Part shown: positions 1 to 64,000 of the stretch, in pieces
How the letters are laid out: the number at the start of each line of letters is the position of its first letter
Position numbering within the stretch: position 1 is the stretch's first letter
Assembly (NCBI GenBank): GCA_039180625.1
Contig: JBCDDE010000001.1
Span: 485,018 to 549,017, forward strand
DNA: 64,000 bases
From: Pseudomonadota bacterium
GTDB taxonomy: Bacteria; Pseudomonadota; Alphaproteobacteria; Caulobacterales; Parvularculaceae
Direction of reading: 5' to 3'
The notes under the pieces: generated by a model
Told to the model about the DNA's origin: nothing
What the model saw: the letters and a program-made list of their open reading frames with translations, nothing else
Database searches by the model: none
Made by a program: the position numbers and the translations under genes

Positions 1-360
1 ACGCCGCTCGTTGACGTCATGCTCGTGCTCTTGATCGTGTTCATGGTTGCGGCGCCTCTGCTGACAGTCGGCGTTGCGGTGGACCTTCCTGAAACCGCCG
101 CCAATCCGATACAAGACACAGGCGAGCCCTTGACAATCACGGTTTCCGCTGACGGCGATATTTACGTTCAGGATACGGTTGTTCCGTATGAGAACCTTGT
201 CCCGCATCTCGAAGCGATTGCAACGGCGGGCTATGATCAGCGTATCTTTATTCGCGGCGATGAAAATCGCGCCTATGGCGATGTTGTTCGCGTCATGGGC
301 CGGATCAACGCCGCCGGTTTTAACCGCATCGGTCTCGTGACCGAGCAAGAGTCTCAGTAG
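1..360 (+). CDS. tolR: TolR/ExbD biopolymer transport protein (5' partial)
   Basis: Frame is open from base 1 (TPLVDVMLVLLIVFMVAAP, the ExbD/TolR TM motif); has IFIRGD and GFNRIGLVTE; lies directly upstream of tolA-tolB-pal. Confidence 0.92.
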   Translation, partial: TPLVDVMLVLLIVFMVAAPLLTVGVAVDLPETAANPIQDTGEPLTITVSADGDIYVQDTVVPYENLVPHLEAIATAGYDQRIFIRGDENRAYGDVVRVMGRINAAGFNRIGLVTEQESQ

Positions 361-412
361 GAAGCGGCGTTGCGCTCCCGGGCGCACCGCCATGAAAGGC
401 CGCTAGAGTTCC

Positions 413-1261
413 ATGCGTGCAGGCGTTCTCTTCTCACTGATTTTTCACGGCGCTATTGTCGGCATCGCGTTTATTTCGCTGCCGTCGAATTGGCGCCCGG
501 ACGTGCAGTCGGAGCCTTATATTCCGCTTGAACTGATTGAGCAGGCGGAACTCGATCTGAAAACCAGCGTGCCTGCGGCGAGCCCGGAACCTGTCGAGGA
601 GCCTGAGCCGGAACCCGAGCCGCCGGAACCGGAGCCTGTCGAAGAAGCGCCTGCGCCGGTTGAAGAGGCTGCGCCGGCAGAACCGGAGCCCGAGCCAGAA
701 CCTGAACCCGCGCCAGCGCCTGAGCCGGAACCGGAAGCTGAGGAACCGGAACCTGAGCCGGAACCCGAGCCGGAGCCGCCGAAAGAAGAGCCGAAGCCGG
801 AACCGAAAAAAGACGAGCTTGATCTCGCCGCGCTTTCGCAATTGATCGACAAGGAAAAACAGAACCAGCGTCAAGCCGCTGACGCGCCTTCGCAAACAAC
901 GGTCGAGGCCGATGAGGCGCGTTCAGCTATTGGCGCAGGGGATCGGTTGACGGCAAGCGACAAGGCGAAGATGAGCGCCGCCGTTGAGCGTTGTTGGAGC
1001 ACTGGTGTCATCATCGGGGCGCCAGAACCAGAAAAATTGGTAGTCGTTCTTGAGATGGACCTTAATCGCGATGGAACTTTAAGAGGCCAGCCTAGAGTCG
1101 CCAACGCATTACAAATTAACTTATCTGGAAACCGTTTTTGGAAAGTTGCTGAGCAATATGCTGTACGCGCTGCAGTCTCCTGCGCGCCGTATGATTTTCT
1201 GCCGCAAGACCGTTATGAAGATTGGAAAGAGTTCACATTGAATTTCATTCCGCCAGTGTAG
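413..1261 (+). CDS. tolA: TolA/TonB-like cell envelope protein
   Basis: N-terminal TM helix, long Glu-Pro linker, C-terminal TonB/TolA-like domain; position between tolR and tolB. Confidence 0.85.
   Translation: MRAGVLFSLIFHGAIVGIAFISLPSNWRPDVQSEPYIPLELIEQAELDLKTSVPAASPEPVEEPEPEPEPPEPEPVEEAPAPVEEAAPAEPEPEPEPEPAPAPEPEPEAEEPEPEPEPEPEPPKEEPKPEPKKDELDLAALSQLIDKEKQNQRQAADAPSQTTVEADEARSAIGAGDRLTASDKAKMSAAVERCWSTGVIIGAPEPEKLVVVLEMDLNRDGTLRGQPRVANALQINLSGNRFWKVAEQYAVRAAVSCAPYDFLPQDRYEDWKEFTLNFIPPV
595..810 (+). repeat. Degenerate (Glu-Pro)n/(Lys-Pro) coding repeat within tolA
   Basis: Repeated gagccg/gaaccg/gaacct hexamers encoding EPEPEP. Confidence 0.85.
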
Positions 1262-1342
1262 TGCGTTTTAGCCTTGGAGACGGCAGCCGTATTTTCGCCG
1301 GAAAAACCGTACAAAGACGGCCAAGACGAAAGAGAGTTTTAA

Positions 1343-2659
1343 GTGATGAAGCAATTATTCGCGATTTCCGTTTCGGTTTTGATGTTTTTTTTCATGAGCG
1401 CTGCGCAGGCGCGTGTCTCTATCGATATTACACGGGGAAACGTCGATCCGATGCCAATTGCGGTGCCTGATTTTTCCGGACAGGATGATAATTCGCGGGC
1501 GCTCGCTCGCGATATTACCGGCGTCCTGATGAACGATCTCGAACGCTCCGGTCTGTTCTCGGTGATCGACCAGCGCGCCTACATTGAAACGCCAGCGAAT
1601 GTGAACACGCGTCCGACCTTTGCGAACTGGCGCATAATCAACGCGCAGGTTCTGGTTGTTGGCGAGATCGAAGAGCTTGGCGACGGCCGCATCCAGGTGT
1701 CGACGCGCATCTGGGACGTGACGTCCGACGAGCAGCTTGGCGCGGTGGCGTATAAGACGCCTGCGGACAACTGGCGCCGCGCCGCGCATAAGGTCGCTGA
1801 TTTTGCCTATAAAACGCTCACCGGCGAGGACGGCTATTTCGACACCCGCGTTGTCTTCATTCATGAGACGGGGCCGAAAGATAATCGCAACAAGCGGCTG
1901 ATGATTATGGATCAGGACGGGGCCAATCCTGTGCCGCTGACCGATGGGCTGAATTACCAGGCGCTAACGCCGCGGTTTTCGCCCACGCAGCAGCAAATCA
2001 CCTATATGGCGCTGTTCGATAACAAGCCGGGACAGGTTTATCTTTTCAATATTGAAACGGGAGAACAGGAGCCGCTTGGCACTTTCCGCGGCATGACGTT
2101 CGCGCCGAGGTTTTCGCCGGACGGACGCGAAGTATTGATGTCGGTGGAGCGCGGCGGCAACTCAGATGTTTTCAAGATGGATCTTGCCACGCGCCGGCTG
2201 ACCAGATTGACAACGAATCCGGCGATTGACGTGTCTCCGTCCATGTCGCCGGACGGTCGGCGGATTACGTTCGCCTCAGATCGCGGCGGCTCGCAACAAA
2301 TCTATGTAATGAATGCGGACGGCGGCGGTCAGAAGCGCATCACCTTTGGCCAGGGCCGCTATCAGACGCCGGTCTGGAGCCCACGCGGGGACTTGATCGC
2401 TTTCACGCGCCAATATCAGGGCCGTTTCTATATCGGCGTCATCCGCCCGGACGGCACGGGCGAGCGTCTTTTGACGGAAAGTTATCTTGATGAAGGCCCG
2501 ACATGGTCGCCCAACGGCCGCGTTCTGATGTTTTTCCGGGAGCCTCGCCCCGGCGCCGGATCTGAGCTGTGGTCGGTCGATCTTACGGGCCGCAATTTGC
2601 GCCGGGTCAGGACGCCAGCCGCCGCATCGGACCCCGCCTGGTCGCCAATGCTGCCTTAG
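1343..2659 (+). CDS. tolB: Tol-Pal system beta-propeller protein TolB
   Basis: Signal peptide, PMPIAVPDF, repeated PD40-type motifs (PRFSPDG, PSMSPDG, PVWSPRG, PTWSPNG). Confidence 0.96.
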   Translation: MMKQLFAISVSVLMFFFMSAAQARVSIDITRGNVDPMPIAVPDFSGQDDNSRALARDITGVLMNDLERSGLFSVIDQRAYIETPANVNTRPTFANWRIINAQVLVVGEIEELGDGRIQVSTRIWDVTSDEQLGAVAYKTPADNWRRAAHKVADFAYKTLTGEDGYFDTRVVFIHETGPKDNRNKRLMIMDQDGANPVPLTDGLNYQALTPRFSPTQQQITYMALFDNKPGQVYLFNIETGEQEPLGTFRGMTFAPRFSPDGREVLMSVERGGNSDVFKMDLATRRLTRLTTNPAIDVSPSMSPDGRRITFASDRGGSQQIYVMNADGGGQKRITFGQGRYQTPVWSPRGDLIAFTRQYQGRFYIGVIRPDGTGERLLTESYLDEGPTWSPNGRVLMFFREPRPGAGSELWSVDLTGRNLRRVRTPAAASDPAWSPMLP

Positions 2660-2875
2660 AATCTGGGGAAAATTACGGCGGTTGTAACCGAAAATTCATT
2701 CTCGTGCCGGAACAGCCATGCTTGATCGGGGCGCCGGAGAGGGTTACGACTCAATTGTTGGTTAAATTTTATCGTTTAGCTGACATGGATTCTAAAGAAG
2801 GGGCCTCTAGTATTTTAGCCGCAGAGACGACGCTGCCGGCCAAAGATTTATCGGGGAATTGGAGCAAGGAACGAT

Positions 2876-3382
2876 ATGAAAACGTTTATGAAAGTAGCGG
2901 GGATCGCAGCAGGATTGGCGCTCGTTTCCGCATGTGCGACGAGCAGCGGACCGGATGTTGACGCTTCCGCCGGCGCCGGCACCACCGTAGCGTCCGGCCC
3001 GACGGGCCCAACGCCGGGCAGCCAAGCTGATCTTGAGCAAAGCGCCGGTCACCGGGTTTTCTTTGGTTACGATCAGTACACGCTGACGCCACAGGCTCAG
3101 TCGACGCTTGCGCGCCAGGCGGCCTGGCTTCAGGAATATCCGGAAACGCGCATTCGCGTCGCCGGCAATTGCGACGAGCGCGGCACGCGCGAATACAACT
3201 TGGCGCTGGGCGCCCGTCGCGCAGAAGCGGCAAAGGCCTATCTCGTCAGCCTTGGCGTTGACGGCGCGCGCATTCAAACGGTTTCCTACGGCAAGGAGCG
3301 TCCGATTGCGAACGGCTCTAACGAGCGCGCATGGTCGCAAAACAGGAATTCGACAACGACAATTATGGCAGTCGGTTCTTAA
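2876..3382 (+). CDS. pal: Peptidoglycan-associated lipoprotein Pal
   Basis: Lipobox LVSAC; OmpA-like motifs GNCDERGTREYNLALGARRA and VSYGKERP. Confidence 0.96.
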   Translation: MKTFMKVAGIAAGLALVSACATSSGPDVDASAGAGTTVASGPTGPTPGSQADLEQSAGHRVFFGYDQYTLTPQAQSTLARQAAWLQEYPETRIRVAGNCDERGTREYNLALGARRAEAAKAYLVSLGVDGARIQTVSYGKERPIANGSNERAWSQNRNSTTTIMAVGS

Positions 3383-3414
3383 ACCCGGAACGGCAGGCAT
3401 AAATCGAGTTTGAT

Positions 3415-3446
3415 CGGGCGCGCCTGCTGATAATGCAGCGCGCCCG
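3415..3446 (+). terminator. Hairpin after pal (terminator or RNA stabiliser)
   Basis: cgggcgcg-c-ctgc / gcag-cgcgcccg inverted repeat; weak U-tract. Confidence 0.55.
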
Positions 3447-3577
3447 CTCTCGTTTCAGCCATAGTTTTGTCGTGTTAGAGCATTAATTGAGTATGTTTGC
3501 CGGCGTTGCCCTGCAATCGCTTTAGGATAGAATGGGCCTGCGTGGGACGCGCCGTGCGCAAAGTATTTTGAGGGATA

Positions 3578-4432
3578 ATGATGATGATTGCCAAGTTCCC
3601 GGTCGCCGCCATGGTTGGCGCTTTAATGATGACGGCTGGCGCGCCTGCTATAGCTGGCACTAAAGACGATGTGCGCGATCTGCAGGCGCGTATGGAGCGC
3701 GCAGAACAGGCGCTTTCTGCGCAAAGTGCGGCAACTGTCCGAATTGGCGAGCTGGAGCGTCAGATTCAGATGTTGACCGGGCAAATTGAAGAACTCAATT
3801 ACAAACTCGATCAACAAAGTCAGCGGCTCGAATCGATAAGCGCGGTGCTTGCCGGCGATACGCTGGGCGCAGGCGGCTTCGGAGCCGGCGAATTCACTGA
3901 TGCGATCCCTGGCGCCCCGACTACGCTCGGCGGGCCAACGACGCTTGGCGGCGATGCGTCCGGGCCAGTTGATCTGGCGGGCGCCGGCGCAAATGCCGGC
4001 GCGGCCTCTGCCGCCCCGTCGGGTCCTGTGAATGTGGAGTTACCGCTTGATGCTGATGCGGCCTTTGACTACGCCTCCGGCTTTCTTCTTTCTGGCGATT
4101 ATCAGAAGGCAAAGGCGGCTTTTCAGCTTTATACGGAAGCTTTTCCTAATCATCCGCGTACGCCAGACGCCAAGTTCCGGCTTGGAGAGATACATCTTGC
4201 GCTCGGCGAGAACGCAGACGCGGCTGACGTATTTCTCAACCATATTCAGACCTACCCTCGCGATGGACGCGCTGCAGAAGCGTACCTGAAACTCGGAACC
4301 GCGTTTGCAAAACTTGAACAGCCTAAAGAGGCCTGCACTGTTTTGAAGACAATGAAATCGAAGTTTCCCAATGCGGCGACACCGGTTGTTCAGCGGGCTG
4401 AGTTGGAAATGGCGCGGATCGATTGCAGCTGA
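3578..4432 (+). CDS. cpoB: Tol-Pal system protein YbgF/CpoB
   Basis: Signal peptide, coiled coil, C-terminal TPR domain (AKFRLGE, AYLKLG); follows pal. Confidence 0.9.
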   Translation: MMMIAKFPVAAMVGALMMTAGAPAIAGTKDDVRDLQARMERAEQALSAQSAATVRIGELERQIQMLTGQIEELNYKLDQQSQRLESISAVLAGDTLGAGGFGAGEFTDAIPGAPTTLGGPTTLGGDASGPVDLAGAGANAGAASAAPSGPVNVELPLDADAAFDYASGFLLSGDYQKAKAAFQLYTEAFPNHPRTPDAKFRLGEIHLALGENADAADVFLNHIQTYPRDGRAAEAYLKLGTAFAKLEQPKEACTVLKTMKSKFPNAATPVVQRAELEMARIDCS

Positions 4433-5745
4433 TCGAGCCTGTTGCTGCAGCAGATTTCGCCGCTCGCCTTAAGGCGCTTCACCCTGGCGACCAATTTGCA
4501 ATTGCTGTTTCCGGCGGACGCGACTCCATGGCGCTGGCCTGTCTGTGTGCTGAATACGCTCAGAGCTTTAGCGGCAAAGTCTCTGCACTGATCGTCGATC
4601 ATGGGTTGCGCCCCGAAGCCGCCGCAGAAGCGGAGCAGGCGCGCGCCTGGTGCGCCGAACTCGGTCTGCGCGCAAGAATTCTGACCTGGGCAGGCGATAA
4701 GCCTCCCTCCGGTGTTCAGGCGGCGGCGCGGCGCGCGCGATACCGCCTCCTTGCGTCAGCGGCGGTTGCGGACGGGTGCGGCGCTCTCTTGACGGCGCAC
4801 AGTGCGGACGATCAGGCCGAAACGTTGACAATGCGCCTTGCGCGCGGCGCCGGACCTGCGGGGCTGACAGGCATGAGATCGGCAACGGCAATCGCGGCCG
4901 GTCCGGGGCCTGCAGTGCGTTTGCTGCGCCCCTTGCTTGATCTTCCACGCGCATCCTTGACATCGACTGTCGTGGCCCGCGGTCAGGCTTATATCGACGA
5001 TCCGTCCAACGATGATGAGCGCTATGAGCGTGTTCGCGCGCGGCGATGGCTTGCCTCATGCGCTTCGTCGTCAGAGTTTTTTTCGCAAAGCGGTCTTTTG
5101 GCAACGTCGTCGCGCATGGTGGCGGCGACAGAACGGCTGCGCGAACAGGAAGCGACTTTATTTGAAGTTCTTGGCGGTGTTTTCACATACTGGGGCGGCG
5201 CATCATTGTCTTTCACAAAGGCGCAACGGGCGCTCACGTCTTCGGCTGCGCCCGGATTATTTGCGCGCCTCATCCATGCCGTCGGCGGCGCTGAGTTCGC
5301 CCCTGAGGAAGGCAAAGCTGCTCGCGCCATTGAAGGCGTTTTTTCCTCAGGCGCGTCATCATTAGGCGGTGTGCTTTTGGCTGTGTCCGGCGATCGTCTA
5401 TGGTTTTTCAGGGAACCGGCTGGTCTTCTTGGTCGAGAAGGCGTCGCGCCAATGAGTTCCGTCGCACTTTCTGTCGATGAGCCGGTTTTATGGGATCAGC
5501 GATTTATTGTGCGCTCTAAGGTTTCCGGCGCTGTGCTGCGGCCACTGGGCGCGGACGGTCTCAAAGCTTTGGGTCCTCAAAGCGGCTTATTTCATGGGCC
5601 TCAGGCGGCTTTAGTCGGGCTTCCGGGGATTTTTTGCCGCAATCGCTTGATTGCAGCGGCAACGTCGCCAAATGTCAGTGCTTCAGCGGTCGACATGAGA
5701 TCACTTATCGCGGAACGGTTTGCCGGTGAAATCGTTAGATTTTAG
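4423..5745 (+). CDS. tilS: tRNA(Ile)-lysidine synthase
   Basis: AVSGGRDS PP-loop, DHGLR, TAHSADDQAET, RPLL, DPSN motifs; conserved ybgF-tilS-ftsH order. Confidence 0.93.
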   Translation: MQLIEPVAAADFAARLKALHPGDQFAIAVSGGRDSMALACLCAEYAQSFSGKVSALIVDHGLRPEAAAEAEQARAWCAELGLRARILTWAGDKPPSGVQAAARRARYRLLASAAVADGCGALLTAHSADDQAETLTMRLARGAGPAGLTGMRSATAIAAGPGPAVRLLRPLLDLPRASLTSTVVARGQAYIDDPSNDDERYERVRARRWLASCASSSEFFSQSGLLATSSRMVAATERLREQEATLFEVLGGVFTYWGGASLSFTKAQRALTSSAAPGLFARLIHAVGGAEFAPEEGKAARAIEGVFSSGASSLGGVLLAVSGDRLWFFREPAGLLGREGVAPMSSVALSVDEPVLWDQRFIVRSKVSGAVLRPLGADGLKALGPQSGLFHGPQAALVGLPGIFCRNRLIAAATSPNVSASAVDMRSLIAERFAGEIVRF

Positions 5746-5851
5746 TAGTTTTCGCGTGAACTTCTTAGGCGCCCATGGCGCTGGGCTTTCTTAACGCTTA
5801 TCTAATATGCATAGCAATTTGGCCGGTTGGCCATAGAAGCGGGAAAAACGA

Positions 5852-7780
5852 ATGAACGGACGCAGTTTGCTGATTTGGGGTCTAGTCGTCGTCGTCTTTT
5901 TGGTGGCGCTGCAGCTTTTTTCATCGCCTTCGAGCCAGCCTGCGTCAGAAGAGCTGACATACACCGAGTTTGTTGATCGCCTCGAAGGCGGGCAGGTCGC
6001 AACTGCGGAAGTGTCCAAAACGCAAGTCACGGGCAAGCTCAGCGACAATACCTCATTCACGACCACCATTACTGAAGATGGGCAGGCGAATATTGCCGAC
6101 CGTCTCAATGCTGCAGGCGTGACGACGACGATCGAAAAAGAAGAGGAGTTGCCGCTCCTGCTGTCGCTTCTCTTTAATATTCTCCCGTTGCTGATTTTCC
6201 TCGCGCTGTTCTTCTTTGTCATGCGTCAGATGCAAGGCGCTGGCGGCAAAGCGATGGGTTTTGGCAAGTCGCGTGCAAAATTGCTGACCGAGCGGCAAGG
6301 GCGTGTCACCTTTGACGATGTCGCGGGCATTGACGAGGCGAAAGAAGAGCTTGAGGAAATTGTTGAATATCTGAAAGATCCAATGAAGTTCCAGCGTCTT
6401 GGCGGTAAAATTCCGAAAGGCGCGCTGCTTGTCGGGCCTCCGGGCACAGGTAAAACCTTGCTGGCCCGCGCCATTGCCGGCGAAGCGAATGTGCCGTTTT
6501 TCACGATTTCCGGTTCTGACTTTGTCGAGATGTTTGTCGGCGTCGGCGCAAGCCGCGTGCGCGATATGTTCGACCAAGCGAAAAAAAATGCGCCGTGCAT
6601 TATATTCATAGACGAGATTGATGCGGTTGGGCGTCACCGTGGCGCAGGCCTTGGCGGCGGCAATGATGAGCGCGAACAAACGCTTAACCAGCTGCTCGTC
6701 GAGATGGACGGTTTTGAAGCCAATGAAGGCATCATCCTGGTCGCGGCAACAAACCGCCCGGACGTTCTTGATCCGGCATTGTTGCGGCCCGGACGTTTTG
6801 ACCGTCAGGTTGTCGTTCCTAATCCGGATGTTATTGGTCGCGAGAAAATTCTTCAGGTGCACATCAAAAAAGTGCCGTTGGCGCCGGATGTGAACGTTCG
6901 CACAGTCGCGCGCGGCACGCCGGGTTTCTCAGGCGCCGACCTCGCTAATCTTGTTAATGAGGCAGCGTTGCTTGCAGCGCGTCGTGGCAAGCGTTTCGTT
7001 ACGGCAAAAGAGTTTGATGACGCCAAAGATAAAGTCCTTATGGGCGCTGAGCGGCGTTCCATGGTCATGACTGAAGAAGAAAAAGAACTGACCGCTTACC
7101 ACGAGGCCGGTCACGCGCTTGTCGGTCTGTCCGTGCCTGGCAATGATCCTGTTCACAAAGCGACAATTATTCCTCGCGGTCGCGCCCTCGGCATGGTGCA
7201 GTATCTGCCTGAGCGCGACAGCTATTCCATGACGCTGCAGCAAATGAAAGCTCGGATCGCCATGGCGATGGGCGGGCGCGTAGCTGAAGAGCTTAAATTC
7301 GGTCAGGAGAAGGTCACTTCCGGCGCCTCATCCGACATTGAGCACGCAACAAAGATTGCGCGCGCCATGGTGACCCAATACGGATTATCGGAAAAACTTG
7401 GCCCGATCGCCTATTCCGAGGACGAGGGCGAGGTCTTCCTTGGTCAGAGCATTGCGAGAACAAAATCGATTTCAACCGATACAGCCAAACTTATCGAAGA
7501 TGAAATCAAGCGTTTTGTGACGGAAGGCTTTGACAAAGCAAAAGAAATTCTGACGCGACGCAATGATGACTGGGAACGCCTTGCAAAAGCGCTTCTCGAA
7601 TATGAAACCCTCACAGGCGAAGAGATTAACGCGCTTCTGAACGGCGGTGAAATTGTCCGCGAAGATCCCAATGACTCAACAGATCATACGCCTCCATCCT
7701 CTGTGCCAAGCGCAGGCTCGCCTGTAGGCGACAAGAAGGATAAAGGCGGCGCTGGCGGTATGGAGCCGGAACCGGCTTAA
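5852..7780 (+). CDS. ftsH: ATP-dependent zinc metalloprotease FtsH
   Basis: Two TM helices, Walker A GPPGTGKT, Walker [14 protein letters not shown] zinc motif. Confidence 0.98.
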
Positions 7781-7812
7781 AATCACCGCTTTTTCGCCTC
7801 TAATTCCATGAT

Positions 7813-7844
7813 AAAAGCCTTCTCGTTATTTCGGGAGGGCTTTT
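7813..7844 (+). terminator. Intrinsic terminator-like hairpin after ftsH, overlapping the RBS of the next gene
   Basis: aaaagccttctcg / cgggagggctttt 13-bp stem (with G-U pairs), 6-nt loop. Confidence 0.7.
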
Positions 7845-7848
7845 GTTT

Positions 7849-8760
7849 ATGCGCATTTTATTAATTTCAGCTTTTCTAATGGCCGCCTCGCTCGTCACCG
7901 CCAAGGCGGCTGATGACGTCTGGCAAGCGCCTTTCAATTACGCCAAAGCGTTCCCGAAAATGGCCGCGCCTTTTGAGCCATTCCGGATTATTGGCGAGAT
8001 ATATTATGTGGGTATGGAAGGGTTGCCGGTCTACCTTATCGCTCGCGAAGACGGCCATGTCCTTATCGACGGCGGTCTGCCCGGTTATGAGGGGATTATT
8101 TTTGATAATATCGAAAAGCTCGGTTTTGATATTATAGATGTCGAATATCTCCTGAACACCCATGCCCATTTTGATCATTCCGGCGGGCTGGCGAAACTGA
8201 AAGCTGTCAGCGGTGCGAAACTCATCGCCAGCGAAGGCGACGTTTCCGCCCTTGAAGGCGGCTTCTATCTTGGTTTTGAGGGCGCGCGAAATTTTTCATC
8301 GCCGCCTGTCAAAGTTGATGAGCAAATTGCGGATCGAAGTCCTGATTATGAGCGTTGGACTATTGCCGGCGTGAACGCATTGTCGGCAAATCTTACTCCG
8401 GGCCATTCCCGCGGTTGTATATCCTGGCGGTTGACAGTGGAGGAGGCTGGCGAAGAATTTGATGTCCTCATTTTTTGCAGCGCGACTGTCGCAGCGAATA
8501 GTCTAGTTCCTGAGCAATATGAAGGGATTGTCGATGACTACCGGTTGACCTTCGAGAAAACCAAAAATTGGGACCCTGACGTGTTCCTTGCCAATCACTC
8601 GGAAGTTTTTCATATGAAAGAAACGCGCGAGAGACAGAAAGCTGGCGACGCGCTTGCATTTGTCAATCGCGGCGCATTTCAGAAATATATCACCGCTAAA
8701 GAAAGCGCCTTCAAAAAAGCGTTGCAACAACAAGCTGATAAGGCCCGTGATGATAAATAA
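7849..8760 (+). CDS. Subclass B3 metallo-beta-lactamase
   Basis: Signal peptide, PFEPFRI, THAHFDH (HxHxDH), TPGHSRG and ANH zinc-ligand motifs typical of B3 MBLs. Confidence 0.85.
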   Translation: MRILLISAFLMAASLVTAKAADDVWQAPFNYAKAFPKMAAPFEPFRIIGEIYYVGMEGLPVYLIAREDGHVLIDGGLPGYEGIIFDNIEKLGFDIIDVEYLLNTHAHFDHSGGLAKLKAVSGAKLIASEGDVSALEGGFYLGFEGARNFSSPPVKVDEQIADRSPDYERWTIAGVNALSANLTPGHSRGCISWRLTVEEAGEEFDVLIFCSATVAANSLVPEQYEGIVDDYRLTFEKTKNWDPDVFLANHSEVFHMKETRERQKAGDALAFVNRGAFQKYITAKESAFKKALQQQADKARDDK

Positions 8761-9559
8761 GCCGGCGCCTCAAATTATGGGCATTGTTAATGTAACGCCG
8801 GATTCTTTTTCCGATGGCGGACAGTTCATAACTGCCCAGGCGGCTGTAGACCATGCATTGCGATTGGAGGATGAAGGCGCAGAGATTCTCGATATTGGCG
8901 GAGAATCAACCCGGCCAGGCGCGGCAGAGGTCGGGGTTGAAGAAGAGCTTGGCCGCGTCATGCCGGTAATTGATAAGCTCTCAGGCAGAATAGACGCCAA
9001 GCTTTCGATCGATACGCGCAAGTCCCGCGTTGCTCGCGCAGCTGTCGCAGCCGGGGCGGCCTATTGGAATGATGTCAGTGCGCTGAGTTATGATGGAGAC
9101 AGTATCGCGACAGCTGCAGAGCTCAATTGCGATGTTGTTCTTATGCATGCGCAAGGACTGCCGCAAACGATGCAAGAGCGTCCTTCCTATAAGGATGTTG
9201 TTTTAGAGGTTCTAGCGTATCTGGCTGGCCGGATTGAACTTTGCGACGCTGCTGGGATTTATCGGACTCGCATTATCGCTGATCCTGGCATTGGTTTCGG
9301 CAAGACGCTGGAGCATAATCTCGCCCTTCTTTCTTCGCTTGACCGTTTTGCAGGCCTTGAAGTTCCGCTCTTGCTCGGAGCGTCTCGAAAGCGATTTATT
9401 GCAGCGCTGGACGCCAAGGCGCCGGCGGAGGAACGATTAGGCGGTTCTATTGCGGCCATGCTGGCGGGCTATGTGCGCGGGGTGTCAATCTTTCGGGTGC
9501 ACGATGTCGGGGCTGCGCGTCAGGCGCTGCGCGTTGCGGCGGCTATTGAAAGCGCCTGA
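8750..9559 (+). CDS. folP: Dihydropteroate synthase
   Basis: MGIVNVTPDSFSDGG, DIGGESTRPG, DPGIGFGK, SRKRF; ATG at 8750 overlaps the upstream stop. Confidence 0.96.
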   Translation: MINKPAPQIMGIVNVTPDSFSDGGQFITAQAAVDHALRLEDEGAEILDIGGESTRPGAAEVGVEEELGRVMPVIDKLSGRIDAKLSIDTRKSRVARAAVAAGAAYWNDVSALSYDGDSIATAAELNCDVVLMHAQGLPQTMQERPSYKDVVLEVLAYLAGRIELCDAAGIYRTRIIADPGIGFGKTLEHNLALLSSLDRFAGLEVPLLLGASRKRFIAALDAKAPAEERLGGSIAAMLAGYVRGVSIFRVHDVGAARQALRVAAAIESA

Positions 9560-9630
9560 CCAGGTGTTAAGGAATTCCGGATTGAATTTTGCTAGACTGA
9601 AACCGGCTTAAAGAAACAGGAGCGGCGTCT

Positions 9631-10998
9631 ATGCGCGGCGATGATCAGGTGACGGGAAAACGCCAGATATTTGGCACAGACGGGGTGCGCGGGCTCGCCA
9701 ATGCGGGAGCGATGACGCCTGATAATATCCTGCGGCTTGGCATGGCGGTTGGGCAAGTTTTCAAGAACGGCCAGCACAGACACCGCGTTGTGATCGGAAA
9801 AGACACCCGTCTGTCCGGATATATGATCGAGCCTGCGCTGACGGCGGGTTTCGCGGCTTCGGGCATGGATGTCTTTCTGCTTGGTCCTTTGCCGACGCCG
9901 GCAATGGCGATGTTGACGCGGTCTTTGCGTGCCGATCTTGGCGTAATGATTTCGGCATCTCATAATCCGTATCATGATAATGGCGTGAAATTCTTCGGTC
10001 CTGATGGTTTTAAGTTATCTGATGAAACGGAACTTGAAATTGAACGCTTGATGCGGGACGGCGTGAAAGCCGGTCTCGCCGCTTCAAATGATCTTGGACG
10101 CGTTAAACGCATAGATGACGCCGGCGCCCGTTATATCGAGTTTGCTAAAGCTGCTTTTCCGCGGCGAATTAATCTAAGTGATTTACGCATTGTCATCGAC
10201 TGCGCGAATGGCGCCGGATACAAAGTCGCCCCGACCGTTCTCTGGGAACTAGGCGCAGATGTGAAAACAATCGGCGTTGAACCGGACGGCTTTAACATCA
10301 ATCGCGATGTCGGCTCGACAGCGACCAAGAAACTTCAAGATGCGGTGCTTGAGTATCGCGCAGATATGGGCGTCGCACTCGATGGCGACGCGGACCGTGT
10401 CATCATCTGTGATGAAAAAGGCCGTATCGTCGACGGCGATCAGATCCTCGCGTTAATCGCTTCGTCATGGAAGAAGCGTGAACAGCTCAAGGGGGGCGGC
10501 GTTGTCTCCACTGTGATGGCGAATATGGGACTCGGGCAATATTTGCAGAGCGAAGGATTGTCGCTTGAACGCACTAAGGTTGGCGATCGGTATGTTGTTG
10601 AGGAAATGCGCGCGCGCGGTATGAATGTGGGCGGTGAGCCGTCAGGCCACATCATTCTCAGCAATTATGCAACAACTGGAGACGGATTGATTACAGCCCT
10701 CCAGGTAATGGCGGTTGTCGCGGGCGAAGGGCGCTGCGTTTCAGATGTCTGTCATAAATTTGATCCGTTCCCGCAATTGCTTGAAAATGTGCGTTATTGC
10801 GGCGGCAACCCTCTTGACGACGTTAACGTAACGGAAACGATCAGGAAGGGTGAAGCGGCGCTGGGTGCTAGCGGTCGGCTCGTGATTCGCAAATCCGGTA
10901 CGGAACCGCTTATCCGTGTGATGGGCGAGGGGGAAGACATGGCGAAAGTCAAAATGGTGGTTGAAGATATTTGCGCCGCTGTTCAGAAAGCGACATAG
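9631..10998 (+). CDS. glmM: Phosphoglucosamine mutase
   Basis: [34 protein letters not shown]; folP-glmM synteny. Confidence 0.97.
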
Positions 10999-11115
10999 AA
11001 AAGATAAAAAAAAATTTTTGTGTGGCTGCTTGTCGATCACTCGTTTTGGTCGCAGTTCAGAGTTCTAATTTTTTCCATACGTTGCGGTTCTTTCATTTTC
11101 ACATAGTTCATCAGC

Positions 11116-11688
11116 ATGGCGCGACCGCGAGAATTTGAAATTGATGATGCTTTAAATGACTTGATGCATGTTTTTTGGCGTCAGGGCTATGAAGCGACAT
11201 CTATGTTCGACATCGAAGACGCCACCGGTCTTAACAAACAAAGTCTCTATCGGGTGTTTGGCGATAAGCGCGCTATGTATCTGGCGGCGTTGAAGCACTA
11301 TGACGACACGCAGGTGCGCGGCGCCGATGTTATTTTTGACAGCGATGACAGCGCGCATGCAAAGTTCCGAGTTCTTTTTGAAAGCGCCTTGGAGCCGGTC
11401 TTAAAGCGCAATGACAGAAACGGCTGTTTCCTGTGCAACGCCAGTGCGGATCAGAGCCAGCTTGATGACCAAACACAGTCTTTTGTCAGTGCGGCTGTAA
11501 ACAGATTGCTGAGCAAGTTTTCTCATGCGCTGTCTTCAGACGCGCGATATAAAACAGATATTGCGCTGCGGGATGCGACAGCCGCACAACTTCTTGCCGG
11601 ATATTTCGGGTTACGTGTTCTTGTCCGGGCAAGCGCAGATATAAAAACGCTGAAGAGAGCGGTTCATGCGATTTTGTCTTCGATATGA
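11116..11688 (+). CDS. TetR/AcrR family transcriptional regulator
   Basis: MARPREF...FWRQGYEATS...SLYRVFGDKR HTH; GCFLCN. Confidence 0.92.
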   Translation: MARPREFEIDDALNDLMHVFWRQGYEATSMFDIEDATGLNKQSLYRVFGDKRAMYLAALKHYDDTQVRGADVIFDSDDSAHAKFRVLFESALEPVLKRNDRNGCFLCNASADQSQLDDQTQSFVSAAVNRLLSKFSHALSSDARYKTDIALRDATAAQLLAGYFGLRVLVRASADIKTLKRAVHAILSSI

Positions 11689-11690
11689 AA

Positions 11691-11717
11691 CCGCCGGCAA
11701 GATACGCATGCCGGCGG
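11691..11717. terminator. Bidirectional terminator hairpin between convergent genes
   Basis: ccgccggca / tgccggcgg 9-bp stem. Confidence 0.7.
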
Positions 11718-11748
11718 CTTCTTCGTCAGCTCTGACTTCTAGTCAGAA

Positions 11749-12228
11749 CTATGAATAGATATTGATCCGTGCGCGCGGCGAACAATTTCGCCTTGCGATG
11801 CGCGATAGACGACGATCCGGCACATAGTAGGCTTCCGGACCGCGCGCCTTGACCGTGCAGATGAGGCGGGGGCCTCGGCGCGTCCGAACGATTTCTTCAA
11901 TCAATACGATACGGGCGCGAAAACGCGTATCAAAGACTTCGCGATTGAGAATGCGTGAACGCGGACCGCGCTTATGCCGACTATGATAACGCCGCGGGTT
12001 GTCGTAATAACCTCGATCGCTAAAGCGGACCGAAAAAGTTACGCCGTCTCCGCGATATGCGTCCGCGTAGGAATACCGGTCATATTGATTGTCGACATGA
12101 TGCTTTTCAGCATGGCTGCGCCGATCTTTTTCACTGAAATCTGAACTCGTCTTGGCGTGGGCGCCGGTCATGCCAAGCGCTGCAATCCCCAATACAAGAG
12201 CGATTACGGGTTTGAGCATCGTCTTCAT
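11749..12228 (-). CDS. Hypothetical exported Arg/Tyr/His-rich protein
   Basis: AGGAGG RBS at 12235-12240 before ATG 12228; signal peptide (MKTMLKPVIALVLGIAALGMTGAHA); family not recognised. Confidence 0.7.
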   Translation of the reverse strand: MKTMLKPVIALVLGIAALGMTGAHAKTSSDFSEKDRRSHAEKHHVDNQYDRYSYADAYRGDGVTFSVRFSDRGYYDNPRRYHSRHKRGPRSRILNREVFDTRFRARIVLIEEIVRTRRGPRLICTVKARGPEAYYVPDRRLSRIARRNCSPRARINIYS

Positions 12229-12401
12229 GGATGTCCTCCTTTCGCTCCCAGCCGAAAGTCGATGATCAAAAGCTAGAATTGGTTTGCGGCGAGAATGGCG
12301 CCGAAACGCGCCCAAATGGGGTCTTATTCGCGAATGCGCACACATGGGTGTGATGATCAAAGATTGCGTAACATAAAAAAATCAGCATAAATCTTTGTCC
12401 C

Positions 12402-12887
12402 ATGGCTTATGAAGAACAATCTGTGAAAGAAAAAACTGAGCAAACTGTCAGTGCGCCGCGTGAAGCTTGCGGCATGGCGCAGGCGGTTGAGCGCGTCGGC
12501 GACCGCTGGACATTATTGATTTTGCGCGAAGCGCTATTCGGCGTGAACCGCTTTGATCAGATACAAGCAAGCCTCAAATGTCCGCGCACTATTCTTTCAG
12601 AGCGTCTAAAGCGTCTTTGTAAGGAAGAAATTTTAGCGACCAGGCCATATAAAGTTGAGGGCCAACGCACGCGCAAGCAATATGTTCTGACAGGCAAGGG
12701 CGTGGAGCTGGCGCTTCCGATGATCGCGCTCATGCAGTGGGGCGATAAATACTGCCTTGAAAACGCCCCCGCCACCGAGCTTGTGGAGCGCCAGACAGGC
12801 GCTGAATGCAAAGTTGGCCTTGTCAGCGCGGCGAATAGGCCTGTCGGCCTCGGCGAAACACAGCTTCGGGGACGGGCGACAAACTGA
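12402..12887 (+). CDS. HxlR family winged-helix regulator
   Basis: CGMAQAVERVGDRWTLLILREALFGVNRFDQIQ...LSERLKRL...YVLTGKG. Confidence 0.92.
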   Translation: MAYEEQSVKEKTEQTVSAPREACGMAQAVERVGDRWTLLILREALFGVNRFDQIQASLKCPRTILSERLKRLCKEEILATRPYKVEGQRTRKQYVLTGKGVELALPMIALMQWGDKYCLENAPATELVERQTGAECKVGLVSAANRPVGLGETQLRGRATN

Positions 12888-12900
12888 TACACTGCCCCCC

Positions 12901-13701
12901 ATGAATGGACGCGTTCTCATTATTGCGGGATCGGATCCCTCCGGCGGGGCCGGCATTCAGGCGGACATTAAAACCGTAACAGCGCTTGGCGGTTACGCAT
13001 CCACAGCAATAACGGCGCTCACTGTCCAGAATACGATGGGCGTTTCTTTCGTGCAGAGCGTAGAGGCAGAAGTCGTTGCCGCTCAGATCGGCGCCGTGCT
13101 GGATGATATTGGCGCGGACGCCATAAAAATCGGAATGATCGGAAGCGTAGACATTGTCGATGTGATCGCTGAGAAGATTGCATCTCAGTCGCGGCAAATT
13201 CCTGTTGTCTTGGATCCAGTGTTGGTCGCAACCAGCGGCGATGCGCTTGCAGGCGATGGAACGGCGGCTGCGATTCTTGACAGGCTGCTTCCAATAGCGG
13301 CTGTCGTCACGCCCAATAGAGACGAAGCTGCGGCGCTGACAGGTATTAAAATTTCCGATCGCGACGCCATGGTTGCGGCTGGCGAAGCGTTGCGGAGCGC
13401 CGGCGCCGAAGCAGCGCTCGTAAAGGGCGGGCATATGGACGGCGATATGGTTTATGATGTTCTGGTGCGTGATGAAGGCGCGACCTGGTTTCAGAACCAA
13501 AGGCTGAAAACAAACTCGACGCACGGCACGGGGTGTACGCTGGCGAGCGCGACGGCGACAGGGCTGGCGCAAGGCATGGCCGTAAGTGATGCGGTTGCGC
13601 GCGCTATCGCCTATGTGCATGAGGCGATTGCCTCCGCGCCAGGCTTTGGCAAGGGGCATGGGCCGCTTAATCATGCTCATACGTTGACGATGAAGCGATA
13701 A
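12901..13701 (+). CDS. thiD: Hydroxymethylpyrimidine/phosphomethylpyrimidine kinase
   Basis: IAGSDPSGGAGIQADIKT, DPVLVATSG, TPN, KGGH, THGTGCT. Confidence 0.96.
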   Translation: MNGRVLIIAGSDPSGGAGIQADIKTVTALGGYASTAITALTVQNTMGVSFVQSVEAEVVAAQIGAVLDDIGADAIKIGMIGSVDIVDVIAEKIASQSRQIPVVLDPVLVATSGDALAGDGTAAAILDRLLPIAAVVTPNRDEAAALTGIKISDRDAMVAAGEALRSAGAEAALVKGGHMDGDMVYDVLVRDEGATWFQNQRLKTNSTHGTGCTLASATATGLAQGMAVSDAVARAIAYVHEAIASAPGFGKGHGPLNHAHTLTMKR

Positions 13702-13718
13702 ACACAAAGGCGCAGCCG

Positions 13719-14609
13719 ATGAAATCGTGTTCTTTTGAAACTTACGATGTGTTTACGGATGAAAAATTTGCTGGCAATCCGCTTGCCGTCGTTATGGGGG
13801 CGCAAGGGCTGACGACGGATGAAATGCAGACAATCACCCGCGAGTTTAATCTCTCTGAGACGACATTTGTTTTGCCGCCTGAAGACGATGCAAACACTGC
13901 CCGGGTGCGAATTTTCACCCTCGGCTATGAAATGCCCTTCGCCGGGCACCCGACGGTGGGGACGGCGATAGCGATTGCGCGGGCGCGAAGCCTCTCTGGC
14001 GATATTAGGCTGGAGCTGAATGCCGGGGTGTTTCCGGTGACAGTGGAGACGCAGGGCGAAACCGGTCATGCGACCTTTGAAAGCCCTAATCCGCCGAAGG
14101 AAACAGGAAGCGCGCCCAGTGCTGCGCAAATTGAAGCAGCGTTGTCGTTGTCGCCTGGGTCGATTGAAACTGGGGATCGACAACCCAGAAGCGTCGGCGC
14201 TGGCGGCGTCACTTTTCTGTATGCGGAAACATCGCTCGCCAATATTGCTTCGGCGCGGCTTGATTACGCCGCTTTTGACCGGCTCGGCATCGACGATGCG
14301 GTTGGCGTGTATCTTTTTGCAAAAGGCGGCGAACGAACAGGCTCCAACTGGCATGCGCGCATGTTTGCGCCGAACGCCGGCATTCCAGAAGATCCGGCGA
14401 CAGGTTCTGCGGCCTGTTCTCTGCCGGGACAGCTGGCCTTGTCAGGTATGGCGGGCGACGGCGATCATCGTTGGGTGGTTGAGCAGGGTTTTGAGATGGG
14501 GCGGCCGAGCCTGATCGAGGTGACAGCAACAATCGAGAGCGGCGCCGTCAAAAAAGTTCTAATCGGCGGGCGAGCGATTCTCGTGCAACGCGGTGAGCTT
14601 CTGCTTTGA
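13719..14609 (+). CDS. PhzF family protein
   Basis: DVFTDEKFAGNPLAVV, SETTFV, EMPFAGHPTVG, EDPATGSA, EQGFEMGRPS. Confidence 0.93.
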   Translation: MKSCSFETYDVFTDEKFAGNPLAVVMGAQGLTTDEMQTITREFNLSETTFVLPPEDDANTARVRIFTLGYEMPFAGHPTVGTAIAIARARSLSGDIRLELNAGVFPVTVETQGETGHATFESPNPPKETGSAPSAAQIEAALSLSPGSIETGDRQPRSVGAGGVTFLYAETSLANIASARLDYAAFDRLGIDDAVGVYLFAKGGERTGSNWHARMFAPNAGIPEDPATGSAACSLPGQLALSGMAGDGDHRWVVEQGFEMGRPSLIEVTATIESGAVKKVLIGGRAILVQRGELLL

Positions 14610-15533
14610 GCTGCGCCGTCTTTGACTGATCGCAACGCCGGCGAGAATGATGGTCAATGCAATAAAGGCGTTTGGCTCAAGACGTTCATTGTAAAAGAGT
14701 GCGCCCATGGCGACAGCCCAGAGGGGCGTCACATAATTCGTCAGCGCCATGAAACCGGCGCCGGCGCGTTTAATCAGCATAATGATGAGAACGCCATTAA
14801 TGCCGGTTGGCAAAAGGCCAAGGCCGATAACAGTAATGATAGAAAGGGAGGACCACTCCGCCGGTGCAATTTTCGTGAAAAACAGCATCGGCGTGATGGC
14901 GACGGCTGCGGTGAGTGACATGCCTGCGGCGAACACCCGCGGGCGGATGGGCGGCGCCCGGCGGGTAATGACAGCGGATGCCGCGTAGCAAAGAGTTGCC
15001 GCCAGCAACGCCAGTTGCGCTGCGAGTTCGCCGTCGAGCGCGCCTTTCACCGCGTCAGGCCCCATCAACACGATGACGCCGATAAAGCCGAGCGCAAATC
15101 CCGCCATCTTGCGCGCAGTCAGGGTCTCGCCGGCGAACAGATATGCAAGCCCCAGAGTCCAGATCGGCATGAAGGCCATATAGACGCCAGCGAGCCCGCT
15201 ATCGATCCGCTGTTGCGCCCATGGGAACAGCAGAAAAGGGATGGCGTTGCCAATAATCCCGACACCGATCATTGAAGGCCAGCCTTGCGAGAGCCGGATG
15301 TGGCCTTGTGCGCTTCGGAATAGCGGTGGCAGGCGACGGCCCGCCTGAACCATCACGCCAAACAAAAATGCGGCGCCCACCCACAGCCGCCCGACCGCGA
15401 CGAGCGGCGGCGGGACCGTCTCAACCGCGGCGCGGATCATCACAAATGCTGATCCGCCAAGCGCGACAATGACGGCAAGCAACAGCCAGTCGATGGCGGT
15501 CGGTTCCTTAAGGGCGGGCTGAGGCGATGGCAT
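14559..15533 (-). CDS. DMT/EamA family transporter
   Basis: About 10 TM helices; GNAIPFLLFPWAQQRIDSGLAG. Start inferred; the upstream ORF extension overlaps serC. Confidence 0.88.
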   Translation of the reverse strand: MPSPQPALKEPTAIDWLLLAVIVALGGSAFVMIRAAVETVPPPLVAVGRLWVGAAFLFGVMVQAGRRLPPLFRSAQGHIRLSQGWPSMIGVGIIGNAIPFLLFPWAQQRIDSGLAGVYMAFMPIWTLGLAYLFAGETLTARKMAGFALGFIGVIVLMGPDAVKGALDGELAAQLALLAATLCYAASAVITRRAPPIRPRVFAAGMSLTAAVAITPMLFFTKIAPAEWSSLSIITVIGLGLLPTGINGVLIIMLIKRAGAGFMALTNYVTPLWAVAMGALFYNERLEPNAFIALTIILAGVAISQRRRSSKQKLTALHENRSPAD

Positions 15534-15694
15534 AGACGCGGCGCTATCGGTCAATGCTTCATTAGGCAAGTCATAAAAACTTATTTGTCGCGCAGTCGAT
15601 TTGTCGTTGACGAATGCGCCACACGCCCGCAAGTTATCTGTGGGCCACGCCTCCCCAACGGGGCGCGACCCATCTGCAAGGATGGGAGATATTG

Positions 15695-16876
15695 ATGACG
15701 CAGAAACGAGACGTGCAGCTGAATGCTGTGCAAAAACCAGATGCGCGCCCTGCGCGCCCCTTTTTTTCATCTGGGCCATGCGCAAAGCGCCCTGGATGGA
15801 GTCCTGAAAATCTGAAGGACGCTGCTTTGAGCCGATCTCACCGGTCAAAGCTTGGCAAATCACGCTTAAAACAAGCGATCGATAAGACCCGAACGCTGCT
15901 TGGCCTGCCCGGTGATTATCGCATCGGCATTGTCCCGGCGTCGGATACAGGCGCCGTTGAAATGGCCATGTGGTTGATGCTGGGCGCACGACCCGTCGAC
16001 ATGCTGGCGTGGGAGAGTTTCGGCGCCGGCTGGGTGACCGATGCGGTCAAGCAACTCGACCTCGATGCGCGTGTTCTGGATGCGCCGTATGGCGAGATCG
16101 CGGATCTTGCCGCCGTCGATCCAGCCCATGATGTCGTCTTCACCTGGAACGGCACGACCTCCGGCGTGCGCGTGCCGGATGCGGACTGGATCAGCGCGGC
16201 TCGCGAAGGTCTGACCATATGCGATGCGACTTCGGCGATATTTGCGCAGCCGCTCGATTGGCCGAAGCTCGATGTCGTCACCTATTCCTGGCAGAAGGTG
16301 CTCGGCGGGGAGGGCGGCCACGGCGTCCTTATTCTAGGGCCGCGCGCTGTTGAGCGGTTGGAGAGTTTTACGCCGCCGCGGCCTTTGCCAAAGATCTTCA
16401 GGCTGACCAAAGGCGGCAAATTGATCGAAGGCATCTTCGAAGGCGCTACGATCAATACGCCTTCGATGCTGTGCGTTGAGGATTATCTCGACGCGCTGGG
16501 CTGGGCGGAAAGCCTCGGCGGGCTTGGCGCATTGCACGCCCGCGCTGACGCTAATGCTGCCGCGCTTTCACAATGGGTAGAGAAAACCGACTGGATCGAT
16601 CATCTCGCGGTCGATCCGGCGACCCGCTCGAATACGTCCGTTTGCCTCAAAATTACGGATGACAATTTCGCAGGGCTCGACGAAAGCGCCCAGCGTGCAT
16701 TCGTCAAAAAGATGGAAGCTTTGCTCGCTGATGAAAACGCTGCATTCGACATTGGCGGTTATCGCGATGCGCCGCCGGGCCTTCGTATCTGGTGCGGCGC
16801 TACCGTTGAAACATCAGACATCGAAGCGCTCGGCCCATGGCTCGACTGGTCGTTTGCAGAAGTCAGCAGGAACTAG
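15695..16876 (+). CDS. serC: Phosphoserine aminotransferase (alphaproteobacterial/Methanosarcina type)
   Basis: [36 protein letters not shown] (PLP Lys), TINTPSM; upstream of serA. Confidence 0.95.
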
Positions 16877-16981
16877 TTTGGGATACGGCAGGAGTCTCAC
16901 AGACTCTATCGTGGACCCCAATCGTAAAGACTAACCTGAACAATTTCGAGATTTTCTCAGTACAAACGGAATCATTACCTT

Positions 16982-18562
16982 ATGCCCAAAGTTCTCATCT
17001 CCGATAAACTTTCCGAAACGGCTGTCAACATCTTCAAAGAACGCGGCGTTAACGTCGACTATCAGCCTGATCTTGGTAAGGACAAAGAACGGCTCCACGC
17101 CGTGATTGGTGATTATGACGGTCTCGCTGTTCGTTCAGCCAGCAAGGCGACGCCCAAGATCATCGAAGCCGCTAAAAAGCTCAAAGTGATTGGCCGCGCC
17201 GGCATTGGCATTGACAATATCGATATCCCGGCAGCGACGGCGGCAGGCATCGTCGTGATGAACACCCCTTACGGCAACGCCATCACGACCGCTGAACACG
17301 CCATCGCCATGATGTTTGCGCTGGTCCGAAAAATTCCACAGGCGAACCAGTCGACCCATGCCGGCAAGTGGGAGAAGTCCGCTTTTATGGGTGCGGAAGT
17401 CTTCGGAAAAACGCTAGGACTTATCGGCTGCGGCAATATCGGATCGATCGTCGCTGATCGTGCGGTGGGGCTCAAAATGCGCGTTGTCGCCTATGATCCC
17501 TTCCTGACTGATGAGCGTGCAGTGGAACTTGGCGTGGAGAAGGTTGAACTCGACGATTTGCTCGCGCGTGCTGATATTATCACGCTACACACGCCGCTTA
17601 CGGATCAAACACGCAACATTCTGAGCAAGGAGAATATCGAAAAACTGAAACCCTCTGCCTATCTCGTCAATTGCGCCCGCGGCGGCTTGATTGATGAGGC
17701 GGCGTTGAAGGAGGCTCTGGATGAAGACCGTCTCGCCGGCGCAGCGCTTGATGTCTATGAAACCGAGCCGGCGACGGAGCATCCTTTGTTCGGGCACCCG
17801 AAGGTTGTTGCGACACCCCATCTTGGCGCATCTACCCGCGAGGCGCAGGAGAATGTCGCGATCCAGATCGCTGAGCAGATGTCTGATTATCTAATGCGCG
17901 GCGCTGTATCGAATGCATTGAATTCTCCGTCTGTTACGGCCGAAGAGGCGCCGCGTTTGAAGCCTTATATTGCTCTTGCTGAAAAGCTTGGCGCATTTGC
18001 GGGACAGCTTTCTGAAACCGCTATTCAGAAAATTGAAATCACCTATGAAGGTGAAGTGGCTGGCTTGAATACTAAACCGCTCACCTCTTCGGCGGTGGCC
18101 GGCGTCCTCAAGCCGATGCTGTCTGAGGTGAACATCGTCAATGCGCCGGTCATTGCCAAGGACCGCGGCATTTCGATCTCTGAAACTTTCAATGACGAAG
18201 CTGACGCCTATGAAAGTCTTATCCGTTTGCGGCTGATGACGGAAAATCAAGACAGATCCGTATGCGGTACGATCTTTGGCGGCGAGCCGCGCATTGTCGA
18301 TATCAAGGGCGTTGGCATGGAGGCGGGCTTTGCTCCCCATATGCTCTATACGACAAATGATGATCGACCAGGCTTCATCGGCGCGCTTGGCGCCGCGCTT
18401 GGCGAAGCGGATGTGAACATTGCAACTTTCAATCTGGGTCGGTCTGCGCCGGGTGAGCAGGCGATTGCCTTGCTTGCAGTTGATGCGCCGGTGACAGATA
18501 AAGTTCTGGAGACTTTGCGTGCGCTGCCCCACGTGCAGCAGGCGAAAGCATTGGCGTTTTAG
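16982..18562 (+). CDS. serA: D-3-phosphoglycerate dehydrogenase
   Basis: GRAGIGIDN, GCGNIG, NCARGG, TPHLGAST, C-terminal ASB/ACT domains. Confidence 0.97.
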   Translation: MPKVLISDKLSETAVNIFKERGVNVDYQPDLGKDKERLHAVIGDYDGLAVRSASKATPKIIEAAKKLKVIGRAGIGIDNIDIPAATAAGIVVMNTPYGNAITTAEHAIAMMFALVRKIPQANQSTHAGKWEKSAFMGAEVFGKTLGLIGCGNIGSIVADRAVGLKMRVVAYDPFLTDERAVELGVEKVELDDLLARADIITLHTPLTDQTRNILSKENIEKLKPSAYLVNCARGGLIDEAALKEALDEDRLAGAALDVYETEPATEHPLFGHPKVVATPHLGASTREAQENVAIQIAEQMSDYLMRGAVSNALNSPSVTAEEAPRLKPYIALAEKLGAFAGQLSETAIQKIEITYEGEVAGLNTKPLTSSAVAGVLKPMLSEVNIVNAPVIAKDRGISISETFNDEADAYESLIRLRLMTENQDRSVCGTIFGGEPRIVDIKGVGMEAGFAPHMLYTTNDDRPGFIGALGAALGEADVNIATFNLGRSAPGEQAIALLAVDAPVTDKVLETLRALPHVQQAKALAF

Positions 18563-18684
18563 AATATACATCGAGGGGCAGGTACAGGATTTAGCTCGCT
18601 CGCGGATTTATGAGGCGCTTTGGAAAATAGCTCGGGCTATAGTGCGACGCTTTTGATTGTAGTTCTCAGCTTTGATCCCTACGC

Positions 18685-19521
18685 ATGCAGACCGCTCTCC
18701 TAACCTTTCTGGCGCTTGCCGCTTTTGCCGCCAACTCTATTCTTTGTCGGTTAGCGTTGAAGGACGGCGCTATCGATCCTGTCAGTTTTACGCAGATCAG
18801 ATTGCTTGCCGGCGCTGCGTTTTTGGCGCCGTTCTTCTGGGTTCGCAGAGAAGCGTTGCTGCCGCTGCGCGGCGCTAATTGGCGCCCGGCGGCGGCGCTG
18901 TTTGTCTATGCGATTGCTTTTTCATTATCTTATGTGTCCCTTGACGCCGGTGTCGGGGCGCTGATTTTATTCGGAACTGTCCAATTCACGATGATTGGAT
19001 ACGGCGTTTTAAAAGGTGAGCGCCCCAACGGCGCTCAGTTGTTTGGCGCCGGGTTGGCGTTTGCCGGGCTGGTTTATCTGTTGGCGCCCGGTCTTAGCGC
19101 GCCTCCGATACTTGGCGCCGGCCTCATGGCAATCGCCGGGTTCGCATGGGGCGCCTATTCACTGTTCGGGAAGGGGAGCGGCGATCCCGTGGGCGCAACG
19201 TCGCGCAATTTCCTGCTGTGCGCGCCTGCAGCGCTATTGTTGCTGCTTGCGCCCTATGAAGCGCATATGCAGTTTCGCGGAATTGCGCTTGCACTTGCAT
19301 CGGGCGTTATCGCTTCGGGCGCTGGCTACGTTATCTGGTATCGTGCGCTCAAGGGTCTTGCTAATCTGCACGCGGCCGTTGTGCAGCTTGCAGTGCCGAT
19401 CATTGCAGGGCTTGGCGGCGTGGCGTTCATTGGGGAAACTGTTACGGTCCGTCTTGCGGTCTCCGCCGCGCTTGTTCTGGGCGGAATTTTTCTGGCTATA
19501 CGCGCTAAGTCAGAATCCTAG
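18685..19521 (+). CDS. DMT/EamA family transporter
   Basis: Multi-TM protein, AFAANSILCRLAL, two EamA-like repeats. Confidence 0.88.
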   Translation: MQTALLTFLALAAFAANSILCRLALKDGAIDPVSFTQIRLLAGAAFLAPFFWVRREALLPLRGANWRPAAALFVYAIAFSLSYVSLDAGVGALILFGTVQFTMIGYGVLKGERPNGAQLFGAGLAFAGLVYLLAPGLSAPPILGAGLMAIAGFAWGAYSLFGKGSGDPVGATSRNFLLCAPAALLLLLAPYEAHMQFRGIALALASGVIASGAGYVIWYRALKGLANLHAAVVQLAVPIIAGLGGVAFIGETVTVRLAVSAALVLGGIFLAIRAKSES

Positions 19522-19527
19522 AAATTA

Positions 19528-20049
19528 CTATTCTCTCTTTTTGTAAATGCCTGTGAACCATGCCTGCCATTCATCAGACTGCGCATTATACTGCTCAAAA
19601 TGCTGTCGTATCGTTCCGTCATTCTGCAACGTCCAAACGCCTTTGAATGGCGCTGTTGTTCCATTGCGATAAGCGATTTCGCCTTCTAGCGTCATTTTGC
19701 CCGCATCATTGAGACCGCCCGAGTAATCAATAGTGATATCGCGGTTGACCCAGATCTGGCGCCATTTTTTCATGCCGGGATCATAATAATTATAGCTCTG
19801 ACCAGTGCCGCCGGCAGCGCTTGTCCAGCGTTCCAGAATTAGGCAGCCCTGTTCTTCAGAAGTGATTTTATTGACGCCCGCCTTTTGTCCGTTCGGCGTG
19901 AAGACATCCCATTCGCCCAGCCAGAAATCGAACGCGCGATATTGATCCCCCTGACAGGGCGAGGGCTGTGGCGTTTGCTGGTTTTGAGCAAAGGCGACGG
20001 CGCCTGAAAACGTCCATAATCCGGCGGCGATGGTGAGCAGTAAACGCAT
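19528..20049 (-). CDS. Exported hypothetical beta-barrel-type protein (FDFWLGEWDV family, possibly DUF1579-like)
   Basis: Signal peptide; C...FDFWLGEWDV...GCLILERW...YDP...WRQIWV pattern. Confidence 0.7.
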   Translation of the reverse strand: MRLLLTIAAGLWTFSGAVAFAQNQQTPQPSPCQGDQYRAFDFWLGEWDVFTPNGQKAGVNKITSEEQGCLILERWTSAAGGTGQSYNYYDPGMKKWRQIWVNRDITIDYSGGLNDAGKMTLEGEIAYRNGTTAPFKGVWTLQNDGTIRQHFEQYNAQSDEWQAWFTGIYKKRE

Positions 20050-20213
20050 GAGCTTAATCCCGACCTGTGATATCCTGTTTGATCAAACCTATCCTTTTAT
20101 AAGACACGAAAACGCCTCTAAACCTCAAGGTCGCTGCGACGAAGCGTTTGACGCCGCCTTTAAAGCTCCTATGGTGCGCCGCGAAAATCCCGCTAATTCT
20201 TGAGGAGCTAGGC

Positions 20214-21506
20214 ATGGCCGATGTCGCGGTAATCGGCGCCCAATGGGGCGACGAAGGTAAGGGTAAGATCGTCGATTGGCTCTCGGCGCGCGCCGATGTG
20301 GTGGTTCGCTTCCAGGGCGGCCATAATGCCGGTCATACGCTGGTTATTGACGGCGAGGTCTATAAGCTCTCCTTACTGCCGTCAGGGGTGGTCCGAAAGG
20401 GGTGCGTGGGCGTGATCGGACCGGGTGTCGTTGTCGACCCGGCTGCGTTGCTCGCCGAGATTGATCGTATTGCCGGTCAGGGCGTTTCCATCACGCCCGA
20501 CAATTTGATAATTGCCGAAAATGCAACGCTTATATTGCCAGTCCATCAAGAACTTGACGCTTTGCGTGAGGGAGCGGCGAAGGGTGTTAAAATCGGCACG
20601 ACAAAACGCGGCATCGGGCCAGCCTATGAAGATAAGGCCGGGCGGCGCGGCTTGCGCGTGATCGATCTTGCAAATCCAGAAACGCTAGATCAGAAATTTG
20701 AAAATCTCCTTGTACACCATAATGCCTTGCGACGAGGGTTTGGCGCTAGCGATTTTGAAGCTGCTGGTCTTGCCGAGACGCTGAAAGATATTGCGCCGCG
20801 CATTTTGTCTTTTGCGCAACCGGTTTGGCGAAAATTGGATGAGGCGCGCAAAGACGGAAAACGCATTCTGTATGAAGGCGCTCAAGGCGTTTTGCTTGAC
20901 GTTGATCATGGCACGTATCCGTTTGTGACTTCATCAAACACAGTCGCGGGACAGGCGGCGGCAGGGTCCGGCTCCGGGCCGCGCGCGGTCGGGTATGTGC
21001 TGGGGATCGTCAAAGCCTACACGACGCGGGTTGGAGAAGGTCCGTTCCCCACTGAGCTTAGCGACGAGATCGGACAGCGTCTTGGCGAGCGAGGTCATGA
21101 GTTTGGGACCGTGACAGGCCGTCAGCGTCGCTGCGGATGGTTTGATGCGGCGCTGGTGCGTCAATCCCTGAAAATCTCCGGGGTCGACGGCGTCGCGCTT
21201 ACCAAGCTCGATGTGCTTGATGGTTTTGACGCGTTGAAGGTTTGCACCGGGTATCGAATTGACGGGCGCGACTACGATTATCTCCCCGCGGGCATGGATA
21301 ACCAGGCTGCGGCTGAGCCTGTTTATGAGACAATGGAAGGTTGGTCCGGATCAACGGAGAAAGCGCGCTCCTGGGCGGATTTGCCGGCTGCCGCGGTAAA
21401 ATATGTCCGCCGGATTGAGGAGCTCATCGAAACGCCTGTGGCGCTTGTTTCCACAAGTCCTGAACGGGATGATGTCATCCTGATGCGAGACCCCTTTCAG
21501 GACTGA
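20214..21506 (+). CDS. purA: Adenylosuccinate synthase
   Basis: [49 protein letters not shown]. Confidence 0.98.
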
Positions 21507-21575
21507 TTAAAGATCACGGCGTTTTGAAATGCGCCTTGCTGGAGCACAAACGCGTGATCAGATAAAACGGTATTT

Positions 21576-22016
21576 ATGAAACAGACGAAAAATATCGTTT
21601 TTATTGCCGTCGCCGTTATCGGCGTGGCGATTTTCGCTTCTGTTGGGCGCACAAATGCAACCGATACGGCCTATCTCTATGACGGCGAGCCGGAAATTAT
21701 CGCGGCGACATTTTCCTCAGCATGGTGTTCTTCCTGCAAAATTCTGGAGCCGCGGCTGAGAGATGTTGCGCCTGAATTTGCCGATTCGCCGGTGAAGTTC
21801 GTGAAACTTGACTTTACGTTTGGGCAGCGCGGCGAAATTGAGGATCAGGCGCGCGCAGAAGGGCTTGAGGATATTTACCCACAGTATAAGGGCGCAACCG
21901 GTTTTACGCTTCTTGTCGATGCTGATACGGGTGAAATTGTCGATAGTCTCACAATAAATCACTCGCCAAAAGCAATGCGTGCGGCGATAGCCCGAGCGCT
22001 TGCAGCGGCTCAGTAG
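21576..22016 (+). CDS. Exported thioredoxin-fold protein
   Basis: N-terminal signal/anchor; FSSAWCSSCK CxxC motif. Confidence 0.82.
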   Translation: MKQTKNIVFIAVAVIGVAIFASVGRTNATDTAYLYDGEPEIIAATFSSAWCSSCKILEPRLRDVAPEFADSPVKFVKLDFTFGQRGEIEDQARAEGLEDIYPQYKGATGFTLLVDADTGEIVDSLTINHSPKAMRAAIARALAAAQ

Positions 22017-22112
22017 CAAGGAAACATTTCGGGTAGGCTTACTGACTGGAACGTTATTGGCGCGTGAGCGCATCAGCGATTATAAATTATCGATAAACAA
22101 GGAGATAAAGCC

Positions 22113-22607
22113 ATGATCTTTACACGACGCACCGTGATGGCGTCCACATTGGCTGGCGGCATTGCTATTGCGGCGACTGGCGCTTTGGCCAGAGCGCCGG
22201 AGATTTATCTTGATGATGGCGGCTTATTCGGACAGGGTTGGTCCCACGCGGTGGGCGGCCATGATGTTGTCGCCTATCACTCCCTTCAATCTGGCGCAGC
22301 CCCTGTCATGGGTTCAGAAGATTTTCGTACGGAGTATAAAGGCGCTTCCTGGATTTTTTCTTCGCAGGAAAACCTAGATGCTTTTGTCGCCGACCCTGAC
22401 CGATACAGACCACGTTACGGCGGGTACTGCGCATGGGCGATGGCGCGCAATAAATTGGCGAAAGGCGATCCTCGCGTTTGGCATATTAGGGACGGCGAAT
22501 TATTCCTGAATGTCAGCCCACGGTTCAAAAAAGAATGGCTCGCCAATGTTGAGCGCGACATAACCCGCGCTGATAAGAATTGGCCCGATATCCTGGATCG
22601 AAACTAA
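22113..22607 (+). CDS. YHS-domain protein
   Basis: Tat-like TRR signal; GHDVVAY, W.FSSQENLDAF..DP.RY.PRYGGYCAWAM. Confidence 0.85.
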   Translation: MIFTRRTVMASTLAGGIAIAATGALARAPEIYLDDGGLFGQGWSHAVGGHDVVAYHSLQSGAAPVMGSEDFRTEYKGASWIFSSQENLDAFVADPDRYRPRYGGYCAWAMARNKLAKGDPRVWHIRDGELFLNVSPRFKKEWLANVERDITRADKNWPDILDRN

Positions 22608-22638
22608 TATTTTAATGTTGCGGAAATGTCGTTTTTTC

Positions 22639-22667
22639 TTGCGTAAATGATGTTTTCGAGTCACCAT
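22639..22667 (+). promoter_or_regulatory. Putative sigma70 promoter for the orphan riboswitch transcript
   Basis: TTGCGT-N17-CACCAT; a start site would fall at about 22672-22674, the 5' end of P1. Confidence 0.35.
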
Positions 22668-22671
22668 TTTA

Positions 22672-22863
22672 ATGTGCCGAGGGGCGTCCCGCCTGTCGCC
22701 AGTTGACGACGGTTCGTGCGACGCGCAACTCATGAATGCGTGCTATCGCAGCTACTTTAGCACAATTTGCGTGAGCAATGCGCGCCAGGGAACAAGGGCG
22801 TAAGGGACTGAGAAGAACCCTTTGAACCTGATCCGGATCATGCCGGCGTTAGGAACGGTGCAT
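22672..22863 (+). ncRNA. TPP riboswitch aptamer with a very long P3 insertion; no downstream gene
   Basis: P1 atgtgccg/cggtgcat; P2 agggg/ccctt; P3 gtccc (22686-90)/gggac (22804-08); UGAGA; ACCCUUUGAACCUGAUCCGGAUCAUGCCGGCGUUAGGAA core. Confidence 0.88.
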
Positions 22864-23012
22864 TGCTAATCTGCGAAGGTTAGCACGGGCCTATGGTCCA
22901 AGCAGAGCCAATTTCCTCGTCGCCGAATTCCAAAGGCTTGAGCAGCGGCGAGGAGACTGGTCACTTGTAGAATTACGTACTGTATCGTTTTAAGTTTTCA
23001 TATTTTTCCGTA

Positions 23013-23519
23013 TCAGAATGGATTTAACGTATATCCATCCTGCTGCAATAAAGCGTGTGCGGTCATTGCGGATAGCGCCATTTCCACTCCTGGCGCTAAG
23101 TCGGCGGTGTCGACGTCATAGTAAGCCGCGCTTTGACCGCAGACAATAATCCGGGTCTGCTGCGCGACAAGCGCTTCAACCAAGCTGAGGTTGGATTCTG
23201 CCTTCGCTGTGACATCCTTCACAGCTTTGCCGTGAATCACGACTGCGAGGTGAATATTTTCAGGATTGACGCCGGCTGCCGCATGCATATTGATAAACCG
23301 CGCTGCGGAAGTAAGCGTGCGATTGGCATCGCCTGAGTCTGCTTGCTGTCTTGTATCAAAACTTACATAGAATTTTGTCTCAGCCGGCACTGGCGTTGCG
23401 CCGTTAATTTCCGCGACTGGACCAAAGTCTTTAAATAAAGGACCGTTTTTAAACGCGTCTTCGCCTGCGATGGTCGCCGGCGCATAAAATAAAACTGCAG
23501 CAATCACCAAAATGCGCAT
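23013..23519 (-). CDS. DsrE/DsrF-like family protein (exported)
   Basis: Signal peptide; IHLAVVIHGKA, IIVCGQS, SAMTAHALLQQDGY; AGGAGA RBS. Confidence 0.82.
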   Translation of the reverse strand: MRILVIAAVLFYAPATIAGEDAFKNGPLFKDFGPVAEINGATPVPAETKFYVSFDTRQQADSGDANRTLTSAARFINMHAAAGVNPENIHLAVVIHGKAVKDVTAKAESNLSLVEALVAQQTRIIVCGQSAAYYDVDTADLAPGVEMALSAMTAHALLQQDGYTLNPF

Positions 23520-23564
23520 GTTGTCTCTCCTTAGTTTGAACGCGATCATAGGCCAACAATTCTA

Positions 23565-24329
23565 GTGAGGCCAAATTTGGGAGCTTCTGATTTGCGGACC
23601 TTAATTGCGTTTTTAATTTCTTTATTGAGCGCCGTAGACGCTAGCGCCGCCTGTGAAAAGCAAGCCCATTCCGGCAACGCGTATGTTGTGTGCCGATATG
23701 ATCCGCAAACAGCGGATGTTCGCTTTTTCCTTAATGACGCGGCCGGCGCTCCTTACCGGCATTTCAATCTCGTCAATAACGCGTTGGCCCGGAATGATGA
23801 AAAGCTGGTCTTCGCCATGAACGCCGGCATGTATCATAAGGATCGCTCGCCGGTGGGATATTACCGCGAAAATGATCGGGATATCGCGGCACTCAACACC
23901 AATGACGGGCCTGGCAATTTTCATCTGAAACCGAATGGCGTCTTTTATGTCGCGCCGGATGGTCGCGCCTTTGTCGAGGAAACAGGGACGTTTCTCAAAA
24001 TCCGGCAATCGCCGCCCAAATATGCAACTCAATCCGGTCCGATGCTCGTTATCGACGATCGCATACACCCGCGATTTTTACCGCAATCTGACTCTTTAAA
24101 GCGCCGGAACGGTGTCGGCGTCACGAAAACGGGCGAGGTTTTTTTCGTTATAACGGATAACCCTGTCCGGTTTTATGATTTTGCCGTATTTTTCCGGGAT
24201 GAGCTGAAAACGCCGAACGCACTCTATCTCGACGGAACCATCTCTCGCCTTTACGCGCCGGAACTCGGTCGCAATGATCCGGGCGCAGCCATGGGGCCGA
24301 TTGTTGGCGTCGTTGCGCACTTAGAGTAG
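23565..24329 (+). CDS. Phosphodiester glycosidase family protein (YigE/DUF2233-like)
   Basis: FAMNAGMYH, GNFHLKPNGVF, ATQSGPMLV, RNGVG, ALYLDGTIS. Confidence 0.85.
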   Translation: MRPNLGASDLRTLIAFLISLLSAVDASAACEKQAHSGNAYVVCRYDPQTADVRFFLNDAAGAPYRHFNLVNNALARNDEKLVFAMNAGMYHKDRSPVGYYRENDRDIAALNTNDGPGNFHLKPNGVFYVAPDGRAFVEETGTFLKIRQSPPKYATQSGPMLVIDDRIHPRFLPQSDSLKRRNGVGVTKTGEVFFVITDNPVRFYDFAVFFRDELKTPNALYLDGTISRLYAPELGRNDPGAAMGPIVGVVAHLE

Positions 24330-24335
24330 GCGCGT

Positions 24336-25148
24336 TCAAAGTTTAAATAGGCGTTTTGCATTCTCTCCGAGAAAAAGTTCCGTCGTTTTTTCATCAAGCC
24401 CTAGGCCTTTAAGACCCTTCAGGCATTGGCTTGGAGAGAGCATTGGCCAGTTGGTGCCGAACATGATCCGCGTCTTGCCTTCGTTTTTTAAAAGCTGAAC
24501 AAAACTCGGCGGCAGGCGGTGAAGGGCGTATGCCGAGGTGTCGACATAAAAACTGGGAAATTTATGCAGAAGCGAGGCGACTTCGTCGATCCAGGGAAAG
24601 CCGACATGACCGCCGACAACAACAAGTTCAGGAAAATCCAGCAAGACATCTTCAAGATAAGGGATAAGCCTTCCGTATTCAGATGTTTTAAGCGGGCCCG
24701 TATGGCCGATCTGGGTGCAGAAGGGCAGCCCCTCGTCAATACAGGCCGCATAGATGGGGTAGAACCTCCGGTCATTTGGCGGCAGGCTCCAAAGCCACGG
24801 CAATACGCGAACGCCGACAAAGCCTTCTTTGGCGCGGGCGCGGATTTCACGCACGGCGCCCATTGGATTTTCCAGGTTAACACTCATAACCGGTTTCAGA
24901 CGCCCGTCGGATTGATGCGCGTTCGCCAGCGTTTCGTCATTGGTCACGAGCGCGCCTGTCGGACCGGTCCAGGCTGAGATCAGGCCTGTCGCAACGCCTG
25001 CTTCATCCATAGCGGCGAGCGTCGTCTTTACAGTCGGCAGAGTGTTGCTGAGATCTTGACCGGTCCACCGAAGTAAAGGCGCAAGCCATGGTTCTGCAGC
25101 GAGTTTGCGCGTCGTTATCTGCATCCAGGCGTCTATGACAGTCGCCAT
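24336..25148 (-). CDS. Amidohydrolase family protein (amidohydro_2 type)
   Basis: IDAW, GVRVLPW, TQIGHTGP, GGHVG, VDTSAY, FGTNWP. Confidence 0.88.
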   Translation of the reverse strand: MATVIDAWMQITTRKLAAEPWLAPLLRWTGQDLSNTLPTVKTTLAAMDEAGVATGLISAWTGPTGALVTNDETLANAHQSDGRLKPVMSVNLENPMGAVREIRARAKEGFVGVRVLPWLWSLPPNDRRFYPIYAACIDEGLPFCTQIGHTGPLKTSEYGRLIPYLEDVLLDFPELVVVGGHVGFPWIDEVASLLHKFPSFYVDTSAYALHRLPPSFVQLLKNEGKTRIMFGTNWPMLSPSQCLKGLKGLGLDEKTTELFLGENAKRLFKL

Positions 25149-25255
25149 GATCAAAACCTCCCTTTTTTAGTTATAAAAAGGTAGGCCCTTCAAATGTCGA
25201 CCGGCAAGAGCGCGTTGCAGCGCGCCGTGCGCTCTTCGAGGTTGAGCAATCGCCG

Positions 25256-26131
25256 TCAGCCTTCTTCCGGCGCCAGCTTGTCCTGGGTTTTGAGTTCGAA
25301 ATCGCTGGCGTCGTGGCGTTCAAGGAGCTGCTCGGAAGGCTCGCCCCAGCCTTTGTTGACAATCCGCCCACGCTTCGCCGCCGGGCGCGCGCCAATCGCC
25401 TTCGCCCAACGCTGGACGTTCTCATAGCTTTCGACCTGCAGGAATTCGCCCGCCTCATAAAGCTTGCCGAGCGCGAGCCCGCCATACCAGGGCCAGATCG
25501 CCATATCGGCAATCGTATATTCGGCCCCGGCGATATATTCATTATCCGTGAGCTGACGATCAAGAACGTCCATCTGGCGTTTGACCTCCATTGCGTAGCG
25601 GTTGATTGGGTATTCGTATTTCTCCGGCGCATAGGCGTAGAAATGCCCGAAGCCGCCGCCGAGGAAGGGCGCCGAGCCCATCTGCCAGAAGAGCCAGTTC
25701 AGCGTTTCCGTCCGCGCCGCGCCGCTCGCCGGCAGGAACGCGCCGAACTTTTCAGCCAGATGCAGAAGGATTGAGGCGGACTCAAAGACCCGCACCGGTT
25801 CCGCGCCGGACCGATCGAGCAGCGCGGGAATTTTCGAGTTCGGATTGACGCTGACAAAGCCGGAAGAGAACTGGTCGCCTTCCTGAATGTTGATCAGCCA
25901 GGCGTCATATTCAGCGCCCTTATGACCCGCCTCCAGCAGCTCCTCGAACATGACCGTCGCTTTGACGCCGTTGGGCGTCGCGAGAGAGTAGAGCTGAAAG
26001 GCATGCTCCCCGACAGGCAGGTCTTTCTCGTGGGTCGGCCCGGCGATCGGCCTGTTGATATTGGCGAACTGGCCGCCGCTTTCGGCGTCCCATGTCCAGA
26101 CTTTCGGCGGGGTGTAGGTTGGATCGGTCAT
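25256..26131 (-). CDS. yghU: Glutathione-dependent disulfide-bond oxidoreductase YghU
   Basis: YTPPKVWTW...GGQFANINRPIAG, LYSLATPNG, NPNSKIPAL, FESASIL. Confidence 0.93.
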   Translation of the reverse strand: MTDPTYTPPKVWTWDAESGGQFANINRPIAGPTHEKDLPVGEHAFQLYSLATPNGVKATVMFEELLEAGHKGAEYDAWLINIQEGDQFSSGFVSVNPNSKIPALLDRSGAEPVRVFESASILLHLAEKFGAFLPASGAARTETLNWLFWQMGSAPFLGGGFGHFYAYAPEKYEYPINRYAMEVKRQMDVLDRQLTDNEYIAGAEYTIADMAIWPWYGGLALGKLYEAGEFLQVESYENVQRWAKAIGARPAAKRGRIVNKGWGEPSEQLLERHDASDFELKTQDKLAPEEG

Positions 26132-26216
26132 GACGGCGTCCCTGTGGCTTGCAGTTTTTTCGTATCCCTATGTAAGACGGCGCACAGAGATTGGGCCTCA
26201 CGTCTGCGCGAGCGCC

Positions 26217-26606
26217 TTATGCAAAAACCCAACGATAAGCGATATAGCAAGACAGCCAAACCGTTGCGTAGAGACAAAAATATCCGCCGTTGCCGTGAAC
26301 GAACTTCATAATTTCCGCCCGCCCCTGAGCGTTGCGGGCAAGAAATCTCAGAAAAAGGATCGCCCCGGTAATGCCGCCGAAGCCTGAAACGAGGAAGAGG
26401 CCGTCGATAATCCGCGACAGCGCGGACGCGCCCTCCGACAAGAGACTGGAGACGGGCAGGAAAGAAGCGATGCAGAACGCAAAGGTCACCGGCGCCGCCA
26501 GCGCCCAGAGGACTGCCTGATTGATGTCGCGTCTCAGGCTTGTCTGGTTTGATACAGATTTATTCTTTCCCGCTTCTTGAGGGATGTCGGTATTCTGCGC
26601 GTCCAT
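26217..26606 (-). CDS. Hypothetical membrane protein (3 TM)
   Basis: Three hydrophobic segments; GAAAGG RBS upstream; no family recognised. Confidence 0.6.
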   Translation of the reverse strand: MDAQNTDIPQEAGKNKSVSNQTSLRRDINQAVLWALAAPVTFAFCIASFLPVSSLLSEGASALSRIIDGLFLVSGFGGITGAILFLRFLARNAQGRAEIMKFVHGNGGYFCLYATVWLSCYIAYRWVFA

Positions 26607-26722
26607 AACATCTTACCTTTCACTAACGCACATCAATACGACCGCATCATCGGAGCAGATGCGGTACAGCTTGTCGCGGCCGCGTCGGGCGGGCCCGACC
26701 GCTGATCGCGTTTCCGCGTCAG

Positions 26723-26751
26723 TTGCGAGCAAGGGCCTAATCAGCTAAATA
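26723..26751 (+). promoter_or_regulatory. Putative sigma70 promoter for the TPP-rid-thiC operon
   Basis: TTGCGA-N17-TAAATA immediately before riboswitch P1. Confidence 0.45.
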
Positions 26752-26753
26752 TT

Positions 26754-26873
26754 GAATTTCCGAGGGGCGCGGGACGCCGTCCGCTGAGATCCGGTAGAGC
26801 GCGAAGTCGCGCCAAAGGCAGCCGGAGCACCCTTTGAACCTGATCGGTTAAGACCGGCGTAGGGACGGAGTTC
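26754..26873 (+). ncRNA. TPP riboswitch (translational) upstream of rid-thiC
   Basis: AGGGG...GCUGAGA...ACCCUUUGAACCUGAUCGGUUAAGACCGGCGUAGGGA; downstream ggacg/cgtcc stem flanks the AAGGAG SD at 26914-26919. Confidence 0.93.
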
Positions 26874-26927
26874 AGTGCAAGCCCGCCTTCCAACGTCGGA
26901 CGAACCGAAGCCAAAGGAGCGTCCGTC

Positions 26928-29343
<2,416 letters not shown>

Positions 29344-29349
29344 GGAAAA

Positions 29350-29383
29350 TGCGCGCCATAAAGCTTAACACCTATGGCGCGCA
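29350..29383. terminator. Terminator hairpin between thiC and the AIPR gene
   Basis: tgcgcgccata / tatggcgcgca 11-bp stem; U-tract on the minus strand. Confidence 0.72.
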
Positions 29384-29393
29384 CAAATGTCGG

Positions 29394-30620
29394 CTACTGT
29401 TTCTCGTCAGAGATGGCTAGGACTTGCATGATAGTTTCAGTGTAGGTTGCCAACCCTTCATAAGCACCAACGCTTCGGCCCATTACATAGGGGTCGCTAC
29501 TGTGCGACCTGAACTGTCGAACAGCGTGATAAACAAATTGCTCTTCGCGAAAAATGTCAGGATAGAAAATAGCGAAATCGTTATTCTCATCTATATCAAC
29601 AAAAGCTGAGAGCGCAGCCATCATGGGGAATAAAATTCCGGGTGCTACCCAATCAACTTTCTTGTTTTCATCGCGACGTACAGCTCTACCTTTTTTTGTT
29701 TCTTCAAAGAGTTTATGGCCGTTCCACGCATCCGCTGATGAGTAGTGATCGTATTCTTGCCAAATATATGGTGCGATACTGACTGTAAACTCGTACCTTT
29801 TTCGAGCAAGTTCGCGTTCCTCACCGGGATGTTCCGCGTCATGCATAACGCGATACCATTCGGCAAATTCTTGAAAACACTTCTCTTTGTTCTTGTACGG
29901 CCGCAAAATTTCCGCGTCGAATTTTGATGGCCTCAAATCCGCTGGCATTACCAATCTACAAAGCTGGATTATCAGTTTCGTATCTACAGCGTTTTCGCTT
30001 TCATCAGTTTCCGATGTTGTAATGGGCAACTTCAGAATTTTTTTGAATCGTTTGGCTAGATCGTCGAGTACGCCGCGCGCGCCAGCTTGCGAGATGCTTT
30101 TCACTGCAGTCGCAGAATTTCGAGCTATTGCGGTTTCCGTAATAGAGGATGTGTCGGGATCAACATTTATCTCGGCCCGGATATGGAAGTCCGGATCGAA
30201 AAGCGTTGTCCCGTTACCACCAAACATTTCATTTAGATAGCCGTTAATTTCGCCTTGTGTTTGTGCGCCATTTATGAGGCTAGCATCGGTTAACACTGCT
30301 ACTTTATTTTTGTCGTCAAACTCTAAATTTGAACAACAAATCGTAAGGCCGGAGTTTCGATTGACGAAACGATCAGGCTCTTCAACCAACGTCTTTCGGA
30401 TCGCTCGGTGAACTTGGTTTCGTTTTCTAGGATTATGCTCTGCAATATATTCTCGCAGATTTAATCCAGTTTCCAACTTCGAAACTTCTGTAATTGGAAG
30501 GTTTGCGAAATAGGTTTGAACCCCGGCGTCTTTTTCTTCAGGAGCCGTTAGGTTTCTGATTGTTTGGTAAGAAATTCGCACAGTTTTGGGTGTGCGGCGC
30601 CCATGCTTAATGGTTGCCAT
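29394..30620 (-). CDS. AIPR-family protein (abortive infection phage resistance C-terminal-type domain), stand-alone
   Basis: NLREY...AIRKTL.EEPDRFVNRNSGLTI, LINGAQT, IARNSATAV match AIPR motifs; visibly AT-richer than its neighbours. Confidence 0.72.
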   Translation of the reverse strand: MATIKHGRRTPKTVRISYQTIRNLTAPEEKDAGVQTYFANLPITEVSKLETGLNLREYIAEHNPRKRNQVHRAIRKTLVEEPDRFVNRNSGLTICCSNLEFDDKNKVAVLTDASLINGAQTQGEINGYLNEMFGGNGTTLFDPDFHIRAEINVDPDTSSITETAIARNSATAVKSISQAGARGVLDDLAKRFKKILKLPITTSETDESENAVDTKLIIQLCRLVMPADLRPSKFDAEILRPYKNKEKCFQEFAEWYRVMHDAEHPGEERELARKRYEFTVSIAPYIWQEYDHYSSADAWNGHKLFEETKKGRAVRRDENKKVDWVAPGILFPMMAALSAFVDIDENNDFAIFYPDIFREEQFVYHAVRQFRSHSSDPYVMGRSVGAYEGLATYTETIMQVLAISDEKQ

Positions 30621-30786
30621 ATTGGCCTCTCTATATTGGTTCAGGCTTTAACGAGTCGACGACCCTTCGTCACTCAACGCCTCGAACAATGGATTCGAAT
30701 TACACGCATTTTCCGTGATGTCAAATCGCCTTGGTTTATGACAACCGGTTTGTGACGAGCAGTGCATTCCATGCTAACCCCGCCCC

Positions 30787-32001
30787 ATGACCAACCAAAG
30801 AGAATTCGACGTCATTGTCTGGGGCGCTACCGGCTTCACCGGGCGGCTTGTGGCGGAATATCTGAACGAGCGCCACGGGACTGAGAGTAACGTCCGCTGG
30901 GCCATGGCCGGACGGAACGCAGGGAAGCTGGGCGAGGTTGCAGAATTGATCGGCGCGGGGCGCGTCGACCTCGTCACTGGCGACGCCGCCGATCCGAAAT
31001 CCCTTGGCGAAATGGCGCGGCGCGCCAAGGCGGTCATCACCACGGTCGGGCCATATCAGAAATATGGCGAGCCTTTGGTGGAGGCCTGCGTCGCCGCCGG
31101 AACGGATTATGTCGACCTCTCCGGCGAGTCGCCCTTCATGCGCCGGATGATCGATCAGTATTCGGAACAAGCGAGAGCAACCGGCGCGCGCATCGTTCAT
31201 TCCTGCGGCTTTGATTCAATCCCGTTCGATCTCGGCGTTTATTATGTGCAAGGATTGGCCAAAGAAAAATTCGGGGCCCCCGCGCATGAGGTGAAAGGCC
31301 GCGTCATGGCCGCGAAGGGCGGGGCTTCCGGCGGGACGGTGGCGTCGGCGCTCGCGACGCTTGAAAATATCAGCGACCCGTTCGTGCGCCGCGTGATGCG
31401 CGACATTTATTCCCTCGCGCCGGACGATACCGTGAAACGCCCGCGCCAGCCGGACGGGAACACGCCCTATTACGACCGCGACGCCCGCAAATGGGTCGCG
31501 CCGTTCATCATGGCGGCGATCAACGCGCGCAACGTCCATCGCTCCAACATGCTGATGAACTACGCCTGGGGCGAGGACTTCAAGTATTCGGAGATGATGG
31601 CCGCGCCCAACGCGCCGGCGGGGTTCGCGATTGCGGGCGGGCTCGGCGGTTTCGCCGGCGCGCTCGCCTTTCCGCCGACCCGCGCGCTCTTGAAAAACAC
31701 CGTCCTGCCGTCGCCGGGCGAGGGGCCGAAGAAGGAAAAACGCGAAGCGGGCTTTTACAAAATCCTTTTCATCGCCAAGAATAAAGACGGGCAAACGGTC
31801 AAAGCGATGGTCAAAGGCGACCGCGATCCCGGTTACGGCTCAACGTCGAAACTGATCGCGGAAGCTGCGCTTTGTCTCGCATTCGACGTTTCCCGCGAGG
31901 AAACGCCGGGCGGCGTCTGGACGCCCGCCGCCGCCATGGGCGAAAAACTGATCGCGCGGCTGGCCGAGAATGCGGGGCTGACTTTCGAGCCGGCCTCATG
32001 A
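30787..32001 (+). CDS. Saccharopine dehydrogenase-like NADP-binding oxidoreductase (trans-acting enoyl reductase-like)
   Basis: WGATGFTG, WAMAGRN, TTVGPY, DLSGE, HSCGFDSIPFDLG, DPGYGST. Confidence 0.9.
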   Translation: MTNQREFDVIVWGATGFTGRLVAEYLNERHGTESNVRWAMAGRNAGKLGEVAELIGAGRVDLVTGDAADPKSLGEMARRAKAVITTVGPYQKYGEPLVEACVAAGTDYVDLSGESPFMRRMIDQYSEQARATGARIVHSCGFDSIPFDLGVYYVQGLAKEKFGAPAHEVKGRVMAAKGGASGGTVASALATLENISDPFVRRVMRDIYSLAPDDTVKRPRQPDGNTPYYDRDARKWVAPFIMAAINARNVHRSNMLMNYAWGEDFKYSEMMAAPNAPAGFAIAGGLGGFAGALAFPPTRALLKNTVLPSPGEGPKKEKREAGFYKILFIAKNKDGQTVKAMVKGDRDPGYGSTSKLIAEAALCLAFDVSREETPGGVWTPAAAMGEKLIARLAENAGLTFEPAS

Positions 32002-32453
32002 CCGCTGCAACTATTGCCGTACGCTTAGTTTCCGCCGGCGACATTGCGGTGTTATACCATATCGCGCCGGAGGTCTTTGACGATCCGATCATCCCGTCCT
32101 CGGCGGAGGCGTTCCTGAAAGATCCAAACGCGTTTCTTGTTGTGGCTGTCGATACGGCGAAAGGCGATCTCGTCATCGGTTTCGCTTCGGCCATGGCGCA
32201 TATCCATCCGGACAAGGAACGCCCTGAACTCTGGATCAACGAAGTCGGCGTCGCGCCGGCCTATCATCGCCGGGGCGTCGGCAAGGCGATCTTGAAAACG
32301 CTCTTTGAAGAAGCGCGCAAAGCCGGCTGCGCGCTCGCCTGGGTGGCGACAGACGACGATAACAAAGCCGCGCTTGCGCTTTACAACGCGGCTGGCGGCA
32401 AGCCGCCGGAACGCCAAATCCATATCGATTTTGATTTGATAAAAGACGCATGA
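31998..32453 (+). CDS. GNAT family N-acetyltransferase
   Basis: LWINEVGVAPAYHRRGVGKA acetyl-CoA motif; ATGA overlap with the upstream stop. Confidence 0.9.
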   Translation: MTAATIAVRLVSAGDIAVLYHIAPEVFDDPIIPSSAEAFLKDPNAFLVVAVDTAKGDLVIGFASAMAHIHPDKERPELWINEVGVAPAYHRRGVGKAILKTLFEEARKAGCALAWVATDDDNKAALALYNAAGGKPPERQIHIDFDLIKDA

Positions 32454-32485
32454 GCGCTTTGCACTGCGTGTCGCTGTCTATCAGG

Positions 32486-32887
32486 TCAGTCTTTTCTTGG
32501 CGCCAATAGGAACGCATCGCGCTTCGGCTCGCCGCGCACGCGATTTGACAGAATATAGGAAACCGGCACAGCGACGAGGCCCGCATAAGCGTGGACCGGA
32601 TTGTCGCCAGCGATAAGATGCGCCGCTGTCGCAGCGATCGTGTTCAAAAAATAGGCCCCGTAAGCGATGTCTTTGAGATTGCGCCAGCGGTTCGCTAAAA
32701 TGACGATCAAAGCACCGAGCTTCAAATAGGCGAGCGGGTAAACAATGTAAGTCGGGTAGCCGAAGCGCTCGAAGAAGCCGGCGAAGGTCTCATGCTGTGC
32801 GTGATAGCCTACGATCGCCATCAACATCAAAAGCGCCATGACCAGCGTCGCCGTCCAGTAAATAGTCTTTTCGATGATCGCCATCAC
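32486..32887 (-). CDS. DoxX-like family membrane protein
   Basis: 4 TM; RFGYPTY...LAYLKLG...AYGAYF...AHL. Confidence 0.8.
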   Translation of the reverse strand: MMAIIEKTIYWTATLVMALLMLMAIVGYHAQHETFAGFFERFGYPTYIVYPLAYLKLGALIVILANRWRNLKDIAYGAYFLNTIAATAAHLIAGDNPVHAYAGLVAVPVSYILSNRVRGEPKRDAFLLAPRKD

Positions 32888-32896
32888 TGCAACGCC

Positions 32897-34846
32897 TTAA
32901 TATCTTCCGCCATAGCGAAATTCTTCGAGGCGTCGTTTGGCGCGCGCTCGCGCCCGGCTGATTATATAAAGGCCAAGCAGCGTCACCAACGTTTCCGCCG
33001 ATAGCGCACTATAGTTTATATCATTGTCGAGGTCCCTCGGAGGAAGGTTCGCAAACTGAACAACAGTGGCGCTAAGACCTTCCTGATGATCAAAAGGGTC
33101 TTCAATCAGCGTGTCGACTTGCTCATCCTCTGAAGAGCAAACGCAACCATTTTCAACTAACTCTGTTTGCGCAGCCGAGGGGAGCGATTCAGGGGCGTTG
33201 TCCTGCGCTATAGAACTTTCAGCGTTCAGTTCGTTTTCATTTTCATTCTGCAAAGAAGTTTCCGGCGCGCTGTCGGCTGCTCTTCCATCGGATGGCTCTT
33301 CCTGCTGCGCTTCAGGTTCAGGTTCAGGTTCAGGTTCAGGTTCAGGCGAGGCTGGCGCTGGCGAATTTGCTTCTGTTGCAGGAGGGCTCGTGTCGTCCTG
33401 CGTAGTCTCTATCGGCGCATCCTCTGCGTTCGTGACCTCATCGAATTGCGTTGTTGCGTCAGAATTTTCGATTTCGTCTATGGTGTTTTGGGCGCCGTCC
33501 GGTTGCAAATCGGCGCCGGTCGCATCTGACTGATCAGGGACAGGATTAATCTCAGATTCGGGAATTTCGATCGCTGGCGGCGTGTCTTCCGCTTCGATCT
33601 GAGGAACAGCTTCGTCTGATCTGTCGCCTGTTTCTTCTGGCGGATTAGCATCGCCAGGCTCCGGCATTGCTTCAGAGGCTTCCTTTGCTTCCGCCGTGTC
33701 GTCATTAATGATCCTGTCGGCAAAATCCCTGACAGCATCCACAGCGCCTGTCTCGTTTGCGACGGCGACGCCGCCTGCGCCGGTAACAATGGCGCCTGTG
33801 CCCTGTTGACCAACTTCGCCGGGGTCTCTGCGGCCGGCTCGGCGCATGTCGTTCAAAGTTGCGCCGGCGTTTGGCGGGGCGTCTCGGTCCTCAAGAATAG
33901 CGTCAATGAGATCGACCATTTCCTGGTTGACCACGCCGGTTTGCTCCAGCGCGTTTTCACGCTGGAAATCAAAGACCGCGCGTTCGGTTCGTACGCCGAA
34001 ACTGCCGTCAATGCCGCCGGTGTCGTATCCGAGCATGCTGAGACGTTCCTGCAGAATTCGAACGTCTCCGCCGCGGTCGCCTAATTGTAATACGCCGTCT
34101 TCGTTGCCGCCGCCATCGTCAAGAATGCGTTGCGGATTTTCAAACAGCGCCAGAACCCGGGCTGTCCATTCCCGACGTTCACCTTCATGGTTTGCTCTTG
34201 CGTGGTGATTTGGATTGCCGAGATTAATGGCGCGCGATACTGCAGACGCATTGTTTTCATCTGCATACTGTAAAATTCCGTTCTCTTTGAAGAAGGCGCA
34301 AGCCACGAGAACAGAATTGCGTAAGTCTTTTGTGACAAGGTCTGGCTTGTTTTCCAAATCCAGGCCGGTCAGTTCGCCGAAATGTCGATAGTTCGCGCGG
34401 CCGGTCAGTTGGATCATGCCGCGGCCGCGATACCGCCAGCCGTCGCCAGACGCTTCGTCGCCATTACCAATCCGGTTGGCGTAGACACGGTTTGCAATCT
34501 TTTTAGGCTTTCCTGCAAAACGCCTAGCCTCAGCCCGCCCGCCGGGAAACCTTCGGGCGTGGAACCGCATCAACGTGTCGGTGCTGTAGCGAAGATTTTC
34601 CTCGTCAGCGGTAAAGCCGGCCGTTTCAACGATGCACTGCCCAAGAAAGTGCGCCATTCGCAACGGCGTATCGATGTCATATTTCTTGAATGTGTTCCAG
34701 GAACGCAAAATGGCAGATATGTACCGCGCTTCCTTGGTGAACTGATCAAGACGCCAGAAACTGCGCGGCTTCCCGCGCAGTAACGCCAACAAGGCCTGCT
34801 TGTTGATATCGCGAATATCCTTGATGTTAAAAAAACGCGCCACCAT
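32897..34846 (-). CDS. GH19 lysozyme-like glycoside hydrolase with PG-binding domain, acidic linker and C-terminal TM
   Basis: HFLGQCIVET, EENL, GDGWRYRGRGMIQLTGRANY (GH19); LQLGDRGGDVRILQ...GIDG.FG..T..AV..FQ (PG_binding_1). Confidence 0.85.
   Translation of the reverse strand: MVARFFNIKDIRDINKQALLALLRGKPRSFWRLDQFTKEARYISAILRSWNTFKKYDIDTPLRMAHFLGQCIVETAGFTADEENLRYSTDTLMRFHARRFPGGRAEARRFAGKPKKIANRVYANRIGNGDEASGDGWRYRGRGMIQLTGRANYRHFGELTGLDLENKPDLVTKDLRNSVLVACAFFKENGILQYADENNASAVSRAINLGNPNHHARANHEGERREWTARVLALFENPQRILDDGGGNEDGVLQLGDRGGDVRILQERLSMLGYDTGGIDGSFGVRTERAVFDFQRENALEQTGVVNQEMVDLIDAILEDRDAPPNAGATLNDMRRAGRRDPGEVGQQGTGAIVTGAGGVAVANETGAVDAVRDFADRIINDDTAEAKEASEAMPEPGDANPPEETGDRSDEAVPQIEAEDTPPAIEIPESEINPVPDQSDATGADLQPDGAQNTIDEIENSDATTQFDEVTNAEDAPIETTQDDTSPPATEANSPAPASPEPEPEPEPEPEAQQEEPSDGRAADSAPETSLQNENENELNAESSIAQDNAPESLPSAAQTELVENGCVCSSEDEQVDTLIEDPFDHQEGLSATVVQFANLPPRDLDNDINYSALSAETLVTLLGLYIISRARARAKRRLEEFRYGGRY
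33311..33346. repeat. Perfect (TTCAGG)6 microsatellite encoding (Pro-Glu)6
   Basis: Six exact tandem copies counted. Confidence 0.95.
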
Positions 34847-34933
34847 ACCCCCGCATCGGCGTTACGAGAGTTTAAACATTAATGACCGGCTTTCAAACCG
34901 AAATTCGCAAGAATATTGGGTTGCAACTCGCGC

Positions 34934-37183
34934 TTATTCCGCCGCCTGGGTGACGCCGACAGCCAAAGTTGCCGCAGCGCTAGCTTTCTGGCCGGTGAGC
35001 ACAACAGCCTCTTTGCGGATAAACTGCGGCAGACGCACCCTGGCGTCCTTGCGGCGGGGTAAGGTGGCGCAGGCGACGGTGCCTTTTTTTGGCTGACTGG
35101 CGAGCGCCAGAATGCCGCCTTGCATCTCCATTAGCGATTTTGACAGCGCCAGCCCAAGGCCGGCCCCGGCGCCGTTCTTGGCGAAATTATTATCGGCCAG
35201 CGCAAACGGAGCTCCCAGTTTTTTCATCTGCGCGCGATCCATTCCAGCTCCGGAGTCGGCGACAATGATAGTAACGCCGTCAAGATCGGCTTCTGCGGTG
35301 AGAGTGACTTCGCCGCCTTCGGGCGTGAATTTGATCGCATTAGAAAGAAGATTGAGCGCAACTTGTTTAATGGCGCGCGCATCCGCCCAAACCGGCGGCG
35401 CATGGCCTACAGAGGCTGTCAGCTTCACGCCGGAATCGCTTGCGCGCTTGGCGACAAGACGAACGCTTTCATGCAGCGCTTTTTCCAACGGCACGCTTTT
35501 GGGTTCAAGTTTAAGACGTCCAGCCTCGATCTTAGACATATCAAGAATGTCGTCGATCAACTCAAGAAGGTGGCGCCCGCTGGAAAGGATATCGCCGATA
35601 TACTCCTTGTACTTTGGATCGCCCACAGGTCCGTAAAGTTCAGACTGCATGACTTCCGAGAAGCCGTTGATTGCATTCAGCGGCGTTCGAAGTTCATGGC
35701 TCATATTGGCGAGGAACTCGCTTTTCGAACGATTGGCTTCTTCAGCACGATACTTTTCATACTGATATTTTTGCATCGTGTCAGAGAGGTCGCGCCGCGA
35801 AACCTCAAGGTCTTCGACTGTTTTCTGCAGCTCACGTTCTTTTTTCTTTTGTGCGCTGGCGCGTCGTTTAAGATCCGTCACATCGCTCGCAACACAGACT
35901 GTGCCGCCTTCGCCTGTTCGCCGCCTTGAGATATGGGCCCAGCGACCATCCGGCAGCGCAATTTCCGCAGCATCGGGACTGTCATCGGCTAAGGGACTGA
36001 ATTGCGCTCTTAAAACATCGCCTGCAGCGCCGGCGCACGCTGCTAATTCGTCAGCGCTGAGGCCGGGCTTCATTAACTTAGTATGAATGCGGAAGGTTTT
36101 TGCAAACCGCCTGTTGGCGACGGCGAGCCGCCCGCTAGCGTCCCAAAGCACAAACGCATCCGGGATCGTTTCAATCGCGTCTCGCAGCCTCGTTTCAGCA
36201 AGGGCGGCGCCGGGGGTGAGGGCGCGCGCGCCGGACAAATCGAAAGCGACCCCGGCGCGTTCAAAGCGCGTTGCATTGGCGGCGGTGCGCAAATAGGTGC
36301 GCGCCCAGGCGCCCGCCGGATCGCGAAAGCGAACAAGCCCTTCGGCAACGCCGGAGGGCTCGCCGCAAAAAACCGCGAGCGCAGTGCGCAAATCTTCCGG
36401 ATGCACAATCGCAGAGATCTCCCGAAGAGTGAAACGACGGTCCCGCGCGCCAAGGCCGATCGATTGCAGGAGCGCTTTTGTCAAATGCACGCTGCGATCC
36501 TTACTGTCATAGAACCAGGGACTGCAGCGTCCGCCGGCGAGCGCTGCTTTTAAGTCGGTCAGGCTTGTCAGCGCATGAGCTGCGTTTTGGGCGGCGCGAC
36601 TTTGACGGATAAAGGCCGCCATAAGCGAGATCACAACCACACTCAGAGCGAGAAGAATAACACTGAGCGCGATCCAGGCGGGGGGGCGGTCGTAGAGGTC
36701 GCGGGCAGGCCCGGCCGCAAGCAGCGACTCGCCGTTGTCGAGCGGGCGCCAAGCGATTGCGATGTCTCCGCCAGGCAAATCAAGAATGGCGTCGCCGCGG
36801 GCGTCCAGGGTCAATCCGTGCAGCGCCTCTGCGGGAAGTTGAATGACATCAGTTCGGCCGGCCGTTGTTAAAATATCCCCATCGGCGGAAAGGTGATAGA
36901 GCGCGCCATAACCGCCGGGGGCCGCGCCGCTCAAGACAACGCGCGCCGGCGCGCCGGTCATGATCGCAATATTCATAGAGGCGGCCGCATCGCTGGCGGC
37001 TCGATCAAGGCGCAATTGGGTTTCTGTTCGCCGCGACGCGGCGGTTTCATTCATGTCAAAAATGAGAAGGACGGCCAAAATCGCGATAAAGGCGCCAGTC
37101 AGTAAGGATAGGCGTCGCGGCGACAGCGCATCAATGCGCTCAGCGAGATCAAGGCCTGGATTATGCTCGGGTTCCTTGCCCAT
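34934..37183 (-). CDS. pleC: PAS-domain sensor histidine kinase, PleC-like
   Basis: Two TM helices, PAS domains, EANRSKSEFLANMSHELRTPLNAINGFSE H-box closely resembling PleC, NAIKFT, DSGAGM. Confidence 0.72.
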   Translation of the reverse strand: MGKEPEHNPGLDLAERIDALSPRRLSLLTGAFIAILAVLLIFDMNETAASRRTETQLRLDRAASDAAASMNIAIMTGAPARVVLSGAAPGGYGALYHLSADGDILTTAGRTDVIQLPAEALHGLTLDARGDAILDLPGGDIAIAWRPLDNGESLLAAGPARDLYDRPPAWIALSVILLALSVVVISLMAAFIRQSRAAQNAAHALTSLTDLKAALAGGRCSPWFYDSKDRSVHLTKALLQSIGLGARDRRFTLREISAIVHPEDLRTALAVFCGEPSGVAEGLVRFRDPAGAWARTYLRTAANATRFERAGVAFDLSGARALTPGAALAETRLRDAIETIPDAFVLWDASGRLAVANRRFAKTFRIHTKLMKPGLSADELAACAGAAGDVLRAQFSPLADDSPDAAEIALPDGRWAHISRRRTGEGGTVCVASDVTDLKRRASAQKKKERELQKTVEDLEVSRRDLSDTMQKYQYEKYRAEEANRSKSEFLANMSHELRTPLNAINGFSEVMQSELYGPVGDPKYKEYIGDILSSGRHLLELIDDILDMSKIEAGRLKLEPKSVPLEKALHESVRLVAKRASDSGVKLTASVGHAPPVWADARAIKQVALNLLSNAIKFTPEGGEVTLTAEADLDGVTIIVADSGAGMDRAQMKKLGAPFALADNNFAKNGAGAGLGLALSKSLMEMQGGILALASQPKKGTVACATLPRRKDARVRLPQFIRKEAVVLTGQKASAAATLAVGVTQAAE

Positions 37184-37534
37184 ATTCCCGTTTGCCGCTC
37201 GGTTGGAATTTGCCGGAAAAAAATCAACTTACTAGCAAAGCCGCATGCGCAACGCCATGGCGTGTGTTTACGTTTTGTAAACTATTCTGCTTCGTTGCGC
37301 GCTGTCACCTGAGAATCAAACGGTGAGTAAAATTTTGCCGGCGTTTCCTGTCTGCGCAGATGAGATTGCTCACTGGACATCTCGCTTCCGAAATAGAGCA
37401 AGATTTTCCGTATTCGATTTCTGACGTATAAATAGGTCCTCGTTGAGCCCGCGCTGAACATTTTTCTGTTTTGGTCAGGATTGTGTGATCGCGATGTCCT
37501 TGTCCGGGGCCGCTGTCCCAGCTAACGACGGCGC

Positions 37535-38545
37535 ATGAAACATTTTCTGAATACCGCTGACTGGTCCCGACCCGAGCTTCAGGCCATCATCGACGACGCC
37601 CGGACCCTTAAGGCCGCACCGATGGGCGACGCGCTGAGCGGCAAGACAATCGCATTGCTTTTTCTTAATAATTCGCTGCGCACGCGGACCTCATTTGACG
37701 TAGGCGCGCGTCAGCTTGGCGGCCATGCGGTGGTGCTGTCTCCTTCCGGGGGCATGTGGCCGCTCGAGTTTGAAGACGGCGCGGTTATGGACGGCGAAGC
37801 CGAGGAGCATGTGAAGGAGGCCGCGAGCGTCCTGTCGCGCTATTGCGATCTAATTGGCGTCAGGGCGTTCCCGAAATTTGAGAACTGGAAGGAGGACCGC
37901 AAGGACAAGATCCTCAACGCCTTTGCGAAATACTCCGAAGTCCCCGTCATCAATATGGAGACGATCACCCATCCCTGTCAGGAGATGGCCCATGTGATGG
38001 CGCTTCAGGAGCGGTTCGAAAAGGACGGTCGCGGCGCCCTTGACGGCAAGAAGTTCCTCCTCACCTGGACCTATCACCCCAAACCCCTCAACACGGCGGT
38101 CGCCAACTCCGCGCTGATGATCGCCGCCAAGTTCGGGATGCAGCCGACGCTGCTGTGCCCGACCGAGGAGTTCCTCCTTGATCCGCGCTATATGGATCAG
38201 GCGCGCAGCGACGCAAAAGCAAACGGTTTTGACGTAACCGTCACTCATAACATCGCGGAAGCCTATGACGGCGCCGAGGTCGTTTACGCCAAAAGCTGGG
38301 GCGCGATTCCCTATTTCGGCGACTGGGCGCCGGAAAAAGCGATCCGCGATCAATATAAACACTTCATCGTCGATGAAGAGAAAATAGCGCATACGGAGAA
38401 TGCGCTTGTCTCTCACTGCCTGCCCATGCGCCGCAATGTGAAAATGACAGATGCGGTCTTCGACGGACCAAATTGCATCGCTTATGAAGAAGCCGAAAAC
38501 CGCCTGCATGTGCAAAAATCGATCATGAAGGCGTTGGTGGGCTAA
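37535..38545 (+). CDS. argF: N-acetylornithine carbamoyltransferase (ArgF')
   Basis: SLRTRTSF, W.LEF...MDGEAEEH, HPCQE, YHPKPLNTAVANS, HCLPMRRNVK match the Xanthomonas-type AOTCase. Confidence 0.9.
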   Translation: MKHFLNTADWSRPELQAIIDDARTLKAAPMGDALSGKTIALLFLNNSLRTRTSFDVGARQLGGHAVVLSPSGGMWPLEFEDGAVMDGEAEEHVKEAASVLSRYCDLIGVRAFPKFENWKEDRKDKILNAFAKYSEVPVINMETITHPCQEMAHVMALQERFEKDGRGALDGKKFLLTWTYHPKPLNTAVANSALMIAAKFGMQPTLLCPTEEFLLDPRYMDQARSDAKANGFDVTVTHNIAEAYDGAEVVYAKSWGAIPYFGDWAPEKAIRDQYKHFIVDEEKIAHTENALVSHCLPMRRNVKMTDAVFDGPNCIAYEEAENRLHVQKSIMKALVG

Positions 38546-38547
38546 CG

Positions 38548-39879
38548 ATGACAACGACTTCCACCCGCGAAACTATCGTCCAGCTCCTGTCTAACATGTC
38601 GGACGGGAAGGAGATCCGTTCGTACCTTCAGCGCTTCTCCGAGGTCGACCGGACACGCTTTGCGGTGATCAAGATCGGCGGAGCGATCCTCGCTGAGCAG
38701 CTGGAAGAGACCGCCTCTGCGCTTGCCTTTTTGCATACGGTCGGGTTGACGCCGATCGTGCTTCATGGCGGCGGGCCACAGCTCGACGTGACGCTGAAAG
38801 AACGCAAGATCGAGACCAATAAGATCGACGGTCTTCGTGTTACCGATGCGGCGACGCTTGATGCGGCGCGCGACGTCTTTATCGCTGAGAATATCAAGCT
38901 GGTCGAAGCGATCCGCGCGCAGGGCACAGCCGCCCACTCGCTGACGACTGGCGCCATCGAGGCTGACTATCTTGATCAAAAGCAATACGGCTTTGTCGGC
39001 GAGCCCACGGGCGTGCGTCTTGAGCTGATCGATTCCATCGTCAAATCCGGCGCCATCCCGATCCTGACCTGTCTGGGGCTTGCCCCCGGCGGGCAGCTTG
39101 TAAATGTGAACGCCGACAGCGCGACGCGCGCCCTTGTCCATGCGTTGCAGCCGATGAAGATTATTTTTCTGGCTGGTGTCGGCGGATTGCTGGATGCAGA
39201 AGGCGCCGTCATCCATTCCATCAACCTCGCTTCCGATTACGATGATCTCATGGGGTCGGCCCATGTGGAAGGCGGCATGCGCCTGAAGCTGCAGGAAATT
39301 AAACGCCTGCTTGACGATGCGCCGCTCTCCTCTTCGGTTTCGATCACGACACCGGCTGGCCTCGTGCGCGAACTTTTTACCCATGGCGGTTCGGGCACGC
39401 TGATCCGCAAGGGTGAAATTATTAATCATTACACAGATAAAAAAGAAGTTGACGGTTCCCGCGCGACAGCGCTCGTTGAAAACGCTTTTGCCCGCACGCT
39501 GGTCAAAGACTGGTGGGGCGGCGTCGAAATTTCAGCTGCTTATGTTTCGGACAGCTACCGCGCCGCGGCGCTGCTCTCCAAAGTGACGACGCAAGACGGC
39601 GAGAGGTTTGACTATCTCGACAAATTTGCCGTGCTCGAAGACGCCCGAGGGGAGGGTCTCGCCCGCACCGTGTGGCGGCGCTTCAGTGCGGATATTCCGG
39701 CGGTTTTCTGGCGCTCGCGCACGGAAAACGGGTTCAACGCCTTTTACGGGAGCGTGGCCGACGGCTCCGTCAAGCGCGGGCCTTGGACCGTCTACTGGAT
39801 GGGCGAAACAGAGTTTGCGCGGATCGCTGCAATCGTCGATCATGTCGCCGAGATGAAACCGAGTTTCGAAGGCGACTGA
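38548..39879 (+). CDS. argB: Acetylglutamate kinase fused to NAT (DUF619) domain; bifunctional NAGS/K type
   Basis: VIKIGGA, HGGGPQL, GLRVTD, NVNAD; C-terminal YLDKFAV...GEGL...FWRSR. Confidence 0.9.
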   Translation: MTTTSTRETIVQLLSNMSDGKEIRSYLQRFSEVDRTRFAVIKIGGAILAEQLEETASALAFLHTVGLTPIVLHGGGPQLDVTLKERKIETNKIDGLRVTDAATLDAARDVFIAENIKLVEAIRAQGTAAHSLTTGAIEADYLDQKQYGFVGEPTGVRLELIDSIVKSGAIPILTCLGLAPGGQLVNVNADSATRALVHALQPMKIIFLAGVGGLLDAEGAVIHSINLASDYDDLMGSAHVEGGMRLKLQEIKRLLDDAPLSSSVSITTPAGLVRELFTHGGSGTLIRKGEIINHYTDKKEVDGSRATALVENAFARTLVKDWWGGVEISAAYVSDSYRAAALLSKVTTQDGERFDYLDKFAVLEDARGEGLARTVWRRFSADIPAVFWRSRTENGFNAFYGSVADGSVKRGPWTVYWMGETEFARIAAIVDHVAEMKPSFEGD

Positions 39880-39881
39880 AC

Positions 39882-40832
39882 ATGCCTGAACCCTTTTTGA
39901 TCGGCCTCGTCGGCGCGCGGGGACATACGGGTCGCGAGCTTATCCGGCTTATTGCCGGGCATCCGGAGCTGATGCTGGCTTATGCTGTCAGCCGCGAATT
40001 CGCCGGCCGCCGCGTGGCGACGGTGGCGCCTGAGGACCAGGACGAGTGCATTTTTGAAGCGCTTGACCCTGAGGAGATCGCGCGTCGGCGCGCCGATGTG
40101 GTCATTCTCGCGGCTCCGGACGGCGCCGCTGCGCCCTATGTGGAGGCGATTGAGCGTGAGGCCGCTCATCGCATTATCATCGACCTGTCTGCCGATTACC
40201 GGTTCAATGACGCCTGGGCGTACGGCCTGCCGGAACTCCATCGCGAAAAGACTGTCGGGGCTAAACGCATCGCCAATCCGGGCTGTTATGCAACGGCGGT
40301 GCAGCTCGCTATTGCGCCATTGCTTTCACATCTGGGCGGAACGCCGGTTGCGTTCGGAGTCTCAGGGTATTCCGGCGCCGGCTCGAAACCGAACCCGCGC
40401 AATGATGTGGAGCGTCTGAAAGACAACCTCATTCCTTACAAGCTTGTCGGTCATAACCATGAACGCGAAGCGACACGCCACCTCGGAACCCCGGTGCGAT
40501 TCATGCCCCATGTGCATCCTGCGTTTCGCGGCATTCTAGTGACGGCACATATTCCGCTTAAGGATCAATTATCTCTTGACGAAATCAAAAACCTCTTTAT
40601 AAAGAAATATGGAGACGAGCCATTGATCTCAGTCCGGGACGAAAGCCCAGAGCTTCGGGACGGATCCAATCAAAACGGCGTTATAGTTGGCGGTTTCGCG
40701 CTCAGCGAAGACGGTTCTTCTGCGGCGGTGATTGCGGCGGAGGATAACCTTCTCAAAGGCGCCGCCGTGCAGGCGATCCAGAACACCAATCTGGCGCTTG
40801 GCCTACATGAAATGACAGGACTATCAATCTGA
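39882..40832 (+). CDS. argC: N-acetyl-gamma-glutamyl-phosphate reductase
   Basis: GARGHTG, DLSADYRF, YGLPEL, IANPGCYAT, SGYSGAG, DNLLKGAA. Confidence 0.95.
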   Translation: MPEPFLIGLVGARGHTGRELIRLIAGHPELMLAYAVSREFAGRRVATVAPEDQDECIFEALDPEEIARRRADVVILAAPDGAAAPYVEAIEREAAHRIIIDLSADYRFNDAWAYGLPELHREKTVGAKRIANPGCYATAVQLAIAPLLSHLGGTPVAFGVSGYSGAGSKPNPRNDVERLKDNLIPYKLVGHNHEREATRHLGTPVRFMPHVHPAFRGILVTAHIPLKDQLSLDEIKNLFIKKYGDEPLISVRDESPELRDGSNQNGVIVGGFALSEDGSSAAVIAAEDNLLKGAAVQAIQNTNLALGLHEMTGLSI

Positions 40833-40869
40833 CGCCAGTCAAGTTGACGACATAAGGAATACGGGCCGA

Positions 40870-42630
40870 ATGGCGACCCAGGAGAGCGGATTTTTAGTAG
40901 AAGCGGCCACCTATCTTGGCGCCGCCGCCATTGCCGTTCCGATCTTCAATCGCTTTAAGCTCGGCTCAATTCTTGGATATCTCGCGGCCGGCGTCGCGGT
41001 CGGCCCTTTTGGCTTGAAGCTTCTGCAGCAGGAAGAGGGCGTCTTTCACATCGCCGAACTGGGCGTGGTGCTCTTTCTTTTCGTTATTGGTCTGGAGTTA
41101 TCGCTATCGCGCCTCTGGTCCATGCGCGGGCAGATTTTCGGACTGGGCGCCGCGCAGATGGGGATTACGGGCGCTGTCATTGCCGGGATTTTTATCGCCG
41201 CCGGCGTTCTGCCTACGGAGGCTGCGATTATCGCAGGGTTGTCCTTTGCTTTCTCGTCAACGGCCTTCGCTCTCCAGCTGTTGAAAGACCGGAGCGAGAT
41301 CAACACCGAGTACGGTAAGCGATCGTTCTCAATTCTGTTGTTCCAGGATCTCGCGGTCATCCCATTGCTGGCGGCGATCCCATTTCTCGCAGGCGGCGCG
41401 GATATGGAACGCGCAGGACTGGATGCGGTCTTCAAAGCAATTGGCGTGATCGCAACACTTGTTGTGCTCGGGCTTTATGTGCTCGACCGGGTGTTGCGGA
41501 TGGTCGCAAACTCCGGCTCGCGCGAAGCGTTTGCAGCGACTGCCTTGCTTATCGTCGCGCTGACGGCGCTTTCCGTGCAGTGGGCCGGTCTCTCCATGGC
41601 GCTGGGCGCTTTCCTTGCAGGCGTGTTGCTCGCTGACTCATCTTACAAGCACCAGATCGAAGCGGACATCGAACCTTTTCGCGGGTTGTTGCTCGGGCTT
41701 TTCTTTATCTCAATCGGAATGCGGCTTGATCTTGGCGTGATCGCTGAGAATTGGTGGGTTGTTCTTTGCGGCGCCTCAGGGCTCGTTCTTTTGAAAATCG
41801 CTATTTTGTACGCAGTTACCCGGACTGCCGGCGCTCGCCATGAGAACGCTCTAAAAACCGCCGTTGTTTTAAGCCAGGGCGGGGAATTCGCTTTTGTCGT
41901 TATCAGCCTGGGGCTCGGTTCAGGCCTCTTCACGAATGGCGCTTCAACATTGATGTCGGCAATCATCACCATATCGATGGTGTCCACGCCGCCGCTTCTT
42001 ATTCTTGCGCATCGTCTGACACGCAATGACAGCCATGACAGCGCAACCGATTTCGCCGGGCCTGAACGAGAGCAGGATCATGTGATCATTGCCGGCTTCG
42101 GCCGTATGGGGCAGATCATATCACAGGTGCTGACGAATTCCGGCGTCAAGGTCACCGCGATCGACAACAACGCCTCTCATATCCGCAATGCTGAGCGCTT
42201 CGGTTTTAAAGTTTATTATGGAGATGCGTCCCGCACCGACATTCTCATCACGGCAGGCGTTGAAGAGGCAAAGTCTGTCATTCTGTGTATGGACAATACC
42301 GAAGCTGTGAATATCGCGGTTGCGAATTTGCGTGAACGGTTTCCGAATATAACCATTCTTGCAGTCGCCCATGATCGAATGCATGAAATTGAATTACAGC
42401 CGCTTGGCGCTGACGTCATTGTTCGGGAAACGATGGAATCCAGCATTCTGGTGGCGCGCGAAGCGCTTGTGCGCATGGGGCAGGACGAACGAACAATCGA
42501 GGACTATGTCGAACAGTTTCGCAAGCGCGATCGTGAGAGGCTGTTGCAGCAAAAAGATTACGGACCGGAAGCAGGGATGGAGCTCCTGCACACTCGGTTT
42601 GAAAATTCGCGTGAAAAAGCAGGCGCTTAA
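40870..42630 (+). CDS. kefC: CPA2 family K+/H+ antiporter, KefB/KefC-like
   Basis: ELGVVLFLFVIGLEL, HQIEADIEPF, SQGGEFAFV, KTN domain AGFGRMGQ and YYGDA. Confidence 0.85.
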   Translation: MATQESGFLVEAATYLGAAAIAVPIFNRFKLGSILGYLAAGVAVGPFGLKLLQQEEGVFHIAELGVVLFLFVIGLELSLSRLWSMRGQIFGLGAAQMGITGAVIAGIFIAAGVLPTEAAIIAGLSFAFSSTAFALQLLKDRSEINTEYGKRSFSILLFQDLAVIPLLAAIPFLAGGADMERAGLDAVFKAIGVIATLVVLGLYVLDRVLRMVANSGSREAFAATALLIVALTALSVQWAGLSMALGAFLAGVLLADSSYKHQIEADIEPFRGLLLGLFFISIGMRLDLGVIAENWWVVLCGASGLVLLKIAILYAVTRTAGARHENALKTAVVLSQGGEFAFVVISLGLGSGLFTNGASTLMSAIITISMVSTPPLLILAHRLTRNDSHDSATDFAGPEREQDHVIIAGFGRMGQIISQVLTNSGVKVTAIDNNASHIRNAERFGFKVYYGDASRTDILITAGVEEAKSVILCMDNTEAVNIAVANLRERFPNITILAVAHDRMHEIELQPLGADVIVRETMESSILVAREALVRMGQDERTIEDYVEQFRKRDRERLLQQKDYGPEAGMELLHTRFENSREKAGA

Positions 42631-43022
42631 TCGTGTGACGTCTTTTCGATGCGATGCATGTCTTCGTCAGACAGCCCAAAATGATGACCGATTTCATGGA
42701 CAAGAACATGCGCGATGAGCGTTTCGAGCGTGATGTTCCCGCGTTCCCTCAGTTCTGCGAGAATTGATCGTCGATAGAGATGGATGTGATTGGGCGCGGC
42801 TATCGGGTCTGTGACCGAGGCCTGCGTTATTGCAACGCCTTCGAACAGGCCGGAAAGCTCCAAAGGATCTGAAATGTTCAGATCCTTTAGAACGTCAGGC
42901 GCTGCTTCTTCTGCGACGTGAATGACAACATTACCGCAGAGCCGTCGAAAGTCAGCCGGCAGATCTGCAAACGCATCTTGGGCCATTTGGTCGAATGCGA
43001 CGAGGTCCGGCGCTCTTTCCAT
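42627..43022 (-). CDS. Zincin-like metallopeptidase family protein
   Basis: GLFEG...IHLYRRSI...VLVHEIGHHFGLS (HExxH). Confidence 0.88.
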   Translation of the reverse strand: MERAPDLVAFDQMAQDAFADLPADFRRLCGNVVIHVAEEAAPDVLKDLNISDPLELSGLFEGVAITQASVTDPIAAPNHIHLYRRSILAELRERGNITLETLIAHVLVHEIGHHFGLSDEDMHRIEKTSHD

Positions 43023-43029
43023 CAGCGGA

Positions 43030-44376
43030 CTATCTTGCCGTCGCGGCTTGAAAAATATCAGCAATTACGGGTTCGACCGCTTTCATGGCTGAACGCCCTC
43101 TCGTTACGCCAAGACGCACAATGACAAGGTTCTGGGATGGAAAGACGAAGACATACTGTCCCTCATGGCCCGCCATAAAATACATATCCGCCGGCAACGC
43201 ATCAAAGAATTGATCGCCTCTTGGGTCTTGCGGACGGTTCAGCCAGAAATGCGCGCCATACTGACCGGAAGACTTTGGCGTTGGCGTTGATACGTATGCA
43301 GCCCAACTTTTCGGCAGAATACGTTCGCCGTTCCAGACGCCGTCTTGTAAGTAAAGCTGGCCAAGCCGCGCCCAATCCCTTGCTGTCGCGTACGCGAAAG
43401 ATGAACCGATAAAGACGCCCGAAGCGTCAGGTTCCATTACAAAACTGTCGGCGCCGATAGGGAAAAAAATATTTTCAAACGCGTATTCAACAGGGTTTTT
43501 TCCTGTTTTGCGAATAACATTGTAAAACGCATATGCAAGAATGTTTGACGTACCGCTTGAGTATGACCAGATTTCTCCTGGCGCCGCTTCGATGTCTGAA
43601 GTGGCCGCATAAGCCCCTGCGCCGGGTTCTTCAAACAGCATGCGATTGACCTGTGAGCGCGGCTTTTCGTATTTTTCTTCGAAAGTAAGCCCGCTTTGCA
43701 TGCGGAGAAGATCATCCCAAGTAATTTTCCGGCGGGCCTCGTCTTTCTCCCATGCCTGCAAGGGCGGTGTTGAATTGATATCAATAAGACCGTCTTCAAC
43801 AGCCGCTCCGATCAGTGTCGCTGTCACGCTCTTCGCCATGGACCATGATAAAAAAGGCGTTGTCTCAGAAAAACCGTCCGCATACTGTTCGGCAATTATT
43901 TCGCCATCAGCGATTACAAGAAGGGCTCTGTGTTTTTGAGCCTTGTCAGCGAAAGCTTTTTTTAACGCTGCGAAGACATTTTCATCGGTTTTGGAAACCC
44001 ACTGAGCGCCGCTTTGTATGCCAACGGCTTGATCGTCAACAGTTTTCAGGGACTTGTTTTCGACTGTGCAACCAACGCCTTCCCGGTGGAGGGCGGATTT
44101 TCGGCCTGCGCCAAAGGGGCCGGAAGCAGTCACTCGATTTGCATCAAGATCTACCGAGATTACTATATAATCAAACCCTTTTGAAATTCCTTTGAAATCA
44201 TTCGCGATAACGTTTCCCGGGTCGCGCCGCGCTACGAAAATTTCAGAACATGCAACTTTGGAAGCGTAAGCGGCGCCAATGCGTATAAGGCCAACAGCAT
44301 ATGAGATGCCTACAGCTCCAATAGCCGCAGCCGTTACTGCAATACCTATTAGAATGTAGCTCTTGTATGCTTTCAT
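43030..44376 (-). CDS. Serine hydrolase (class C beta-lactamase-like fold)
   Basis: SWSMAKS (SxxK), WSYSSG (YxS), AGHEGQ; N-terminal anchor. Confidence 0.88.
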   Translation of the reverse strand: MKAYKSYILIGIAVTAAAIGAVGISYAVGLIRIGAAYASKVACSEIFVARRDPGNVIANDFKGISKGFDYIVISVDLDANRVTASGPFGAGRKSALHREGVGCTVENKSLKTVDDQAVGIQSGAQWVSKTDENVFAALKKAFADKAQKHRALLVIADGEIIAEQYADGFSETTPFLSWSMAKSVTATLIGAAVEDGLIDINSTPPLQAWEKDEARRKITWDDLLRMQSGLTFEEKYEKPRSQVNRMLFEEPGAGAYAATSDIEAAPGEIWSYSSGTSNILAYAFYNVIRKTGKNPVEYAFENIFFPIGADSFVMEPDASGVFIGSSFAYATARDWARLGQLYLQDGVWNGERILPKSWAAYVSTPTPKSSGQYGAHFWLNRPQDPRGDQFFDALPADMYFMAGHEGQYVFVFPSQNLVIVRLGVTRGRSAMKAVEPVIADIFQAATAR

Positions 44377-44424
44377 ATCGCGCTAGGTAAACAGCCTTTC
44401 ACGATATGAAAAGCAGCATAGGAG

Positions 44425-45081
44425 CTATAGGCCGACAAAGGGTTGAGCGATTTTGCCGATCATTGTTTTGAATTCAAGCGGTGCGCTTGTTGCGATCAGA
44501 CAAATGCATGGTTCATCGCCAATCGCTTCAGGTTCATGGAGGTGATCACCGTCCAGATCTGCGAGATCGCCAACCTGAAATTTTCCAACGTTGTCTGTGT
44601 AGGCTCCGCGCAGGATGAGCGTTAATTCCTCACCCTTGTGTGAATGTTTCGGCATACGCGTGCCAGCCTGAATTTTTAGCAACCGCAGAACGCCCTTTCG
44701 ATAACCTTCGGCTTCAAGAACGCTTTGAGATACGCCCGGCGCAACAGGTTTCCAGGAAACGTCGTCAAGAGGTCCGGTTAGATATTCAGCTAAGGGCGGT
44801 CGGTTTTCGGGCATATCGCTAACCGGTTTTTCTGGAATAACGATATTTGCCGCATCACCAGCTTTGGCAAGAACACGTTCCAGAGCATCCGTGGACATGT
44901 CAACGACAGGCGCAGACGACAGCATGGCGCCCCCTATCGTTTCCAAATCGCTAATCGCGCCTGCGCAGCGGCTACAAAGGGCTGCATGGGTCGCAATCAC
45001 GACTGCGCGCGCTTCATCGAGACGTCCAGCAGCGAAATCTGCAAGTGTTTCGAAACGGGGATGATGGTTAATGTCACTCAT
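44425..45081 (-). CDS. chrR: Anti-sigma factor ChrR
   Basis: HHP..ETL..FAAG, HAALCSRC ZAS motif, cupin HSHKGEELTLILRG. Confidence 0.92.
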   Translation of the reverse strand: MSDINHHPRFETLADFAAGRLDEARAVVIATHAALCSRCAGAISDLETIGGAMLSSAPVVDMSTDALERVLAKAGDAANIVIPEKPVSDMPENRPPLAEYLTGPLDDVSWKPVAPGVSQSVLEAEGYRKGVLRLLKIQAGTRMPKHSHKGEELTLILRGAYTDNVGKFQVGDLADLDGDHLHEPEAIGDEPCICLIATSAPLEFKTMIGKIAQPFVGL

Positions 45082-45658
45082 TCAGATCTTCCAACTCATA
45101 CCGTATTTTTTCAAAGGCGAGACGCAACCGAGACTTCACAGTTCCTAAAGGCAAGTTCAGACGTTCCGCAATGGCGGAGTGAGGCTCGTCTTCGTAAAAA
45201 TGCAGTTTCATTACCTCCAATTGTTCAGGCGGGAGCGCCTGCAACGCATTAGAGATACGTCCTGCCTGTTCTTTCAGTTCACATGCTGCGTCCGCCCGGG
45301 GCGCTTCTTCCGGCATCAGCATGGGCTCATTTTCATCCAGATCCGGCTTGGCGACCCTTCTGATCGCGTCGATGCGGGCGTTTCTTGCAATCGTGTATAT
45401 CCAGGTGGCTGCAGAAGCCTTAGAAGAATCAAAGAGTTGGGCCTTCCTCAGAACTTTGACCATCACATCCTGAGCCAAGTCCTCAGCCTGCTCCGGGGTG
45501 GCGCCGCCGCGCATGAGGAAGCCTTTCACGCGGGGCGCAAAATAGGAGAAAAGCTCGGCAAATGCGCGTCTGTCGCCATTTTCGGCGACTTTTCGCAAAC
45601 ATTCTTCCATTGACGCATCCTTAAGATCGCCGGATACGGAAACTTCGGACGCACTCAA
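45074..45658 (-). CDS. rpoE: ECF sigma factor RpoE/SigE (ChrR-associated)
   Basis: DRRAFAELF..FAPRVK, TWIYTIARN..ID, LPLGTVKSRLRLA; overlaps chrR. TTG start at 45658 inferred from a GAAGGGA RBS (ATG 45610 is the alternative). Confidence 0.9.
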   Translation of the reverse strand: MSASEVSVSGDLKDASMEECLRKVAENGDRRAFAELFSYFAPRVKGFLMRGGATPEQAEDLAQDVMVKVLRKAQLFDSSKASAATWIYTIARNARIDAIRRVAKPDLDENEPMLMPEEAPRADAACELKEQAGRISNALQALPPEQLEVMKLHFYEDEPHSAIAERLNLPLGTVKSRLRLAFEKIRYELEDLNE

Positions 45659-45761
45659 GTTAAATTTCCCTTCAGACCTGCCGCAGCATCGCCCAACCAA
45701 TACGCGTTTGAAATATGCCTGTATTTCTCAGTCACGTCCATTTTACGGGACTGCGCGTTGT

Positions 45762-45788
45762 TGATCCATACCTTCGTGCTACTGCGTA
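45762..45788 (+). promoter_or_regulatory. RpoE(ChrR-type)-dependent promoter
   Basis: TGATCC-N16-GCGTA, matching the recalled sigmaE consensus, 25 nt before the oxidoreductase start. Confidence 0.75.
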
Positions 45789-45813
45789 ACTCGCCATACG
45801 TTAAGTTGAGATA

Positions 45814-47148
45814 TTGATGCCATTTGATTCCGCCCGCGCCGCGCCTAAGAAAATTGCTGTCATAGGGTCGGGCATCGCCGGACTTTCCGCAGCCTGGTTA
45901 CTATCCGGTCGTCACAATGTTTGCCTTTACGAAAAGGCCAGCCGTCTCGGCGGACATTCCAACACCGTGGATGTGCAGACTGAAAACGGTGTTTTGCCGG
46001 TCGACACCGGATTCATTGTTTTCAATGAACCAAGTTATCCGAACCTGACGGCCTTGCTTGAGCATCTTGGCGTTTCGACTGAAAAATCCTGTATGTCTTT
46101 TGGCGTTTCCATGCAGTCTGGCGCCGTGGAGTATTCCGGCCAAACATTATCCTCAGTATTCGCCAAACGATCCAGCGTCGCCTCTCCAAGCTTCTGGAAA
46201 ATGCTGGCTGATATACCGCGCTTTCATCGCGACGCGCGTGAAACCTTGCGCGCCGGCTTTTGCGAGCATGCTTCGCTCGGAGAGTTTGTCGAACGCCGGG
46301 GATACGGTCGCGGCTTCCGAGAGCATTTTCTCAAGCCCATGGCGGCCGCCATATGGTCGACGCCGCATATGAGAGTTTTTGATTACCCAGCTTTTTCATT
46401 TCTCCGGTTTTTCGAAAACCATGGGCTCTTACAGGTCATGAATTTGCCGGAATGGCATACGGTCTCCGGCGGCTCGCGCAGCTATGTAAAAAGGCTCGCC
46501 GCTTCGCTGGGCGAATCAATACGGCTTGGCGCCGGCGTTCAATCGGTGCGACGGGAAAATGATAAGGTCGTCATTATCGACGCTCAAGGCGCAGAAGACG
46601 TCTTCGACGATGTTGTGATTGCAACGCATGCTGATGCGGCGCGTTCAATAGTTTGCGATTTAAGCGAAGACGAAAGCAATATTCTTTCTGCGTTCCAGTA
46701 TCAGCCCAACCGCGCGGTGCTGCACCGTGATGCGCGGATGATGCCGACCCGCCGGCGCGCGTGGTCCAGTTGGAATTATATCGGAGATCAGACCTCCGGC
46801 GCTGTGACTTACTGGATGAATCGACTGCAAAATCTGCGCTGCCAGGAGGATATCTTCGTCACCCTCAATCCTGTGCAAGAGTGTGACCCGAAATTAAAGA
46901 TCGCAGAGTTCGAATATGATCACCCTATGTTCGACACGCATACGGAGAAAGCGCAGGCCGACATATGGCGCATACAAGGCCGCTGCGGCGTTTGGTACGC
47001 AGGGGCCCATCTTGGGCACGGTTTCCATGAAGATGGGCTTCAGTCCGGTCTTGCCGTCGCGGAAGCTATTGGGGGCGTGAGGCGCCCATGGAATGTCGCC
47101 AATGAGTCGGCGCGCCTGAAAGCGCATGCGCCCACTGCGTCTTTATGA
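45814..47148 (+). CDS. FAD-dependent oxidoreductase (RSP1091/UfaD-like)
   Basis: GSGIAGLSAA, RLGGHSNT, VDTGFIVFN..YPNL, YWMNRLQ, GFHEDG; divergent from rpoE-chrR. Confidence 0.88.
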   Translation: MMPFDSARAAPKKIAVIGSGIAGLSAAWLLSGRHNVCLYEKASRLGGHSNTVDVQTENGVLPVDTGFIVFNEPSYPNLTALLEHLGVSTEKSCMSFGVSMQSGAVEYSGQTLSSVFAKRSSVASPSFWKMLADIPRFHRDARETLRAGFCEHASLGEFVERRGYGRGFREHFLKPMAAAIWSTPHMRVFDYPAFSFLRFFENHGLLQVMNLPEWHTVSGGSRSYVKRLAASLGESIRLGAGVQSVRRENDKVVIIDAQGAEDVFDDVVIATHADAARSIVCDLSEDESNILSAFQYQPNRAVLHRDARMMPTRRRAWSSWNYIGDQTSGAVTYWMNRLQNLRCQEDIFVTLNPVQECDPKLKIAEFEYDHPMFDTHTEKAQADIWRIQGRCGVWYAGAHLGHGFHEDGLQSGLAVAEAIGGVRRPWNVANESARLKAHAPTASL

Positions 47149-47179
47149 TAAAAGTGTTCGCATGCAAAAAGTCGATAGA

Positions 47180-47968
47180 ATGACAGAGCCGGCTCTCGTT
47201 TATGAAGGCGTCGTTGCCCACGCGCGTCTTAAGCCGGTGCTGCATAAATTCAGATACAACGTATTTTCTTTTTTTATGGATCTGGATCGATTTGAAGAGA
47301 CAGCCGCAGATCTGCGCTGGTTCTCGCTGGATCGATTTAATTTATTTTCATTTCGACAGCGCGACCATGGCGCGGCGAAAGGCGAACGCCTCGCAGATCA
47401 TGTTCGCTCCCTGCTTGATGAGGCGGGAACGCCGTGCCGAGGCCGGATATTTATGTTGGCGTATCCGCGCATGCTCGGCTTCGTTTTTAATCCGCTTACG
47501 ATTTATTATTGCCATAATGAACAAGGCGATCTGCGCGCGGTGCTTTATGAGGTAAGGAATACTTTTGGCGGGCGGCACTGCTATCTTATTCCTTTTGAGG
47601 GCGGTGACACCATTCGCCAAACGGCGGATAAGCTTTTTCATGTTTCGCCTTTTATGGATATGGACCTTATCTACGACTTTGAACTGACCCGTCCGGGCAA
47701 GAACCTTCAGGTCGTCGTCAACACTAGCGACGATGAAGGGCCGGTGCTGACGGCGTCCTTCGCCGGCAAGGCCCATGCTCTCTCCGACGCCAAGCTTGTT
47801 TCGCTTTTCTTTGGCTATCCTTTGATGACCATGAAAGTTATTGCCGGCATCCATTGGGAAGCGTTTCGGCTGCTCGCCAAAGGCTTGCGGTTGAAAAAAG
47901 GAGCGCCGGACCCTCTTCACGAAGTAACCGTTGTGCGTGCGCCCGCCGCTGTCGCAAGAGCGGCGTAA
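47180..47968 (+). CDS. DUF1365 protein (RSP1090/UfaO-like)
   Basis: HAR..P..HKFRY, PRMLGFVFNPL, EVRNTFG.RH.Y, KLFHVSPF, IHWEA. Confidence 0.9.
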   Translation: MTEPALVYEGVVAHARLKPVLHKFRYNVFSFFMDLDRFEETAADLRWFSLDRFNLFSFRQRDHGAAKGERLADHVRSLLDEAGTPCRGRIFMLAYPRMLGFVFNPLTIYYCHNEQGDLRAVLYEVRNTFGGRHCYLIPFEGGDTIRQTADKLFHVSPFMDMDLIYDFELTRPGKNLQVVVNTSDDEGPVLTASFAGKAHALSDAKLVSLFFGYPLMTMKVIAGIHWEAFRLLAKGLRLKKGAPDPLHEVTVVRAPAAVARAA

Positions 47969-48067
47969 CAGTTAGTTGTCCTGGTTTTACTGTCGGCGCA
48001 CAGTCGCCTCATGGACCGACTGTGCTATTTGCGCTAATTGAGCAGTGCCGCAGCTGAGAGCAGGTCT

Positions 48068-48766
48068 ATGAAAAAAATCTTTCCTGACGCCAAATCCGCG
48101 CTTGAAGGGGTACCGTTCGACGGCATGACGGTCATGTCCGGCGGCTTTGGGCTTTGCGGCATTCCGGAAAATCTGATCGCCGCGTTGCGGGAATCCGGCG
48201 TGAAAGACATCACGGTGGTTTCCAATAACGCAGGCGTCGACGGCTTTGGTCTCGGGCTGCTCTTGGAAACGCGGCAGATCAAGAAAATGATCAGTTCCTA
48301 TGTGGGGGAGAACAAGGAATTCGAACGTCAATATCTGTCCGGCGAACTTGAGCTTGAATTTAATCCGCAAGGCACGCTTGCTGAGCGCTGCCGCGCAGGC
48401 GGCGCCGGCATACCTGGTTTTTACACGAAGACCGGGGTTGGCACGGTGATCGCCGAAGGCAAGGAGCACAAGGAGTTCAACGGCGAGACATATATACTGG
48501 AAACCGGTCTCGTCGCCGATCTCTCCATAGTAAAAGCCTGGAAGGGCGATGAGCAGGGCAACCTCATCTTCAGAAAAACCGCTCGTAATTTTAATCCAAT
48601 GATGGCGTCCGCAGGAAAAGTGACCATCGCTGAGGTCGAAGAAATTGTGCCGCTTGGCAGCCTCGATCCGGACTGCATCCATACGCCCGGGATTTTCGTT
48701 CAGAAGATTATTCAGGGCGAGCATGAGAAGCGAATTGAACAACGAACGGTACGAGAACGCGCATAA
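48068..48766 (+). CDS. scoA: 3-oxoacid CoA-transferase subunit A
   Basis: [40 protein letters not shown]. Confidence 0.93.
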
Positions 48767-48789
48767 TTTTCGCGGCGCTCAGAGGAGAT

Positions 48790-49314
48790 TTGCTAATGCA
48801 TTTTCTTTCAGTTTTCCTCGTTATTCTCTGCATGGCTGGGCCCGCATTTGCTGGTGAGAAGAAAGCTTCAAAGCTATCTGCATTGGATCGCCTGGCAATC
48901 ATTGAGCTTGCCAGCAAGCTGGATACTGCGGTTGACGCAAAGGACTGGGCGAAGGCGCGCAGCCTTTTTACTGAAACGATCGAAGCCGGCCTTCCGGGTG
49001 TCGAACCAACGGAAATGGCGTCGGCTGATCTTGTCGGTGCGTGGGCGGCGAACCTTTATGCTGAGAAGACGAGTTTTCATCTTCGGGGCGACGGAATCAT
49101 CAAGGCCGATGATAACGGCAATATTCGCCTCTATTCCAAAGCTTATGCATGGAATCGTCTCCCCGGGATGGAAGGCGGCGAAATTTGGGAAGTTTGGGGG
49201 GATTATGTTTACGGCGTTGTCCGCGAAGGCGGAAAGTGGCGCATTTCAAGTTTTTCTTTTTCGCCAGCGTTCGACCGCGGCAATGCAAACATACCCGGCT
49301 ATCAGCCGGAATAA
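48790..49314 (+). CDS. Exported NTF2/SnoaL-like protein
   Basis: Signal peptide; DRLAI.EL......AVDAKDW...LF, G.Y....R.GGKWRIS. Confidence 0.78.
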   Translation: MLMHFLSVFLVILCMAGPAFAGEKKASKLSALDRLAIIELASKLDTAVDAKDWAKARSLFTETIEAGLPGVEPTEMASADLVGAWAANLYAEKTSFHLRGDGIIKADDNGNIRLYSKAYAWNRLPGMEGGEIWEVWGDYVYGVVREGGKWRISSFSFSPAFDRGNANIPGYQPE

Positions 49315-49328
49315 ACGGAGGCTTACTC

Positions 49329-49967
49329 ATGCCCTGGGACAGAAACGACATGGCGCGCCGCGCTGCGCAGGAACTGGAAGACGGATTTTACGTCAATCTT
49401 GGCATCGGTATTCCGACGCTCGTCGCTAATTATATCGGCGAAGACATCGACGTAACCCTGCAATCGGAAAACGGCATGCTCGGCATGGGTCCTTTTCCGT
49501 ATGATGACGAAGTTGACCCCGACCTTATCAACGCTGGAAAGCAGACAATTACCGAGTTACGGCGCACATCATACTTTTCGTCAGCCGACAGTTTCGGCAT
49601 GATCCGCGGCGGACACATTGATTTGTCCGTTCTGGGAGCAATGGAAGTTTCAGAGAAAGGCGATCTCGCCAATTGGATGATTCCTGGCAAAATGGTCAAG
49701 GGCATGGGCGGGGCCATGGATCTGGTCGCCGGGGTCAAGCGCGTTGTTGTTGTCATGGACCATGCGTCGAAATCAGGCGCGCCAAAATTGTTGCATGAAT
49801 GTTCATTGCCGCTCACCGGTCAGCAGGTGGTCGATATGGTCATTACTAATCTTGGGGTTTTTAAAATCGATCGCGGGCGCGGCATGACGCTCGTGGAATT
49901 GGCGCCTGATGTCAGCGTTAACGAGGTAAAAACGCAAACTGAAGCTGACTTTGATATTGCCGTTTAG
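49329..49967 (+). CDS. scoB: 3-oxoacid CoA-transferase subunit B
   Basis: YVNLGIGIPT, LQSENG (catalytic Glu), GGHID, GMGGAMDL. Confidence 0.94.
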   Translation: MPWDRNDMARRAAQELEDGFYVNLGIGIPTLVANYIGEDIDVTLQSENGMLGMGPFPYDDEVDPDLINAGKQTITELRRTSYFSSADSFGMIRGGHIDLSVLGAMEVSEKGDLANWMIPGKMVKGMGGAMDLVAGVKRVVVVMDHASKSGAPKLLHECSLPLTGQQVVDMVITNLGVFKIDRGRGMTLVELAPDVSVNEVKTQTEADFDIAV

Positions 49968-50086
49968 GTTTGTGCGTTCATGCGTCTGTGACCGTTGAGC
50001 TATAGTCTAGCCGCGTGAAATTCTTGTTAGAGCCTTGCGTTTTTCATGCGTAAGGATCTGATAAACTTGAATAACCTTTTGAGATT

Positions 50087-50237
50087 ATTGCACGCGTATC
50101 GCCTTGCGCTGGCCCTAGAGGATTTCTGGATTGCCGATGGTCACTTCCTCGCTTCGAGAAGCTTTCGCGGACAGCAAAAGCGTCGCGAAGGGTCTAGAAT
50201 TTGATCTAAGCAAACAGCGAGTCGCTCCGCCGCAATC
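50087..50237 (+). ncRNA. Rod-shaped ncRNA with central bubble; 6S RNA (ssrS) candidate
   Basis: Nested pairings attgc/gcaat, tcgc/gcga, ttgc/gcaa, ctggccct/agggtc(t)ag, an unpaired central bubble, ttgc/gcaa and apical gcttc/gaagc; U-tract at 50241-50246; lies in a 330-nt ORF-free gap. Confidence 0.5.
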
Positions 50238-50297
50238 TGGTTTTTTCTAAACCTGCTTTGCCTTGTAACCGTAGGCATCTCATGTGCTGAAACGTCT

Positions 50298-50981
50298 CTA
50301 GCCTGTCATGGCGGTCAGCTGCGCCGGTGCGTTTCCCTCGTGGACAATACAGCTGAGCAAATGCGCCAGCACTTTTTCATCGCCCGAAAGCATCATTCGT
50401 TTTTTTGCTTCCAGCAGCGTGATTTCGGCTCTGAATGCTTTCATCATGGTGGCAACGTCAGTGGCGATTTTTGCGGCCGCCGGCGCATCTGCGCCGCGGC
50501 GCGCCGTCATTTCTTCGTTCATATAATACAGCGTGTACGGATAATCATCGATGGTGAGATGGGCGACGTAGCTGAGACTTCGATCTCGATGAAAGCCTGC
50601 AAAAATTTCAACGCCTAAAGCGACGGCGTCGGGCATCAAGTCATCTGAATAAATACAATCGCGCGCTGGCGACGGGTCGGGGCGCGTCTTGAAATAGTGG
50701 ATTGACCAGTAAACCAGCTGGCGTATCGCGGGACGCAAGGTTTCGCCAAGGTCGGATAAACGATACCCGCCTTCGGGCGCGGCCTCGATAATGCCGGTCT
50801 CATCAAGCTCTTTTAGGCGCTTGGAGAGCAGGTTGGCGCCAAGTCCAGGCAAACCGGCCTGAAGGTCGCCGAAACGGCGCGGTCCCAGAAACAGGTCCCG
50901 GAGGATCAGAAGCGTCCAGCGTTCGCCCAATATGTCGAGCGCATGCGCCAGAATGCAGTCCTGATTGTAGCGCCGAGCCAT
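50298..50981 (-). CDS. HxlR family regulator with C-terminal SCP2-like domain
   Basis: YNQDC.LAHALDILGERWTLLILRDL..GPRRF.DL...LSKRLKEL. Confidence 0.88.
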   Translation of the reverse strand: MARRYNQDCILAHALDILGERWTLLILRDLFLGPRRFGDLQAGLPGLGANLLSKRLKELDETGIIEAAPEGGYRLSDLGETLRPAIRQLVYWSIHYFKTRPDPSPARDCIYSDDLMPDAVALGVEIFAGFHRDRSLSYVAHLTIDDYPYTLYYMNEEMTARRGADAPAAAKIATDVATMMKAFRAEITLLEAKKRMMLSGDEKVLAHLLSCIVHEGNAPAQLTAMTG

Positions 50982-51172
50982 TCAAATCCTCCGTAACTCC
51001 GCGATTTTAAGCGGTTTTTTCTATTGTACGGCAATTGCTGCAAGTTCGTTATGTAATTTTCATTATGCAAAAATATCTTATTAGGACTTTACACTTTAAA
51101 ATTAAATAGTAAACTGTATATTGCAAATTGGGAAAAGCAGCATTTCCCAATGATCAAAAAGGAGAAACCCGA

Positions 51173-51439
51173 ATGTTGAAATACGCTCTGCCTGCGCTCA
51201 GCGCCGTTGCGATGGTTACCGCGTCCGCCCATGCCGCGAGTTGGTCTGAAAAAATTGAAATGTGTGTCGAGGCTATCGAGGCTGAAGGCCTTGCTGACAC
51301 TGCAAACTACGATGTTCGCTTCGATGCCGGCAGTGAGCGTCGATTTACGATCATTCTTATGTCCAGAAGCGATGATGAAAAGCTTCGCGCAGAGTGCCGT
51401 TGGGCGCGCGGACGTGTTTCTTCTGTCTCGCTTGGATAA
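51173..51439 (+). CDS. Small exported hypothetical protein
   Basis: AGGAG RBS; signal peptide MLKYALPALSAVAMVTASAHA; two Cys. Confidence 0.7.
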   Translation: MLKYALPALSAVAMVTASAHAASWSEKIEMCVEAIEAEGLADTANYDVRFDAGSERRFTIILMSRSDDEKLRAECRWARGRVSSVSLG

Positions 51440-51444
51440 AAATT

Positions 51445-51514
51445 TGCGCGCCGCTTGTGCGGCGCGCATCCGTTCCCTGTCACTTGGCGCCCGCGAATTT
51501 GCGGGCGCTTTTTT
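51445..51514. terminator. Tandem hairpins/terminator between convergent genes
   Basis: tgcgcgccgc/gcggcgcgca, then gcgcccgc/gcgggcgc followed by T6. Confidence 0.8.
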
Positions 51515-52406
51515 ATTGGCCGCTTAAAGAGCGATGCAGCGTTCTGACCATTCGCTCGCCATTGACAAAGCCCTGACCCCATTTGCCGTTGAGGTCAGCG
51601 AGGGGGTCGGCGTCGACGGCGTCGTCTTCGCTGACGCCGTCATCAAGCAGCCCCTGGATACGCCCGCGCGCTTCTTTCAGCATATCAACAGTCGCTTGCA
51701 GATCGGCCTTTGTCGCCATCGGTCCATGACCAGGGATGATCTTCGTGTCGTTGTCGATCTTGCCCAAGACTTTTTCATGCGTCGCAATGTAACCGTTCAC
51801 ATCGCCGCCGGACTCAAGATCGATAAACGGATAACCGCCATTAAAGAAGACATCGCCCATGTGGAGAACGTTTACATCTTTAAAAAAGACAATGGCGTCT
51901 CCGTCCGTATGGGCCTTTTCCGGATGCCAGATGTGGATATCGCGACCATTCCAGTAAAAGCTCATAGTTTCTGAAAAAGTGATGACGGGCAGCGCGCCTT
52001 CCGGCGCCGGCGGCGTAACATTGCCGCCTGAACGCGTCAGCCCTTCCTTCAAGCGCGTGCGAACATTGTCATGGGCTACGATATGAGCGCCGGTCTTGCC
52101 GAAGGCCTCATTGCCGCCTGTGTGATCGCCATGCCAGTGCGTGTTGAGGACAAAAGCGACCGGCTTGTCCGTAACTTCGTTGATCGCAGCCAAAATCTTG
52201 TCGGATAGCGGCGCAAATTGATCGTCAATGACAAAAGCGCCGTCCTCGCCAACTGAAAGGCCAATATTGCCGCCCGCGCCTTCAAGCATGTAGACGCCCT
52301 CGACGACCTTGCTTGTTTTGATCTCGACGCTGTCAAAACGGCCTTGAGCGTGCGCCGCACCGGTGCAAACAGCAAATGCTGCAACTGCTGTAATTACGTG
52401 CTTCAT
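51513..52406 (-). CDS. MBL-fold metallo-hydrolase (cyclase-like), exported
   Basis: GGNIG, NTHWHGDHTGGN, AHTDGD, HMGD, IPGHG. Confidence 0.9.
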   Translation of the reverse strand: MKHVITAVAAFAVCTGAAHAQGRFDSVEIKTSKVVEGVYMLEGAGGNIGLSVGEDGAFVIDDQFAPLSDKILAAINEVTDKPVAFVLNTHWHGDHTGGNEAFGKTGAHIVAHDNVRTRLKEGLTRSGGNVTPPAPEGALPVITFSETMSFYWNGRDIHIWHPEKAHTDGDAIVFFKDVNVLHMGDVFFNGGYPFIDLESGGDVNGYIATHEKVLGKIDNDTKIIPGHGPMATKADLQATVDMLKEARGRIQGLLDDGVSEDDAVDADPLADLNGKWGQGFVNGERMVRTLHRSLSGQ

Positions 52407-52565
52407 ATTTTATACTCCCGCTTACCTTCAGCCCCTTAGCAGGCGCCGCCAGATGGGCAAAGTCACGAAACGGTAAGTTCCAACGGGCCAAAATGCAGGC
52501 TCACGCTTATGTTGCAGCGCACACTCACCGCTGTTACCTTACGATAAGACCGGGATGCGCGAGTA

Positions 52566-53936
52566 ATGAGTTGGACAAAAGAAAGTTGGCGGGACAAGCC
52601 GGCGAAACACATACCGACGGATTATCCTGACCCAGCGGCCGCGTTGGCTGTGGAGCAGGAGCTTTCCACTTATCCGCCGCTTGTTTTTGCCGGTGAGGTG
52701 CGTCGGCTGAAGGCGTCTCTAGCGGATGTCGCCAATGGCAAGGCCTTTCTCCTGCAAGGCGGCGATTGCGCCGAAAGCTTCAAGGAATTCCATCCGAACA
52801 ATATTCGCGACACATTTCGCGTCTTGCTGCAGATGGCGGTTGCGTTGACCTTTGGCGCCGCAATGCCGGTCGTCAAGGTGGGCCGCATTGCCGGTCAATT
52901 CGCCAAGCCGCGTTCGGCGCCGACCGAAACAAAGGACGGCGTTACGCTTCCCAGCTATCGCGGTGACAACATCAACGGGCAAGACTTCACCCCAGATGCG
53001 CGCACGCCGGATCCGCAAAGACTGCTGAAAGCATATGGCCAGGCGGCGGCGACGCTGAACCTTATCCGCGCCTTCGCCAGCGGCGGTTATGCAGACTTGC
53101 GCAATGTTCATAAATGGAACCTTGAGTTCGTCTCAGGGAATGCGCAAGAGGGGCGTTACCGGGCGCTTGCGGACAAAATTGCCGAGGCGATCACCTTTAT
53201 GGAGGCGTGCGGCGTTGAAGGCGAGGATGTGCGCGCGATCCGGGAGGTTGATTTTTACACCAGCCACGAGGCGCTTCTTCTCGGATACGAGGAGGCGATG
53301 ACACGCATCGATTCCACAACCGGGCGTTGGTATGACACCTCGGCGCACCTTGTCTGGATTGGCGACCGCACGCGCCAACCCGATGGCGCCCATGTGGAAT
53401 TCTGCCGCGGCATTGAAAATCCGATAGGCATAAAATGCGGACCCAGTCTTGAACCCGATGAACTCCTGCAGCTTCTTGATATTCTAAATCCCGATAACGT
53501 GGCAGGAAGAATTGTGCTGATCGCCCGTTTCGGTGCTGAGGCAGCGGCGGAAGGACTGCCCCCGCTTGCGCGCGCTGTTGTCAGGGAGGGTCGTCAGGTG
53601 GTTTGGTCCTGCGACCCGATGCATGGAAACACGATCAAAACAGCGAACGGTTTCAAGACCCGACCGTTCGACGCGATTCTGGACGAAGTGAAGACTTTCA
53701 TTAATGTTTGTCGGGCCGAAGATGTTTTTCCGGGCGGCGTTCATTTCGAGATGACTGGGCAAAATGTGACTGAGTGCCTGGGCGGGTCTCAGGACATATC
53801 CGAGGCGGACCTTTCTTCGCGATATCACACCCATTGCGATCCGCGGCTGAATGCAACGCAGGCGCTGGAGCTTGCGTATATTCTGGCGGATCGTTTCAAG
53901 GAATACAGGTCAATCGGCCACAAGGGCGATAATTGA
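52566..53936 (+). CDS. Class II DAHP synthase
   Basis: [53 protein letters not shown]. Confidence 0.96.
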
Positions 53937-54078
53937 TATTGTGAAACAGGCCGAAATAACGTTTGAATCTTATATAAACGGAATTTCTGTCTTCGGGCGT
54001 TAAAGGTCAGACCGGATGACTGGAATAATGCGGTGTGGCAGGATAACCTTCCTGCAGCGCGAACGGGCGGAGTAAAGC

Positions 54079-55026
54079 GTGGCGGCAGTAAAAATAGGGG
54101 TGGCGGGCGCCGGCGTTTTCGGGTCCTACCACACGGCGAAAATTTCAAATTTGGACGGCGCCCTCCTGAGCGGCATTTATGATGCGGACGAGGCGCGAGC
54201 GAAAGCGCTAGCAGAGGCTTCGTCAACGCCGGCATTCAATACTTACGAGGCTCTATTGGCTGTCGTCGATGCGGTCGTAATTGCAACGCCTGCGGTCTCT
54301 CATTTTGAGTTAGGAAAAGCTGCGCTCGCGGCCGGTAAGCATATGTTCGTTGAAAAGCCTGTGGCCGTCTCTGTCGCGACTGCGCGCGCTTTGGCCAATC
54401 TGGCGTCTGATAAAGGCCTGATTTTCCAAGCTGGACATCAGGAACGATATGTGTGCGAAGCGATGGGGCTTTTGTCTCGCGCCCGCGCTCCCCAGCGCAT
54501 TGATTGTGTTCGTCACGTGCCTTTCACTGGACGATGCGGCGATGTCTCAGCGGTGCTCGATCTGATGGTGCATGATCTTGATATTATTCACCGTCTTGCG
54601 CCCGCCGAAATTTTAAATCTGAATGCGGAAGGCGACCGTGACAACATTGCCGCAGAATTGTTCCTATCAACCGGAACGCTTGCGAGCGTCAGCGCTCGTC
54701 GCGGCGCGCAGAAATCGCAAAGACGCATTACGATCGTCTATGATGACGGCGTCATCGAGTTCGACTTCATTAGACGTACGCTGAGCAACACAACAGCGGC
54801 TGAACTTGCGCCGTCATTTGACGCTGGAACGGCGCCGCTGGCGATCCGCGATCCGCTTGCCTATGGCGCGGAGTTATTCTTGAACTCTATTCAATCCGGG
54901 GTCCATCACGGCGTGTCCGGCGCTGAAGCGGCTGACGTTATTGTCTGGGCACGCCAGATCGAAAAAACCGCCGGCTTAGAAACAAGCGAGATAGTTTCTG
55001 AGATTCGCAGTCAGGCGGCATCATGA
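54079..55026 (+). CDS. Gfo/Idh/MocA family oxidoreductase (GnnA/WbpB-like)
   Basis: GVAGAGVFG, FVEKP, GHQER, DLMVHDLD. Confidence 0.88.
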   Translation: MAAVKIGVAGAGVFGSYHTAKISNLDGALLSGIYDADEARAKALAEASSTPAFNTYEALLAVVDAVVIATPAVSHFELGKAALAAGKHMFVEKPVAVSVATARALANLASDKGLIFQAGHQERYVCEAMGLLSRARAPQRIDCVRHVPFTGRCGDVSAVLDLMVHDLDIIHRLAPAEILNLNAEGDRDNIAAELFLSTGTLASVSARRGAQKSQRRITIVYDDGVIEFDFIRRTLSNTTAAELAPSFDAGTAPLAIRDPLAYGAELFLNSIQSGVHHGVSGAEAADVIVWARQIEKTAGLETSEIVSEIRSQAAS

Positions 55027-56186
55027 ACGGCGTTGCGAATTTATCACTGGCGTCTCAGTCCCGGGTCGGGAATATTGCCTTTATTGATCTTATTGCGCAG
55101 CAACGGCGCATTCGTCCCGCCGTGGAGCGCCGTCTTCAGGCTGTGCTGGATCATGGCCGATATATTGCCGGTCCGGAAATCGATGAGCTTGAAGAACGTC
55201 TCGCCGAGCGCGTTGGAGCCGGCGCAGCTGTGGCTTGCGCAAGCGGTACGGCGGCTTTGATCATCCCGCTATTCGCGTCAGGCGTTGGCGAAGGCGATGC
55301 GGTCTTTATTCCGGCGTTCACTTATAACGCCACAGCGAATGCGGTTCTCGTCACCGGCGCAACGCCTGTGTTTGTTGATATTGATCCGATGACGTTCAAT
55401 ATTGATCCGGAAGACCTGAAGTCGAAAATTGTCGACGTAAAAAGCTCCGGCAGGCTCAATCCAAAAATGATCATTCCGGTCGACCTTTTTGGATCGCCTG
55501 CTGACTATCATGCGATCGCCGCTATTGCTGAAGAGGAAGGGCTCGATATCCTCTCAGACGGCGCCCAGAGTTTTGGCGGGCGGTATGGCAATCGATGGGT
55601 CGGGAATTTAGCCCCTGCGACGGCGACCAGCTTTTTTCCTGGTAAAGCGCTCGGCGCTTACGGCGATGCGGGCGCTGTGTTTGGTCAAGACCCCGGGCTG
55701 GTTGAGGAATGGACGTCAATCCGCTGGCATGGCACAGACAGCGCTCGCAAAAATTCAGTACGCGTTGGGTTTAACGGACGCATGGACACATTCCAGGCTG
55801 CCGTGCTGCTGGAAAAGCTTGCGATCTTTGATGATGAGCTGGCGGCCCGTCAGGAAGTCGCCAAGATCTATAATGCGCGTTTTTCGTCGATTGCAAAACT
55901 GCAGCGCCACTTAAGCGATGCAGTCTCAAGCTACGGCTATTATTGTTTGCGCGTTGATAATCGCGACGACGTTGTCGACTGCCTTAAACAATATGGCGTG
56001 CCGACGGCGATTTATTACGCTACGCCATTGCACCAGATGCCCGCATTTGAAGAATTTGCGCCAGAGGGCGGTCTGCCAGCCACCCAGAAAGTGGCGGGCG
56101 AAATTTTCGCGCTGCCCATGCATCCCTATTTAACGCCTGATCAAATCGATTATATCTGCGGCGTTGTTGAATCTGCGGTCAGTTAG
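55023..56186 (+). CDS. DegT/DnrJ/EryC1/StrS aminotransferase (GnnB/WbpE-like)
   Basis: ASGTAAL, VDLFG, DGAQSFG, SFFPGKALGAYGDAG, NGRMD; ATGA overlap. Confidence 0.9.
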   Translation: MNGVANLSLASQSRVGNIAFIDLIAQQRRIRPAVERRLQAVLDHGRYIAGPEIDELEERLAERVGAGAAVACASGTAALIIPLFASGVGEGDAVFIPAFTYNATANAVLVTGATPVFVDIDPMTFNIDPEDLKSKIVDVKSSGRLNPKMIIPVDLFGSPADYHAIAAIAEEEGLDILSDGAQSFGGRYGNRWVGNLAPATATSFFPGKALGAYGDAGAVFGQDPGLVEEWTSIRWHGTDSARKNSVRVGFNGRMDTFQAAVLLEKLAIFDDELAARQEVAKIYNARFSSIAKLQRHLSDAVSSYGYYCLRVDNRDDVVDCLKQYGVPTAIYYATPLHQMPAFEEFAPEGGLPATQKVAGEIFALPMHPYLTPDQIDYICGVVESAVS

Positions 56187-56239
56187 AGAATTGGCCCTGA
56201 GCAGCGGGCCTCAGCCCGAAGGCGCCGCCGGACTGATTA

Positions 56240-57901
56240 ATGTCGGATAAGATTTCTATTGCAGTTGCGCAGATTGCCCCAGTTGTCGGCGATATAGACG
56301 GCAATGTGCGCCGTATTCTGGCAGCCAGGGCAGAAGCGGGCGGGCAAGGCGCCGATCTCGTGGTCTTCTGCGAGCTTGTCGTAAGCGGATATCCGCCGGA
56401 AGATCTGGTCCAGAAACCTTCCTTTCAACGGGCTTGCGCCACCGCAGTGAAAGAACTTGCTACGCAAACCGGTGATGATGGCCCGGCTATGATTATCGGC
56501 GCTCCGTGGCGTGACGGGCCCCATCTTTATAACGCTGCGTTTCTTTTGAGCGGCGGCGTCATACAGGCGACACGCTATAAAGTTCATCTGCCCAATTATG
56601 GCGTTTTTGATGAGCCGCGCCGGTTCCGGGCTGGCGAGGTCTTGCCTGAGCCGGTTGAGGTGAACGGCGTTAAACTTGGACTTATGGTCTGCGAAGATAT
56701 GTGGCTGCCTGGGCCCGGCGAGCATTTATGTCGTCAGGGTGCGGACATATTGATTGTGCCTCATGGGTCTCCTTTCCGCGAAACAGCGCTGAATGAACGC
56801 GTTGGCGCGGCCCGAGACCGCGTGCGCGCGTGCGAGCGACCATTAATTTTTATCAACCAGCTTGCCGGTCAGGACGAAGTCCTTTTCGAAGGTGCAAGCT
56901 TTATCATGTCCGCGAATGGAGAGGTGACCGGGCGACTGCCGCAGTTCGCTGAAAGCATTGGGATCACGTTGTGGGAGCGGAAGGGCGGATTTTTTCAATG
57001 TGCTGGCGCGCCTGAACACGAATGGGTCGGTGACGAGGAAATGATCTATCGTGCGGTGACGCTGGCGGTGCGCCATTACGTGGAGAAAAATCGTTTCAAA
57101 GGCGTGGTTATCGGTCTTTCCGGCGGTGTTGATTCTGCGTTGACGGCGGCGATCGCTGTCGATGCGTTGGGCGACGATGCGGTGCGCTGTGTCATGATGC
57201 CGTCGCGCTATACGTCGCAGGAAAGCATTGAAGACGCTGAAGCATGCGCCCGGCGTCTCGGCGTTTCATATCAATCCATTGGGATTGAACCGGGTGTGGC
57301 TGCGTTCGATGAGATGTTGTCTGGCGCCTTTAAAGGGCTCGACCCTGATGTTGCTGAAGAGAATATCCAGTCCCGTCTACGGGGTGTTCTTTTAATGGCG
57401 TTATCGAACAAGTTCGGCGACATGCTGCTGACAACGGGCAACAAGTCCGAAATGTCGGTTGGTTATGCGACGCTCTATGGCGATATGAATGGCGGTTATA
57501 ATCCGCTTAAGGATATTTACAAAACAGATGTCTTTGCGCTCTGCCGTTGGCGCAACGCCAATCACGCCGCAGACCTCAGGGGACCAAAATCAGCAGTTAT
57601 TCCGGAACGCATCATCTCCAAGCCGCCTTCCGCCGAGTTGCGGGAGGGCCAGAAAGATGAGGACTCTTTGCCCCCTTATGACATTCTTGATCCTATCATT
57701 GAGGCGCTGGTTGAGAAAGAAATGTCCGTCGCCGGTGTTGTCGCCCTTGGGTATGATGAAGCGGTCGTGCGCCGAATTGAACATCTGATTTATGTTGCAG
57801 AATATAAACGCCGCCAGGCGCCGCCGGGCCCAAAAGTGACCGCCGTTAATTTTGGCCGTGATCGGCGGTATCCGATTACGAACGGCTGGCGCGACAGATA
57901 A
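56240..57901 (+). CDS. nadE: Glutamine-dependent NAD+ synthetase
   Basis: CN-hydrolase domain (GYPPEDL, KVHLPNYGVFDE, VCEDMW); SGGVDSA, TGNKSE, GYATLYGD, PPSAEL. Confidence 0.96.
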   Translation: MSDKISIAVAQIAPVVGDIDGNVRRILAARAEAGGQGADLVVFCELVVSGYPPEDLVQKPSFQRACATAVKELATQTGDDGPAMIIGAPWRDGPHLYNAAFLLSGGVIQATRYKVHLPNYGVFDEPRRFRAGEVLPEPVEVNGVKLGLMVCEDMWLPGPGEHLCRQGADILIVPHGSPFRETALNERVGAARDRVRACERPLIFINQLAGQDEVLFEGASFIMSANGEVTGRLPQFAESIGITLWERKGGFFQCAGAPEHEWVGDEEMIYRAVTLAVRHYVEKNRFKGVVIGLSGGVDSALTAAIAVDALGDDAVRCVMMPSRYTSQESIEDAEACARRLGVSYQSIGIEPGVAAFDEMLSGAFKGLDPDVAEENIQSRLRGVLLMALSNKFGDMLLTTGNKSEMSVGYATLYGDMNGGYNPLKDIYKTDVFALCRWRNANHAADLRGPKSAVIPERIISKPPSAELREGQKDEDSLPPYDILDPIIEALVEKEMSVAGVVALGYDEAVVRRIEHLIYVAEYKRRQAPPGPKVTAVNFGRDRRYPITNGWRDR

Positions 57902-57961
57902 GTTTGACCCTTCCGCTGCTCTCAGCTACTTCCTCGCGGCCCTGCAGCAAAAGTTTGACCC

Positions 57962-59290
57962 ATGATTCCAATCGTTCGTTTCGCGCCGTCTCCAACCGGC
58001 AAGCTCCATGTCGGCAATGTCCGCGCCGCTCTCTGGAACTGGCTCTTTGCCCGAAAGGCTGGCGGAAAATTTATTCTGCGTATCGATGATACCGACCTGG
58101 AGCGCTCAACCAAGGCTTATGAAGACGGCATCAAGGCCGATCTTGCCTGGCTGGGGTTGGACTGGGACCGTACTGTCAACCAGTCTAGCCGTTTCAGTAA
58201 ATATGATGCGGCGCGCGACAAGCTGATTGAGGCGGGACTGCTCTATCCATGCTACGAAACTGCTGATGAGCTTGACCGCAAGCGTAAATTGCAGCGCGCC
58301 CGCGGGTTGCCGCCGGTTTATGATCGCGCCGCTTTGCGCCTTACCGAAGATGAAAGGGCTGCGTTCGAGGCGGAAGGACGCAAACCCCATTGGCGATTTA
58401 AGCTGTCCCAAACGCCTGTTCAGTGGACGGACCTAATTCGAGGAGAGACAAGCGTCGATACGGCGAGCGTGTCCGATCCGGTATTAATCCGTGAAGACGG
58501 GATGTACCTTTACACGCTGCCAAGTTGCGTCGACGATATTGATCTGGAAATCACGCATGTCATGCGCGGCGAGGATCATGTGACCAATACGGGCGTACAG
58601 ATTGAAATCTTTGGAGCGCTTGGCGGCGAAGCGCCGCAATTTGCGCATCATTCCTTGCTTGTCGGCAAAGATGGAGAGGGCTTGTCGAAGCGGCTAGGCT
58701 CGCTTTCGATTGAGGCAATGCGTGAGGACGGGTTTGAACCCCAGGCGATTACAAGTTTGCTCGCTCGCCTAGGCACCTCCGATCCGGTTACGCCTGTGCG
58801 CGATAGCGATGTGCTGGCGCAGGGATTTGATCTCTCTCGCGTCGGCCGCGCGCCCGCGCGATTTGATATGGGCGAGCTGGAGGCGCTGAACGGCAAAGTC
58901 TTGCATGAGACTGATTTTGCGGCGATCGCCGGGCGTCCTGCCATGATAGGGGTTGATGAAAACCTGTGGCTTGTCGTTCGCGGCAATCTCGAAAAGCTCA
59001 GCGATGTCGGCAAATGGCGCGGCATAGTCGAGGGTGAGATCGATCCTGTGATTGAGGACGCGGCGCTGACGACGGCGGCGGCGGCGCTCGTCCCCGATGT
59101 TCTTGATGAGACCAGCTGGAGCGGCATGACCGAAGAGCTTAAAGAGGCAACTGGAGTGAAGGGGCGCAAGCTTTTCATGCCGCTGCGGCTTGCGCTTACC
59201 GGAGAGCAGCACGGCCCGGAAATGGCGGCGCTGTTCGCGTTGATCGGATCGGATAAAGCGCGCCGGCGGCTGCGCGGCGAGCGCGCCTGA
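57962..59290 (+). CDS. gltX: Glutamate--tRNA ligase
   Basis: RFAPSPTGKLHVGN (HIGH), LRIDDTD, RGEDH, GLSKR (KMSKS). Confidence 0.95.
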   Translation: MIPIVRFAPSPTGKLHVGNVRAALWNWLFARKAGGKFILRIDDTDLERSTKAYEDGIKADLAWLGLDWDRTVNQSSRFSKYDAARDKLIEAGLLYPCYETADELDRKRKLQRARGLPPVYDRAALRLTEDERAAFEAEGRKPHWRFKLSQTPVQWTDLIRGETSVDTASVSDPVLIREDGMYLYTLPSCVDDIDLEITHVMRGEDHVTNTGVQIEIFGALGGEAPQFAHHSLLVGKDGEGLSKRLGSLSIEAMREDGFEPQAITSLLARLGTSDPVTPVRDSDVLAQGFDLSRVGRAPARFDMGELEALNGKVLHETDFAAIAGRPAMIGVDENLWLVVRGNLEKLSDVGKWRGIVEGEIDPVIEDAALTTAAAALVPDVLDETSWSGMTEELKEATGVKGRKLFMPLRLALTGEQHGPEMAALFALIGSDKARRRLRGERA

Positions 59291-59436
59291 CGCGTTCGCG
59301 AAAATGATCCGCCAATGGTGCGCGCAAGCGGCCTTAAGTTTGCACTTGCCGGGTTCATTATGGTTTCGGAAGGAATCGCAGGGCCTGCCGGCAAGTTTGC
59401 AGTCTTTGGCGCGGTTCGAGAGAGTGAAAGCGGATT

Positions 59437-60201
59437 ATGCGTGTTACGTCTTTGACAGACAGCATTCTTCCTGAAAGCGATTTTCAGGACCCCGCACGCT
59501 CGTGTCTCGATAATAAAGGCCCACATCTTCTGATTATTGACGGATTTTATGAAGACCCGGATGCGGTCAGGGCGCTTGCGCTTTCAAAAAGATTCGTGCG
59601 CTATTCGCCGCCGCTAGCGGAACAGGCCGGCGCCGATATGGCCTCGCTCCCGTTGTTTCGGGACGCCAAAGGCGTATGGGAGGCGTCTGTCCTGCTGCGC
59701 TTTCGCGGCAGGCCAGTGGCGCATCCTTTCGACGGTTTTCGCCATAATCCGGCGTCAATTCGTTCACAGATGGAAAAGATCACTGGCGACCGGGTTGATG
59801 CGGATAGCTGGGCGCTCGGCGGCGACGGCTGGAACGGCGCCTTTCATCGTCAATTCGGTGGTCCGATTTCAGCAGCGATCCATCATCATTACAAAGATGG
59901 AGATGTCTATCCGCGAGGCTGGAGCGGTCTGGTTTATCTCACTCCCGATGCGCCAGCCGATGCAGGAACCTCGATTTGGCGTTTGCGCGAAACGGGTAAG
60001 TGCGTCGCCGCCAAAGGGGCAAAGTTTTTCGGCGAAGATGATGCGTTTGAGTTGGCTTACCTTGTGGAGAACAAATACAACCGGCTTGTTCTTTTCCGGG
60101 AGAACGTACTGCACCGCGTTGAAAGCAGCGCGGCCCAGAACCCGCCAATGCGGTTGACGCAAACGTTTTTCTTTAAAGCGGCGTGCGAACGCCAAAAATG
60201 A
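59437..60201 (+). CDS. 2OG-Fe(II) oxygenase-like protein (DUF6445-like)
   Basis: IIDGFYEDPDAVRALAL, WSGLVYL.P, GTSIW, YNRLVLF...LH, RLTQTFF. Confidence 0.65.
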   Translation: MRVTSLTDSILPESDFQDPARSCLDNKGPHLLIIDGFYEDPDAVRALALSKRFVRYSPPLAEQAGADMASLPLFRDAKGVWEASVLLRFRGRPVAHPFDGFRHNPASIRSQMEKITGDRVDADSWALGGDGWNGAFHRQFGGPISAAIHHHYKDGDVYPRGWSGLVYLTPDAPADAGTSIWRLRETGKCVAAKGAKFFGEDDAFELAYLVENKYNRLVLFRENVLHRVESSAAQNPPMRLTQTFFFKAACERQK

Positions 60202-60224
60202 CGGTCAATTTTGCGGGAGAGCCT

Positions 60225-60779
60225 TCAGGCTTTTGCGCGCAACATATGTTTTTCCGCTTCCGGGAATACGTCTTTAACGGCGTCGACAAAAATCAGGTCT
60301 GTGCGTAAGGCTTCGTCGGCAAAGCCTTCCGCGACCACGTGATTGATCAGTTTTTCCAGTGGCGACCAGAAGCCTTTCAAATTCAGAACGATGATTGGCT
60401 TTTTATGGAGGGAGAGGCGCGCCCATGAGAGCACCTCAATGAGCTCCTCCAATGTGCCGATGCCACCCGGCAAGGTCAGTATCGCATCGGACTCTTCAAA
60501 CATGAGCATTTTGCGTTCATGCATGGTGTCGACAATTTTGTGGTCAACGCCGTCAAGAATGCCCTCAAGCTCGACGAGAAATTCTGGAATAACGCCAAAA
60601 ACGTCGCCGCCCGCATCGCGCGCCGCGCCGGCCGTGGCGCCCATTAAGCCAAGTTTTCCGCCGCCATAAACAATGCGGCAGCCTCGGCGCGCAGCTTCCT
60701 GGCCAATTTCGATCGCAGCGGCCTTAAACGCGGGGTCGGCGCCGGTGCGCGAGCCGCAGTAAACACATAACGATTTCAT
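60225..60779 (-). CDS. LOG family protein (TIGR00730)
   Basis: CVYCGSR, VYGGGKLGLMG, MHERK, PGGIGTLEEL. Confidence 0.93.
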   Translation of the reverse strand: MKSLCVYCGSRTGADPAFKAAAIEIGQEAARRGCRIVYGGGKLGLMGATAGAARDAGGDVFGVIPEFLVELEGILDGVDHKIVDTMHERKMLMFEESDAILTLPGGIGTLEELIEVLSWARLSLHKKPIIVLNLKGFWSPLEKLINHVVAEGFADEALRTDLIFVDAVKDVFPEAEKHMLRAKA

Positions 60780-60884
60780 GATCTTACATAAGTCTTTCAG
60801 GTTAGGCTGGCATTGTACGTCGATTTTCCTCAGGGTAAAGGGGTTTGAGAGAGCCGTCTATTGGCGCTTCAAGGAGGAATTTTC

Positions 60885-61865
60885 GTGCGCGTCTTGATCA
60901 TCTTCCTGTTACTGATCGTTCTGGGATTCATCGGCTGGAAAGCAGCAGAGCGGTTTGGTTTGATTGATAAGCCTGCCGAAGAAGCTGAGATCGTCGCTGA
61001 TGACGCTCTCCCGCCGCTTGAAGCGCCTACTGCGGTTGAAGAGCCCTCTCTGCCAAGCTTTGACATCGTTCGCGTTGACCGCACCGGCTACGCCGTGATT
61101 GCAGGCCGGGCAACGCCCGGCGCTGACGTCGCCATCTTCGCGAACGGAGATGCGCTCGCAGACGCCGAAGCTGAGGCGGACGGCTCTTGGGTCATTTCGA
61201 CTGACACGCCGCTAGACGCTGGCCCTGTTGAATTGTCGCTCTCGATGACGACCCCTGACGGTTTGACGGTCCGGTCTGAACAAACTGTGGTTATTTATGT
61301 TCCCGAGCGCGCCGGCGATGCGCCGCTTGTGTTGCGGACAACGCCGGGCGGCGGCACCGAAGTGCTTCAGGACCCAAGAGATGTCGGCGAGGGACTGGGA
61401 CCCTTGTCCCTTGATGTTATTGACTACGATGACACCGGCGCCGTGATCTTTTCAGGCCGCGCCGAGCCGGGTTCGATTGTTCAGATATTTCTCGATCGCC
61501 GTTTGATTGGCCAGGCGCAGACCGGCGACAATGGTCGCTGGATGGTCTCGCCGGATGTGCAGGTGACGCCCGGCGTATATCAATTGCTCGCCGTGCAATT
61601 AGATGAGAACGGGCGGCCGGCTTATGCTATTGAGCTGCCCTTCGAGCGCGCGTCGCCTGACGATATCGATCTGCGGGACGGCCGTGTTGTTGTCCAGCCC
61701 GGCAACAGTCTCTGGCGGATCGCCCGCAGCGCATATGGTCGCGGCGCTCAGTATACGATTATCTACGAGGCGAATGTCGATCAAATTCGCGATCCGGATT
61801 TAATCTATCCAGGTCAGATCTTTGACGTGCCGGAAACCGAGCAGGACGAACCGACACAGGAATGA
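60885..61865 (+). CDS. LysM-domain protein with Ig-like repeats
   Basis: N-terminal anchor; FDIVRV, SGRAEPG; VVQPGNSLWRIA...IYEAN..QIRDPDLIYPGQIF. Confidence 0.9.
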   Translation: MRVLIIFLLLIVLGFIGWKAAERFGLIDKPAEEAEIVADDALPPLEAPTAVEEPSLPSFDIVRVDRTGYAVIAGRATPGADVAIFANGDALADAEAEADGSWVISTDTPLDAGPVELSLSMTTPDGLTVRSEQTVVIYVPERAGDAPLVLRTTPGGGTEVLQDPRDVGEGLGPLSLDVIDYDDTGAVIFSGRAEPGSIVQIFLDRRLIGQAQTGDNGRWMVSPDVQVTPGVYQLLAVQLDENGRPAYAIELPFERASPDDIDLRDGRVVVQPGNSLWRIARSAYGRGAQYTIIYEANVDQIRDPDLIYPGQIFDVPETEQDEPTQE

Positions 61866-61884
61866 AGTCGTCCCGGTCGCTGAC

Positions 61885-62703
61885 CTAGTAATACTGGTTT
61901 GGCATCATCATGCGCGGCGACTTGTTGAGCACAGTGCCGATAACGCTTGACTTTGCCAGGATGCGTTTTGCTTCCTTGAGTTCAGCGACGCGGGTCTGGC
62001 CGCTCGCGGCGACCAGTAGGACACAGTCGATCTTCGGCAAAAACGCCAGGGCGTCATCGCACCCCAGAAGCGGCGGCATGTCAAATACGACAATTTGTGA
62101 ACCGTAGCGTTCGGTCACGGTTCGAACCAGCTCATCGGTGTGGTTCGAAGCCAGAACTTCTGCGCCCCGGCGCGTAACGCGTTCGTTCGGCATCAGGAGC
62201 ATATCCGGCAGATCCGGCCTTACCGTGACGTCTTCAAGGGCTTTTTTGCCTTCGTAGAAATCCAGCACTGACGGGTAGTGCTCGAGCCCAAGATATCGCG
62301 CAACGCTCGGACGATAGAAGTCTATGTCGACGAGTGTCGGCCGGATGCCCGCTTTCGAAGCAAGGGTGATTGAAAGGTTTATGGCCGTAACGGTTTTCCC
62401 AGCGCTGGCGCCGGGGGAAATTACGGCGATCGTGCGCCAGTTATTCGCTTCCATACGCTGTAGAACGCGCGTTCTCAGGACACGATAAGCGTTCAACACA
62501 GGATCTTGTTCGTTGGATATGATGCGGTTCTTATGAAAGACATCATAATCACAACGTATCGTCGCAAGCGCATCTAGGCTGCCCGGCTGTGTCGCCATGG
62601 GTGCGGGTTTTGGTGCAACAGCGGCATTCCCGGCTGCGGGAGCCGGCGCGCGCAGATCATTTTCAACGCGGGCTCGACTGATTGCTTCTCTTATCCGGTC
62701 CAT
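61885..62703 (-). CDS. CpsD/CapB family tyrosine-protein kinase-like
   Basis: AYRVLRTRV, SPGASAGKT, VDIDFYRP, FDMPP, GTVLNK; ends in YY. Confidence 0.85.
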   Translation of the reverse strand: MDRIREAISRARVENDLRAPAPAAGNAAVAPKPAPMATQPGSLDALATIRCDYDVFHKNRIISNEQDPVLNAYRVLRTRVLQRMEANNWRTIAVISPGASAGKTVTAINLSITLASKAGIRPTLVDIDFYRPSVARYLGLEHYPSVLDFYEGKKALEDVTVRPDLPDMLLMPNERVTRRGAEVLASNHTDELVRTVTERYGSQIVVFDMPPLLGCDDALAFLPKIDCVLLVAASGQTRVAELKEAKRILAKSSVIGTVLNKSPRMMMPNQYY

Positions 62704-62724
62704 AAGTACAACTTAAGCTTACGA

Positions 62725-64000
62725 TTAAACAGGTTGCGGCTCAGTATCGGCGATGACGCCCCGGCGCCTTAAAAAGCCGAGTACGGAACGTTTTTTAGGC
62801 TCGCCTGGAATATACGGAATGACCGCAATGGGATGCTCTTCAATGACGCCGGAAACGTGAACCCTGCCGCGAATCGTCGAAAACAACAATTCAGCCAGCA
62901 TGGCGCAGGCGCCGCCGATCGCGAAGGCGGCAAAAAGTGCAAATACCAGCAATTTCGGTCGATCCGGGCTAGAAGGTTGATGAGGGCGTCGCGCCGGTTC
63001 AAGTATCGAAAATTTTTCCGCTTGCTGATTTTCCTCTAAGTTCTCAGCAAGCTGCGCATCCTGTTGTTTTGCGCGAAGCTCGCGATATTCGCCGAAGAGA
63101 TTGTCGTAATCGCGCGTCAGGGTCGCAAGATCGCGTTCTACAGCCGGCGTACGGGCAATGCGCGTTTGTAGATCCTCAATCTCGGCGGAGAGCGCGTTGG
63201 TGCGTCTATCATTCATACGTATGCGATTGTCGATGAGCGCTATGCGCGCTTCGATCTGGGCGTTCGAGGCGTCGCCGCCTGCGCGGGACTCGCTTGATAT
63301 CTGATCGCTCAGTTTCCTGCGGGCTTCTTCAACGCGCGCTTCCGCAGCGGCGACAGCTTCAGAATCGGCCTCTTCGCTGCGCTCAAGATCGGTTAAGGCG
63401 GTATCGGCCAAAGCAAGCTCCTGGCGCAGCGTCTGGATCGCCGTGCTTGGTCTCATGCGTCTCTTGATTGCGCTGATCTGGTCCTGGCTTTGACGGATTT
63501 CAGGATAGCCGTCGTAGTACGTCGCCCTTAACAAGGCGAGTTGCGATTCCAACGCCTGCAATTGAGCACTGAGACCGCCTGTGGCTTCAGCGCCGGAAAC
63601 AAGTTGCGAGGCGAGGAACTGTTTTTCTTCCTCAAGCTGCTCATTGGAACGCTCGGATGTCACATATTGCCGGTTGGCTCGTTCAAGCATGTCGAGGTGC
63701 ATGTTGAGATGTTCGGGAAGCGCGTCGGCGTTCTGCACTTTAAATTCTGAGATGCGTTGTTCAATTCCGGAAACCTGTGCGAGCAGTTTTTGCGCCTCGC
63801 GCTCGAAGAACTCTGTCGTATTCGATGCGCCGGCGGTTCGCGTACGAACGTCCTCGGATAAAAACAGCGTCATAAACTCATTTGCGACCAGATAGGCCTT
63901 GTTCGGATCGCGATGAGTATAGGAGACGGTGAACGCGATCGTGCCGTCTCCGGACCGGCTTTTGCGCCCGACAGTGATCAAGGAGACATTCAGGCCGTCG
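62725..64000 (-). CDS. Wzz/GumC polysaccharide chain-length determinant (5' partial)
   Basis: Frame is open to the window end; coiled coils, FSILEPA..P..PSSPDR, C-terminal TM. Confidence 0.88.
   Translation of the reverse strand, partial: DGLNVSLITVGRKSRSGDGTIAFTVSYTHRDPNKAYLVANEFMTLFLSEDVRTRTAGASNTTEFFEREAQKLLAQVSGIEQRISEFKVQNADALPEHLNMHLDMLERANRQYVTSERSNEQLEEEKQFLASQLVSGAEATGGLSAQLQALESQLALLRATYYDGYPEIRQSQDQISAIKRRMRPSTAIQTLRQELALADTALTDLERSEEADSEAVAAAEARVEEARRKLSDQISSESRAGGDASNAQIEARIALIDNRIRMNDRRTNALSAEIEDLQTRIARTPAVERDLATLTRDYDNLFGEYRELRAKQQDAQLAENLEENQQAEKFSILEPARRPHQPSSPDRPKLLVFALFAAFAIGGACAMLAELLFSTIRGRVHVSGVIEEHPIAVIPYIPGEPKKRSVLGFLRRRGVIADTEPQPV

Follow-up and report, generated by a model that had tools for sequence, protein, structure and literature searches.

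Riboswitches are normally read as a sensor with a gene behind it. The TPP riboswitch (THI element, RF00059) of the translational OFF type is known from E. coli thiM and thiC, and TPP riboswitches also occur in tandem, as in the Bacillus anthracis tenA leader. Riboswitch-controlled antisense RNAs have been described for the Listeria B12 riboswitch with AspocR and for the S-box antisense RNA of the Clostridium acetobutylicum ubiG operon, and the SAM riboswitch RNA SreA and the B12-gated RNAs EutX/Rli55 are precedents for stand-alone riboswitch RNAs. In M. tuberculosis ppe2, a B12 riboswitch controls a translated uORF, and downstream expression depends on termination-reinitiation (PMC11260477). 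In the Sinorhizobium meliloti metA SAM-II riboswitch, a sequestered SD acts on translation 74 nt downstream on the same mRNA, the ligand alters RNA stability, and the leader, which has a validated terminator, occurs as a small RNA in its own right as well (PMC9373788).

The element described here lies in a 64,000-nt stretch of a Parvularculaceae genome (the whole stretch that was analysed, hereafter the window; Table 1). Judged from its sequence, it is a lineage-specific subtype of the TPP riboswitch with an insert in P3, orphaned from its gated gene yet apparently still selected; the class itself is already known. It shares with RF00059 the three-way junction of P1-P5, the motifs CUGAGA and ACCUGAUC..GCG, an SD-sequestering platform, and a genomic link to thiC, but differs in a 113-nt domain at the tip of P3, an extra U, AGGAA, and the lack of a gene after the gated SD at this locus. 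As in ppe2, translational OFF gating of a short uORF is a common layout across the relatives of the element; in contrast to ppe2, the ligand is a different one, the uORF in the window consists of a start and a stop only, and the next gene on the plus strand follows at ~620 nt, has its own SD, and lies behind a reversed gene. With metA SAM-II the element has in common that it is an alphaproteobacterial riboswitch with a sequestered SD (action far downstream being a property of metA), but it has no visible terminator and a convergent gene intervenes. As in the AspocR and ubiG systems, a riboswitch with its own (here putative) promoter is directed at the 3' end of a gene on the opposite strand, a geometry that would let the ligand adjust antisense transcription; those systems, however, use terminator platforms and have transcript evidence, and the present one has an SD-sequestering platform and would be a TPP example. 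Finally, as in tandem TPP riboswitches, two TPP aptamers have the same orientation at one thiamine locus; here, however, 4 kb and three reversed genes separate the two, which therefore cannot act as one leader.

Table 1. Features of the orphaned TPP riboswitch locus and its downstream neighbours (positions refer to the window).
Feature	Position	Strand	Details
Promoter-like element	22639..22667	+	-35 TTGCGT 22639-22644, 17-nt spacer, -10 CACCAT 22662-22667
TPP aptamer (P1-P5), lineage-specific subtype	22674..22861	+	Covariation, partial RF00059 match, direct reading
Far 5' half of aptamer	22674-22690	+	GUGCCGAGGGGCGUCCC; closes P1, P2 and P3 around the insert
P1	22674-22679 with 22856-22861	+	
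P2	22680-22683 with 22818-22821	+	
P3	22686-22690 with 22804-22808	+	Around the 113-nt insert
P3 insert, structured	22691..22803	+	113 nt, distal end of P3; covariation
P4	22827-22830 with 22849/22851-22853	+	
P5	22833-22836 with 22843-22846	+	
Core motifs	22808-22813; 22826-22836; 22846-22848	+	CUGAGA; ACCUGAUCCGG; GCG
Linker, two hairpins	22864..22899	+	9-bp stem with GCGA loop 22864-22885; GGGCC/GGUCC 22887-22899
Expression platform, long helix	22907..22963	+	Buries SD GAGGAG 22950-22955
TTG-TAG, gated start then stop	22965..22970	+	9 nt after GAGGAG
AT-rich spacer	22971..23012	+	42 nt, not conserved
Convergent DsrE/DsrF-family gene (dsrE), signal peptide	23013..23521	-	Pfam PF02635, 50 bits
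NAGPA-family (PF09992, phosphodiester glycosidase) secreted protein	23592..24329	+	Pfam 76.9 bits
Second TPP riboswitch (RS2), canonical	26753..26882	+	RF00059 59.9 bits, above cut-off
Rid-like ORF between RS2 and thiC	26928-27398	+	NCBIfam Rid family, E 1.9e-12

Direct reading of the sequence placed the TPP-like core at 22804-22861, and an alignment of 21 copies from the genus enabled the whole aptamer to be assessed by covariation. Counting P1-P5 and four helices of the insert, 43 pairs were paired in 95.7% of cases, while controls in which the 3' partners were slid by 1-3 columns reached only 28-42%. Compensatory changes were found at ten of these pairs, in P1, P2, P5, and three insert helices (for example GGGG/ACCC to GGAG/AUCC in P2, and CCGG to CCAG/CUGG in P5), with the insert helices holding seven of the ten. 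The insert itself consists of a GCC/GGC extension, a GUCGN/NCGAC hairpin, an 8-bp helix formed by GACGCGCA and UGCGCGCC, a CUC/GAG helix, and a variable hairpin. The three-way junction with P1, the P2-P3 arm, and the P4-P5 arm is kept by covariation, and the long architecture, as first described, is the correct aptamer fold rather than the short alignment offered by Rfam. In almost all genomes of the genus, conservation covered the element over its full length, the insert and the distant 5' half not excepted. A protein-coding reading of the overlapping ORFs (22672-22803 on the plus strand and 22500-22733 on the minus strand) was rejected, as the conservation is covariation of the RNA type.

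The motif CUGAGA, the pyrimidine sensor, and ACCUGAUC and GCG, the pyrophosphate sensor, suggest that the RNA of 22674-22861 would bind TPP; CUGAGA, ACCUGAUCC, and GCG were invariant or nearly so among the 21 relatives. The aptamer departs from the usual sequence in one extra U between GCG and UAGG, and in AGGAA instead of AGGGA near P4. Both departures were polymorphic within the genus, and since they sit near the pyrophosphate-sensor strand they may count against the explanation favoured below.

The search with RF00059 that the initial annotation had suggested returned a partial match, with 49.9 bits at 22777-22873 in a permissive Rfam search, below the gathering threshold of 54.3 bits. That alignment used a local substitute for the 5' half, deleted P3, and was misleadingly short. 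At the curated threshold Rfam missed the element, and the thiC-proximal RS2 was the sole match. The source genome holds only these two TPP elements. The low score is a property of the subtype: all 16 homologous copies scored in relatives reached 37-52 bits, against 65-70 bits for the thiC riboswitches of the same genomes, because the model cannot span the 113-nt P3 insert. As a consequence, the whole subtype, with 81 species-level genomes, falls under the Rfam threshold and is missing from standard annotations.

Upstream of the aptamer, two sequence blocks (CCGATTTt.CTTGC and tTTTtGaG.CAc.aT) were conserved at a fixed distance from each other in 80 loci, and the predicted transcription start at ~22673-22675 coincides approximately with the first base of P1. 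A generic sigma-70 scan did not flag the element at 22639-22667, which nevertheless, given its conservation, probably acts as a promoter. Downstream of the aptamer, the linker varied in length and sequence among relatives (33% mean pairwise identity in a five-species clade introduced below) and is therefore probably only a spacer.

In the expression platform, the anti-SD strand UUUCCUCGUCGCC (22912-22924) pairs with GGCGAGGAGA and thereby hides GAGGAG. Across 29 sequences, the 16 pairs of this SD helix were 96.4% paired, with compensatory changes at seven of the 16, and in the window a double change has turned an A-U pair of its clade into G-C. A covariance model of the platform (R1) gave the window 65.5 bits and found the platform behind the aptamer in 62 of the 75 loci searched. 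The platform is an SD sequestrator of translational OFF design. In addition, the 3' segment of the aptamer, CGGCG..AGGAA, and the anti-SD UUCCU..CGCCG are complementary, as is usual for TPP translational OFF switches. MFE folding kept the SD helix closed in every construct, whatever the state of the aptamer (-115.2 vs -97.5 kcal/mol), so that opening it costs ~18 kcal/mol. A thermodynamic ON/OFF switch is not reproduced by this folding and was rejected; switching of the SD helix must therefore, if it occurs as proposed, be kinetic. A terminator scan of the plus strand from 22860 to 23390 gave no terminator-like site. The SD helix was also considered as a terminator for dsrE and rejected, for want of a U-tract after the helix on either strand.

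Everything that the initial annotation had described at the locus stood up: an aptamer with identifiable P1-P5, a plausible promoter (as a conserved sequence, its function being probable), the 9-bp GCGA-tetraloop hairpin, a long stem burying the SD, TTG-TAG nine nucleotides after it, a convergent DsrE gene shortly beyond, and thiC with its own riboswitch ~4 kb downstream. The stop codon of dsrE (23013-23015) lies 42 nt beyond the TAG with no terminator between. Its likely start is the ATG at 23519-23521 behind AAGGAGA, with an alternative ATG ending at 23549, and a promoter-like site (TTGGCC-18-TATGAT, 23574-23545) is present on the minus strand. The next plus-strand gene, NAGPA, starts at a TTG at 23592 behind its own SD GGGAG (23580-23584), or alternatively at a GTG at 23565. 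A sigma-70 consensus scan of the gap between dsrE and NAGPA yielded no plus-strand promoter, a weak negative, as the consensus is of the E. coli type and can miss alphaproteobacterial promoters. The ThiC domains were found downstream of RS2 and the Rid-like ORF.

The distance from the platform to the NAGPA start is ~620 nt, across the reversed dsrE. The three plus-strand frames from the SD to the NAGPA start hold 9, 9, and 14 stops, which rejects a translated bridge over antisense dsrE, and no open frame across the gap was present in the other four genomes tested. Comparing the gated frames, TTG TAG AAT TAC GTA in the window resembles TTG CAG TGC GTA in L074 and TTG TCA AAG TGC GTA in L093, and TTG CAA GGT TGC GTT opens NAGPA in L075 and L082. 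The TTG-TAG is accordingly the remnant of the ancestral gated ORF with a stop at codon 2. A TTG-TAA occupies the same site in two unrelated species (L045 and L046), of which L045 keeps plus-strand genes behind it. Leader ORFs thus grade continuously down to a bare start-stop, which is on its own no proof that there is nothing to regulate.

An exact 20-mer of the 5' half occurred once in each of 81 stretches from species-representative genomes, and the named carriers were all Parvularculaceae (Marinicaulis, Hyphococcus, and Amphiplicatus). The upstream neighbour was always a Trx-like gene, with purA before it where the locus extends far enough and a YHS gene after it in some species. The downstream order was variable. 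Usually it comprised plus-strand genes for secreted proteins, namely an uncharacterised protein (cl2), an M20 hydrolase/peptidase, NAGPA/PF09992, and a second uncharacterised protein (cl4), interspersed with reversed genes for DsrE, an amidohydrolase, and GST, and this cassette ended at a second, canonical riboswitch and thiC. A start codon followed 4-12 nt after the SD in most members of the riboswitch family, though not in every one. The NAGPA frame was open back to the riboswitch SD in nine genus members, and in six of these a TTG or ATG 9-10 nt after GAGGAG opens NAGPA. In many other relatives, the gated start opens a short leader ORF of 2-30 codons (1-30 over the family as a whole), and the first long gene follows 100-300 nt on. 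In relatives, then, the predicted target of the platform is either a leader ORF or the gene that opens the secreted-protein cassette leading to thiC.

Most of 151 genomes of the order had one TPP riboswitch, often with NAGPA within a few kb upstream on the same strand. Three genomes from sister families (G033, G051, and G052) carried a single canonical TPP riboswitch directly before NAGPA with thiC downstream, which points to a riboswitch-NAGPA-thiC operon as the likely ancestor, from whose leader the element in the window likely descends.

Against this background, the suggestion of a cassette with no gene to regulate held locally, as no real ORF follows the SD, and failed as a description of a gene-less design, since relatives carry a gated gene. 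The orphaning is the product of rearrangement, and the locus is not a cassette built without a gene. Nor did the locus qualify as an undescribed system, because the same element gates a leader ORF or a secreted-protein cassette in relatives. As for the origins proposed in the initial annotation, a lost TonB-dependent receptor or the original thiC leader did not fit as stated, the leader of a NAGPA-thiC operon being the likely ancestor. A gene right after the SD in relatives, which had been named as the sign of a simple deletion, was indeed found, in the form of NAGPA or other secreted proteins and thus in the spirit of that suggestion rather than to its letter. Comparative gene order leaves two viable origins, in which either the gated gene or genes were deleted, or dsrE intruded between the riboswitch and NAGPA. 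Bearing on intrusion, the outgroups carry the riboswitch directly before NAGPA; bearing on deletion, the order riboswitch, M20(+), DsrE(-), NAGPA(+) is present in L051 and partly in L099, L106, and L117. An intact relic of a deleted gene, as had also been proposed, is therefore one of two viable origins, but "relic" undersells an element that is under purifying selection. The same selection keeps in play the second proposal of the initial annotation, a TPP-responsive RNA that has its own function.

The riboswitch was found facing dsrE in six species from two lineages. In a tree of the Trx-like protein, five of the six, related marine species, fall into a single Marinicaulis clade that also holds one species without dsrE, while the sixth (L108) is distant, shows the same geometry, and has lost NAGPA too. 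Within the five-species clade, mean pairwise identity was 82% for the aptamer and 85% for the SD platform, as compared to 66% for the last 300 nt of dsrE and 30% for the spacer after the SD. Aptamer and platform are clearly under purifying selection in this clade despite the loss of the gated gene, and are not decaying. Gene conversion from the thiC riboswitch was rejected as the cause of the conservation, since the thiC copy has neither the P3 insert nor the platform. The strength of the selection suggests that the switch is probably still used, and I consider it highly probable that the TPP riboswitch is genuine, has been separated from the gene it gated, and remains under selection. It would represent a clean natural case in which the gated gene is gone while selection on sensor and expression platform persists over several species, and would show that selection can preserve a translational riboswitch for some output besides translation of its own ORF.

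The same data bear on whether the element is instead a non-functional relic, either not yet degraded or kept by a constraint unrelated to TPP sensing. The destroyed gated ORF would agree with this, as would the start codon that is gone in three of the six genomes with the dsrE-facing layout (L088, L100, and L108), the separate SD of NAGPA, and the Rfam score under the cut-off. However, a relic should not be more conserved than dsrE and far more conserved than the flanking spacers in five species, its helices should not keep pairing through compensatory changes, one of them on the window's own branch, and gene conversion from a riboswitch without P3 insert and platform could not have maintained either of them. 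I thus regard a relic as unlikely.

With a sensor that is in all probability still selected, the question of greatest interest is which function preserves a translational riboswitch that has no cargo and faces a convergent gene. The gated start is not kept while the helix is, and selection therefore does not act on translation from the SD. The favoured proposal is that the element is a working Parvularculaceae-specific TPP riboswitch, most likely the ancestral leader of the secreted-protein cassette that ends at thiC. With TPP bound, the aptamer would be closed, leaving the anti-SD strand free to pair with the SD (OFF); without TPP, the 3' segment of the aptamer would hold the anti-SD, and the SD would be open. 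The gated gene would then have been lost or cut off by rearrangement, and the SD would now serve TTG-TAG only. Output would most likely be in cis and at the level of the transcript, with TPP setting the extent of the RNA that starts at the riboswitch promoter. Under one TPP state, this RNA would be cut short, as a ribosome-free leader exposed to Rho or decay; under the other, it would run on antisense into dsrE, and possibly as far as NAGPA, in front of which no separate promoter could be recognised.

A transcript-level output in cis is favoured by the combination of no open frame, no terminator, no NAGPA promoter, and a helix that is kept without a start. The entire present-day output is predicted from these features. 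It is weakened by the fact that no functional logic ties a periplasmic DsrE-like protein to thiamine. A further weakness is that read-through RNA would stay untranslated for ~600 nt, and such RNA is normally a good Rho substrate, which argues against efficient read-through to NAGPA. The gated start that is not kept in the clade, the SD helix that stays closed in thermodynamic folding, and the Rfam score below threshold count against the explanation as well. Taken as a whole, the explanation, comprising the subtype, its role as ancestral leader, the orphaning, and a TPP-set antisense transcript into dsrE, has about an even chance of being correct.

One competing view holds that the riboswitch still controls NAGPA alone, as a very long leader, and that the overlap with dsrE is incidental. 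Of all the genes, NAGPA has the most frequent and the oldest association with the riboswitch, and no plus-strand promoter was detected upstream of it, though by a scan that may miss alphaproteobacterial promoters. A riboswitch SD acting on a start 74 nt downstream even has an alphaproteobacterial precedent (PMC9373788). Nevertheless, such a leader would have to extend over ~620 nt of untranslated antisense RNA between the platform and a NAGPA start that has its own SD, and the riboswitch persists in L108, where NAGPA is missing. Control of NAGPA alone is hence rather improbable.

An output in trans is just as improbable. The element could form a stand-alone TPP-sensing RNA that ends soon after the platform and acts in trans or as a ligand-dependent decoy. 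Its conservation without a gated ORF, its own conserved promoter-like element, and the lack of a translated route to the next plus-strand gene are in agreement with this, and the junction strands of the P3 insert are kept in sequence beyond what pairing requires. On the other hand, the plus-strand scan gave no terminator or other defined 3' end after the platform, so that a discrete small RNA is not predicted; moreover, an SD sequestrator is a cis-acting design, and most relatives have the identical element as an ordinary leader in cis. Lastly, an assembly artefact with a gene collapsed out at ~22965-23010 can be dismissed for practical purposes, since the riboswitch-facing-dsrE layout recurs in independent assemblies of five other species (four of the same clade and the distant one), two of them complete chromosomes or long contigs.

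Returning to the favoured reading of a selected sensor with a cis output, the comparative work also points to the proteins of the cassette as undescribed-looking candidates for thiamine salvage or uptake, namely the secreted NAGPA/PF09992, the M20 hydrolase, and an uncharacterised secreted protein. NAGPA/PF09992 in particular accompanies TPP riboswitches and thiC in several families of the order. To my knowledge, none of the cassette proteins has a demonstrated role in thiamine metabolism, and a literature search for links between PF09992/NAGPA (DUF2233, phosphodiester glycosidase) and thiamine or TPP riboswitches found none. PDB sequence searches with the NAGPA and DsrE-like proteins gave no matches, and NCBIfam offered no family for NAGPA, DsrE, cl2, or cl4.

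A broader and more doubtful version would combine a cargo-less TPP sensor, long kept, whose non-coding RNA output acts antisense into dsrE or in trans and which arose twice by loss of the gated gene, with the secreted cassette proteins as a periplasmic branch of the thiamine regulon. If true, there would be a TPP-gated antisense or small-RNA regulator that has arisen twice through gated-gene loss, and the NAGPA-family, M20, and uncharacterised proteins would make up an undescribed periplasmic branch of that regulon. Among the relatives, one genome (G008/L046) had two TPP aptamers ~0.5 kb apart with only the start-stop between them.

The association of the secreted NAGPA protein (PF09992, phosphodiester glycosidase family) with TPP riboswitches and thiC spans several families of the order. 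Three outgroup genomes from sister families (G033, G051, and G052; loci L124, L125, and L126) carry a single canonical TPP riboswitch immediately 5' of NAGPA, with thiC farther downstream. Many other genomes have NAGPA and the thiC riboswitch on one strand, with NAGPA 2-15 kb 5' of the riboswitch. A literature search found no paper that connects the NAGPA/PF09992 family with thiamine.

The genes that recur in first position downstream of RS1, the P3-insert TPP riboswitch, encode a periplasmic M20-family hydrolase and the secreted protein cl2 (L117, L106, L090, L092, L051, L099, and others). The hydrolase is glutamate-carboxypeptidase-like with scores below the NCBIfam cut-offs, and cl2 has no match in Pfam or NCBIfam. 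Since YlmB, a known deformylase of thiamine salvage, is likewise an M20-family enzyme, both proteins are candidates for periplasmic salvage of thiamine or its precursors.

Irrespective of which gene follows, a semi-conserved short motif, G-TTGCGT-T-TG, was found 17-25 nt 3' of the SD in the RS1 platform, both in the window and in relatives. Its TTG is the NAGPA start at three loci (L120, L081, and L113), and in other species it opens a mini-ORF of 2-4 codons (MRL*, MRLR*, MR*, or MRR*). The motif may be what is left of a signal-peptide start, or it may be a mini-ORF that still functions.

Positions of the features discussed (window coordinates unless a contig is named)
Feature	Position	Remarks
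YHS gene upstream of RS1	22113-22607	NCBIfam 'YHS domain-containing (seleno)protein', 135.8 bits
Motif after the gated SD, G-TTGCGT-T-TG	22971-22985	AATTACGTACTG
NAGPA/PF09992 secreted protein	23592-24329	phosphodiester glycosidase family
RS2 (canonical thiC-proximal TPP riboswitch) and Rid-like ORF	26753-27398	ORF first after RS2, ahead of thiC
L068 aptamer	JBCDBL010000158.1, ~5579-5900 in the element's orientation	RS1-type 5' half, short P3 insert

At L068 the aptamer, which has a short P3 insert and measures 121 nt in all, sits ~110 nt upstream of the thiC start, and neither the SD helix nor a second riboswitch is present at the locus. It looks as if the entire cassette between RS1 and RS2 was lost here, possibly through recombination between the two riboswitches. 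At L074 (JANQJK010000001.1) a 26-nt tandem duplication, gcggtcattgccgagagggccatctc ×2, lies within the DsrE/DsrF-family gene dsrE at ~+430 to +480 from the element and shifts its reading frame; either this copy is a pseudogene or the duplication arose in assembly.

In the window, the 156-aa ORF between RS2 and thiC gave a Rid-family match (E 1.9e-12) that lies below the family cut-off. The YHS protein has a Tat-like signal peptide, and its gene is found between the Trx-like gene and RS1 in some relatives only. A serC leader (RF00517) at 15638-15690 scored 57.4 bits, above the cut-off, and is ordinary in an alphaproteobacterium.

Follow-up and report, generated by a model that had tools for sequence, protein, structure and literature searches.

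A variant TPP riboswitch of Parvularculaceae with a conserved three-way-junction domain in its P3 arm

The locus and its TPP core

The window, by which we mean the whole 64,000-nucleotide stretch of DNA analysed, holds at positions 22670-22865 an RNA element that is followed by a reverse-strand DsrE/DsrF-like gene, a gene of the NAGPA family and a thiC-linked TPP riboswitch (Table 1). Upstream lies a YHS-domain (seleno)protein-family gene (NF041384; 22113-22607), which immediately precedes the element in many relatives as well and represents conserved synteny. A serC leader (RF00517, 57.4 bits) at 15638-15690 is consistent with an alphaproteobacterial genome. The genome carrying the window has only two TPP elements, the one at 22670-22865 and the thiC-linked one. 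At the gathering cut-off of the Rfam model RF00059 (54.3 bits) only the latter is reported; relaxed thresholds reveal the former at 49.9 bits (E 8e-9), in an alignment that spans the 3' two-thirds of the element. Twenty homologues scored against the same model reach 36-51.5 bits, all below the cut-off. These low scores are explained by the long insert in P3, a known weakness of the model (PMC11683625).

Judged by its conserved core, the element is a genuine TPP riboswitch with predicted ligand binding. Five helices, P1 to P5, with two sensor arms set on a three-way junction, are found both by RNAalifold on 30 homologues and by pair counts on 64; among these sequences, changes that are compensatory or lead to wobble pairs occur in P1, P2 and P5, and P3 and P4 are always paired. 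Pairing in P1 is retained across the 64 homologues with U-A, U-G, C-G and G-U variation, P2 carries a G-C to A-U compensatory change in four sequences, and the P3 strands GUCCC and GGGAC are invariant. The motifs CUGAGA, ACCUGAUC (the ACCUGAU strand) and GGCG are likewise invariant, and both pyrophosphate-sensor strands that characterise RF00059, ACCUGAU...GCG(U)AGG, are present. Loop L5 is near-invariant, reading GUCAUG in 53 of 68 copies, and differs from the Rfam consensus. The register that cmscan itself proposes, with the 5' strand at 22777-22790 inside the insertion (GCGCC-AGGG as P1/P2), was rejected: it leaves P3 unpaired, and its AGGG reads AGCG in one homologue subgroup. Two coding readings were also discarded, one of a 43-aa ORF at 22672-22803, whose ATG lies in P1 and is absent from relatives, and one of a 25-codon frame after the aptamer, in which relatives have interrupting stops.

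Table 1. Coordinates of the features at the locus, numbered from the first base of the window
Feature	Position	Strand	Description and basis
P1, 5' strand UAAUGUGCCG	22670-22679	+	Pairs with 22856-22865; constrained fold
P2, 5' strand AGGG	22680-22683	+	Pairs with CCCU 22818-22821
P3, 5' strand GUCCC	22686-22690	+	Pairs with GGGAC 22804-22808
P3 insertion, 113 nt	22691-22803	+	Three-way-junction domain; RNAalifold consensus, pair counts on 64 sequences
P3b GCC/GGC	22691-22693/22797-22799	+	Continues P3 across A-rich 3' bulge
Hairpin Ha	22694-22698/22707-22711	+	Borne by the three-way junction
Hc	22712-22715/22790-22793	+	Base of long arm
GUGCGA, near-invariant strand	22716-22721	+	Internal loop of long arm
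Hb	22722-22727/22779-22784	+	Long arm
Hb2	22729-22734/22770-22775	+	Long arm
Variable tip	22735-22769	+	Caps long arm
J3-2 CUGAGA	22808-22813	+	Pyrimidine-sensor strand; invariant in 64 homologues, aligned to RF00059 consensus
Pyrophosphate-sensor arm	22827-22853	+	RF00059 alignment, homologue pair counts
P4 CCUG/UAGG	22827-22830/22850-22853	+	Within pyrophosphate-sensor arm
P5 CCGG/CCGG	22833-22836/22843-22846	+	Within pyrophosphate-sensor arm
L5 AUCAUG	22837-22842	+	Within pyrophosphate-sensor arm
Extra U of CGUUAGG	22849	+	Extra base in 32 of 68 distinct homologues
P1, 3' strand CGGUGCAUUG	22856-22865	+	Pair counts on homologues, constrained fold
Expression-platform hairpin	22912-22956	+	UUUCCUCGUCGCCG (22912-22925) pairs with SD-like GAGGAG strand (22943-22956)
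DsrE/DsrF-like gene	23013-23549	-	Pfam PF02635, E 4e-13; convergent with the riboswitch, before the NAGPA gene
NAGPA-family gene (PF09992, formerly DUF2233)	23565-24329	+	Commonest direct downstream gene in relatives
Second TPP riboswitch, thiC-linked	26753-26882		Reads CGUAGG; 59.9 bits, above Rfam gathering cut-off

Structure and conservation of the P3 insertion

The consensus fold of the insertion obtained with RNAalifold (30 sequences) agrees with a structure refined by hand on 64 distinct sequences, and the same helices are recovered in single-sequence MFE folds of many homologues. Constrained to this consensus, the window copy folds at -70.2 kcal/mol, against -73.1 kcal/mol for the free MFE, and a covariance model built from the insert (R2) gives it 100.8 bits. 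Across homologues the insert measures 80-292 nt (median 115). In L107, the minimal form with 162 nt, the long arm is capped by a GAAA tetraloop alone, and in L108 the tip exceeds 200 nt.

The preliminary description of this DNA had noted the 113-nt separation of the P3 strands and three inverted repeats within it, all of which the sequence bears out, and had proposed a stem for each repeat. One of these, gtgcta/tagcac (22740-45/22758-63), is compatible with the consensus and belongs to the non-conserved tip. The other two had to be given up: agttg/caact would join the Ha loop to the 5' strand of Hb, which conflicts with covarying helices, and ttgc-GUGA-gcaa overlaps Hb2 and conflicts with helices that covary across the 64 homologues. 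The broader suggestion of the preliminary description, that the insertion is ordered rather than filler, holds: conservation and covariation were both found, though in helices different from those two stems. Among 64 distinct homologues, 93.7% of alignment cells pair. Of the 47 pairs, 17 have changed on both sides in a compensatory way, more than shuffles (8.2±1.5) or slid controls (2-5) yield; Ha, Hc and Hb each contribute such changes. Mean pairwise identity was measured on 30 homologues collected by similarity search, so that these figures carry no bias from a search pattern. It amounts to 0.70-0.76 in the insert core, with 22 invariant columns among the 30 sequences, and to 0.80-0.96 in the TPP core, 0.36 in the flanks and 0.19 in the tip of the long arm. 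On these values the constraint on the insert core is comparable to that on the binding core, and the comparative evidence marks the insertion as an ordered domain under selection, not a product of chance or random filler.

One may argue that the insertion is baggage which a permissive site tolerates, and that its apparent conservation reflects the close kinship of the carriers. P3 is after all known as a length-variable arm, with a mean of ~150 nt in fungi (PMC11683625), the tip of the insert varies widely, and unrelated long P3 inserts occur in thiC leaders of the same family (L159, L166). However, tip and flanks have diverged while the insert core has held in the very same sequences, compensatory substitutions maintain Ha, Hc and Hb, and the domain persists in at least six genera. 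We regard the baggage explanation as unlikely.

Two further aspects of the conserved core deserve mention. The unpaired junction bases GUGCGA, CCAGG and CAAU are strongly conserved, beyond what a passive scaffold would need; by-eye comparison of the conserved loops with the K-turn, the 11-nt tetraloop receptor and the T-loop yielded no fit. In addition, the 3' strand UGCGCGC (22779-22785) has two conserved 5' partners within 22716-22727, GUGCG and CGCGCA, whose helices are mutually exclusive and are both compatible with all 64 sequences. The helix of CGCGCA with UGCGCG shows G-C to A-U covariation in ten sequences, and that of GUGCG with CGCGC is 97% paired, with wobble changes only. The competition may reflect a conformational switch, or GC-rich repeats may have produced it by coincidence; as it stands in the alignment, it hints at a conformational choice that a purely structural reading of the domain leaves unexplained.

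Distribution and origin of the domain

The same element occurs in about 100 genomes of the marine family Parvularculaceae, including Marinicaulis, Hyphococcus, Amphiplicatus and MAGs. In a DNA search, 32 of 36 genomes of the same genus had the entire region together with its insertion. When 185,579 species genomes were scanned for exact matches to a 20-nt motif covering P1, P2, P3 and the start of the insert, 92 records were returned, ~80 of them from Parvularculaceae (Marinicaulis, Hyphococcus, Amphiplicatus, "Parvularcula sp." and MAGs); the few records from other phyla have no TPP 3' half and are as many as expected by chance. R1, a covariance model spanning the complete element, has matches in 142 of 151 family genomes, and the full-length form (at least 140 bits) is found in six genera. 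Three genera (g17, g18 and g27) give only short matches of ~85-120 nt, and in six of these that were inspected P3 is short or bears a small unrelated extension. The clearest insertion-less relative (L157), which precedes thiC, reads GGGGCGUCCC, a short loop and GGGGCUGAGA. Since such relatives share the P2-P3 sequence, the domain is one that has been inserted where a small P3 hairpin has its loop.

The insert-only model R2 matches 86 of the 151 family genomes, with exactly one copy in each, always within a TPP element; it detected no stand-alone or repeated copy in the 151 and no copy at all in 121 genomes from five other families of the same order. These distributions, together with the conserved fold, indicate that the TPP riboswitch class has in this element a genuine structural variant, which is conserved in, and specific to, Parvularculaceae.

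Several relatives depart from the common form. A 137-nt intermediate (L155:1557-1693, minus strand), directly upstream of thiC, keeps P3b and Ha with a short inner arm, and another copy (L055:3152-3373) keeps Ha around an unrelated interior; both retain the TPP core. The thiC riboswitches of another Parvularculaceae genus (L159:350-572 and L166:330-610) carry a different, AT-rich P3 insertion of ~130-190 nt. P3 thus seems, from these sequences, to be a recurrent insertion site in the family. A degenerate junction-type copy, with broken P2 and P5 strands, is found in one genome (L165:2002-2192, minus strand; genome G071), whose NAGPA gene lies elsewhere, behind a canonical TPP aptamer; this arrangement looks like replacement followed by decay.

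The extra U and the predicted ligand

The preliminary description also pointed out that the strand closing P4 reads CGUUAGG here and CGUAGG in the thiC riboswitch. This difference of one U is real, and cmscan treats the extra base after CG as a single insertion. The proposal that it might shift ligand preference finds little favour among the homologues. Between GCG and AGG, 32 of 68 distinct homologues have two bases (UU in 21, UG in five, CC in four, UA and CA in one each) and the other 36 have one, and both states share the same gene context; the extra U is, by these counts, a common variant within the clade. Moreover, the NAGPA orthologues of another genus (G071) and of another family (G045) are immediately preceded by canonical TPP aptamers, which score 64 and 63.5 bits. 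Because the extra base is common in the same context, the contact motifs are intact and canonical aptamers precede orthologous genes, a changed ligand is unlikely. We infer from the intact TPP-binding core that the ligand is most probably still TPP.

Expression platform and downstream genes

In all homologues a long hairpin lies ~50-110 nt past the aptamer, its 3' strand being the Shine-Dalgarno (SD)-like GAGGAG tract, and it shows compensatory changes between lineages. In eight species where the NAGPA gene comes straight after the switch, its ORF has an in-frame AUG or UUG 6-9 nt past the SD tract, a spacing that fits SD sequestration. Regulation would probably proceed through this conserved hairpin. 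A search for a helix that would counteract sequestration found no convincing candidate, and a scan for promoters and terminators near the element gave nothing above shuffle expectation.

No ORF follows the SD tract of the window copy; the next same-strand gene begins 608 nt beyond it, past a reverse-strand gene. To this extent the label "orphan" given to the aptamer in the preliminary description fits the locus. It fails on synteny, which points to the NAGPA-family gene as the usual target of the switch: a gene of this family lies downstream in ~40 loci, and the orphan look of the window copy arises because the reverse-strand DsrE-like gene separates the switch from it, an arrangement shared with five other species. 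In six species, then, the DsrE/DsrF-like gene converges on the riboswitch, and in three more it lies further downstream; it is usually divergent from the NAGPA gene, and transcripts reading through from the riboswitch would be antisense to the DsrE/DsrF-like gene. Other loci have downstream a secreted protein of unknown family, an outer-membrane beta-barrel protein, an M20 peptidase or the thiC leader, and thiC and an M20 peptidase gene are nearby in several loci.

Two kinds of TPP riboswitch accordingly precede the genes of NAGPA-family secreted proteins: in Parvularculaceae the P3-junction variant, and in G071 and G045 canonical aptamers (loci L183, 1360-2214, and L194, 1501-2324). In a third family the NAGPA gene is present in ~28 of 30 genomes, and the 12 loci scanned there showed no riboswitch. 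We know of no thiamine role for the NAGPA family, and our literature search found no report linking DUF2233/NAGPA to riboswitches. The recurrent association suggests that these proteins have an unrecognised thiamine-related role.

Proposed function of the domain and alternatives

Taken together, we think it probable, with some reserve, that the element is a functional, Parvularculaceae-specific variant of the TPP aptamer, in which a conserved peripheral three-way-junction domain has replaced the short loop of the P3 hairpin, and that it acts as an OFF switch by hiding the SD tract. For the domain itself we favour a peripheral structural role. In TPP riboswitches L5 contacts P3, and the distal part of P3 is dispensable for binding (PMC6414600). 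The inserted domain would be a tertiary-structure module. In known TPP structures L5 is received by P3, and the domain lies at the distal end of that helix, where the two would dock; it would probably stabilise or tune the way in which the two sensor arms fold and dock. With ligand bound, the platform hairpin would hide the Shine-Dalgarno tract and turn translation off.

A different possibility is that the insertion provides a second functional input, whether a small-molecule aptamer, a protein site or a two-state switch, that gates P3 formation and produces a two-signal response. Conservation of the bases in the junction and internal loop comes close to that of the TPP core, the two mutually exclusive helices (Hb, which uses CGCGCA, and the one that uses GUGCG instead) fit all sequences, and the associated genes (NAGPA family, outer-membrane beta-barrel, secreted proteins) are not classic thiamine genes, all of which would suit such an input. 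However, the insert matches no Rfam family (E ≤ 10 in the window, E ≤ 0.01 in 20 homologues), and the domain never occurs outside a TPP element, as a recognisable or independent second aptamer might. The shortened form in L155 and the replaced interior in L055 still hold a TPP core, and ordinary TPP aptamers control orthologous NAGPA genes elsewhere. Pairing between insert and expression platform, looked for in MFE folds of 22 homologues, was only sporadic and followed no common pattern. The preliminary description had raised a separate aptamer, a protein-binding site or a target-pairing region, and for none of these did we find an indication. A second input is improbable on this evidence, and the module is probably not a second sensor. 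We give somewhat less credence to its most elaborate form, a nested two-input riboswitch controlling secreted NAGPA-family proteins, in which the P3 junction, as a ligand or protein sensor or through the competition of GUGCG and CGCGCA for UGCGCGC, would independently decide whether P3 forms.

The weakest alternative, that the window copy is a decaying relic which has lost its downstream ORF and regulates nothing, could appeal to the distance to the next same-strand gene and to the clearly degenerate copy in another genome (L165), but we consider it very unlikely: the window copy does not look like a relic, since every invariant core position is intact and pair-preserving double changes have occurred both in P1 (U-A to G-U) and, relative to relatives, in the platform hairpin (A-U to G-C), and the five other species with the DsrE-like arrangement keep the whole cassette.

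Comparison with known systems and significance

The peripheral structural module that we favour can be set against several known systems. Like bacterial TPP riboswitches of the E. coli thiM/thiC type (RF00059), the element has P1-P5, CUGAGA, ACCUGAU...GGCG and a platform that would sequester the SD tract. It differs from them in that its P3 carries a conserved three-way-junction domain of 80-292 nt, whereas P3 of E. coli has ~18 nt (PMC11683625); it has no P3a, its L5 is GUCAUG and not the UUAAUA-like consensus, in about half of its copies the CG of the pyrophosphate strand is followed by one additional base, and most of the downstream genes are not classic thi genes. Fungi typically have long P3 arms, which are variable and defeat RF00059 (PMC11683625), and the variant resembles the long-P3 TPP riboswitches of fungi and plants in that its extension also defeats the model while the core binding motifs are kept. 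However, the P3 of eukaryotes varies in length, sequence and pairing (PMC6414600, PMC11683625), whereas here the branched core is invariant and only the tip varies, so that the insert does not conform to the eukaryote type; the mechanism would moreover be bacterial SD sequestration, and theirs is splicing control.

Conserved extra modules on a ligand-binding core are also familiar from the peripheral extensions of cobalamin riboswitches and from tandem glycine aptamers. The module described here is nested in the loop of an aptamer helix and does not lie beside the aptamer. Another thiamine-pathway variant, the HMP-PP riboswitch (thiS motif), was found through its departures from the TPP consensus and is reported to sense a precursor with a terminator-embedded aptamer (PMC6478431); the present element differs in keeping a complete TPP aptamer, including the pyrimidine-sensor arm. 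The literature that we searched contained no earlier description of a P3-junction TPP variant.

These observations have several implications. A clade of bacterial TPP riboswitches in some 100 genomes falls below the Rfam cut-off, and its regulons are invisible to standard annotation. A long P3 has been considered a eukaryotic trait that is variable in sequence, and here it has a conserved branched core. The conserved P3 domain makes the variant a naturally occurring test case for what a peripheral domain contributes to an aptamer that is already well understood. Finally, the repeated tie of variant and canonical TPP aptamers to secreted proteins of the NAGPA family (PF09992) provides a lead to a possible thiamine-related function in marine Caulobacterales.
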